From Thalia democratica (Eukaryota), in the NCBI GenBank assembly GCA_965202585.1, contig OZ241827.1, positions 55,242,001 through 55,306,000 of the forward strand: a DNA stretch of 64,000 nt, in the 5' to 3' direction. Under the pieces are notes generated by a model that ran no database searches, was not told the DNA's origin, and saw only the letters and a list, made by a program, of their open reading frames with translations. This document shows positions 1 through 64,000 of this stretch, piece by piece. A program made the position numbers and the translations under genes. Every line of letters begins with the position of its first letter. The first letter of the stretch is position 1.

Positions 1-7690
<7,690 letters not shown>

Positions 7691-9586
7691 GTAGGATAAA
7701 TTTGAAAGCAGGAGAATTTGTGGAGTTTGTTTTATGTGTTAGCCTTAATGACAAAACTAATGAAGTATTTTAAAGAGACCTTAGGACTTTGCTTAAATTA
7801 CATTTTTCCCGAAAACCTCCATTTACTTTATCGTTTTTGTTTTGCTACGGTACATTTAAAACATTTGCATAACGTTTTGTTTCACAGTGCAGTGTAATTT
7901 ATTTTAAGGTATTTTTGTTTAAAGTTTTGCAACAGATTAAATTAGATTGTTCATTCCAAGCACTAAAATGTAACACATTCAAACGTGTTCATTGTTTTAT
8001 AATAAATAATATTATATAAATATTTTTTGTAATACTGAATTAAACAGTTTTTTTATGTTTTGTTCTACAAGTATTTTTGTACACAGTAGTAATTGTTTAA
8101 AGAATAAGAAATGGTTTAAAAGTATTTATTAGATGCTTTATTAAGCTAGTTTAAAAGTTAAAAAAGAATTCTTGATAATGCGTTAAACATCTATTTCATT
8201 CAAAAGCTAATATTAAAATAAAACACTTAAGCATATTATCCTTAGTTACTTGTTTTATTTGTATACTGTTTTTATACTTGTTTGATAATCATTTTATTTT
8301 TGTTGACACTTCGAGCTTACAAAGTCTTGTATCACATTGCCTAAAATAATTATTCTTGTTTGTTACTTTTTGTTTATGCGTTTAAACAATTTACAGCACG
8401 AATAAAATATTGATACACGAATGTTATTTAAAACTGATGTCTTTTTTTTAATTTCTTAATATATACCTACTTTGTAAACAAATACAAACTCGAAGATATT
8501 AACGTAGTTGTTAAGCATAGTTAAGTACTAAGTTATTAGATTATTACAATCAGTTTTAAAAAGAAAAACTTTTGTTTAGTTATTGAATAAATAAGTATAT
8601 GTGAATGAATAACAAGAACAACTTACTTAAGAAATAAATGCAGGTTGTTTTAGATTTGATAATTGTTTAAGATTTAAAAAATGAATTAAAAGATTATGAC
8701 TTTACGAGAACAATACCTTTTATTGATATTTAACACTGACATTCTTATGTAATGTTATAGGTTTTTTAAATTAAAATTTATATAAAAAAGTTATTTAGTT
8801 GATTGAGACTTTCCTTTGTTGGCCGTAAGGAAATAATAGCCGTGAAAAACTCTCAAATTTAGTCAAAGAATAAAAAAGTTTTGTAAAATTATTTAAAAAG
8901 TGCATAAATGTCTTAAAAACTCAAACTAAATTATAAATATTGCTTTTATTGACAAGTTTTTTCAATTAGAAGCTTGCCATTTAAAAAATGTCTTAAATCG
9001 CTTTAAGTATGCATTATGTAAGAGTTTATGTATATTTTTTTTAACGCAATTTCAATTAAGACAACATTTTTCAAATAAATTAAAAAGAAAAAGTTTCTTA
9101 TAAATGTTGGCTATAAATTTAAATTCTTAAAAACATCTAAACAAACTTTAGACTTTTATTAAAAAGTTCCTAAACTTTTAATAAATTGTACGAGATTAAT
9201 TAAAACAGGTCTTGTTGCAACGCAGAGTTTCATGCAAAAGGGTTCATTAATAAAAAAATAATCCCAAAAAATCATTTAAAATTAACCTAAATTACCGATG
9301 GTAATACAATTTCAAATTAAAAATAAATTAAAATTTTATAAATTAAAAAAAAACTTGGCTAAAGGAACTTACATTTAGCTTTTAAACTTTAAAAAATGTA
9401 GAAGCCATTATCATATTAAAAGCTACTAAGTTAATGAACTAATAAAATTACCAAGGTATTGAATTTTTTAGTAATAATCTCAAGTGAAATTGTAGTTAAA
9501 AGTAAAACTTAATTTTAAATGTAAGCTCCCGTAAAAACTAGCATTTGAATGAACCGCACCACAAGACTATAAACTTTGATGCTGCA

Positions 9587-9630
9587 CTCTGCGATCTGGT
9601 TTCGTCCTCATTAGGACTCATCAGGCAGAA
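9587..9630 (-). ncRNA. Minimal type I hammerhead ribozyme, stem III slightly degenerate
   Basis: Minus strand: TTCTGC-CTGATGA-GTCCT(AATG)AGGAC-GAA-ACCAGAT-C-GCAGAG. Stem I has 5 WC pairs plus a wobble, stem II is a perfect 5 bp, the core is intact, and stem III has a C/A mismatch. Confidence 0.75.
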
Positions 9631-10152
9631 ATGACTACGATGAATCGTTGTCTCAGTCAAAATCTTGATTAAGTACTTTCGCACCGATGAACCATAAACA
9701 TTACCCAGTCAATAGCTTTTTTAAATATACTAAGAAAACTTTTATATAAATCTAAACATAACAAATGTTTGTTAGTTCGATCGTAATTTAAAATTTAAAC
9801 TTTTTAAGTTTTTATGTTTTAGATAAATATGAATTTCATCTAAACTTTTGACTTGTAGCATACTATATTTTTTAGATAGTACATAATTTAAAAAAATTGA
9901 ATAAGCAACATATAAGTTTTTGTTTTCATGCAAGAATAAGTTTTAATTATCATGTAAACAGATGTTAGAGTACAGTTCACTATTTTGTTAATTGTTTGAC
10001 AAAGCCAATTTTTTTCGAAACCAGTCACAAATAAAATAGAATTAAAAAAAAACTTTATTATTTAAATATATAAACATACACAATTATTACGTACTTAAAA
10101 AAAAAGAAATCAGTAAAAAATATTAAAAAAAAAACTGCATACACTTCTTACG

Positions 10153-11739
10153 ATGAAGTTGAAACTACTTCTACTCGTCATCTTGTATGTTTGTTCCGTC
10201 GAGTGCCAGATCAGAGGGGGGCGGAACGCGAGGGAGTGGGAAGCACCGCACCAGGCCCTCGTCGAAATCGGCAGGTTCAGGGAAGGGGGTTACCAGGAAG
10301 TGAGAAGGACTGTTTGCGGGGGAATTTTGCTGAACAAGAGGTGGGTGCTGACGGCGGCGAGTTGCGTCAGGGGTGGGGACGCCCACGACAGGGTCTGGAG
10401 GAACGAGGTGGTGCAGGTGACGGTGGGGACCAGGTACCGGGGAAACAACCAAAACAAGGACCGGGACAGACAGACGAGGAGGGTATCGAAAACTTTTCTG
10501 CACGAAAACTTCTGGCCCGGTGGGGGCGAGGAAGACGTGGCGCTGCTGCTGATGGACCGGGAAGTGCGGTACAACGGTCAGACGCGACCCGCGCTGCTCG
10601 CTCACAAGGAAAAGGAAGCAGAGAAGGGATGGAAGTGCCGCATATCCGGGTTCGGCGCTTTCGACCCAACTGGTAAAAATCTTTACCCTGCATCACTTAA
10701 AGTCGCTACTGACTTGAAAGTGGTGAAAGACAAGCATTGCGAGGCCAGCTTCGGGGTCAAGAGTCTCGGAAATAGGTTTTGCTACGCTAGCGCCAACGAA
10801 GACAAAGTACAAAGCAGCGGGAAAGGCGACTCCGGAGGTCCCGTGGTTTGCGACGAGGACCGGGGAACGGGCCAGGTCGTCCACGGAGTGATGAGCGGCG
10901 AGGGGGGCGATTGCCAAGGCACAAAAAAATCCCCTTGCGCCGCCGCGAAGGTCTCCCGCTACGTCGACTGGATCGACCAGGTGGTCAGGTCTGAGACGCC
11001 GAGCATGACTGTCAGGCAGCAAGGAAACGATGCCAATGTGGGGGACGCCCCCCACCACGTTGCCATGGTGAAGCACTCGAGCCGGCGCGTCGTTCTGGCA
11101 ACGTGCCAGGGGGCGGTCGTAGGCGAGATGTGGGTGCTCACCGCGGCGAGCTGCGTCGGCAGGAACAGCGACAAAGGCGAGTTCATCACCGTCAAGTCCG
11201 GTATTTTTAGAAACCGGGTGGATAGTGGAAAATCGTTCGAATGGTACCAGCACCCGATGTACAGCGAAAAAGAAGTTTCGGACGAAAACAACGTCGCGTT
11301 GGTGCGCTTGAATCGGAAAATAAGCGGCGACGACATTAAACCGATCAGCTTGATCGCTGCCGATCGCGCGAAAAACTGCAAGGTTTCCAGCTTTGAGGAA
11401 GAAGACGAGGAAGCGGGCGTGCTGCAGGTGCGGAAGGTGGACGTAATTGAAGATAGGAAGTGCAGGTCGCCCGCGCTGAAGCCGGCGGCAATGAGCAAAA
11501 TGGCGGGAAGACACGTTTGCGCGCAGCAGGAGAAAGGGAGGGCTTCGATCAGCGTGGGAGAGGGGTCGGCGCTGGTTTGCGAGGATTCGAGAGGAGTGAA
11601 GGGAGTTTTCGGGGTGGCGTCGTTCGGAGGGGAGTGGGAACGCGTCGGGGGAGGCGCCGGGCCGAAAGTGTTCACGAAAATTCACGGAAGCAATTTTGAG
11701 TGGATTCGTCAACACGTGGAAAGGAAAGGAGAACTGTGA
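10153..11739 (+). CDS. Secreted intronless protein with two tandem trypsin-fold (S1) domains; serine protease homologue, catalytic His replaced
   Basis: 528-aa ORF with a hydrophobic signal peptide then QIRGG. Domain 1: VCGGILL, WVLTAASC, EDVALL, CRISGFG, GKGDSGGPVVC. Domain 2: CQGAVV, WVLTAASC, NNVALV, no GDSGGP. Confidence 0.9.
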   Translation: MKLKLLLLVILYVCSVECQIRGGRNAREWEAPHQALVEIGRFREGGYQEVRRTVCGGILLNKRWVLTAASCVRGGDAHDRVWRNEVVQVTVGTRYRGNNQNKDRDRQTRRVSKTFLHENFWPGGGEEDVALLLMDREVRYNGQTRPALLAHKEKEAEKGWKCRISGFGAFDPTGKNLYPASLKVATDLKVVKDKHCEASFGVKSLGNRFCYASANEDKVQSSGKGDSGGPVVCDEDRGTGQVVHGVMSGEGGDCQGTKKSPCAAAKVSRYVDWIDQVVRSETPSMTVRQQGNDANVGDAPHHVAMVKHSSRRVVLATCQGAVVGEMWVLTAASCVGRNSDKGEFITVKSGIFRNRVDSGKSFEWYQHPMYSEKEVSDENNVALVRLNRKISGDDIKPISLIAADRAKNCKVSSFEEEDEEAGVLQVRKVDVIEDRKCRSPALKPAAMSKMAGRHVCAQQEKGRASISVGEGSALVCEDSRGVKGVFGVASFGGEWERVGGGAGPKVFTKIHGSNFEWIRQHVERKGEL

Positions 11740-11748
11740 GGAAATATG

Positions 11749-11754
11749 AATAAA
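11749..11754 (+). promoter_or_regulatory. Candidate polyadenylation signal of the pseudo-protease gene
   Basis: AATAAA starts 10 nt after the stop codon; AT-rich context makes chance occurrence likely. Confidence 0.35.
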
Positions 11755-12149
11755 CATTAACAAGTAATAAAATTAGCAGAAAAACTAGGCTTGGTCGCGA
11801 ATAAAATAATAAGCATGTTAAAACTTTCAGATTCTGTCATGTAAAAGTAAAACAAATCAAATAAGACTATAATATATTATTTTGATTTAAAAAGTGTTTT
11901 TGTAAATGTATTAAAAGCAATTGTTTAATATTTTTTCTGCACAACTTTGATTTTATATAAGCTGTTTTACTATTGCCAAAAAAATATATATCGCCTCCTG
12001 TTGTCCATTTTTTAATGACCCTAGGTGTTGCGGTAGATAATATACTCATGATGAAAAGAGTTTTTTCGGCTGTACCAACAAACAAACACTTAAGTGTTAA
12101 TGCACTCAGAACGTTTTGTTTGACTAATAAAGCGGTTCATGTAAGTATG

Positions 12150-12191
12150 TCAGCCTGATGAGTCCTGATAAGGGCGAGACCAGGTCTCAGA
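12150..12191 (+). ncRNA. Degenerate hammerhead ribozyme, same family as 9587-9630
   Basis: TCAGC-CTGATGA-GTCCT(GATA)AGGGC-GAG-ACCAGGT-C-TCAGA. Stems II and III and the GTC triplet are intact, but GAAA is changed to GAGA and stem I has two mismatches. Similarity to the 9.6-kb copy extends about 90 nt, including GCGGTTCA 66-67 nt after the core start. Confidence 0.65.
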
Positions 12192-12320
12192 ATGTCACAC
12201 TGGTTGTTGCTGATGGTTTTGCGGTTCAGTAACGCTAATTGTTTACTTTTCATTAATAATTTTATGTACCGTGGTATTCAAAACAAGGTTATCCTTTACT
12301 GATGAAATATATTTAAGTTA

Positions 12321-13606
12321 CAGTAACCTCTCGCTTATTTACGCACATTGTGTCCACAGAAAAAATGCATAAAAATACGAGAGATCGTAAAGATACGAGA
12401 GGTACCAAATAAACCTATTATAATGGCTGTTTTTTGATATTGCTTCTAGTTAAAAGTAGAATGGGGACTTTACCACTTTCAACAATTTGTTTACTTTATT
12501 TATAAATATGAAAACAAAAGATAGAACTATACATATATTAAAACAAAATTTACATTTATATAAAATAATAATACTAGTAGAAAAAATTTATTAATTTTAA
12601 TAGTAAGTATTTTTTTCTTTATTTATATATGACTTATTTGATACTTCACATTTATATTCTATTCTACTTATCAAATTCAATTTATAATTAAGCATTTGCT
12701 TACAATTAAGAAATGGTGTGGTGTCTATAATTTAACATTGATTTAGAAGAAAAAGATATAAACAGTTTTATTACAATTGACAATGAAACAACTGAAGAAT
12801 ACTCAAAAAGTATTTTAGAGGAAGTTGAAGCGGCAAACAGTGAAGTTGATTCCACAAACATGCCTGGAACTTCAAAGGGTCATCTTGAAACTGATGAAGA
12901 ATATTTTTTAGAGCAAGAAGAATTTGAATTTGAGGGTTTTAAAACAATGTTAATGAAGACCATCAGTTTTAACGCGCAGTTGTGTTCTTCCAAAGCTGTA
13001 ACTGGTGCTGGTGAGCATTACAAAGAATTGAAGGCAACGTGCGAAAAAATTTCAACGCTTGCTGTGCAAAGCAAGTATTACAGAAGAAGAACTTAAACTA
13101 AAAAAAAAACGTCAAATTAAAATTAGTGATATGTGAACTAAAATTGAAATGATAAACAATTGAGATTTGTGTTAAGTGTAAGCTCTATATTAATTAAGTA
13201 TCACTGCTACTTTTTGCTAGGAAGTTTCATTAGATTTATTTTTTAGATATTTATTCATATATAGGGCAAGAGTGCTGTACTATTTATTTGTGTTTTAAAC
13301 TCTCATTATTTCATTATACTTTCATTATTTAACACAGTCATATTTCTTTCAGAATTTGAATTTAGTCTCTTATTAATAACAAAATATCTGATATACTGAG
13401 GTATAACTAAATGTTTATCAATTAGTAATGAAACATAAATTTACAAAGTCTAAATAAATAGAGAGGTGAGTTAACATTTAAAAATGTATTTTAAATTAAA
13501 AATATACAATAAACTTAATTTGTGCAAAGTAATTTTTTTTTTGAATTTTTTAGAATTCTAAAATGCGTAACTAAACGAGAGTGCGTAAAGATGCGAGAGG
13601 TTACTG
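12321..13606. mobile_element. Non-autonomous pogo/Tigger-like (Tc1-mariner) transposon
   Basis: TA|CAGTAACCTCTCGC...GCGAGAGGTTACTG|TA; 26-bp TIR with 24/26 match and TA duplication. An internal acidic coding remnant at about 12730-13096 (IDLEEKDINSFITIDNETTEEYSKSILEEV) resembles pogo-type C-termini. Confidence 0.85.
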
Positions 13607-14651
13607 TACTTAAGTTTTATAGTTTAAACATAGATAAATAAAATTTTATCTGAAGTATTTAATTTTCAATGAAAAAAAAAAAAGTCTTTAAGCCACAAGT
13701 AGTTGGTAATTCTAAATGTATTTCTAAAATTGAAATTAACAAGATTTTAAATATTTTTAACTTTACAAAAACTTCGCTTTTATATTTTAATTAAAGTTAG
13801 AACATTTGGTTAAGCAGGTTCTAATTTAATATTTAAATTGCTAATACAATTTATGTACATTTAATAAAATTTCTACTTCAACTTTTAAAGACTTATACAT
13901 ATTTAGTTTCAAAATAAAAATTACCCTAAACCTTAACAAAATATGCAAGACTATCGCTATCCTATTAAGAAGAGGGACCTATTGGTATTTTAAGTAATTG
14001 AGCTTTCTAAGCTAAAAATAAAAAAAGAACAGTACAGTAGTCAGTAATTATCATTTTGTATTTTAAAACCAATAAGTTTGTAATGTTAGGATATTTTTCT
14101 TAAAAGGAAAAAACAGTCATAAAAATTCTAGGTACGCTAACATATGTCTTCAGTTTGAAGATGTCTTCAGTTTTGATTTGGAGATTTTGACTTAGTGTGT
14201 TGGCATAGAAAAGTTTAGGTTTTTTCTGCAAGAAAGAATTCTCAGTAAATAAAGCAACTGTGAGTTCTTATTTATTCTCTGCTTGCATTTCATTATTTTA
14301 TTATTTGCAACCTCATAGTTATTTTGTTTGATAATAAATTAAGTAGTTTTATAGTTGTATATATTTTATTAGTGATTTTCAATACAATTTTAGTGATAAT
14401 TAAGGTTTAAGTTTTCTGTGTTTATAAAAGTTCGGCCATTTAGTAACTTTATAGTTGTGTATAATCTATTATTGATTTTTAGTAATTTTTAAAGGTAAGG
14501 TTTCTGTAATTATTAATTAATATTAAGTTTTATTTAAAACATTGATATTTCTGTTGTTATTGATATTCTTATATTCATCACATACTAATATTCATATTTA
14601 TAATTGATACTTGTATATATTATATATTGTTTATGTATACTTTAAATAGAT

Positions 14652-14783
14652 ATGAGTAAGAGACACTGTACACGTAGTCAAGAGAAGGGTACTGGCCAGA
14701 GCCATGCAACTATTAGAAGTGACTCTGAGGCAGTACCTGTTCCGCCAGTGCTACCAGGCCCTCCGAGCGGACAAGTTCAATAA
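14652..14783 (+). other. 43-codon GC-rich small ORF (MSKRHCTRSQEKG...VPVPPVLPGPPSGQVQ*), function unknown
   Basis: Isolated GC-rich island in very AT-rich DNA, running exactly from ATG to TAA; below the 60-aa ORF-track cutoff. Confidence 0.3.
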
Positions 14784-16339
14784 AACAAAAAAAAATTATA
14801 TTTTATAAGTTTTGTATTTCCAGTTTATTAAAATTTATGTGGTACATAAAGTAATAAAAATTCAATTTTTATAAAATTTGCACTTTCTTATAGTTTTTGT
14901 ACATTTTATGCTTTGTTAATAATGAAATCCCATTCACATCTAATAGGTATGATTTAATATTCGTAAAGTCTACAATTTTAGAGCTGTATGAAGTTATTTT
15001 TAAATTTAATCTTAAGTAAAATTAAGTTGTGATGTTAAGTGTCTGTTAAAATAAATGAGGGTAATACTGAAAAGAGATAAGTCTATCTGAACCGACCTAT
15101 TAAATCTAGTTGTTACCGATGTAACTTAAATGACTTAAGTGAAAAATATATAAACTTTTTTAGAACTTTGAAGGTTTTAGAACTTTTTCGTATAAAATTA
15201 TGCAATAGTATTGTTAATTCTTTAAGCCTTGTGCTTTAGTTTAAATTTAAGTTTCTGGTTAGTTTTTGAGCTTATCTAGAAATTTTAAATAAGATCAACA
15301 TTTTATCAAATCTGCCCTTAGTGATGTTTTAGTGTTTTTATCTTTCATCAAAGTATTTTATGACTTTAAGTCAGGTTTGCATTGTAATAGAAAAATATCA
15401 TGAAAGTTAATTAACATGATTTCTTCAAGAGGTAAGGTAAGCAAGTGGCAAAATTTCTATGCAACTTGATTCTATTCTACTTACCTTTATTTTAATATAA
15501 TTTAAATCCAAAAACATTTATCGTATATTCTTTAAAAGGTGCGCGAAAATAACAAATTAAAAGGAAAAAAAAGTAAACCATTAAGGCGCTAAGCATATTC
15601 TTTAGAAAAAGTAATACTGGAACAAAAAACATTTTAACTACTATTTTTTAATGAAGGGCTTCTAAAGATGGTATTATGCACTTAATCAGAGCAGCAGTTT
15701 GTTATATTTAAACAAAAACATCAGTTGAGTGAAAAAAATTCTATCATGTCTAAACTGTGGCATTCAGTTACATTTCAACAGAACAAGTTATTATCTCAGA
15801 TATAAAGCACCTAGATACTTTTTATTTGTAAAAGTGCTAACCAGTGGGCTTCACCTGGCAAATATCATCAGTTTTAAAAGCCGTCTTTAGGACCCCTACA
15901 CCACACGTAAACGTATACTAAAAACATTAACAGATTAAATTATTATCTAGGTAATAAGAACTGCCGAAAAATCGAATTAAAGCGATTTACACTGCGTCAA
16001 ACTCATTGTTGTGAATATTCACCAACTTGATAAATATAAAACAAAAAACTTCAAATTGATTCGCTAAATTATTCTTTTTTAAAAACTTAAACTCAAATAA
16101 ATAAATCAGTATTTACAGATTATAGCAAAATTATAAGAAAAAATTATTTCTTTAATTACACTAAAACTTTTATTTAAACTTATTAAGTCACCAACCTAAA
16201 CAATGATTATACAAAGAACGAAACACGAAAGACAGCATTAAAAAACAAGAGCACTTATCCACACAGCTAAAATTTTCTAAAACAATTGCATAAAGTTTTG
16301 GAATCACTGAAAAAAACACATCAAATAAACGAAAATACT

Positions 16340-18407
16340 TCAACTCGAAGCGCGATAAGCAAGTTCGCCTTTCACGTAAGTCATCCGCACTCTCGCCATT
16401 TTCATCAGCTCCGCGTTTTCGTTCAAATTCACGGGAATCCCCGTTTCTAGGTCCGTGGGAGTGGCCATGACGACCAGGTCCGCGTCGAAGCCCCTTTCTA
16501 CTTTGCCCCTGAACTTTTCGACGCCGTCGACGTACGCCGATTTGGCGGTGTACAGCTCGACCGCCTCGTCGAACGTGAAGCACTCGTCGCTGTTGAACAC
16601 GTCACCCGCGTCGTTCCGCCTCATTATGACGTCATACATGCCGGTGAGAGGGTCGAGGTCTTCTATTGGCGCGTCGCTGCTCCCTCCGATGTGAACTCCT
16701 GAACGTTTTTCACTATTTTTACTGATCATAGCAATTATTTACGAAGTTGTAAGATTTACAATAGTTTTTCATGCTGATAACTGATAGAAGAAAAATTGAA
16801 GTTTCATGAAGTAATAAAAATTTTATAGATCTTTCTATTTATTTTTATCTAGTATGTTTTGTATAGCTTTATTTTATTTAGTTTTGTTATCACCTTTATA
16901 TGAGCAGCCTAGTAGTTGAGCAAAATTTCAAACTTAATTTAAAAAAAGCAACTGCCATCATTTTTTTTACAACTTATTCATGAACTAAAAAATAGAAAAA
17001 TCTTTATAAATAAGAGTACCCCTTTCAGCGAAGGTCTTCCAGGTGTAAGCGTATTTGTGAAGCTGTTCAGGCAGGTGATTTTTAACAAAGTTGTAATCAT
17101 GCGGGGCGAAACTTGGCTGGATGCTCGTACACGCTCCCTGCTTCACCATCCTGCGTTATTTTTATTTAGCTGTAAACTTTAAGTTGTATAGAAACTATAA
17201 AAAAAATAAAACTTTCATTAGTCATTATAAGTAAACAAAATTGAAATACAACACTAACAAAAGATTAAAAATTTCAATAACACTAAAAAAACCTATCAAT
17301 CAGGTCGTCTCGCAATATCTGACAGTGGACGAAAATGGGTCTCATCTCCGGCGGAACATTGGCCTTTTCGAGGCAGTTCAGCGCAACTTCGGCGGCCCGG
17401 TCGCCGATCGTGTGAATTTCCAGCCTGAACCCTTTAGTGTTGATCCTGTCGATGAGCCCGTACAGCTCCTCCTCGGTGTACTGCAGCATGCCGCGGTTGC
17501 CCTCCTTGTCGGTGTTGACGTAGGGAAGCGACAGCGCCGCCGTCTGAGCTCGCAGCGCCCCGTCGATGAACACCTTCACCGTGTCGCACTGCAGCTTGCC
17601 CAGTTTCTTCACCGGCGCGTCGGGAAAGTTTCCTTCAATGTCCTGGTCCTTGAAGGAGGGCGCGAGGTAGCAGTTGATCGGCAGCCGGTTGGTTTCGGCC
17701 AACTGCTTGTAGTGGGGCCAGCAGCCGGCGTCTTGCACGTGGACGGAAGTCACCCCGCGCTTCACCAGCTCGTTCAGGGTGGCCGTTATGTCCGCCTTCT
17801 TCTCTTCACCAGTCTCCTCCGGCATGTGTTTCGTCACCAGCGCGTGCTGCTGGTACTCCTTCAGCACTCCCGTCAGCTCGCCTTCGTGCGCGTGGCCTCG
17901 GGGAAAAACGTCGAGGACGCCGTCCGGTTCCACCTTGCACGTTTCCAGCGCCTTCGAGTTGGCCACGAGGACGTGGTAGCAGGTCCTGTAGAGGATTATG
18001 GGCCTGTCGCTGCACACCCGGTCGATGTCGAACCTGTTGGGCTGCCGGTCCATGACCTCGTCGTCCCAGCCGTACCCCTTCATCCACTTGCCCCTCGATT
18101 CCGGCCCGCCCACCATCTTCGCCAGGTTCTCCTGCAGCTCGCTGATCGACCCGGGGTGGTCGAGGAACTTGAGCGGGTTGGTCTTCATGCCGCACAGGTC
18201 GCCGTGCATGTGGCAGTCGTGGAAGCCGGGAAACAGCCACATGTGTTCAGCGTCCACCACTTTCTTCGCGCTGCTGTCCGCGGGAACGTTTTCGTCGCCG
18301 CCGTAATCCTTGATGACTCCGTCTTTGACGGCCAGCCACGTGTTCGGCTTTCTGGTGTTTTTCTGCCAGATTTGGCAGTTTTTGAAAAGAGTGTCGAATT
18401 CGGTCAT
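16340..18407 (-). CDS. YtcJ-like metal-dependent amidohydrolase (amidohydrolase family 3)
   Basis: Phase-consistent exons 18407-17293, 17150-17020, 16698-16340 (534 aa). Motifs: PGFHDCHMH, KVFIDGAL, IHTIGDRA, VHCQIL, SIQPSF, GSSDAP, GFDADLVV, TYVKGELAY. Confidence 0.9.
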
Positions 18408-20139
18408 GCCTTTTGTTTGAGTATGATTTCAAACTTGAATTAATCTAGGAGTTAAAAAAAGTTTTATATGAAATTAACTCCACATGTAAAAATAATAAAC
18501 TTGTTTACGATTCAAAGTAAAATAAAATCTCGCATATTTAGATCACATTTAATCGTTTGAGTTAAGAACTGTAGTTTTTCAATTTAGAACCAAAGTTATT
18601 ATATAAATAGTAACATTTTAATGTACAATTATTAGGCAAGTGATTTTATGTAAAATAAATCAATTTGAAAAACTTACAATTGATAAGATACAAATCTATT
18701 CTTTGTTTTACTTAAATTTACAATTATTTTCCAACTTGATTGCTAACTTTTATTTTTAGCATTAAATTTATCAGTAAAATAAAAGGTATTCATTTTTTAA
18801 ATTAAGCCATAAATCTTAAAGTAAGCAATATAGGAAATTTACCTTGAGAATTATAGGACAAAATACTTATGTCATTCAACTAAATCTTTACTAAAATCAG
18901 TAAAACTTAACTTTGAAATTTAAATCCTATATATTTATTCATGATATTGATAACAAAAATGTACAAAAGTTAGGGTATAAGGGGTAAATCACTTTTCGTT
19001 TAAGGTTAGTCTTATTTATACATTGGCAATTAATATGCAACCAGTGTTGCTTATCAAAATTTGAATTAACTTTTTAGATTTAAGCAATTAAAGTAAAAGA
19101 ATAATTAGATAAAACTTCAATGTTATACTAAGTTAATACTAAGTGAAAAATAAAAAGTGTAAAGGATTGCTTAACTAAAAATATATCTATTCTTAAAGGT
19201 TATAAGCAGTCGTATTAAATTTTTTCAGTCTTATCATTTATTACAATAAACAAAAACTTAGAGAAATAAACTTTTATATCTTTTTCAAATTTTTTAAAAC
19301 TAAAAATGAACTATTCCGAGAACTAATTAATAATAAAACAAGCGACAATTCCTATAAATTTCAGGTAAAAATTTAAAAGCGTAAAGGATAGTTTTCATTA
19401 TTTTTATTGAAGTTCTAAGGAATTCTTTTTCATACATTTTAAAGAACAGACTGTAATTATAATTTCGATTAAAATATCTATACTATATGTCAAGTAATTA
19501 TAATACCTTAAACCTTAAAAATAAAATTCAATGTTTACAGTTTATTAATTTATATATAAAAATAATGACTTTACTGATGTAAAATAATTCGAACTTAAAT
19601 ATTAAGTTTTTTTTTCTTTTAGTTACATAATAAATCTGTAATAAGAAACATATAATAGTGATATCTAAAACTTTTTTTATTTCTTTACATAAAACTTTAT
19701 CTTAACTTAAAACTTAATTTTTACAACTTTTTAATCTCACCATACAGAAAAGTTTACAACATATAACTACAATATTTCGTTCTATAGTTAAAATTAGTTC
19801 AATAAAATTTTAACAGCTTTTTAGCTATAATTAATTGTTTGAAAATTTAAAATATTAAACACATACTACATACAAAACTATGGTATCAATATCTTTATTT
19901 TATTTTACGTTGATAGCAATACTACACAAATACAAGGAAATCAGAAAGTGACTGATAATACATAGTAACACTAAAAAAACAGTAAAAAGTTGAACAACAA
20001 AACAACATTGTAATATTTTAAGCACACTGAAACCCTTTTGCTTTTGAATGTGTTTTGAGTTTGTGTTAGAATTCTGATTATTACAAGAATCAACTCTATT
20101 GACATGAGACAGCCATGAGAGAAGAAAGCCTAGGGTTTC

Positions 20140-20570
20140 AAAGACTATTAACTTCATCACAAGCTTTTGTGTTTTCATTGTCTACCCAATCCTTAAGCGC
20201 ATCAACAAGAGTGTCAGTTCTCCTGTCCTTCAGCTAATTAGTTTTTAATTTCCCAAAAAATACCTCGGAGTCTTGTAAAGGTTCAGCAAACAATGTTGTT
20301 TTTTGATATTTTGTTGTAGGTTTCCATTCTGCATCAGCTAATTTCTCCGCATCTTCTCCCAACAACTTGTATCGCCCTCGAGTTCATCCATTCTGTCTTT
20401 GCTGAATTGTTTTTTATGCTTTTTACAGCAATTTTTGGAGTCCGTTGGTTCCTCACAAAGTCAAGTGAAAGAGTTGCATTGTGAGTTTTGCGGTGTTTCA
20501 ACCACTTTCTTGTTATCTTTTTCACTTGCCAGAAGTTTGAATAACTCTACTTCATTGATCATAACCTAAA
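20140..20570 (-). pseudogene. Decayed coding remnant of unknown origin, possibly from a transposon
   Basis: GC-richer stretch translating with stops and frameshifts: MINEVELFKLLASEK...RGRYKLLGEDAEKLADAEWKPTTKYQKTTLFAEPLQDSEVFFGKLKTN*LKDRRTDTLVDALKDWVDNENTK. Confidence 0.35.
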
Positions 20571-21503
20571 ACTTATAGAAAACAACCTGTTAGATGAAAA
20601 GATACTTATTTATAACTTAAAAAAATTGTATTGTTTTATACACATTTAATTTTATTTTAATAGCTTTATAACTGTATTGATCAAAAACTAAACACTTAAA
20701 GAATAAAAAAAATTGTTTTTTAGCTGTGAAAACTAGTGAAGTAACTTAAGCAATAGTTTATAGCTGATATACAATATATATGGGGTTAAAAAAGGTTGCG
20801 CAATTCAGAATATAAAATTCAAATTCTAATATTTCTAAGTTAAAATTAATTATATTTTTATTTTTTAAACAATTTCAATCTTTTTTATTAGACCTACACG
20901 AACATTTATTTTGGCCCTTTAAACTTTTTTACCAGAATCAAAATTGTCAGAAATAGAACTGTTGTAATTTGAATTGTCATGTAACCCAGGTTTACTGGTA
21001 TTGGCCATTAAAAATTCAAAATCTCCTTCAACTTGTAGTATGCAAATTACTGGGTTAAAAACTAACCTAAGAGGGGTGAGACGTGACTAGCTAAGGAGCC
21101 ATATGGGGGTACTTAGATAGAATCAAAAGAAAATCAAAAACTACACTAGATACCCTGGGGTTTGTAATAAAACAGCAAAAAAGGTCTTAATTATATTTAA
21201 CAAGAAATGTGAAAGCTACACTAGATATTGTTATACTTAAAGAGAAAATCAAAATTACAAGATATTCTCAGGTTGGTAATGAGTAGGAACAATCATTTCT
21301 TAATTTTCTGAAAAAGTTTATGAAAATGAGTCCAGGAAACCCTGTTTTATGGTTAACTCATTTTTATAAAAACTTACACTGACTGCTAAATGAAAGTGTA
21401 AGTTACAAGTTAGTTATAAGGTAACAAAGTTTAAATTAACTTTTAAGATATGAAAAAATTCAAAAAGTTTTGGCTTTTTGAGTTTTCTGTCTACTTTATT
21501 AGG

Positions 21504-21995
21504 GTTGATCATGCCAATTCCTTAATAAGGACGAAACCGGTCTCAGTCTACCGAAACTTGTGGTCTGATGATCGAATTGGCATGATCAGCCCTTTTGTTA
21601 AATTTGAGCTTGTCTCACGGCAAACGAAAGTCCGGACTTGTTCTGCAGACTTTCGCCGATTTTGTTGATTGTACTAAAACGAGCGTACCAGATGTCTTGC
21701 CTAGTGGACAATGTTTTAAACGTTGCACGGCAAAGACAATGCTGATCACTAATCATTGCCAGCAAATGGTTGCTTCATGCGAAAGCATGATAAACCGTTT
21801 GTAGATTGACGACTACAAGTTTTTCGGTTGTGACTGACTGATGAGTCCTAATAAGGACGAAACCGGTCTCAGTCTACCGAAACTTGTGGTCTGATGATTG
21901 AATTGGCATGATCAACCCTTTTGTTAAATTTGAACTTGTCTCACGGCAAACGAAAGTCCGGACTTGTTCTGCAGACTTTTGCCGATTTTGTTGAT
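21504..21995 (+). mobile_element. Retrozyme-like non-autonomous retroelement: about 1.45 tandem copies of a 326-nt hammerhead unit with 5' inversion and TSD
   Basis: Direct repeat with period 326 (21520-~21669 vs 21846-~21995). 21502-21520 is the exact reverse complement of 21900-21918. Flanks are TCTACTTTATTAGG (21490-21503) and TCTACTTCATTAGG (21996-22009), 13/14 identical. An intact HHR lies at the unit junction. Confidence 0.85.
21832..21874 (+). ncRNA. Intact minimal type I hammerhead ribozyme
   Basis: GACTGA-CTGATGA-GTCCT(AATA)AGGAC-GAA-ACCGGT-C-TCAGTC: perfect 6-bp stem I, perfect 5-bp stem II, palindromic stem III, GTC cleavage after C21868. Stem I extends further (CGGT/ACCG, GACTACAAG/CTTGTGGTC). 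Confidence 0.93.
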
Positions 21996-22956
21996 TCTAC
22001 TTCATTAGGAAATTAAAAATTACTATAAACGGGTCTACTTTTTATTTTTCGAGCTAAAAACCACAAATTTATAAGAATTATTTTTAATAGTTTTAAAGAT
22101 TCAATTTGTTCTACTTTAAACTAAAATTTATTAAATGTATTTAGAGAATTTAAAAAAAAAGGATAGTCATTTAATAACATTTTTTTTTGAAGTTAATAAA
22201 ATAATTTTTGTTATTTATTGAAACATGAGTGATGAAAAGTAATAACAGGTTTATATTTAAACAGTCTTATTTAGTTTTTAGATTGTGCCTTCAATATGAA
22301 GCTTATTAAAATCACTTTTAATTGGACTTGTATATTTATTTTCCAATTCTTATTAAATTATATACAACAATCTTGATCACTAGTATCAAAAGGAAATTAA
22401 ATAATGGCATTGTTTTCTTTTTTAAATAACTTGCCTACTATACTACTATTTGTTATAGAGTATAGGACATTTATTTGAATCCCTACGCAATGACCTCCAA
22501 AGTGAAAACATTTCTAATTATAAGCCAGATTTATAAGAATAAACCTTTTCGTGTCTGGTCTTTTTAAATTTATAACAAAGTGCTTCAATGTTATTTATTT
22601 TAAACAAAAAAAAATGTAATCAAATTTTTAGAAAAAAATTAAATAAGTTAATACCATCCATGACAAAGTAAGTTAGTTAGAATTATTTGACAGACAGTAA
22701 ATTAGATAAACAAAAAACGAATTGAAAATGGTAACAATATAATACATATATTCAGCAAATCTTTAAACCTGTTCAAGTCAAAAGTTATTTTGATATAAAG
22801 CTTACACTGACTTGTTCATATGCTGAAATATTTCAAAACCTACAAAATAGACTTTTTATCACCTTAGTCAGATTTAGTGCAAGTTCTTATAATTGCTTTA
22901 AATATACTCAGTTGCAGTTAAAGATGATTGTAACTATGAGTTGCTAAAGAATTATT

Positions 22957-23376
22957 CAGGCTTGTCAGAATAAGAACATTCTCAAAATGTAACCTGATTT
23001 GATAAAAAACATATTCTGAAAGACCAAAAACTGTTTTAGGTGACTTTAAACTGTCCTGAATCATACTGAGTTTTTTAATCTTTTAATAAATTAAAATTAA
23101 AATAACTTTTCAAAGTGAATTAAAATCAAGTTTCTAAAAAAAATTGGTTGTAAAACATCACAATATTGAAATTGGAACAACTAAATCTTATTCGAAATTT
23201 ATAAAACTGGAATGAGATTTTCAAAAAAGCTTTAAACTAATCTGAAATTAGAAAAAACTAGCCTGTGCCATACTGAGATTAAAATAGAATATACTTAGCT
23301 TGAGTTATCCTGATATTTAAAAAAAATTCAAACTCTTCTGAGTTATCCTGAGTATCCCAAGTGTGTGGCAAACCTG
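22957..23376. mobile_element. Diverged hAT-like MITE, family of 51052-51473
   Basis: CAGGCTTGTCA...GTGTGTGGCAAACCTG, 420 bp vs 422 bp for the better copy, with internal CCTGAGT/CTGAG repeats; no clean TSD. Confidence 0.55.
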
Positions 23377-23979
23377 TTATTGTAACTTTACAAGTTTAAT
23401 TAAAGTTGTTTTTTATATATTATTTATTGATTTATATTTTCAACATACTTCTTTGATGAAACCTTGGAAAGCACAAAAATAACAAACTTTTAAATAGAAA
23501 ACAAACTCTATATGAAAATAATTTTAAACATTAAGGCTATGGGGGGTAAATAAGTTTTTATACCATTTAAAAAAATCAAATTAACTTTTGAGACCTTAGA
23601 GATTAAAAATAGAGGCCAATAGTACTTTATGGAAGGTGCAAACTAAAAAGGCAAAAATAAACTATTTCACAAAAATCCATCTCCTCTTTCATATTTGAGC
23701 GTTTTTTTAACTTTCTCAGTCTAAATTTTATTTTAGTTTTAACAATTTGTAGGAAACAAATTTTCTATGTTTTTCTTAGTTTTTTTTTCTTTATTAAACA
23801 AACATTTTTTGTTCAACTTTGATTATATATTTTTCTAATACACTTTTTAAATTGTTTGTAATATCAAAAATAATGTTTCATAAGAGTTTGAAGTAAATTG
23901 CTTTTAAATATAGGGATGATATTGATTTTTAATGAACTTTTAAAATTTAAGAGAAAATCAGCCCTTATACATTTTTGTA

Positions 23980-24803
23980 CAGTGCTTTTTAACTTATCCG
24001 GACGCTCACTTATCTGGACAGTTTCAGTTGAGAGGAAAATTAAAAAAAAACTCAATATAAAACACAAACATCTTTGTGTGATATAAATATTTAAGCTTTC
24101 ATGCTGTAAAAAAAAGTTGAGTGATTTCATAATTTCTGCAATGTAGTTCATTATGATAACGTAATAATACTATTAAAGCTTACATTCAAACATTGTTCAA
24201 AACTAGTTTAGTTATCAAAAAATGTTGTATGTAAAGTCAGTTTTTAAAAGTTGTTTAAACAATGTTATTTAGAATATGAATTTAAGTCTTGTATTTAAAC
24301 TTTAAAAGTTTTTTTGACAGTTGTTTAAATTCTAAGTTGTTTTTTTAATGAACTTTTAACAGTTCTTTTATGTTTGATTTTGAATTTAAACTATATTATA
24401 AAAGTTGTTAATTCAAACACTTTTTGTTTAAGATGAGGTGCATGACAATTTATTTATAAGTTAAATAAGTTTGACACACTCAAAATACTAAATTTTTGAA
24501 GTAGAAAAGATATTAAAAAAAAACCAGTTATTAAGCATCGTAAAATAATAAAAAAACAATGTGCCAAAGTCTTTTATAATGTAACAGTTCAGCATATGCA
24601 GGTTTACTTTGTACAACAATTTGAAAAATGAAGAAAAGTTTAAAGCAGTAATAGGAGCTGAACTTTTATTATTACATTTCATAATATTCAGCAGTTATAT
24701 TAATAAATGAAAAAAAAAATTGTATTTATCTGGAAAAATTCTTATCCAGACATGTTTACAGAAAAGTCTTGCCCAACATTTCCGGATAAGTGAATAAGCA
24801 CTG
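23980..24803. mobile_element. Tc1-mariner/pogo-type MITE
   Basis: TA|CAGTGCTTTTTAACTTATCCGGA...TCCGGATAAGTGAATAAGCACTG|TA; 23-bp TIR (21/23), TA duplication, no coding capacity. Confidence 0.85.
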
Positions 24804-25069
24804 TACTATTAAGTTGCTTTAAAGTTTTTATATCTCAAAGATATTTGAAACTTTTTTGTTCTATAAAAAGTATGTTATAGTATATACTCAAAATTTTCAT
24901 ACAAGAGTCAATGTTTACTTTTGCATAAAAAGAGTTGGATCGCCCTATCTATGGCCTTAAAAACTTATACTTGGAAATTTGTTATAACTTTAATACTTAA
25001 AAGAACTTGATTTTTTTTGAAACTTTAAACTAGGTTACATTCTCCAAAAAAAAACAATGTAGTCATAGT

Positions 25070-25477
25070 GGGGACGGGTCAAATATGCACAAAGACACTT
25101 TTTCAAAAAAAGGTAATTTTCGCAGGAAGAGTCATTTTTGGACAAGAGTTTGAAAAAATTACTAACCAAGAATAAGGGTTAGGGGATAGAGTGATGGTAA
25201 AAAAAGGACAATGTATGAAATAATAATAAGAAAAAAAGTCACTGACCATGGGTTTGGGTAACACTGTTACAGTGATAGTTAAAAAAAAACAAAAAAGATG
25301 AAGAGAAAAAAAGTCACCAACTAAGGGTGACAGTGGTAGTAAAATAAATTATTAATAAAATAAAACATAAAAAGGTTTTAACTCAAGCAAAAGTGACCTC
25401 TAGTCTTTGTGCAAAATTGTCTTAATGCAAAACTTTCTATGTGCAAAAGTGTCCCTTTGTGCATATTTGATACCTAC
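25070..25477. mobile_element. Copy of the GG-ended MITE family (see 49984-50565)
   Basis: GGGGACGGGTCAAATATGCACAAAG...CTTTGTGCATATTTGA inverted ends, repeated GTGCAAAA motifs, central GGGTTAGGGG; TSD not clean. Confidence 0.65.
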
Positions 25478-25537
25478 ATAGTCAGATTATACTGAGTAAA
25501 AGGTTTGCCTTGTTAATCTGTTGCTAAAAATTAACTT

Positions 25538-25928
25538 CAGGGTTGAAAAACTAAAAATCATTGAGTCAAAAAAACTGTTCTTAGTGATTAAAAACTGTCT
25601 GACTGACTTTAAACTGTCCTGAATCATTCTGAGTTTGTTTAAATACTTAAATAGTTCTTTTTAACTTTTTAAAATCGATAAAAAATAAGTTTTTCAATAA
25701 GTATAAAAAACAATTAAACTAAATCTTATTAAAAAATATAGAAATAAAACTGTCCTGAAACTTTTCTTTATTCCTCAAACTATCCATAACTTTTGTTTGC
25801 TCTTTTAATAAATTTAACTGGCCTGATTCATTCTGAGTTTATTAATACATTTCAAATAATCCTGAGTTATGATGAAATTTTAAATATTTCAAACTGTCCT
25901 GAACAATCTTGAGTGGGTGAAAAGTCTG
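25538..25928. mobile_element. Strongly diverged copy related to 22957-23376 and 51052-51473
   Basis: Starts CAGGGTTG and shares AAACTGTCCTGAATCAT(A/T)CTGAGT and AACTAAATCTTATT blocks with the 23.0-23.3 kb copy. Confidence 0.45.
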
Positions 25929-28186
25929 AAAGATAAAAAATAAACAAAACTTGATAGCAGCTTTTCAAACTTAAAGTAGGGGTAGGGAGTACTGAGGTGA
26001 TTTTAACTGCATACATTGACTTGTTCGATTCTGATGTCATTTGGCTTATTTTAGAAACATCACTAATCAAAAAACTAATGTTATTTTTTAAGCTAGATAT
26101 TAAAGCTCACTACTTTCTCAAAGGCAGGAGTAGAACAGTTTTTTTTTAAAGTTTGTATTAACTTCCAGAATGTTATCAATTACTTGGTTTACTACGGTTT
26201 ACTTATCAGTGTGGTGACTATTTTTCAACTAATACTAGGCACAGATATTTTTGAGTTGTAGAACAACTGACATAAGCTACCTTTAATAAACATTTTCATT
26301 GTTTGAACAGCAGTTTACCAGTTAAAATTATTTACTTTATCATAAATAAACTTTAAGTTTACTTTTATAAGATTAAGTTTTCTTTTAAAGTTTTGTGAAA
26401 ATTTCTTTGAGTTTATAGCATCTATAGTTACACAATGAAATTCATTTGATACACACAATAAACTTAATGCAGGATCAGTTCTTAAGTAGATTAATAAAAT
26501 AGAATAATCTATCATGGCTTTACCAAATGCTTTCAAAAGTTTTATTTTAACTTAGTAGTTTTACTATAAAAAACTCACTAAGTTTAAAATGTCCCTTATA
26601 TGCAAAATAAACAACAAACAATTTAAAACTAGTAAAATATGTTGTCTTAACTCTAGTTCTAGTGTATTAAAAATATTAACTGAAACTGTTATCCTTAGGT
26701 TTTTGGTGCGTAATTTATTGTTTTTAAATGAAAATAACAGAAATTTTAAAGTAAGATAAAGTGTTAACTTAATAAATTTAAATGACTTAGATTAAGAGAA
26801 ATCTATATAATAAACTTCAAATCATAATACATGTAAATCAAACAAAAAAATCAAAACAGCAATATGGCAAGAAAACTTGGTGTGTTTAAGTAATAAAAAT
26901 TAGTATCTATTGTAAAAATCAAAAAATATTTTTGACTAAAGTAGTTTTGCACGAATTTTGAACACTTTGTTGATAGTAATTTTTTTCTGATTAAGAAATG
27001 CTTTTATAGTAATTTTTTTCTATTATTAACTTATATAAACAAAAAAAAAGTAAGACAGTTTAAGTTTTTTTTTTAAACCTAACTCAACAATTATAAAATA
27101 TCTAAAAAAATTCTATCAAATTGTCTGTTTCAAGTAAAAAAAACTAAGTTGTGTTTTTTTAAATTATGTCTTTGTAAAAAAGCTTTGAAAAAATAATTAA
27201 TACAAATTTAAAATAAGTCAAACATATGTTTCAGTTTATGATACTTAACCATTTTGTGTTAATTTCTGGTAAAGTTTTCAAAATATAAATGTAATACTAA
27301 AAAAAACAAGCCGCTTCGTTACTTTGTACAAAAGATTTTTATACTTGCAATTAGCTTTTTTCTTAAGTTCAATAATAATACTAATTGGAAACGTTATTAT
27401 TTAACATGTTGACAGTTGACACCAAACACAAAAAGAAACTGTAATAATAAAGAGGGTGAATTTTTTCAAAACACACTGTATTAATAAATAAGTAACTCGT
27501 TTCAAATAATGCATTAAAAATTTTGTTAAGAATTTTTCTATAGAACTGCAGATACTGATTATAGCCCTAAACCAGTACACTGCAGCTACAATATAAATTA
27601 TTCAAGCTTTTTGTACAACCAGGATAGTTTCTTGAAAACAACCTCAATGAATTGGCTAAAGTAAAATTTAGATCGCAATTGACATGTTTTTATTATTAAG
27701 GACAGCTTTATTTTTGTTTTTAACCCTTCTAACTAACTTAAGTAAAACTAACGACGTCTAAAATTTATAATTAATTAGGAAACACTAAAAAATCTGTTTT
27801 GAAATAATTAATAAGTTTAATACAAATTTTTGAATCCGTAGTTTATGAATTATAACTTAAAATCAAAAAAGTAATATTTTCTTAAGTGGGATTTATTAAG
27901 TTATTATATACAGACCAACTTTTGATTCAAAAGTCAGATCCCATTTTCTTTAATAGAAACTAATAGTTAAAACACTAGACATGTTATATATCGAAATAAA
28001 ACTAAACTTTCCGATTTTTCTGAAATTGTTTCCGTTTATTAGAAAAAGGTATTTTCGACAAACTTACTTTACAGTACATACAATTTAAACGAGCATATAA
28101 TCGAAATATATAACACTAAACTCCCCTTGCTTTAAATATTACATACCTATTTTTCATATAGAACCTCTTTTTCTAATAGTGTATTT

Positions 28187-29263
28187 TCAAAAAAAAAGTA
28201 ACAGTTGTGATTCTTTACAAACAAAAATTCTTTTCAATTTATCAATTGTTGTACAATCTCCTTCCTCCGTAAAAAGCTGCTCCTGCTGCAGTACCCACCG
28301 CAAAAAAAAAGTCCCCAAAAATTTTCTCACTTTTCTCACTTTCAACCCAACCCTGTCTCTAATCGTCAATTCCTCCTTACCTTTCCACCCGTCGATCCAA
28401 TGAAGTATGTTTCCGATCAGCAGCCCACTACCCGGAGCGCCAGAGGAGCATTTTCTCCTAATGTCATCGCATCCGAACGCGTGAATTGCGACGACGGCGC
28501 CTTCCAGAGGGGATTCCCCTTCGCCGAGAGCGCACGTGATTGGAGCACCAGAGTCGCCCTTGCCCGTCATCGCGCACCTTCCCGACTGGCAGCCGTAGCA
28601 GAGGTGATGGTGCGAGCTGTGGGGAAACTTGCACTTTTCGTGCGGCAAGACCTCGACCTCGCCCTGCATGGCGCGATCCGGTTTCGATTCGGGGAATTCC
28701 AGTTTTTCGTCCCACGGGTTCTCCCCCATTTTGACGACGACCTCGTATTGGGAAGTCCCCCATCCCGCAACGACGCATTTCGCGCCAACCGGCACGACTT
28801 CGCCGGGAAGGAGAAATTTTTGTGCTTGCTCGACCGTGTCGCTTTCTTTCAGCGGCTCCCTGAGGAAGACCAAAGCGGCGTCGTGCCTCCGGTCCTTGTC
28901 GGGGAGGTACTTCTCGTGCACGACCACGTCCTTCGTTTCCACCTTCCGGCGCTGAGCGTTTTCTCTCACGTCGTTTTTGTCCTTGGTCCCCGCCACCACG
29001 AGAATATTGTACGGGGAATACTCGAGGGAGTTTTCATGGTACACGTCGAAGTTGTGGGCTGCGGTCAGGATCCACCTCATGTTTATTATCAAACCCCCGC
29101 CTGTATATTCCACTTCGTTCCCGCTCTTTTTGTTCAATGAATCGACCCGGATGTAGACCAGGTATTTCAGCTTGCCGGCGTCGGCTGGTTCGCCTTCGAG
29201 TACTTGAGCCGTTGTTGAATAAATTGTCGCAAGCAAAATAAACAAACTATACGTTGAACACAT
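28187..29263 (-). CDS. Secreted intronless trypsin-fold (S1) serine protease with intact His-Asp-Ser triad and a C-terminal extension
   Basis: Likely start MCSTYSLFILLATIYSTTA at 29263 (signal peptide), then QVLEGEPA, WILTAAHNF, HDAALVFL, CVVAGWG, GKGDSGAPITC. The ORF track also allows an upstream ATG at 29305. Confidence 0.88.
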   Translation of the reverse strand: MCSTYSLFILLATIYSTTAQVLEGEPADAGKLKYLVYIRVDSLNKKSGNEVEYTGGGLIINMRWILTAAHNFDVYHENSLEYSPYNILVVAGTKDKNDVRENAQRRKVETKDVVVHEKYLPDKDRRHDAALVFLREPLKESDTVEQAQKFLLPGEVVPVGAKCVVAGWGTSQYEVVVKMGENPWDEKLEFPESKPDRAMQGEVEVLPHEKCKFPHSSHHHLCYGCQSGRCAMTGKGDSGAPITCALGEGESPLEGAVVAIHAFGCDDIRRKCSSGAPGSGLLIGNILHWIDGWKGKEELTIRDRVGLKVRKVRKFLGTFFLRWVLQQEQLFTEEGDCTTIDKLKRIFVCKESQLLLFF

Positions 29264-32200
29264 TGTTTTTAATTGATAACACAAATTAGGACATTTCAAG
29301 AACATTTTTTTTTACTTTTTAAATATCTATTTTAATCAACAGGTATGACGCACTTGTATCAAAGGTTTTTTAACAAAATTTTTCGTTAATTTAAAGGTCG
29401 GCAAACTTTTAAGTAAAAAAATATTTTGTATAAAAAATATCCTTCTTGGGTCGTAGCCGTTCAAATAAATTGTATCGTAGCAATCAAAAAGATTTATTTT
29501 CAACTACCAATGTGATAAAAACAGAACTAATAAAACACTTGTAACTACTAAACTAACAGTCTAATTGTAAGTTTTTCCACATATTTTCTATTGTTGTTAA
29601 TGAACTTATAAAATTTTTCCTTATGGAGTTTTTCATCAACATCGGTGCACATTTGCAGTTACGCACCGAATCAGTATAGTGAGTAATAACATGTACTTTC
29701 CTAACTTGTCACTAATTGGTGTTCAAAATTTCGTTTAACTTTTTGAATACTAGATAAACATAGTTGAAAAAAGGCAAATTAAGCAGAAAAATAAACTATA
29801 AAGGATAAAGATATTACATTCTTTTTTTTACATTTTTTTTTGGGTGGCACGCATGCGCCAGTGTCCCTCCCCACGCTACGCCCCTGCTTTACACTACTAA
29901 CAAAACAGATCTTTTTTTTTTCCTATGTCTAAAAACAGCTAAGGTTTGTATTGTAAAATATTAAATAAAAAAACGATACTGAAAGTAAATTAATAAAATA
30001 TCTAAACTTTTGTATAACATTTAATACCGAAAGATTTCAAAAGCCATGAAATTCCTCTTTCGTAAAAAATTTGAAGAATTTTATTACTACTTAATCGCTA
30101 ATAACCTATGTTCTATTTGGTCTCTTAAAACTAAAACTAGATATGGTAAATCTATTCTTTTAAAAAGATACGATTAGTGGTAATTTTTTTTCAAACATTT
30201 TTAATGTTTAACACTGTCATAGATAAAAAGTTTTGATATAAGTTTCAAAGTTTTCATATTTTTACTAAAGTGTTTTGTTATACGGTAGTATTGTTAGTTT
30301 TAATGCTGTAAATCATAACGAATATTTTTTAATTAAGTTAAAAAATTCCTAGTTAACAAAAAGTGAAAAACGCGTAAAAATTTTCAATAAGTTCAAATCA
30401 CATAAAAGATAGTAACTGCGAACAGAGTAAACCGAAAATAAACTAGTTTCTGTTCAGTAGAATCTCTAAAAACATATTTAAGTTTTTTTGTAAAACTGTT
30501 TTTTTTGTTTTGTAAAAACTTTCCATTTATTTTTATTTGTTTTTCAATTAACAAAATTAAAACTAAATTCTAAACATACAAAAACAACCCATGTCAAGCT
30601 TATTTACTGTTAAAAACTTTAAAAACCTATTTTGTATAAGCAAAGTTTTCTTGCACACAACCTTAAGTTGTTATCTATAAAAATTTAAAAACGAAAAAAT
30701 ACAAAGTTTATTATAAAACGTATGAAATGCCCTTTTTGAAATTTTTTTTATAAAACTTAGAAGTTGTGAAAACTACTTAAAAAACTTAACAATTGTAATT
30801 ATTCTGTATATTTGAAAACTCAAAGAAGGTTTTGAGGAACAGACGTTTAAAATGTAAGTATAGTTGTATTTATCAAAAACGTATGTTTGTTTGATAACAT
30901 TAAGTTTAACTAGTCTGTTTTATTTTTTAAAAATAGGTTGATGTAAAATATTTCCAGTCAATAGCATATATAAATTTAATATTTTTTCATAAATTTCAAT
31001 AACATAATAAATCAATATTTTAAAACTATGTAATTTTGACATAATAAAATAAATGTTTATTTTTTTAAAGTATCTTTCTATGTTAAATAGTTTTTTTCTA
31101 TAAGCCAACTTAGAGTTTGAAAAACTATATACATTATTTATTCTTTAATTGTACATCACACTACTAAAATATTAAAAAAATGTAGCTTTACTTAGCAATA
31201 TCGTTTTTTTGTAACAATTTAAACTATGAAAACTTTTTGATTTTCGTTTACTTTAGTAAGTGTTAGTATGGTTCGTTTACTTATAATTTATTGTCTATTA
31301 TGAACACATACCACGTTTAACAATGACGTATATATGCAAAGATAAAAAAAAATAGTGCGTAGGTGTTAAATATAGTATAAAATTTGTTCATAGTATATTT
31401 TTATTCGAAATAAAAGTAAACTTTTAATATTAATAAAACTAAACACATTTAGTAAAAAAAATCATACTTAAGCTTCGTTAAAAAAATTAGCAGTAGTTTT
31501 TTCACATAGAAATAAGAAATAGTTTTTATTAGACATTTTTTTTATAATTACTATAAAAGGATTTAACCTTATGTAGAATAATTTCGTTTCAGTTTAATTT
31601 AATATGTTATAAATAATATTATTAATTTGAAAAAAAAAGATGAGCGATAAAATATACGATCAAAGGTTGTTTTATTTAGTAAAACTAAATTTCATGCTCT
31701 ACCCAGTTTTTAGTTTCTAATAAGTAGGGTACTTATGATATAAATAAAAGTTTTTTAAGAAAAGACAATAATTATTAACTTAAAACAAGGTTAACTTTAT
31801 TAATATTTATACCAAAAAAAAACTTTCAAAAACATTAGCATCTAGTATTTAAAAGTAAATTACGAAGCTTTTTACTGGTGTACTTTTCAATGTCAGCTCT
31901 ATAAAGTATTAATAAATATAGTAACTTTTCTTATACAGAATTAATATGTTTTCTAAGGCAAATTGAAAGGCAATCTGTTTGAAATTTTTTTTAAAATTAA
32001 TTTTTAAATTGTTTTTAAAAAAAATTAGTAAGCTTTTAAGTTCTATTTAGGAAATTTATAAATATCTAACATATTAATTTTAATTCTTAAAAAAAGAAAT
32101 TGAATTTTAATTTTTTAATTAAGAACACTTTATTTAGTAGGTAAAACCCAAGTGAATACTGTAAATATTTACAAAATAACTTTTTCTTTAAAATTAAAAA

Positions 32201-32501
32201 AAAATTGACTATAAAATTTTGATATAAAAACTTTTTATGGACAAGCTTATCCTTGTAGCCACTGCTTGTTTTGTTTCTGTTTAGCTTTTTAGTAAGAAAC
32301 TAAAGACCGAGTTTACGACGAAGTATCTTAACTTATGGCTTTTTTTATTTTGTTGTACTCAAAAAAATACTGACTAACCCCAAATAAAAACCAAGATAGA
32401 AAGTTCAGCAAGCATCTATAAAATTTATCTACAAAGAAAAGAAAGTATACCAAGAATAAAAGCTATAACAGTCAAACAGATAAACATTTAAGTTTTTATA
32501 G

Positions 32502-35500
32502 GAAGAAATTGGAGGTTCTCGAAAGAAACAGCGCAGTAAAAAGCTATGTTCGAGACAGAATACTGTCCGGTTGTGTTCCTTGTCGGAAAACGGTGCAAAA
32601 TATAGAAAAAGACCCCCAATTTGAAACTAGATCAAAAGGTTCCGATTCTTCGGATAGCGATGACGAGAGTGAAACTGACATTCCTCGAAATGATTTGAGC
32701 TACAACATTGTTTATTCGGTTAATTCAAGTGTTTTTTAGGTTTTAGTTGATGTTAAAGTTTAGAGCTTCTGTGATTGTAACAAAATCGAACAATACTTTT
32801 ATGGCAACGAAAGTAAATGAAAAAAAATAATAATTTTTTTTAAAAATATAATTATAAAAAAGCTAAAGGTAGTCGTATACATATATTTGATTACGCTTGT
32901 ATTTTTTAGAACAATTAAAAGTTTTTCATAAAACATAAACGACCGTGTTTAAAATAAATAACAATTAGTTTTTATCTTTAAGTGTTTTTTTAAATCTTTA
33001 TTAAATAATAGTAGTTTCTGATATTTTTAGTTAGTAATGTTGCTGTTAAACTAGTAAAGTAATTTCAACAAAAAATATTAAAGTAGCCTAAACTTTTACC
33101 TTTTGCTATTAGATTTTTTTTAAATGTTATTTAAGTTTAGCAGCTTTCTAAAAAATGATTCAATTAAAGTTTAATTTGAAAATACAGTTTTAGAAGCGCA
33201 AATAAGTTAAGATGAATTTAGTATTTGTAACTGTAAAGTTCTTAGTTTAAGTTAAACAATGGTTACGGATAAGTTGGTAAATTTAAAAAGTTTATTCGAA
33301 AAGTTTTAAATAAACTAATACTATGAAAACAGGTGTTGAACTACCAGTTGAATTTGGCAAAACAGTTGCGCAGTTACTTGGTGAAAGCACTTACGAAATA
33401 TGGCCGAACCAGATTTTTACTGATATTGCCGAAACAGCAGATCATTACTTTCTCAACCTTCATAGTGTGGCATTTCCTTGTAGATTCTGGATTTTTCAAC
33501 ATTATACTCCCAGCAGCTTTCTTCGTATTTGTTTTTGCAACGATTACTAAATCCAGCTACAAAGCAATACACAGTGGGTTGACAATACTTTTATAGCTTC
33601 ATAACATAAAAAGTATACGCACGATGTTTTTAAAAAGGCCGGATTTTTGTTCTCACCGAAAGTGGTCACAAACAAAGTTGTTAATTAGCACGTTTATTAA
33701 CATTTCATTAAGCTCTTTACTGAGTATGTTGAGCATTATTTTATAGTCAATACAAATAGTTATATAGCTTCATAACGTTCAGTCCATCAAAACATTCTAC
33801 TTTTTTCAACAGACGAAGACAGGTTCAAACAGTTTGTCGAATGGTCGGACTCTTTGCAGGCCGTGGACCGTTTGATTAGCAACGAAAAAGCCGAAGAATT
33901 CTTCAAAGCAAAGCACGCGCCGATGATCAAGAACATTTTGTTCGGTGCAGCAGCAACATTGATAATGACCCCGCACTGCGCCAGCTTTCTGCCAGTGACG
34001 TTTCTGTGCGCAGCTTCGTTTGCTTTTTTCGCGTTCAGCTTGTGGTCTTTCGGAGATGTATCGAAACATCCTTTTTGTTTGTTTTGTCTGCTTTTGATGC
34101 TTGCCGAAAAGTATGCAGCACACTCCGGTTTACTTTTGTTCGAAATCTTTCAGCTTGACATGCATAATTTTTTCAATATAAACTTTACTACACATTCTCT
34201 GCTGCAGATAATTATTTGTGCGTTCTTACTTTTGTTTCCTTTTTTTAAAAACGACTTAGGTTTGCAGAAAATATTCAAAATGAGTGATGTAAAATGCGAC
34301 TTTGCTAAAATGTCTATTATATCTTTTTGGCTTCAAACGACTTTCATTATGGCTAAATATGTTCCAAGTTATTATTCCTTGGCTATTTCTACTTTTCAAA
34401 TTGCTTTGCTAATACTAATGTTTCCTTTAGCGTACGCTTGGTTTTTATTCAGTACCTTCAAATTTCTTTATTCTATCTTCGGCCTACAAAACGTTACTTT
34501 TATTATCTTGATTTTTTCCACTGCGCTTATACTGTTTAAATTTTCAACCTTTGTGCAAAAACACGTCGGGTCGGTTTTAAACAAAACCTCACCTCTGCCC
34601 TCGCATGTGGTTTTAGTTTTACTTTTAGCGCTGGCGGCCACTTTTACCACTCCCCTGATAAACAAATCAATAAAGACCGAAACGGCGCCGCAAGTCAGCA
34701 TTGAGCAGTTTTCTGAAAACTGTTTGAAAGATGAGCTGTCAGCCGCCGACCAACTGAACTGCCGACAGCTGAAAGGCTTCGTGGTCGAGTTCGAGGCTTC
34801 AGTTGAGTCTACTAGCATCTCAGCTGTTATAAACAAAGTAAGAGCTCATATTTTGTTTAATGTCTTATTAATATTAGTTTACGTGTTTTTGCTTAGTTTA
34901 AATCTTGAACTATTTTTTTTTTAATTTTATATTTTACAAATTTAATATTTTACTTTACAAATAGGCCTCAGTGTTTTAAGAGTAAATATTTTATTAAACA
35001 ATATGTTAGTTTTTTTTTTTTGTGTTTCTTATTACTTAAAGTTTAAAACTTTTCTTATCTTATCTTTTTAATTTTGTTTTGAATATAGTCAAAAATACAA
35101 ACGTTATAAATAAATTATTAACTCCAAAGCAATTAAACAAAATTCAGGCCGATGACGTCACCTCTGTATTGCCTTCGTCGATCGCCGATTTCGTCAACTG
35201 CGCGTTCGGAGACGCATACCCGATCGGCAACTGCTCTGAGAACCTGTCTGGTTTCGATGGAAGAGTGTGCAAGTCAGTTCCGATAATAAGAAGTGGCAGA
35301 AAATGCCACCTGGAAAGGTACAATCAGTACAAGTTTGGTTTGGGGTTCAAGATTGGTGATGGGGGTAGAATATTTGCAGAAGCTGGCGATAGTGTTAAGG
35401 TAAGGGATACTTCCAAGTACGGAACAAAAATAAAGTTTGAACTTTAATAAATGCAATTATAGCACTGCATTGTGCAATTTAAGTGAATATTCGTGTCGCA

Positions 35501-35816
35501 GTTTATAATTGAAGAATGTTGAAAAGTATCATTTACACCTTTGTTGAATAAGTTGGAATTGTTTCTTACTCAGCCGAAATAAAAGTTTTTGCACTTTGAA
35601 AAGCTATGCTGTTTTAGTGTAACAAAACATAAAGAACCTATAAACAGTAAGTTTAGCTTTTATAAATTTTACAGCATTGTTTTTTTTTTGTAGGAACTTG
35701 TTTTTTCTTTGAAAAAAGAAGACAGATTGATGTTGAAAGCAATTGTACGGCCTGACGGTAAAAGTTTAAAAGTTTTGAAAATGAAAAAAATCTACATGGA
35801 TGGTAATAAGAAATAA
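32502..35816 (+). CDS. WFS1: Divergent wolframin (WFS1-like) ER membrane protein; 5' end unresolved
   Basis: Phase-consistent exons 32502-32709, 33333-33573, 33813-34837, 35148-35399, 35694-35816. Segments match wolframin as recalled: VLNYQLNLAKQLRSYLV, ILPKQQII, NEKAEEFF, multiple TM helices, luminal QLNCRQLKGFVVEF, LPSSIADFVNCAFGDAYP, CHLERYNQYKF. A further exon probably lies near 32396-32445. Confidence 0.75.
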
Positions 35817-38530
35817 ATCAACTAACAACACGAGCTTTTTATTAGTAAAAGAAAATTTGAAAACTTTTATAAAATTATTCATGAAACAAAAGCAAAATAT
35901 ACTTACCATAAAACTTGATAACATCTAATTGTTCTTTTAAATGTTACAAGAATCTTAAGGAGTTTTGAGAAAATGAAAATTCTTTGATAAATTGCTATTT
36001 TTTATTTTGAACTTAAGCTTAAAAGGCTATATGTATGAAATTTTTCTTTTTAAAGTGTAAAAAAGGTATATATTTATCAAAAAAAACTCTTTATTTTTAC
36101 CATACATTATAAAATTAAGTATAAATAAAAATGTTGTACTAGTTACTAATGTACATAATTTTCTTATACTTTCGTTTAAAAATATATCTAATCAATTTAG
36201 TTAAAGTAAACTTTAGAACTTAAAAATCCTAATCATAACAAGAATAATTTAAAGAAAAGGAATAGTATATTATCGTAGAAAGGTTACTTGTATCTAGAAA
36301 CTAAAAAGAGCAAGCATAGTAAACTTTTAAGCTGAGTTGGCAAGGTACATATAGCTCCTAATTTATCGTCGCAAAATTTATTTCTAAAAATAAAATATAC
36401 ACAATACTGAAAATTTTGCTGTTCAAATGGACCTCAAAACTCTAGTTAAAAACTTTTGTTTGTTACTTAAAGTACACATTAATTGCTCTTATAGACATAT
36501 GTGTTTAAACATATTAGTAAACTTAAGTTATGTTCAAAACTTACTGACGCGTTTTGTAACTTTCTGTAGAGTGCTTAAATAAAACCGCGTACTGACACTT
36601 TTTCATTTTACAAAACAACATAAAAAAGCTTAAGTTTACCAAACAAGAATTATTTTAAAATTAATGTATAAAAGTTAACAGTTAATTTCGTTTAAAAAAA
36701 TGTTATACTTATCATATAACTTTAATTGTTGAGTTTTTCTGCAACCTAAATTTTATAAAGCCATATATTAATTAATTTATTATAGTTAACTAGACTTACT
36801 TAATTTCGTTAACTTTTTAAGTTTTAACAAAATATTATGCAAAAATGTTTAGATTTGCAATAGCATTAAAGTAACCGTATTAATTAAGTTACATATGTAT
36901 TTCTTAACAATTTGCTAGAAAACTTACAGAATTTTTTATGTAATAATATTTGTAAAATTTTAATCGAAATTACCTAAATCATATTTATTTTTTTTGATAT
37001 GGTTTCATAAACTTTCATTGTGTTTATTATGTATAAAACAGGTATATAAGTACAGTTGATAAAAGAAGCTTCAATTATTAAATTAATATTTTTAGCAAAC
37101 TTCTGTTGAACCACATCTTTAAAATAAGAACCATGTTATAAATTCAAAAACTTTTAATTAATGAAATATTTGATAACTGTTTAGATTTTAAAGAAACTCT
37201 TTTAAATCTAAACCGCACAAGTTAAAATAGTATTGCTAAAATCTGCATACCAAGATAGACTTTCCAAATACTAACTACTAATTACTAAAAAAATATGTTT
37301 CATGTTAAATCCTAAAATTTAGACTCTTATTTTATTATATACTAATGCTTTGGATTGCTTATTTTATCAAACTTTTAGTTTATTATCTTTATACTGATTA
37401 CTACATTTATTTCAAATAATTATGGTTCGCAAAAGACTTATCTCTTTAAAGTGCGGCCTGTGAGCAACTTTTTTTTAATTTCGCGCAACTTATAATAGTT
37501 TGCTGACCTGGTATAGAGTTTCCTTAGTTTTAGTTGGAATAACTTATACAAAAAAAATTTAGCGTTTGGTAAATGAAACAGTAGTACTATTAAGAAACTT
37601 AAAACTTATAAATCTAATATTTAGAGTTAAATGTTATGTTACATATACATCTAAAGAAACTAATTATAATTAAAGAAAATGTCTTCTAGTTAAAACTTTT
37701 TATACTTATTGCTAAAAATTCATAACAACTTCTTTTTGTTATTAAGTTTGTAAAAATATTTTAAAGTTTATACTAAATACCAAAAAATTTTCAGTACTAT
37801 TGTTTAATATGAAATACCCTTGGTCTTAGGTGAATCATTTTTAAACAGTTTTTACTGTTGTTAATTAAAATTCATAACATTTTATTAACTTTACTATTTT
37901 TTCGTATAAGAAAAAATTGTAAACATTTTTACTAAATATACTTTTAGTACTTGAAATAAAACATGTATAAAATTATGTACTACTATAATGAACTTAAAAA
38001 GTTTTCCAAAACATTCATAAGTTCTTTTGTACAGAAAAGCCTAACAAAATTAACATGCATAAAAATAAAAATTGAAATATATATATATATAGTAACATAA
38101 ATACAGGTAAATTTTTACGAGTTGTAAAATAAGCAATATCAGTATTAGTAAAACTACTACGGCAACAAAAACTAAAGGCTGAAAACATGCATAAAATCAC
38201 AGAGTTAAAGCTTAGGTGTGAAGATTTTTATGAAAAACCTCTAAAACATGATTAGTATCTTTAAAGTTATTGTAAATGCAACATCATATTTAAGTTTTGA
38301 ATGTAAGTAAAAAAAATTAAAACATTTAAAATTTGGTACAGAAAAACACTTTGATGGATAGTAGACTTATAACTAACGTAATAATAAAAGAGTAAATAAC
38401 AAAACACTATATCGAAAACTTATTATTTAAACTTTAAAAATTAGTTCAAATTTAAATTAACTCTTAAACTAGACTAACCAGACTTAAAACTGAACCTGAT
38501 TGAGCAACTTAATGTTATTTTGTTCCAACT

Positions 38531-41500
38531 TTACTTCTTCTTCCTCGCCTCCCCTACCGCCTTGACCAAATCAATGATCAGCATCCTGTCAAGGACCTTG
38601 GACGCGGTGATCAAGCCCCCGAAAGCCGCCCCGATGAACCCGCAAGTGAACACGTCCTGACCGGTCAGGTACAAGTTCCTGATGTTGGTGTCAGGTCTCG
38701 TTTCCATGGCCTCGACCAGGTCGAACCTGTCCCTGGTGTGGTCCAGACCGTATATCTCCCCCTTTGTGCTGTTTATGTAGTAATCGTGGGTCAACGGCGA
38801 GCCCGCTTCCATGTGCACCACTTTGTTTTCAAGCTGGGGGAAGTTTTTGACCACCTGCCGCCACGCCTGCTCAGCAATGGTGTTTTTGAGCTCGTCGTAG
38901 GTGATTCCCCTGCGCTGACACTGGTCATCTTTCCAATCAGACCACCACTCGTACTTGCTGAAGGTCACTATGGCGCACGTGGACTTGCCCGGGTACCTCT
39001 CCTGCCACGTGGGGTCTTTCGCAGAGGGAAAGGAAGCAAATAATAAGGGGATTTCCCTGTTAGCTGCATCCTCCCTTTCAAGGGCCAGATACTCGTCCAT
39101 GTCCTTCTCCTGGTCGTACGAGCTGAACACCCAATAGTTCTTGGCGACCAGCCCAAGCTCCTCGGCGGTGCCCTCCAACCCGACAAAGACCTGGAAGCAG
39201 GCGTGACCCACCTTCTTGCCCTCTAACTGGTCCAGCAGCCCGTAGGATTTGGCCACTCGCGGTGCCAGCAAGCTCTTGAAAGTGTTCATTGCCCCTGCGT
39301 TGCTAATGACAACAGGCGCCCTTATCTCCATGCCGTCGAACTTGGCCACCCTGACCCCAAAAACTTCCCCGTCCTCCACAAGCACCTTGTCCACCTTCAC
39401 TCCGGCCAGCACCGCCCCTCCGCCCTCCTCGACCACCGGGATCATGTGGTAGGCGATCTCGCTCGCCCCGCCCACCGGGTAAAAACCCCCCGTCCTGAGA
39501 AAGTGGTTGAATAGCATGGCGTGCATGACGAAGGAGGTGTGCGAGGGCGGGGTGCCGTAGTCGCCGAAGCAGTACGACAAAACTGCCTTCAGCTTCTTGT
39601 CGGTGGTTATGTCGTCCAAAACTTCTTTCAGGCTCACGCTGGACAGTTTCAAGTACTCGCCGAATATGAGCTTGTGCAGGTTCAACTTGACCATGAGCCG
39701 CATGAGCCACAGCGGGAGGACCTTTGAAGAAAAAAGCAAAGTAAACAACAATTAAATACGATTTTACATATTACTCCTTGTATTTAAGTAACTAAACATT
39801 TAATAATTTTAGAACAAATTATAAATTTTCATATGTGCTCATTCTACTCGAATAATTAAATTACAAAAAGACACACCACAACAACCTGGTGGTAAAACAA
39901 AAATACTGAAAACTGCAGTTCAGCGAACAACAAATTCACCTTGACTATCATGTAAGCCGCTCCTGCCGCCTTGGCCTTCTGCATCAGCGCGAAAAACCTG
40001 TCGATCCCTTCGCCCTCGCTCGGAAACTGCCCCTTCAGCTTCCCCCTGTACTCTTCCTTTCCCTTGCACACTCCGTACCGCTTCGTCCCCGCCTCGCCCT
40101 CGTCAAACACCGCGTGGTCGTACTCGCCCTCTATGGGCTGCCACTGGAGGCGCCCGTCGGTGAGGTAGTCGACGAAGACGCGGTTCATGCTGTTGGCCTC
40201 CATGTTGCCGATGTAGTGGATGCCCACGTCGAACTCGAACCCCTTGTTCTCGTACGCGTGCGTGCACCCTCCTGCGGATATTTTTTTGATGAATGTAAAC
40301 ATTGACAAGGTCTGACTTTTTCTATACGTTGGTCGTACGGGAGCACTCTAGTACTACTCCTTGTAATTTGATGAAAAGTTGTTATGGTTATATTTAAAAA
40401 TATCTTTTTTAAGTTTTTAAAAATTTATGGACACCAGAAAAAACTTTTACAAACCCTCCTGTTGGAGTTGTTTTAATTTTATTTTTATATGATAATAAGA
40501 TTTGATTTTGTTATCATACTTAGCTTTTTACTCAGTAAAATTAGCTATATTTTTAAGTCAAAATTTTAAAACTTTAAATGGAAACACTGTCAACTTTGTA
40601 AGCTTGTTTGCACATTCAAGGTGAGCTTTGCCAACCCACTTCAAAGCTAGTGAAAGTCCTTTTTAGACACTGATGCCTGGTAAATTGAAATGAGTTTGTA
40701 TTTATGGTTTTAGCTGTTTTTATTTGTACCGTTGTTCTGGTTACAAATAGAACTTACATTTCGAAAAAAAAGGTGAAAAATAATAACTGGCAATTGGTGT
40801 CATGTCAATTCAACATAGAAAAATAGTTAATTTTCAGTATGATGGGTAATATATTAAATTAAACTGTTACTATTATATTTTACAACATCTTATAAAATAA
40901 AAATAATGAATTGTTTACATATAAGTTTTTCCATTAATAAAAACATGCTTTTTTAAAATATATATGTGTATATTTATAAAAACCTACTCAATCTATTTAG
41001 TAGAATTTAATGAAGTTATAAAATAAACGTCACCAAATCCATAAAACACACACTTTTTTACTTTTTCAGATAGTTTTAAATGACGTATTTATCTGAAACA
41101 GCCTAAACAACGAACAATTTTAACTCAAGTTTCGATGATAATTTTTTTTTAAATAAGTTCTTCTTACTTTATGAAAGCTTAATATTTAATGTCTACTTAA
41201 CATTTGCAAGCTGTTACAAAACAAAAATATTTAAGTATAAGATTAACTTGTCTCATTTTAAAATTTAAAATAAACTTATTTACTAAAATAAAAAACATAT
41301 ACTAAAAACATTTTAGAAAATTGCTACTTCAAGTCTTATAATTGTTATTAAAAACTTTTTTTTTAGTTTGAAAAATCTTGGACTACAAAAAATCAGAATA
41401 AATCTTGGACTACATTAAAATAAGATGTTTAAAAAGATTTACAAAAACTATTTAATACAAATTTCACTCTCTATTACCAATTCAACGCGATGTGGACTAT

Positions 41501-43155
41501 AAATAAATAAAAAACTAAACAAAAAAAACTGTGCATAAAAAACACCAAAAAAATCTTTAAAACTTATAAAAGCTTTAATTTTGAATACAGATAAAAAGTT
41601 TTCAAAATAGTATATGTATAGAGAAAGAAGTATATTTCTAATATTTTACTTTCAAAAATTTCAATATTGTGTACACGCTTAGCTTACATTAAACCTTTAG
41701 CGTTAATTATTTATATAAATAAGAAAAAAATTATTGTATGCATTACTCTTTAAAATGAAACTAGATTTTCAAAACAGAGTAATTTTTAAAGTATAAACAC
41801 AGTGCTTTGTTTTAACTAACACGTTTTGACATATTAGACCATTTTGTTTTGAAAATCTAGTTTACATTTTGAAGATCAAAATAACGTGTAACCTTCAGTG
41901 TGTATTGCATAACTTTCGAAATGTAAACTGTATTTCAAAACAAAGTGATGTAGATGTCAAAACGTGAACTTTTATAACAAAACAATATAACTAAGAATGC
42001 TTTAAAAATAATCTAAAGTTCATTTTGTTTTAAATTTCATAAAAATTAATATTTTATTGTAATTTTTAATAATTGATACTGACAAAACTTTTGTTGTTAA
42101 TAAAACAAATACTTCACCTTTGTTTGTAAAACTTATCAAAATGTTACATTTAGAGTGTACAATAAATGAGTTTTACTTTAAGATAATACTACAAGTCAAA
42201 AAAATTTTATTGGTAGTTAAGGAAAACTCTATCACAAAAGTTTTTTTATTTACAAAATTTCAAACTTTAACTTAAATTTTTCTTTTATAGACAAAGTAAA
42301 AATGTTGACTGCCAAATTAAAAGATAAACATTATAACTGAAAAACACCAATTTTAAAAAACCAGTTACAACAAAAATTATTGAATAAAACCAAAGAATAA
42401 ACAAACAGTTTATCAAAAAAAAATTTGCAAAAACTTTTAACTTCAATTTAAACTTTACTTTCATACACAAATTGTTAGCATAAACTTTAACTTGGTACAA
42501 ATGTTCAACTACTAAAGTTTTCAAATCACAAAACAAGTATTTTTAAGTACATATTGACACCAGATTCAACAAAAAACAATCAATCAATAAAAGTCATTGA
42601 CAAACATATTGCAACAAACATAATTGAAACTTAACAAAACAATCAATTTAGTATATCAAAGAAAAAAAAACATTTTATATTAATCTATATCATACTATTA
42701 AAAAAAAACTATACATCAAAACAACCAACCGAGTGTATCATGGTGAAAAAATTAATTATATTTTCATGTTATTTATACCTATATAAAATTAATTTTTCAT
42801 ATAACAAAACAAAAAACCAACCGAGTATATCATGCTGCTCCAATACCAACACCTTCTTTCCAGCCCTGGACATCAGCGCGGCGCAGGTCAGCCCACCCAT
42901 GCCGCTCCCGATCACTATGGCGTCCAGTTGCCTGGGAACCAGCTTGGGGTGGAACCGGCGCTTCAGACGCTCGTTCCTCTTTCTGCGGTCTTTTTCCAGA
43001 GGGCGCCAGCTAGCGGTCGGAGGTTTGAAGAACGATTTCCTCGTGATAAGGAGGAAGGCCTGGTGAACGAGGTAGGCCAGTATGAAGTACAACGAGCAGA
43101 GTTGGAGGTAGCAGAACATGCTCGTCCTGCTTTCTGTTCCGCCTTCAACTTCCAT
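38531..43155 (-). CDS. RETSAT: All-trans-retinol 13,14-reductase (retinol saturase)-like flavoprotein
   Basis: Phase-consistent exons 43155-42822, 40271-39940, 39721-38531 (618 aa). N-terminal hydrophobic anchor, FAD motif DAIVIGSGMGGLTCAALMSRAGKKVLVLEQH, FDVGIHYIG, FYPVGGASEIA, GEIYGLDH, LYLTGQDVFTCGFIGA. Confidence 0.92.
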
Positions 43156-44665
43156 ATTGTAAAAGAGCTGCACAGGTTAAATGTTAAGCCCTAAACAATT
43201 ATCAACTAAATTTAGAAAACTATAAGTAAGTATGGATTTGCTGTAAGAAAATTTGTTTTGTCAACTAGCAGGGTTGCTACTCTTCGAAGCTAATTCTGAC
43301 CTGAATTACCAATAACTGGCCGGGAACTACCTGAAATTGTTTAACAAAATTTATTTGTTTAAAAGTCTTCATGCAGAATTAGGAGTAGTAAGCATGTTTT
43401 TTTTGATATGTAACAGTACTAACTTTCGAAATATTTAATTTAAACTTTTAAAGATATCAAACTATATTAATCTACAATAAGTCTCCATAGTATCGTAGCA
43501 ATAGATTAGATGTTTTATCTAAACTGCTTGTGTTATCATCATAATTGTTAATTTCAGCACTCAAATAGATAAAATGTTAGCTTGAAATAAAGCTATATTA
43601 AGGACAAGAAATGTTCCTAAAATTGGAAATCAACTAAAAAATTTCAATGTTTTTATACAACATTTTATCATACATCATATTTTGATTATAATCCATTCAA
43701 TCACACTTAAAGTCCAAAAAAGGATAAGTTTCTTAGAAAAATATAAAACTAAAGTGGAAGTTGGCCTGAGTTTTTTGATAAGCTTATAAAAGTTAAGCCT
43801 ACATTTCTTACAACCCTGAAAAAATTGACTTAGGGTCGTTTTTCATAAAAGTTTAAAACCACTGCAGAAATTTGAACAAGAATAAAAAAGTTTAAAAACT
43901 AAACAAAAAAACTTAAATTCTTACATAAGATAACAAAAACTATGATTCTTTTGATTGAAATATAAAAAACTATAAAAAAACATATTTGTTAAGTACTACT
44001 GAAAACTTAATAAACTTGTAGTAAACTAATAGTATTTGATTAAGAAAAACTCTGTTGTATCTCTAATCAAAACTACAACTTTGTAAGCTAAATATAAGTT
44101 TAATATTTAACACAGATTTTTTTTTTGAAAACTTACAGAAAATATTGTATCAAATTTTTGCAAAACTTGAAAAAATAATTTTAGCAAATCATTAAAAACA
44201 ATAACTAGTTGATAATTAATTTGAACTTGTTGCTACACTGCGGTACTTATAGACTCTGAACCTTGCAATGCAGTCATAACAAAGTAAACAAACTGACACA
44301 TTTGTGTAAATAAACTTGAGCATTATGCAAACTGTTGAAGTAGTTTTTTAGGCTACTTCTTTAAGTCCTAATTGATTTCAAGTTGTAAATTTTTACTGAA
44401 ATATAGATGTTTTATGAACAAAACTAATAAAGTTAACGAAAATATTCTAATTAGTTTTTTTTATAAGCGTGAAAAATCATAAATTTTTTTTTTTTAAAGC
44501 TTGAGTTTTTAAGTTTTATAGAATGGTTATAAAATTGACAAAGTAGCAGCAAAATAGAAAAAAGTTAGTTAAATAGTATATTAAATAAATTATACCTCAA
44601 AAAATTTAAAAGTTTAACTAATTGAATTGAAAAATTTTCAAAACTTATCAATATTTATGGTCTGA

Positions 44666-45046
44666 TCAATCAGTTTTATTATCTGATTTAGAGCTCATAA
44701 TCGTTTTCATTCCAAGCAAAATCAGACCGGCACCAACAAGCCAAGTGATGGTAACTCTCTCAGAAAACACAACTAAACCAATGAAAGACGTCAAAAATAT
44801 ATTGGCAGCTGTGCTCAGCACAACAGTCTCATTCGTGGAAATGTCCGCTTCAACAAACAGCGTCCACATCAGACCATTGAAAAGAAGTGCACAGACAACC
44901 AGCATAGCCCTGACAGCCAAATTGAACGGCGTCACGTCATCAGAAACCAGGTGATCGCCCAACGCGAGTTTGGCGATGAATGAGGTCATTGCGGCACAAC
45001 AACCACTGACAAGAGCCGTTGTGTACTTGTTGAGTTTTACTGACAT
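44666..45046 (-). CDS. TMEM42: TMEM42-like small EamA/DMT-type membrane protein, intronless
   Basis: 126 aa with four hydrophobic helices; SGCCAAMTSFIAKLA, NGLMWTLF, STAANIFLTSFIGLVVFSE, WLVGAGLILLG. Confidence 0.8.
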   Translation of the reverse strand: MSVKLNKYTTALVSGCCAAMTSFIAKLALGDHLVSDDVTPFNLAVRAMLVVCALLFNGLMWTLFVEADISTNETVVLSTAANIFLTSFIGLVVFSERVTITWLVGAGLILLGMKTIMSSKSDNKTD

Positions 45047-46605
45047 TTTATATAATATCTGTAGTAATAAAAATTTATAAGTTTTTTATTTGAGTAATTA
45101 ACCGGTACACATTTGAAAACACAAAAGTATTTTTTAATTTGATTTCAAGAAGCTCTATACAAAACTTAATGTTACCATATAGGTTTTATTAATAATTACT
45201 TTTACTTTTAAAACACTTAATTGTTTAAGAAAATTTTTTTCAAAAACTAACTTATGGATAGAAAATCAAAGCAAGTGTCGAAATTAAGGAGGTTAGCAGC
45301 CTTTAAAATTGACAACCTGAAATAGTTTAAAATACTATAATTTAATAAGGTTTATAAGAAAAGACTCTTTTGTGGGAAAGATTAATATGAAAAAAGAAAG
45401 CTAAATTGTAATTATTTTATTGATAAAGTCTCAAATTTTGGCCAGGCAGCATATTGCCAACCCCTGCCAACTAGATAAAGAATTGTTTTATATATTTTTA
45501 GTGTAAATTTTTTAAAACCATTTACTCTTTTACTTTAGTAATACCTCTAAGTTATCTATTTAATTAAACTACTACATGTCTAACAACTTGTATTTCAACA
45601 GCATTTTTTATTTAGATCAAAGATATAATTTATTTTTTTATTTTCGAATGTTATAAATTTTCAAGCATTTGTATTGTACTGACAAATCCTGATTTTTGCC
45701 AATATAGTCTCAACTTTTCTAAAAACACTCTTTTACTTGAAAAGCCCATGTTTAGATTTTTTAATTCAAAACTTCTTAAACAATTTTTTTTAGAAATTAA
45801 TAACTTTTTAAGCATATGAACTCAAAAAACTAATATGTTGATAATATTTCTAAAAAAACTTATTAGCCTTATTTTGCTTATTTAGCTTGACAGGTATGAC
45901 CCTGACAGATGCCTGCCGACCCCTGATAAAAAGCATGATTACAAGTCACTGTTATAATAGCAAAATTTCACTACAAACTTACATTAAAAAGTGTTTAGTA
46001 TAATCATAAACCCTTTTGGCAAAGTTTTGATGAAAAAGAAAAATTTTTGTAAAATTAATTTGTTTAAAGCTATTGAGTCTTAAAAAATAAATGAATTAAA
46101 TAAACATTGGTGATTAATTATACATTAAAAAAAGTTTAACCATACAAATTTGTATTTCAAAACTTAAAAATAAACTTAAAGTTAAAAGTCTAAAAATTAT
46201 ACTTTGATTAAGTATTCATCATTGCACAAACACAATTATAAGTGAAATAAAAACTCAGTTTAAAAAAAAGTAAACTAATATATGTAATAATTAAAATATA
46301 TTACAATTAAAGGTAAGAAATGACTCGATTAAAAGTTTACTTTTTTGTATAATAAGTGATTGAGTTACAAATAATGATTGTACAACCTGAAAAAAGTTAC
46401 ATACAGATGCATATGACTTAGTCAAATATTTTTAGGTATATCAACTATATAAATTAACAAACAAAAGTATACTAAATTCTAAAAAAAGTTTTTTGTCATT
46501 AGTCAATTAATGGAAATATTTATTCAAAAAAGATTACAATAAAAATTTTACATGAACTGTTAAACATACTGAATTAGTTAATCATAGTTTTTATAAACAA
46601 AAATT

Positions 46606-47193
46606 TCAAATGGTTAAATTGGAAAATCCATGTTCCAATTGGTCAGAAGATGGCTTCATGGCCAACAGAGACTGTACGTAATTCTGCCTTCTGATCTGGT
46701 GCCCCCTTGCCTTTTCAAAACTTTCAACAGCGTATTCAGGGTTGATTCCTTTGACTCTTATTAAATAACTGCAAACCATAAAACCGGTTCTGTTCAATCC
46801 ATGTGTGCAGTGAACCAGAACTATTTTGTTGTTGTCTCTGTTTGCATTTTCAAACTCCTCTATGACATCACAGAACATTTTTATGTACTTTTCCCCTGGA
46901 ACCTTCTGGCCAAGTACCATGATCTTCTTCACAGTGATCCCTTTGCTTTCAAAGTCACTGGTGTCATAGTACTTGTCAGTGGCGCACAGGTTGACCACCA
47001 ACCCCACTCTTAAGTACATTTTGTTTTGAACAATGTCCACTGCGTCATGTACACTGAACTTGTCACTTTCACTGGAGATTTTGAACTCGGGTTTCAGCGG
47101 GACCCTCATGGCAATGATGTTAGAGTTTTCCACAATCTCTCCCATTTTTGAGTACTTTAGCCAGCCCTGTGGAATAGCATATTTACTTGGCAT
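46606..47193 (-). CDS. DUSP11: DUSP11/PIR1-like RNA 5'-triphosphatase (cysteine phosphatase fold), intronless
   Basis: 195 aa; IPQGWLKY, IIAMRVPLK, VVNLCATDKYY, active-site VHCTHGLNRTGF, FEKARGHQIRRQNY. Confidence 0.85.
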   Translation of the reverse strand: MPSKYAIPQGWLKYSKMGEIVENSNIIAMRVPLKPEFKISSESDKFSVHDAVDIVQNKMYLRVGLVVNLCATDKYYDTSDFESKGITVKKIMVLGQKVPGEKYIKMFCDVIEEFENANRDNNKIVLVHCTHGLNRTGFMVCSYLIRVKGINPEYAVESFEKARGHQIRRQNYVQSLLAMKPSSDQLEHGFSNLTI

Positions 47194-47292
47194 AACTTTT
47201 TATTCAATTGTTTCTGTTTGAAAATCTTAAATAAAGTATCTTTTTTGGTTTAAACAATAAACATAAATTTCCTTTTTTTAAATCATTTACAG

Positions 47293-47430
47293 CAGGGCTT
47301 TCCAATGTGGGCCCCATTGAGGGCCATGAGCAGTAAAGGGACCACATGGGGGGGCATGTTGTCATAGTTTGAAACTTACACTAGATATTCTGGAGTTGAT
47401 GATGAAGAGCAAAAAAAGGTTGTCTTAGAT
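47293..47430 (+). mobile_element. Left-end fragment of a hAT-like element; a related decayed copy lies at about 21095-21190
   Basis: Starts CAGGGCTTTCCAA; shares GG(A/G)xCCAxATGGGGG, TACACTAGATA and GCAAAAAA(A)GGT with 21095-21190; no matching right TIR found. Confidence 0.4.
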
Positions 47431-48319
47431 TTACAGGGCTCCCCTTTAAACTTCATCAAAAAAAAAGAAAAATATTTACAGGCTATCTGATTGCTACAAC
47501 TTTTATATTAATTTAATTTTTAGTTACTCTTAAGTGGTAAGTTTACTATGGTGGCAGTGATCACATAGTTTGATCTTTTTTCTTTGTTGTAGTACTGCAA
47601 AAAATTGCTTAAAGATCTGAGTTTGTTATTTTTTTACATTTTGTGGTTTTTAGTCTTGGGATTTTAACCCAATGAGTTTTAGCCAAACTATGTGTGTAGA
47701 GTTATGTAACTCATCTGATAATTTTTCTGTTTTTATCTTAACAGATTGTTCATTCTTTTAAACCAGGTAAACTTATCAGTTTAAATAATGAGTTGTTCTT
47801 CGTGAACAGTCTTAAAATAATATAAATGGCGTGTTTTTAGTATTTATTGTGTTTTGTTGTGTACTTTTTTATTTAGTTTCAAGTAAAATTTTTTTAGTCT
47901 TTAATGTTTTTTTCTCATAATTTTATCTTAAAAATAACTTCAAACCAGCAAAATATTACTTAATTCTAATTTAAACCTTTAAACAGATTTTAACATTTAA
48001 CTTATGATAACATAAATATTTTTAGCTAGATTTTAAAATATCACTATATATAAATAAACTTATACTATATTCCTATTGGTTTTTAGCAAGCTTATTCTGA
48101 CAATGTGCTAAGGAAATTAATCAACAAACTTTTTAACTTTTTAAAAATGAGTGATTTGTGTTTAAATTTTTCAATTAGAACAGTCTTATATGGTTATAAA
48201 ATGGAAATAATAAATTTACATTCAAGTAAGTGGATCAGGAAAGGATGAAAAGTCTATTGAAATTCCTTTTAAGCATGACAGTACAATCGAATTTAGTTTT
48301 ACAATACAAGTAAATTCAG

Positions 48320-48850
48320 TTATTGAAGAAATTGAAAATAAAATTGATCAAATGATGCTTCATGAAATAAATTTAAGGTTTGATTTGCTACTTTAAGAAT
48401 TTCTTCACTAGATGAGTAAAGATGAAAAATATGAGTCATCTAGCCGCCGAGGCTATAGACAATTCAGTTCTCAATACTACAGAAACTAAAGATACTCAAA
48501 ACCTACACGCAAAAGTTATTACTTGTCCTCACCTAGCTACAAAAGCCTAGTCCAAAATATCACAGTAGGAGCAGTAGATATAATGATCAACCTGGCAGAT
48601 ATAAATACTATTATTTCATCCAAATGCAAAACACTAACATATATGCAGAAAAAGGTACAATGATTCACAGGAGTTTCATGGCAGCTATGGAAATCTATCT
48701 AGTAATGAGTTTCATGATTCTCTGGACAATGTTGGCGACCATTCCAATGGTGCCACTACTCGTCAACTAGTTACTAGTCAAGTAGAAGAAGAGCAAAATC
48801 CTGTTGTGGTAGTTCCAAGAAGAAATGGTAAGTCATTTACCAAAAGATAA
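48320..48850 (+). pseudogene. Decayed low-complexity coding remnant of unknown origin
   Basis: Interrupted frames: IEEIENKIDQMMLHEINLRF...YESSSRRGYRQFSSQYYR...PKYHSRSSRYNDQPGRYKYY...HDSLDNVGDHSNGATTRQLVTSQVEEEQNPVVVVPRRNG. Confidence 0.3.
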
Positions 48851-49983
48851 AAGTGTACTAGGGAGGCTTTTACGTGAAGTAGATAGTGTAAAAATGAAAT
48901 GATGAGCATCCCTTATTAGCCAGAAGGATATAGCACTAAATCTAGAAAAATTAAAACTTATTTATGTGTAAAGTTTCATAATTTTATATATATGATTTAT
49001 TGTTAAGTTCAAGTTAACTATGTTAGAGTTATGCTAAACGCTTTTAGGGTTTTTTGTGTAAGAAATTTGTAACTTTTCATTTTCTCTCTAAATAAAGAAT
49101 AATCTTTGTTTCCATGAGCTTGGGGGATGTAGAGTTATGCAGCTAATTGTATTGTACTTAATTAACTATTGTTATCTAAATAGATCATTCATTAATTAAT
49201 TAATAAACCTAATTTTATATCAGTAAATTTTTTTTTTTATTCAATAATAACTGTTAAAAGGGTTGGTAAAATTACATATAATGTAACTTATTTTCTTGAC
49301 CTTCAACAAACATTTATTTTTGTAGAGGAAATGGTGAGACTTGTTATGACATCTTAAGTACTTTATTCATCCACTTAAAAATAAGAAATGTTTTTTAAAC
49401 CTTCAGTACTACATATACAAATTTTCATAATCATATGTTCAGTAGGGTGCTTATAAAAAGGTGACCTTTGAGTTTAGTGCTGGATTTTTTTTACATTTCA
49501 CAAACCTCCCTGTGCAAATTTAAGGTGATTTAAAAAATACAATGATGCTAAGTCATTCTAAAATCAGCTTAAAATGACCAAAAAAATTACCTTTTTGCTG
49601 AAAAGTTTAATGAAAGATAAAAAACACTTTTTTTTTTTTTTTTAATTTGTAAATATATGTTTAAAAGCTTTTCTGATATACCAAATAAAATAATTTTTTT
49701 TAGTGCATTCCTTTACTATTTTGTTAATATTATGACTTTTATAAACAAATAAAATAAGTTTTGGTTAAAAAACTAATTATATCTATATTAAATGAATGAT
49801 CTAAATTAAGTTATTTTAATTATTATTAAATTTAATATACTTTAAAAATAAATGAAACTATTGCTTGTATGAATAAGCTGAAAAGAATAAGGAAAAAATA
49901 AACACACTTAATTGCAACAAACAAAAACTTTAATATATTCTGTACACTTTGAAAGATTTCTTAGAAAGTGTCATTTTATAAAT

Positions 49984-50565
49984 GGGAACGGGTCTAAATT
50001 GCACAAAGACAAAACTGTACAAGGTTACTAAATTGCATAAGAGGACTAAATTGCATGAGTGCACAAAATTGCTTAAAGCCAAATATGCACTAAGTCAAAT
50101 TTGCACGAGCTCACAAAACTGCACAAGGGAACAAAATTGCAAGAATACAATTTTGCACCAAAGGTCAATTTTGAACGAGTTACATTTTTACATGAGATTA
50201 AAAAATAAAAATAAAATAAATAAACAGAAAAAAATAATTAAAAATAATTAAAAAAAAAAAGATATTGACCAAGGGTAAGGGTTAGGGGTAACAGTGATAG
50301 TAAAAAAATATATATATTAAAAAAAAGATAATAATAAATAAAATTTATAAAATAATAATAATAATTTAACCAGTGCAAAATTGTGGGCCTTGTGCAAAAG
50401 TGTCTTTGTGCAAAATTGATCTATCGTGCAAAAGTATCTTTTTGCAATTTTATGCCCTCATGCAAATGTATCTTCATGCAAAAGTATCTTGGTGCAGTTT
50501 TGTGCACTCGTGCAATTTTGCCCCTTGTGAAATTTTGTACACTTGTACAATTTAGACAGCTACCC
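49984..50565. mobile_element. GG-ended MITE with perfect 8-bp TSD (Merlin- or MULE-like; superfamily uncertain)
   Basis: TTATAAAT|GGGAACGGGTCTAAATTGCACAA...TTGTACAATTTAGACAGCTACCC|TTATAAAT; 23-bp TIR (18/23); subterminal arrays of TTGCAC/GTGCAA motifs. Confidence 0.85.
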
Positions 50566-51051
50566 TTATAAATAGTGTTGAAAAAAATACATACTTCTAA
50601 TTCAGAGTTGAACTGATTTAGTTGACAAAAGAACATCTACCTTTTTTACAAGTATGTTCAAGTGATAGAATTGCAAATTTAAAGTGAAATGCATACATTA
50701 GAATAAAAAGAGAAAGAAAAACAATGAACAAATTTCTAAAGCAAAACAAAACTTATTAAGTGTTTTCAATGTTATATGCATTTATTAACTACAGTTTAGG
50801 CAGTTCAGATAACCAGGTTAATTAAAATAAATAGTTTATGCCACATGAGCACAAGAAAACCTATGAAAACTGGATGGTATTTAAATTTGAATTTTTTTGT
50901 TGCAAAACAAACAAATAGTTTTGAAATCTATAAGACTTAAACTTGTGCACATAAGCTCACTTATTTATTGGAAAATTGGTTTTAGTTACAATAGGACACT
51001 GAAGTTTACAACTTATGCATTTACTATGGTGATAAAAGCTTAAGTAGTATA

Positions 51052-51473
51052 CAGGGTTGCCACTCTTTAAGTCAAAAAATCTTCCCTGAGTGACCAGAAA
51101 CTTCCCTAAGTTTTTTGCAAATCCTTTTTTTTTTATCAAAAAATTACCATGTTAATTCTAAGAATATTGATGAACTTGCTGCAATGCTAAAATAAATTTC
51201 TAAATAAGCACTTAAAAATGAATAAAATTAACATTTTTTTAACAAAATATTAAAACTGGATTAATTAAATGTCATTCTAGGTTTGGAAAAAATTTCCCTG
51301 AGATTTAAAAAAAAATCTTAATACTTCCCTGAAATTTTTAGAAAAGACCAAAACTGCCCTGAGTTTCCCTGAGTTAATAAAAAAGAATCAAAATTCTCTG
51401 AGTTTCCCTGAGATTTTCTACAACTTGAAAATTCTCTGAGTTTCCTTAATTCCCTGAGTGTGTGGCAACCCTG
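51052..51473. mobile_element. hAT-like MITE with internal TTCCCTGAG repeats
   Basis: Perfect 12-bp TIR CAGGGTTGCCAC/GTGGCAACCCTG; flanks GTAGTATA / GTATTAGC match at only 5/8. Confidence 0.75.
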
Positions 51474-52033
51474 GTATTAGCCGAAAAGTATTAAATGTTA
51501 AGAAACAAAACTGGGTTCCACCTTCTAAGTGTCTTGCCCATTAGGATGGGAGGACCATAACAATTTTTGATGGTAGCAACAATGACAATTAAGGAGCAAT
51601 TTGAGTATCTAAATAAGGAACTAGTTTGTTAGAAGTGCTAAGCATAGGTAAAATTTATATTTTCATTTATAAAAGTGTTTCATTATATTAAAGTGTTTTT
51701 AATTATATTCTGTCTTAAAGTTTACAGCAAAGAGGTCATTTGACTGAAATTTTGAGAAAATAAATTTAGGCATCATGAAAGTTTCTTTAAATCATCAAAA
51801 AATTTGCATAAGGTGTTTTTGATTTTATAATGGCAAAAAGCATCAGTCTCAAACTCAACCCTTTGATAAAGAAAGCTACTGAACTGAGACAAAAATATTC
51901 AGCAGAAAATTTGTTAGCTGCTTTATATTTAAGCTTTTTAACTTGCAGTAACTTTGCCAAAAAAAAACTATTTGAAATAGTCCTTTGAAAAGTATTTACA
52001 ACAGGTATTGTTAATATTGTTTACTGAACGAAA

Positions 52034-52130
52034 AAACTCAAGTATTTGGTCTAAGGACCTGGTGTCCAAAAAAACCTTTCTGTTTTCGAGTCATACACCA
52101 GGATACAGTTTAAAGTCATGTCCAGGACAA
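52034..52130 (+). repeat. Unclassified ~95-bp dispersed repeat, copy 1 of 3
   Basis: Shares AAGGACC...AAAAAAC...TCGAGTC...TTTAA.GTC.TGTCCAGGACAA with 53677-53762 (-) and 61401-61493 (+). Confidence 0.6.
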
Positions 52131-52802
52131 TTGTACTATTGTACTATAGCTTACAGAGAAAAAAAAATTAAAGTTTTTTTTTTTTTTCAAAGGTAGAAAA
52201 ACTTTACTAACAGAAAATCTTCTTAAACTTTACTTTTAACATAAAATCGCATACTTATTTTATATTTCAAACTAGCACTTTAGTAAAACTTTATGACAAC
52301 TATGTTTTATTTTCACTTGATTTGTATTTATAATATTATTTTAATTGCTTATATTTACCAAAATTGCAACAATTTCCTAGTTAGGGAAAGTACAACCGTC
52401 ATTACTAAAATCAAATAAAATTATATATACACTTCTCGATTTCGCCTTATATCGAATAACAACAATACACATTAAAAGATTATTTTTACCACTACATAAC
52501 TTTTTAATTTCAACTTTGATCTAACTTTCTTTATATTTATATTTGTGATCTAGATTTTAGTTTGTGTTCAAAGCGTGTGGTAAAACAAACTATCTATGAC
52601 ATCACAAACAACTTATAACGATTGACTTTTAGCAATAGTTATGTTTTGTTTATGAAGTTTTTATAATTAATTGTTTTCAAAGATATTGAAAACAGCTTTA
52701 AAACGAGATTTAAACTAAAAATAAGCAACTAAAAAAAAATTGCTTAAAAAATTTGGTATTTTTCTCATATGTAAGTATAGAAAATGATGATTGCATCTAA
52801 AC

Positions 52803-53415
52803 TAGGGTTGGGCAACGTACGGCCCGCGGAACGGATCCGGCCCGCAAAGGGTCAATATTACAATTTTTTTCTAAAATTATGTATCATATTTTCAAAACAA
52901 AACTGTAAGAATTTGACTTCAAAACATACTAAAAAGTTATTTTATAAATTATTGTGTACTAATAAATACACCATTTTGTTCTAATGTTTTGTGTTGTTAG
53001 ATGGAGTATCTTTTTCCGAATTACTACAAGCAAAGTTTTTTATCAAGTAAGATATTTCACATACGTACAATTACAATGTCAATTCTATTTATAGACAATA
53101 TTTAAACATCTGACATGTCTCAATCTGTATCTTAAGTTGACTGACTTGATATAGTTTTTTTGAATTTGAAGGATTTAAAAAAGTGGTCAACTGTATCAAT
53201 AAAATTATATTCCGGCCGGATCCAAAACTTTTATTTACAATAGAATCCGACCGGATCCGTATGTTGACTTAAAATTAGTTTCCACTTGGATTCGGATCTA
53301 AAAAGTCATTATTTGGCTGGATCCGGTAAATCATTAATTCGAAAAAGGTTCGGCCCGCAAAAGACAAAATTTTTCTGGATCCGGACGGTTGATTGAAAAA
53401 CGTTGCCCACCCCTA
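52803..53415. mobile_element. hAT-Charlie-type MITE
   Basis: TIR TAGGGTTGGGCAACG / CGTTGCCCACCCCTA (14/15), GGCCCGC and CCGGATCC subterminal motifs. Left flank ATCTAAAC vs TTCTAAAC 2 nt past the right TIR, resembling the Charlie NTCTAGAN target. Confidence 0.8.
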
Positions 53416-53676
53416 AATTCTAAACGAATAAAGTTGAACAATCTGAATAAAACCAAACGTTAGTTATCTTTATAATTAATAGATATTTGATGAAGCATAT
53501 ATCACAGGCTTTAACTCGTTTACGACTAACAAGTGAAAGAAAAATAAATAAAAACGTTAAAGAAATAGCAAAAATAATAAAATTATACTTAATGAGAATT
53601 ACATAGTTTATGACTCCGTTTATATAGTGTTTAAATTTATAATATTTCCATTTTAAACCTTTTCTTTTTGATTAAG

Positions 53677-53762
53677 TTTGTCCTTGAAACGACGTTAAAC
53701 TATATACAAGTATTGTACGACTCGATAACCAAAAGTTTTTTCTTACACAATAGGTCCTTGGA
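53677..53762 (-). repeat. Unclassified dispersed repeat, copy 2 of 3
   Basis: Reverse complement reads CCAAGGACC...AAAAAACTTTTGGTTATCGAGTCGTAC...TTTAACGTCGTTTCAAGGACAAA. Confidence 0.6.
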
Positions 53763-56700
53763 AAAAAATGTTTTGAATCATTTTTTGTCGTTTAACAAAC
53801 TAACATTTAGTACAAATAAGAAATTTTAGGAAATTGAAAAAAAGATTTGTAGTTTTGTTCTAAATTTGTTTGTAATACTTAGTTTGCTAAAGCCTTCTAC
53901 TAAAAACTTATATTGAATCTTTGTGTAGCTGCTAAACTGCCGAAAGTCACGAAAATCTGGATAAATTATTTATTCATAAAGTTTTGTTTTTTTTTTACAC
54001 AAAAGCTATGGAAAAGAAATATGGAAGAGAGTTTATTTATTATCTAATTTTGTATTTGAAGAACTTAATTATTTGTTTAGAAGACTTGTTTGTGTTAGTA
54101 ATAAATACTTTTGGACTTATTACAATTATTTATTTAATTTGGATTTACTCACATAACTTTTATTTTAGAGAGCTTGTACAAAATGACTAACACTTGCATT
54201 TCGTGTTTCAAGTTGGAAAACTATGATATTATGCTACATTTTTAAACAAGATGCTATAAGTTGTGATGTATAAAGTTTATGTAATTGAGGTTAGAATTAA
54301 GTTACTAGGTTCAAAGTTTTTTGAGACAGCCAAACAAGTTTAATGCATATTATTAAACGTTTCTCGAGATTAGCCAAATTCGCATTTAAAATTTAAACTA
54401 TTCCAATGAAAACTACATACGGCATCACATCTAAAAAAAAAGTATCAATACATTTCGCAAGAAATAAAATTTACAACAGACGAAACAAAAAAGGTTTAAC
54501 ATAGCTGCAATATTATTGCAAGATGGAGACTTTTTTTTATTACGCTTGTTATTATTTTTTATTTTACGTATATATTTTTTTAAATTCAGTCTAGAAACTT
54601 ATAAACAGTATATATTACATCAAACAACTAAAAACAAACAGTTCACAACGTATGACGAAACAATTTGCTAAGAGTGCAACCGTACTGCTGCAGCCAAAAG
54701 AAATTGTTAAATGTACTTAGGGTTAGTTTGACAGCATGAACTTTCTGCATAAAACTTATAAAATTGTTTACTATGAAATTGTCTGCTAATTTGAAACAAC
54801 AGTAGTTTTGTTTAGTAAGTTTTGACAAAATTTCATATCAGTTTAATGTTCCAAGTTCCAACATGTTAGTTGCAGCAGTTGTGATAAAAACTATTTTATT
54901 TGTCTTGGTAAGTTACCGTACTATTTCAAAACGATAAAATAGTTTTTTTTTGTCGCTATTGTTATCAAGTTAATTATTAAGTTTTTAATTTAGTAGTTTT
55001 TTCAAGTAGTTTTAGTAGTGATTTTTGTTATTTGTGTTTAATAGCCATTATGTAAAGTTTTATTGATATTTTACATATAATTTCTGCTGCTAACTTTTAA
55101 GGTTATTTTGATTTAAAAAAATAATGTGTACTGTTTTCGAAATAAAGAAAAAAATTAAAAATATTTTTTACATCTAATTCTGAAGTTAAAACAAATTCTG
55201 AAGACAGAAACTAAAAAATAATAGTTTTTTTTTACTGTAGCTATCGTTATTTACTGCATATTGTGTCTAAAACTTAGAAAATATGTCTGATTAACAAACT
55301 AGTAAACAAGTTTTATATTTTAGATTTACAGACATAATCTGTTAATTTTTATTCTTACAACTTTTATTTGTTTATTAATTTATAATCATATTTTGATTTT
55401 AACTAAGTTCATCATTTCAGAAAAACTTTATAATTTATTAAACTCAATAGTGCTTGTATTAGAGCTGTAAATTTTTAATACTTAATTTAATATTGAAATT
55501 ATAGATATTAAATTAATCTTCAGAAAAAAGTAATTGCTACGTGACTTAAACTGAAAGTGTTAAAAATAATTTCAACTGCTTAATACTTTGCAGTATAGAT
55601 TTAGACGTATAAGTAGTTAGAGTTTTTTATTTTCTTATTCTACATAAAAGTGATTTAAAGCTTGAAACAACAAACAAAAAAACTTAGCAAAACTTTGATA
55701 TTTACGAGCTAAGTTCTAATTAAGCTTGTAAATATAAAATAGTATTAGTATAAGTACTCGTATAATAGTGTTTTAAAGGCAAATAATTATGTCGATAATA
55801 GTATATAAAAAAAAGAACACAAGATTTTTTTTAACTTTACTGCCATCAAATGATTTTATCTGTTTAAATTAAAAGGTTTAATAAAACACTATTGTAATTA
55901 ACTGTTTAGTCTCTCTATCACCATATTAAAAAGAGTTTACTTACTTATGTTTAAACATGTGTGTGGTTTGTTTATTGATAAATAGAATGAACAAAATCAA
56001 AAACTTGACCGCTGAAACTGGGCTTACTTTTTGATTGTGTTATTTGTTGAAAAAATAACTGTAATAAGTTAAAAGTATTTTTATAAAAACATTAGACCTT
56101 AGGCATATCTATGTAATGATTAATACTTAGTAGGTAGCAGTTACTTAGATAAAAACTTATAAGTTTTTACAATATATCTAGAAAAAAAAAAAAAGAAAAA
56201 AAAAAAGAAAACATGATATACTGTTACTAAAACGATAAACACTAATATTTTTTTACTCAATAAAAAACATTCTGTCTAATTACATAACCAAGTTAATTTT
56301 ATTACAATTTAACTTTATTAAAAAGCATACAGTTTTAAAATTGATTTACAATTTTTTTTTTAAACGATAGTTTATTTCAGTGACGACACATCTTAAGTAA
56401 GTGATGTGGAAAACTTTTGAATGTCTAAAACTCCCCCTCTTAAAATTTTTGGTTCGGGCGGCTATATCAGCAGCTTTTTTTAATTTTATCATTTCGGATG
56501 ATATTTCTTTCAAAATTAGTAAAAACAAAGCTACTATACAAAAATGTTATTAACGTAAAAATATGACCCTTTTTGAGGAATTGAAAGTAGTTTTTTCATT
56601 TGAACATATCAATTAAAATGATTGTTATTCAATAATTTTCAAAACCTGAGTAACCAAAAACTAACCTGAGTTGCATCAAACTGATTTAGACTGAATTTAA

Positions 56701-57457
56701 GATTTTTAGGAAATTTCATTTTTGTAATTTTCTTGTAGATCTAGCCTAATAATTAAAAATAACATCATAATTAACCTCAAATTTCCATAAAATGTCAATT
56801 AAAACTTTTTATCTTTTTAAACATAAATTAGAATTTACTAAAGTAGCTTTATTAATAAGAAAGATATCCAATGCCGAAGTTGAGAAAAACGAAAGGAATA
56901 TTCAACTTTATGAGCAAAGAAATTTCGTTGACTGGAAAAGTTATTCCAAAATGCATCAAACTTAGTAGATTGCACTAGTCATTAGTTATAAAAACTATCT
57001 AACCAGGATCAAAAAAAAAAGATTCTCAATTTTACCTTATACCGAAATACCACATCACACATTACAAACCTATTTTTCCCCTCTACAACGTTTTTGATTT
57101 AGTTTTTACTATTACTAATTTTTGTATTCATACTCCTAATGTCAATCTTAATTCGAGTTAAAGCGTAATCATAGAATTCTAAAGGCTTTGACTTTAAAAA
57201 ATCAACCAAAATGTTTAAATATTTTTACTTTGCAGCAATTAGTGCAGTATTCGATGAATCTTTTATTAGTAAATTCTCGTATAAAAAGTCAAGCTGTTTT
57301 TTTAACATGGTATGGGCGTTCACCTTAAAATCAGTAGCTTTGCAATTCAGTATTTGTTTCTTTTTTTCAAAAATGACATGACAAAGAAAAAGTCTTTTTA
57401 AGTACTTAGGACCGTTTAAAATCATTATCTATTAATTTATCTTACTTAAAAAAAAAT

Positions 57458-60400
57458 GGGAGCCGATCATTTCTAACCCGCTATAATTTCTAACCCGATC
57501 ACTTCTAACCTTATTATTTCTAACCCGATTAATTTAACCGGATCATTTCTAACCCGATCATTTATAACCCAATCACTTCTAACCCGATCACTTCTAGCCT
57601 GATCGTTTCTAACCCATTTTACTAGTTTATTTTATTTGTATCTTTTAATCTGGTTTTTATGCAAAAACAAACTAGTCTTAATAAAGTTATTAAAATAATA
57701 ATAAACTTTTAAATTTTTAATTACTTTAAAACATAATGATTTTAATGTGTTACATAAAAATATTTTTAGTATAAATTTTAGTTTTAGTATTAACTTAAAA
57801 TAATTCAAATTTATTTTTATTACCTCATTTTTTGATTTTTTATTCTACACATAATTTTTTTTTTTTTTTATTATGTCATATTTTTTGTTTTTTCAATCTA
57901 CTTTAACGGACGTTTTTCGTTAATCATATACAATTTACTTGATCGTTTACTTTACAATATTTTGAACTCTTCTTTGTAGGATTTTGAAGTAAGCAGTTAT
58001 AATTATATTTCAGTTGGATTTTACTGTGATTCACGTGACTATAATAATTTTAACATTAGTAAATTTTAAAAAGTAAACCTTTACAATTATAATATTAAGA
58101 TACAAAAACCTTTATATACTAAAAACTACCCTGTATGTCTGGCGTAAATGTTATATTATTGCTGAATAATGTATAAACGTTTTATAGTAGGTTAGTTTTA
58201 AGTTCCATCTAAATGACTTATACAAATTGTTCTACAACTTGCATAGGCCTATAAAGATAATGGAGTTCAAACAAACATTAGGAGAAATAAAATATTTTTG
58301 TTATATTAAGTGGAAAAGCATGACTTTTAGATATAAACTAGCTAATAAAACAGTTATGTCATATAACAAACCGCATAAATATGTTACGTCGATTGATTGA
58401 CCGTCTTGATTTTACATCATTAATAAATTTCTACTTAGTCCTAGAGCAAAAAAAAAGTCAACTATTAATTAAACAGACATGTTTGTTTGTATAACAAGTC
58501 TGAGGGTAATTAAATCTTGCCTAGGTAATCTTTTTTTAAACATTCACTTTAATTTATATAATGTACGAAATATTTTAATTACTACTTAAATTAGTACTTT
58601 AGTTGACAAACATTTTTTTAAAATTTACTTTGTTATGAACAGTTGAAATAACGTAAGTAAAAACGAAACAAGTAATAAAAAAATATTTTGAAATAGAATA
58701 ATAAATTAATTGTACTTAAATATACCTAGGTGCAGTAGTTTATAAAAACTCCATCAAGTTCTTTGTTTCTTTTAATCAACTATTTTTTCAGACGGTTATT
58801 ACACACAACATATTTACTTTTTATTCATTACAGTTAAGCCAGCTTGAAATCTATTGACTTTATTCTCGGTGTTTTTTGCACCTCTAAACTTCTATAAATG
58901 TCATGAGTTTTATCTTCATTAATAACTTAAACCCATTTAATAAGTTTGAAAATACAAACTATTTCCATTGTTTTGTTATGAATTTTTAAGTTATCCAAAC
59001 TAATCTAATAACTTATACTAACATTTCATATTTAATGATCGCTAAATAGTCTAAAGTTTTTGTGTTTTTTGAAGCCTGTGGAACAATAAATTTAAAAAGA
59101 TATCAAGAAACTATTAAAAAGTTTTCTACTTTTAATCGTGAGAAATTGTTTTTGCAATTTTAAATTTCTAAAACTTCTAAGTTTTTATGAAAAATTTAAA
59201 TTTAGTTTGCTCTATATACATCATATTTTAAAAGAAAAAAGCAAAATAATAAGTTTTTGAAACTTAATTTTTATAGTTAAGTTTATCATATAAGATTTTT
59301 TATTTCATATTTAGATTTAATTTACCATTGGCTAAAAGAAAGAAAACTAAATTTAAGTTCTAGTAAATTACAGGTTATAAGTATTAGAAAAAAAACGTCT
59401 ACCTCTACTTTTGACTTTGTATTAAACAGTGTACACTTTCGTTTTAAGAACTTAGAACTTAGTGATAATAACTTTTAATGAAACTACCATACTAATTACG
59501 ATTACTATATTTTATTAACTGTATTATTTCAAGTTGCATATATACTGATATTAATATTCTTAAAAAGTTGCATTTCATATAAACTCGCCCTAAATTTGAA
59601 TGCAGCTTGCCAATCTGGTCTCCATACTCAAAAATACATATTAACCATATTGAATCTCTTCAAAGAAAAGTACAGAATAGATTTTAACTGCTGCAATACT
59701 CATTATATTTCTTACATTGACGACTATCAAAACTTATTACTTTATCTTTAGAATACAGAAGATTTACACTTTTCCTAATGCTCTTCAAAACTAATTAACT
59801 ACAGTTAATTTAGAACTTATTTTGAACCTTATTAAAATAATTAATTACCACGAAAATAAATCAAAAAATGTATGCAGTCATAATTATTTTTCAGTTTAAA
59901 TGTAGAATTAGCTTTTAAACAAAATTAATCTTTGCAAAAAAACGAACAACTTTAATTTAAATTTACTTTATTAAGATAAGATACTTTATACTAGAAACTA
60001 TCAGTAATTTAACAAATTTTAAACTTGTAAAGCATTGATTTAATATGTAGGATTTTGTTCATTTTATAGTTTGATTTTACTAGCAGCGCCTTTTCTCTGT
60101 AAATAATAAACTATTTATCAATATTTTCGATAGATATTTATTTGACCTGTATTCTAAATGTGCTCTGGACTTAAGATTTTAAATTAAGTGGTTAGTCAAT
60201 GCACTTAAATTTTTAATTCTTTTTTCTATTGTGTGTTCCTTAATACCAGTAATGTTTAATTTAATTGAATGGATTACGCTTTGGAAAAGTGACAAAAACA
60301 TTTAATAAAAAAATGAAATACCAAAGGTTGCACAAATGTACAGAACCTAAATCTAAAAGTTAGGATGTGTACTTCCGGTTGATCTTTGAACTAGAAGAAA

Positions 60401-61274
60401 ATTTATTCATGAACTTTTGTAGTTTGTTTAAATTCTTACATTCTAGTATGTTATAAGTGAATTTTATAAAAGCAACCCTAAACCTTATTCTAATGTAGAA
60501 GTGCGTGATTTAGACTATTTTGCTGATTTCTGCACTAAAATCATTGAAATAATTTAGTAAATCTTCTCAATATGTGTTGCTGATTTTCGCAGAGAAGGTG
60601 TTTTGTTGAAAAGAAACTAAAAGTTAATTATAAAATGAAAAATTGTGCAGCTGTGTTTGGTTTTATTGGAACTCACTGATTGTTGAAAGACTTGATGTTT
60701 AAGTTGCTTATTATTAAGTTAAAACCAATTTTGTTAAAAACCATCTACTTTAAATCATAAATAAGTTAATTAGTATTACACTAAAGTGTTGATTTTTTTT
60801 TGCTGTTAATCTATGATAATTAGATAAAACTTTAGTTTTTGATTTTCAGGTATATGAATAATTTTCGTCTCTTTGTTATGTGTCATTAGTTTAAGTAGCT
60901 CAGATTTTGATGCCTGGGCGTAGGACAACAAACTTCCAATAGAAATAAATATCGAAAATTAAATTTTAAAATAAGCTATTTAAAGATTAATTTTTATTTT
61001 AAACACTATAAACTAAATTTATTAAAAAAAATTGTTGAGATTAGCTAGTTTTCTTAACATATCCTTGTTTTAAAACAATAATAAATAAACATATTAATAC
61101 ATATCGAGTTATTAATTGTCGGTTTAGATCGGGTTAGAAATGATCGGGTTAGAAATTGTCTTGTTAGAAAGGATCGGTTTAGAAATTATCGGGTTAGAAA
61201 TGATCGGTTTAGAAGTGATCGGGTTAGAAATGATTGGGTTAGAAATTATACCGAGTCAGAAATGATAATAAACC
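57458..61274. mobile_element. 3.8-kb foldback/MULE-like element with tandem-repeat TIRs
   Basis: About 10 copies of the 15-mer ATCATTTCTAACCCG at 57466-57615 and about 9 inverted copies at 61130-61266; GG...CC termini; 9-bp flanks AAAAAAAAT on both sides (low complexity); no ORF of 60 aa or more inside. Confidence 0.75.
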
Positions 61275-61400
61275 AAAAAAAATTGTTGGTAAAACTTTAA
61301 TATGATCAATACTTATGTACCTTTGGATATTTTTTAAGTATAAAAACATATTTTTGTTAGAACCATGTAAGTTTTAAATATGTAGTTTATCGACAAAAAT

Positions 61401-61493
61401 ACGCTCAAAGTATTTTGTCTTAGGGCACAAAAAAACCGTTCGGTTATCGAGTCGCACGCCACATATATCTTTTAACGTCGTGTCCAGGACAAA
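61401..61493 (+). repeat. Unclassified dispersed repeat, copy 3 of 3
   Basis: GGTTATCGAGTCGCAC...TTTAACGTCGTGTCCAGGACAAA. Confidence 0.6.
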
Positions 61494-61600
61494 TAAAGTT
61501 TTATTAGAACTTCAATCAATCGTTACTTAGAAACTTGATTTATAAAATCAAAGCAGAAAAAAAGCTAAAAGATAAACTAATAAAAAAAAAGAAAAAAAAA

Positions 61601-61812
61601 TTACCGACCGAGGGTAAGAGTTAGGGGTAACAGTGATAATAAAAAAAATAATTAAAAAACCTAATTAAAAAAAAAAAATTAAATCTAATAATTGATAAAA
61701 AACTTAACCCGTGAAAAAATATCTCCATGCAAAAATGTCCCATCGTGCACAAATGTCTTCATGCAAATATATCTTCGTGTAACTTTGTCCGCTCGTGCAA
61801 ATTTGACACCTA
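61601..61812. mobile_element. Right-hand half of the GG-ended MITE family (49984-50565)
   Basis: GAGGGTAAGAGTTAGGGGTAACAGTGATA core, then (G)TGCAAA repeats ending CGTGCAAATTTGACACC. Confidence 0.65.
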
Positions 61813-64000
61813 TCATTTATTTTTAGGAAGCAACACTACCTATTTAAGATTAAATACTTTAAGTATGTTTATTAAATTTCTAGATATGCTTTAGTGACAA
61901 AAAAATTATCATCTTATAAAGTTTGTTTTTTTGAAAATGTCTCTTAAAGTTTTAGATGTAGAAAAAGTAGCTAATTACAAATTTTGTAAACTTTATTAAA
62001 TTAAGTGAAAATTACAACGGATCTTTTAAAGTTTGAAGTACTTTTATTGTAAGTAAAAATAAGTTTTATAAGTTAAACGCTATCTAGAAAATAATTCCGT
62101 CGTTTTTACTTTTTATAAACTAATTTAAGTGCTTTTCTTAACTAACTTAATTAACATGTCTTTTTAATTTTTGAAAATTCTGACAATCCAAATTCTAAAA
62201 AATCTGAGTTAAGAAGTATTAAACAATTATTATTGTACCACCATAATTTTATTAACTAGACCTAAATAAACACATAATAAGTTTTTAAACTTGTTAAAAC
62301 ATAAAAACTTTTAGAATATTATCTTTTATAAAAATAAATACCGTCAAAATCTTAATATTATTAATCTTATCAATAAATTACCGTCACCTACATAATATTT
62401 TTTTTTAAAGATGCGTAACACTTTTTTGAGATGTGGGCCATAGTTGCCAGAATTATTCGGCTATTTTTGCCCACATTCAATTTTTATAGGAAAATTGAAA
62501 TATTTAAATTTATTATTTTATTAGCCTTACAAGCATTGTTATTACAACTTGTAAACTTTGATAAATTATTTTTCAAAATGTTTTGTATGAGGAGATTTAT
62601 GGGATTCCCCTTCAAGTCGTTATGTTATAAACATCAAAATTCGAATTAAAAGTGGTTTATGCTAAGCTAACAGCTATTGTGAAAAAAAGCTGATTTTAAG
62701 ACAAATTTACATTTGGAATCTATGGTTGTGGCCTCTTAATTTTTTTTCTTAAAAACTTTAATTGTCGGAACTTGAACTTTGAGAACTTGATTTTCATGTA
62801 ACCTTTAAATTTCCACATTTAAAGCTTGCAAACAATTTAGTAAAGTTTGTAACGTATTAATCTCACAATACTAAAACTAAAACTAAAACCAGGCTGAATG
62901 ATAAAAAATATTTACAAATTCTGAATTTTAATATGATGCGAATATAGTTACTGAACCTTTTTTTTAATGTATGCGGTTAAAATGTTTAAGAAGTTTTAGC
63001 AAACGAATTCAAACATTGTTACTAAAATATTTTTTGATAATTTGTTACTTATAAAGATATATTTACCTACTTAAAGTATTGTTTAAGTTTTTTTTTTAAC
63101 TAAAATCTTTAACTAAGTAATATTATTTAAGAATAATAATTATTTTAATAACACTTGAACGTGAATTTTCAAATAAATTAAAAACTAGCCCATATTAAGT
63201 TTCTAAGTTCACAGATTGTTTCTTTTCCGGTAACGAAAAGTTTAATCTTAAAAAAATAACTTACACGTTTCAAATTTTTAGAGTTAAGAAATCTCTAAAA
63301 CTAAAAATTTTACAACAATAATATAAGAATATAATTTTATATTATTCAATTTTGTTAAAAAACTTCAAACTAAACAACATTACGGTCAAATAAAGTTGAA
63401 TAGTATTGTTTTTAAAACAACAGACTACAAAGTCACAATAACATATTTACCTTTTATTGTACTTTTAATAGTTTTGTTACGATTTAGTTTTAAAACAAAG
63501 CTTCTGGTCAAAAAAAATTGCTGTAAAATCTGTTTAAGTTTAAGTTTAACTAAAAGAAATCAATTCTTAAACTTTTACGGTTCTTAAATTAGACATTAAA
63601 AGTATTTGTTCGCACTAAAACTTTAACGCTTTGACAATAAAGCACAAAAAAGTTTATATTATACTTTATAGTTGAATAAAATCATAAATTTAACTTCCAA
63701 AAAAGAAAGGTAAAACTTCAGTATCATGTTTATCAATTATCACTTTTTAACAAAACCTTTTTTTATGTTATTAAGTTTCATAAAGCCAAACAATAAGTTA
63801 ACTTCAATTGATAACAAAAGAAGTAAAAAAATACAATAAGGGAAGGCGTGTATTATATTAAATTGAAATACTTTAAAATAAATAAAGCAAATGAAAATCG
63901 CTTATCGTAAAAAGACTTCTTTGAGCGTGAAAAGTTGTAAAGATACTTTGATAAATTATAAAATGAACTGAAAAATATGAGGTTAAGTTGATAAATAAAG

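Follow-up and report, generated by a model that had tools for sequence, protein, structure and literature searches.

A putative young, high-copy hammerhead retrozyme with Penelope-like insertion architecture in Thalia democratica

A non-coding insert in the genome of Thalia democratica is, with a probability of roughly 85%, a copy of a young, high-copy, non-coding non-LTR retrozyme which has a unit of 326-328 nt with a type I hammerhead and was inserted by Penelope-like machinery. It lies at positions 21490-22009 of the window, the whole 64,000-nt stretch of contig OZ241827.1 (assembly GCA_965202585.1) that was analysed. An initial annotation of the window had taken the insert for a product of retrotransposition whose non-coding unit carries a hammerhead. 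This description is supported, and the insert belongs to a dispersed family whose members show target duplications and variable 5' ends.

The non-LTR retrozymes of animals consist of non-coding units of 170-400 nt which contain one type I hammerhead each and occur in short tandem arrays (Cervera & de la Pena 2020, PMC7229834). Their GC content is below 50%, their duplications exceed 4 bp, their predicted RNA is highly self-paired, and their proposed mobilisers are Penelope-like elements, or PLEs (PMC7229834). Hallmarks of PLE insertions are partial tandems, an adjacent inverted and 5'-truncated copy, a tail at one end only, target duplications of variable length and heavy 5' truncation (Craig et al. 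2021, PMC8557442). The minimal hammerhead (min-HHR) of PLEs is defined by the lack of helix III and by a long helix II of 7-8 bp (PMC4209133). In Xenopus, retrozymes are related in sequence to pLTRs, and their amplification is pictured as a local process (Li, Clavereau & Pollet 2026, preprint 10.64898/2026.07.22.740005).

Results

Anatomy of the insert

In 5' to 3' order the insert comprises a 14-nt repeat, a 19-nt inverted piece, two bases of filler, 20 nt left over from a unit, one unit of 326 nt, a partial unit of 133 nt and the second 14-mer (Table 1). Self-comparison of the window gave 479 nt of unit sequence, i.e. 1.47 units, and a direct repeat of 153 nt (21523-21675 and 21849-22001) which is 97% identical at a spacing of 326; the insert had originally been estimated at about 490 bp and 1.45 head-to-tail copies of 326 nt. 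The 5' inversion and the 14-bp target-site duplication, both noticed at that stage, were recovered as well, the former as a perfect reverse complement and the latter with agreement at 13 of 14 positions. The outer end of the inverted arm overlaps the duplication by 2 nt and coincides with the short terminus of the family (T1, see below). Unit positions from about 56 to 130, which form a "tail" in the downstream partial unit, are missing from the end of the inverted arm. Since the first six nucleotides of the downstream duplication copy agree with the unit at five positions, this stretch is read from the sequence as a priming microhomology.

Table 1. Coordinates of the insert, its ribozyme and the neighbouring Penelope-like element in the window.
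Feature	Position	Strand	Basis and remarks
PLE-A copy, 5'-truncated (intron of an ABC-transporter-like gene)	4201..5533	+	Candidate enzyme source, outside the insert
Target-site duplication, upstream copy (TCTACTTTATTAGG)	21490..21503	.	Repeat comparison and reading of letters
Inverted arm, 19 nt	21502..21520	-	Matches 21901-21919 (unit 33-51) perfectly in reverse complement
5'-truncated unit remnant, positions 307-326	21523..21542	+	3' half of the hammerhead only; without catalytic box
Full 326-nt unit, cut site to cut site	21543..21868	+	Repeat comparison, genome matches
Complete type I hammerhead with extended helix I	21820..21890	+	Rfam HH9, 38.8 bits, E=3.6e-8; core readable; stem I covaries with family 2
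Downstream part of a unit (1-133) up to T2, the long terminus	21869..22001	+	Repeat comparison, genome matches
Target-site duplication, downstream copy (TCTACTTCATTAGG)	21996..22009	.	13/14 match to the upstream copy

The non-coding nature claimed for the insert was confirmed, as the unit contains no open reading frame and the longest stop-free run in a trimer of the unit amounts to 72 codons. The G+C content is 43% in the unit and 29% in the window. Searches with Rfam and for tRNA genes detected no tRNA and no further Rfam family in the insert. Tandem Repeats Finder, applied to the window, did not report the insert, since a period of 326 nt repeated only 1.47 times stays under its threshold. 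The overlapping parts of the window copy differ at four of 153 positions, all of them transitions and two at CpG; together with the single mismatch between the duplications, these differences mark the window copy as slightly older. Contigs from DNA runs end about 35 nt before the insert, and the joint of 21503 to 22010, which would mark an empty site, is not among the matches listed.

The hammerhead ribozyme

The ribozyme straddles the junction between two units. Its core can be read directly in the letters and consists of the CUGAUGA box (21838-44), helix II (21845-58), GAAA (21859-62), CCGG (21863-66), U21867 and C21868, so that the predicted cut falls between C21868 and T21869. Helix I pairs 21832-37 with 21869-74 over 6 bp and is extended by a second segment of 6 bp, helix II comprises 5 bp with an AAUA loop, and helix III is a single A-U pair which closes a palindromic CCGG loop. 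The score of the HH9 model lies under its gathering score of 52, because the helix III loop of the model is missing in 21820-21890, and an Rfam search at the gathering threshold accordingly gave no match in the insert.

Judged by this layout, the predicted ribozyme is of the canonical metazoan type I form and not the helix-III-less min-HHR of Penelope elements, from whose definition it departs by the presence of an A-U pair with a CCGG loop as helix III and by a helix II of only 5 bp. The perfect minimal hammerhead that had been proposed at this place is thus correct as to a complete type I core and a cut after C21868, whereas its class is not. Similarly, the site at C21542, which had been regarded as equivalent, has the same sequence but belongs to an upstream copy which begins only at position 307 of the unit, so that the CUGAUGA box is missing from it, together with the 5' strand of helix I and that of helix II. 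The locus therefore holds a single complete ribozyme, and the release of a monomer by the locus alone is impossible.

A comparison with a sister family (family 2, see below) provides the best evidence, at the level of sequence, that selection has kept the ribozyme. The 31-nt ribozyme core is identical in both families, while helix I is exchanged on both strands (GACUGA/UCAGUC versus UCCUGC/GUAGGA) and still forms six pairs. The predicted fold of the unit RNA has a free energy of -111 kcal/mol (z=-6.3 versus shuffled sequences), and helix I closes the molecule. Due to the unstable helix III of one base pair and the palindromic CCGG loop, cleavage is expected mainly when two copies pair, for which there is precedent (PMC4209133); by this analogy, self-cleavage of the ribozyme should be dimer-dependent.

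Size and age of the family

The BLASTN search proposed in the initial annotation revealed a dispersed family whose copies differ in their 5' ends and have target duplications of their own. About 2,400 unit junctions were found in the genome of about 800 Mb: a 24-nt pattern across the cut site had 2,420 genomic matches, compared to none for the reversed control, and the search with the unit yielded 2,352 first-look candidates, of which 186 were scored and showed 94-100% identity, most of them 98-99%. Among 69 full units from 37 insertions the mean difference was 1.85 nt, so that sampled copies are about 0.6% apart. The unit has a length of 328 nt in most genomic copies and of 326 nt in the window copy. 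In DNA runs of the same species, the summed word depth over the unit reached 1e5-1e6, compared to about 44 per haplotype on the flanks. Near-identity, copy count and word depth together indicate a very young and very abundant family. A scan of JGI metagenomes for the unit junction gave 0 matches.

Searches with the exact core, sorted by the base after the cut, led to only two large groups, both of them short-unit families. The second group, family 2, has a unit of 327 nt and 1,277 pattern matches, and outside the core its body is 62.6% identical to that of the first family over 206 nt. Insertions of family 2 end either near position 59 or at 108-117, and both kinds of end are combined in most of them; one copy (L083) has ends at 73 and 59.

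RNA-library contigs matching the family were found in four marine RNA libraries; they contain the unit only and flanks in no case, being assembler contigs for which DNA carry-over is possible. One of them has a length of 358 nt, i.e. 328+30, as a closed de Bruijn cycle with 31-mers gives and as a tandem array gives likewise. A circular RNA derived from this retrozyme is plausible.

Architecture of 37 insertions

For a detailed view of the insertions, the 37 best-scoring ones were dissected, a sample which is for this reason biased toward the youngest copies. Target duplications of about 9-15 bp were present at nearly all of the 35 insertions checked and, as nearly every site has its own duplication, the insertions are independent of each other. 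Their 3' ends fall into two classes past the cut site, a short terminus T1 with a median of 57.5 (range 51-71, n=30) and a long terminus T2 with a median of 130 (range 124-138, n=31). Each is preceded by TTTTGTT, while its precise position varies according to the microhomology with the target. No A-rich, poly(A) or microsatellite tail was found at the insertion ends. Pol III termination was considered as the origin of both ends and rejected, since 3-14 nt separate them from the preceding T runs.

Two thirds of the insertions are pairs of arms in head-to-head orientation. One T1 and one T2 end were combined in 25 of the 26 two-arm insertions (P about 3e-8 under independent choice), the exception being a T2 end paired with an end at position 24 (L070). 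Among the one-arm insertions five ended at T1 and five at T2. The window copy fits this pattern exactly, with a T1 arm of 19 nt and a T2 arm of 1.47 units. Arms span 0.1-4.4 units, with a perfect joint between position 326 of one unit and position 1 of the next, and none of the 37 insertions is interrupted by an open reading frame. The inner (5') ends vary, with 37 of 61 located within positions 244-326 (P=7e-9). The arms are joined at short microhomologies and in two cases at perfect palindromes, namely GACCGGTC (L068) and GACGTC (L063). Between opposite arms of one insertion there are 0.79 differences, as against 1.85 between units taken from separate insertions.

In BLAST matches to a single unit, 13 of the 61 arms seemed to start at the cut site, which turned out to be an artefact of the query boundary: base-by-base extension carried them 1-16 nt further upstream. 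None of the 61 arms starts exactly at position 1, the ribozyme cut site. As the arms run across the cut site, 5' ends cut by the ribozyme have left no footprint in the genome, and the templates, being continuous across this site, must have been uncut multimers or ligated circles.

Penelope-like elements in the genome

A GIY-YIG Penelope element 16 kb from the insert had been put forward as a partner of the retrozyme. It belongs to a family termed PLE-A, and its copy in the window shows the same insertion architecture, with an inverted arm without tail (4201-4471), a direct arm with a 33-nt tail (4450-5533) and a GIY-YIG open reading frame at 4551-5267. The family has a unit of 2,686 bp and intact open reading frames of 827 aa with RVT_1 and, at the C terminus, a GIY-YIG domain. 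More than 9,000 first-look candidates were found, and among the matches scored, most had protein identities of 95-100%. PLE-A ends at two sites 33-40 nt apart, one of each being present in seven out of seven two-arm copies, and its duplications have a length of 7-11 bp.

The element lacks a hammerhead, and its sequence does not resemble the retrozyme unit, and so only its status as a candidate enzyme source is retained from the original proposal. BLAST comparison of both retrozyme units with PLE families A, B, C and D and with an old relative of A gave nothing significant (best match 38 nt at 71%, E=0.39), Rfam detected no hammerhead in any of these, with one to three copies sampled of each of families A-D, and none of these four families shares a 3' end or pLTR sequence with the retrozyme. 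As the sampled PLEs thus have neither hammerhead nor unit similarity, the source of the enzyme is deduced from architecture only. The retrozyme unit itself has no RT/GIY-YIG open reading frame. A string CUGAAGA...GAAA in the non-coding region of PLE-A was discarded as a hammerhead, as it has no credible helix II. The only sequence trait which the retrozyme and PLE families A-D have in common is a loose U/G-rich motif near the ends.

It could be argued that the unit is the pseudo-LTR of an autonomous, hammerhead-bearing PLE outside the sample, and that the short copies represent extreme 5' truncations or internal deletions. PLE insertions are indeed heavily 5'-truncated and leave solo terminal repeats (PMC8557442), four PLE families were inspected with one to three copies each, and a 4.3-kb contig from a DNA run of a close relative is, at its positions 1444-1551, about 92% identical to the ribozyme region. 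Nevertheless, we rate this origin as quite improbable, given that all 37 insertions consist of contiguous 326-328-nt units, with up to 4.4 per arm and no open reading frame, that both large groups found with the exact core are short-unit families, and that the core occurs in no sampled PLE.

Discussion

Origin of the insertions

The combination of a 5' inversion with a partial tandem, on which the initial annotation had based an insertion of the target-primed type, corresponds to the signature of Penelope-like integration (PMC8557442).

In L1 insertions 5' inversions arise by twin priming, in which both target 3' ends prime on the sense RNA and the cDNAs are joined at a microhomology. A SINE-like element moved by the reverse transcriptase of a LINE rather than of a Penelope element could therefore have acquired its inversion by ordinary twin priming, and both termini contain a TTTT run, a possible Pol III terminator. 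The ends lie 3-14 nt past these T runs, however, and neither a poly(A) or microsatellite tail nor a tRNA, 5S or 7SL head was found. Moreover, the second priming site of the retrozyme differs from that of L1 in being fixed and always unlike the first, and both arms may span several units. Multi-unit arms and the obligatory tail asymmetry match PLE-A and published PLE features (PMC8557442), but not LINE insertions, and mobilisation by a LINE is very improbable. A further alternative is a hammerhead satellite DNA of the newt satellite 2 type, for which recombination or segmental duplication, instead of reverse transcription, would be the means of spread. Such a satellite would likewise show head-to-tail units with a dimer-type hammerhead, and a few loci of contig C1 recur with an identical 156-nt spacing, but the arrays are short (0.1-4.4 units) and lie scattered over thousands of sites with individual duplications and truncation points, so that the chance of this origin is close to negligible.

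Comparison with known systems

The element displays all sequence features that define the non-LTR retrozymes of animals, i.e. the type I core, a short non-coding tandem unit without LTR, PBS or PPT, a low GC content, dispersed copies and duplications of more than 4 bp. The type of unit, the GC content of 43%, the self-paired predicted RNA and the co-resident PLEs are shared with those elements as well. In contrast, most insertions in T. democratica are head-to-head pairs with two fixed termini, an arrangement undescribed in the papers on these retrozymes, and the element is known here from DNA and from RNA-library contigs. The invertebrate retrozymes tested earlier cut efficiently as monomers (PMC7229834), whereas the helix III of one base pair with CCGG predicts dimer dependence, like in the axolotl. 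With newt satellite 2 and the min-HHRs of PLEs the ribozyme has in common a short helix III and a palindromic loop, by which two copies can form one extended helix III (PMC4209133); it differs from the min-HHRs by its canonical animal layout, in which helix I has 6 bp plus a second 6-bp segment and helix II has 5 bp.

With PLE insertions the retrozyme shares partial tandems, the inverted 5'-truncated copy, the tail at one end, variable duplications and 5' truncation; it differs by the lack of an RT/GIY-YIG open reading frame and by a tail of about 75 nt versus 30-40. The co-occurrence of retrozymes and PLEs, and the view of retrozymes as non-autonomous relatives of PLEs, are common to Xenopus and T. 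democratica (preprint 10.64898/2026.07.22.740005). Unlike in Xenopus, a parent pLTR was not found among the sampled PLE families A-D, and the copies are dispersed and have their own duplications.

A possible mechanism of insertion

The outcome of the insertion process is observed in the DNA, and from it we infer the following steps. A staggered cut of the target would leave a pair of 3' overhangs, about 9-15 nt long, and each of them would anneal by a few bases to the sense-strand RNA of the retrozyme and prime reverse transcription. The priming windows, one for each overhang, would lie about 52-71 nt (T1) and about 124-138 nt (T2) past the cut site, both after the UUUUGUU motif and, in the predicted fold, at the edges of a structured segment of roughly positions 63-125. 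Both cDNAs would cross one or more unit boundaries, which implies that the template would be a multimer or a circle. Joining of the two cDNAs at short microhomologies or palindromes, followed by fill-in, would then give rise to head-to-head partial tandems and to the target duplication. The ribozyme presumably trims multimeric transcripts of multi-unit loci to monomers fit for ligation into circles, in line with the cycle already described for retrozymes (PMC7229834).

A more general model can be formulated, which we regard as speculative and rather unlikely. According to this model, Penelope-type integration would be an obligately asymmetric double priming at two fixed template sites flanking a structured segment, from which the long-unexplained "tail" as well as the inverted copy at the 5' end of PLEs would follow; the retrozymes would be mobilised in trans by the hammerhead-less PLEs of this genome, and the ribozyme would serve the processing of the template and not recognition by the enzyme.

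Significance

Retrozymes, the target-primed copying of circles and PLEs as mobilisers have already been published (PMC7229834; preprint 10.64898/2026.07.22.740005), and hence the element adds a member but no concept. Two points were not found in the papers on the retrozyme concept. One is the full Penelope signature on retrozyme insertions, with the pairing of a tailed and an untailed end as part of it; the other is that such insertions occur although none of the coding families sampled here bears a hammerhead.

Earlier, the basis of the link between retrozymes and PLEs was their co-occurrence, to which a relationship in sequence was added in frogs. The rule of tailed and untailed ends, common to two retrozyme families and a coding element, constitutes direct genomic evidence for the Penelope-type integration of retrozymes. 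Furthermore, the family is a likely source of "viroid-like" hammerhead RNAs of 328 nt in marine metatranscriptomes. Thousands of near-identical, fresh copies beside an equally young autonomous PLE family provide clean junctions from which the integration mechanism of PLEs can be read.

Related retrozymes and genomic surroundings

The genome of Thalia democratica harbors a second retrozyme family, whose unit measures 327 nt. This family shares the ribozyme core of the window retrozyme, while its helix I is fully covaried. Identity among its young copies is 99-100%, and many older fragments with identities of 80-90% are found as well (loci L049-L060). Decayed retrozyme relatives are also present in the window itself, one of which retains 69% identity to the retrozyme unit over about 100 nt (9598-9695). 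The serine protease genes and the phosphatase ORF that flank the region are ordinary host genes.

Features in the window and at other genomic sites (L numbers, sampled loci; G000:C1, contig C1 of genome G000)
Feature	Position	Strand	Remarks
Trypsin-like serine protease genes (two); dual-specificity phosphatase ORF	window 10153-11739, 28187-29305, 46606-47193	+, -, -	protease genes single-ORF
Decayed retrozyme relative, hammerhead	window 9593-9624	-	helix III and cut site damaged (...CGAAACCAGATC)
Decayed retrozyme relative, 39-nt fragment of ribozyme 3' half	window 12148-12186	+	82%
ABC-transporter-like gene hosting PLE-A copy	window, around 2130-6700		exons visible
PLE-A copy (Penelope-like)	window 4201-5533		5'-truncated; in intron of ABC-transporter-like gene
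Second retrozyme family	L083-L085 (G000:C1:6598200-6599800 and others)		327-nt unit
Paired unit junctions	G000:C1:7203428/7203584, 7212572/7212728, 8506119/8506275, 8849614/8849770		
Head-to-head Penelope-like arm joints	L088 1024-1179; L043 3963-4027		Rfam microRNA-precursor score

Four loci on the same contig share one minus/plus arrangement of two unit junctions lying exactly 156 nt apart, which is explained either by segmental duplication of an insertion or by a recurrent composite.

Haplotypes and occurrence in other sequencing runs

In the same-species DNA run X7, window positions 20976-21455 are represented by two haplotype contigs of equal depth. Over 475 nt they are separated by 31 substitutions and 9 gaps, a difference of about 6%, and heterozygosity is very high here. 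Variants of the second haplotype also occur in X9, a run labelled as another organism. Runs X9-X12, labelled as four other organisms, contain 50-72% of the 31-mers of the insert, which implies an identity of about 98-99%, and at most 5% of the 31-mers of the flank. This reflects either conservation or recent exchange of the retrozyme between closely related organisms, or organism labels that are near-synonyms.

Penelope-like elements

In the window copy of PLE-A, the left side is an inverted arm that lacks a tail, and the right side is a direct arm that carries a tail of 33 nt. Intact 827-aa ORFs are present at other genomic sites, and the family looks currently active. At least three further RT/GIY-YIG families possess long open frames of 561-964 aa (L081, L082, L086-L089).

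Perfect head-to-head joints of Penelope-like arms are scored by Rfam as microRNA precursors with up to 61 bits. MicroRNA genes were rejected for the joints in L088 and L043, which are long hairpins made by the insertion mechanism.

No canonical hammerhead was found within the stretches read of the further RT/GIY-YIG families, and the hammerheads of the Thalia democratica genome seem to be restricted to non-coding families.
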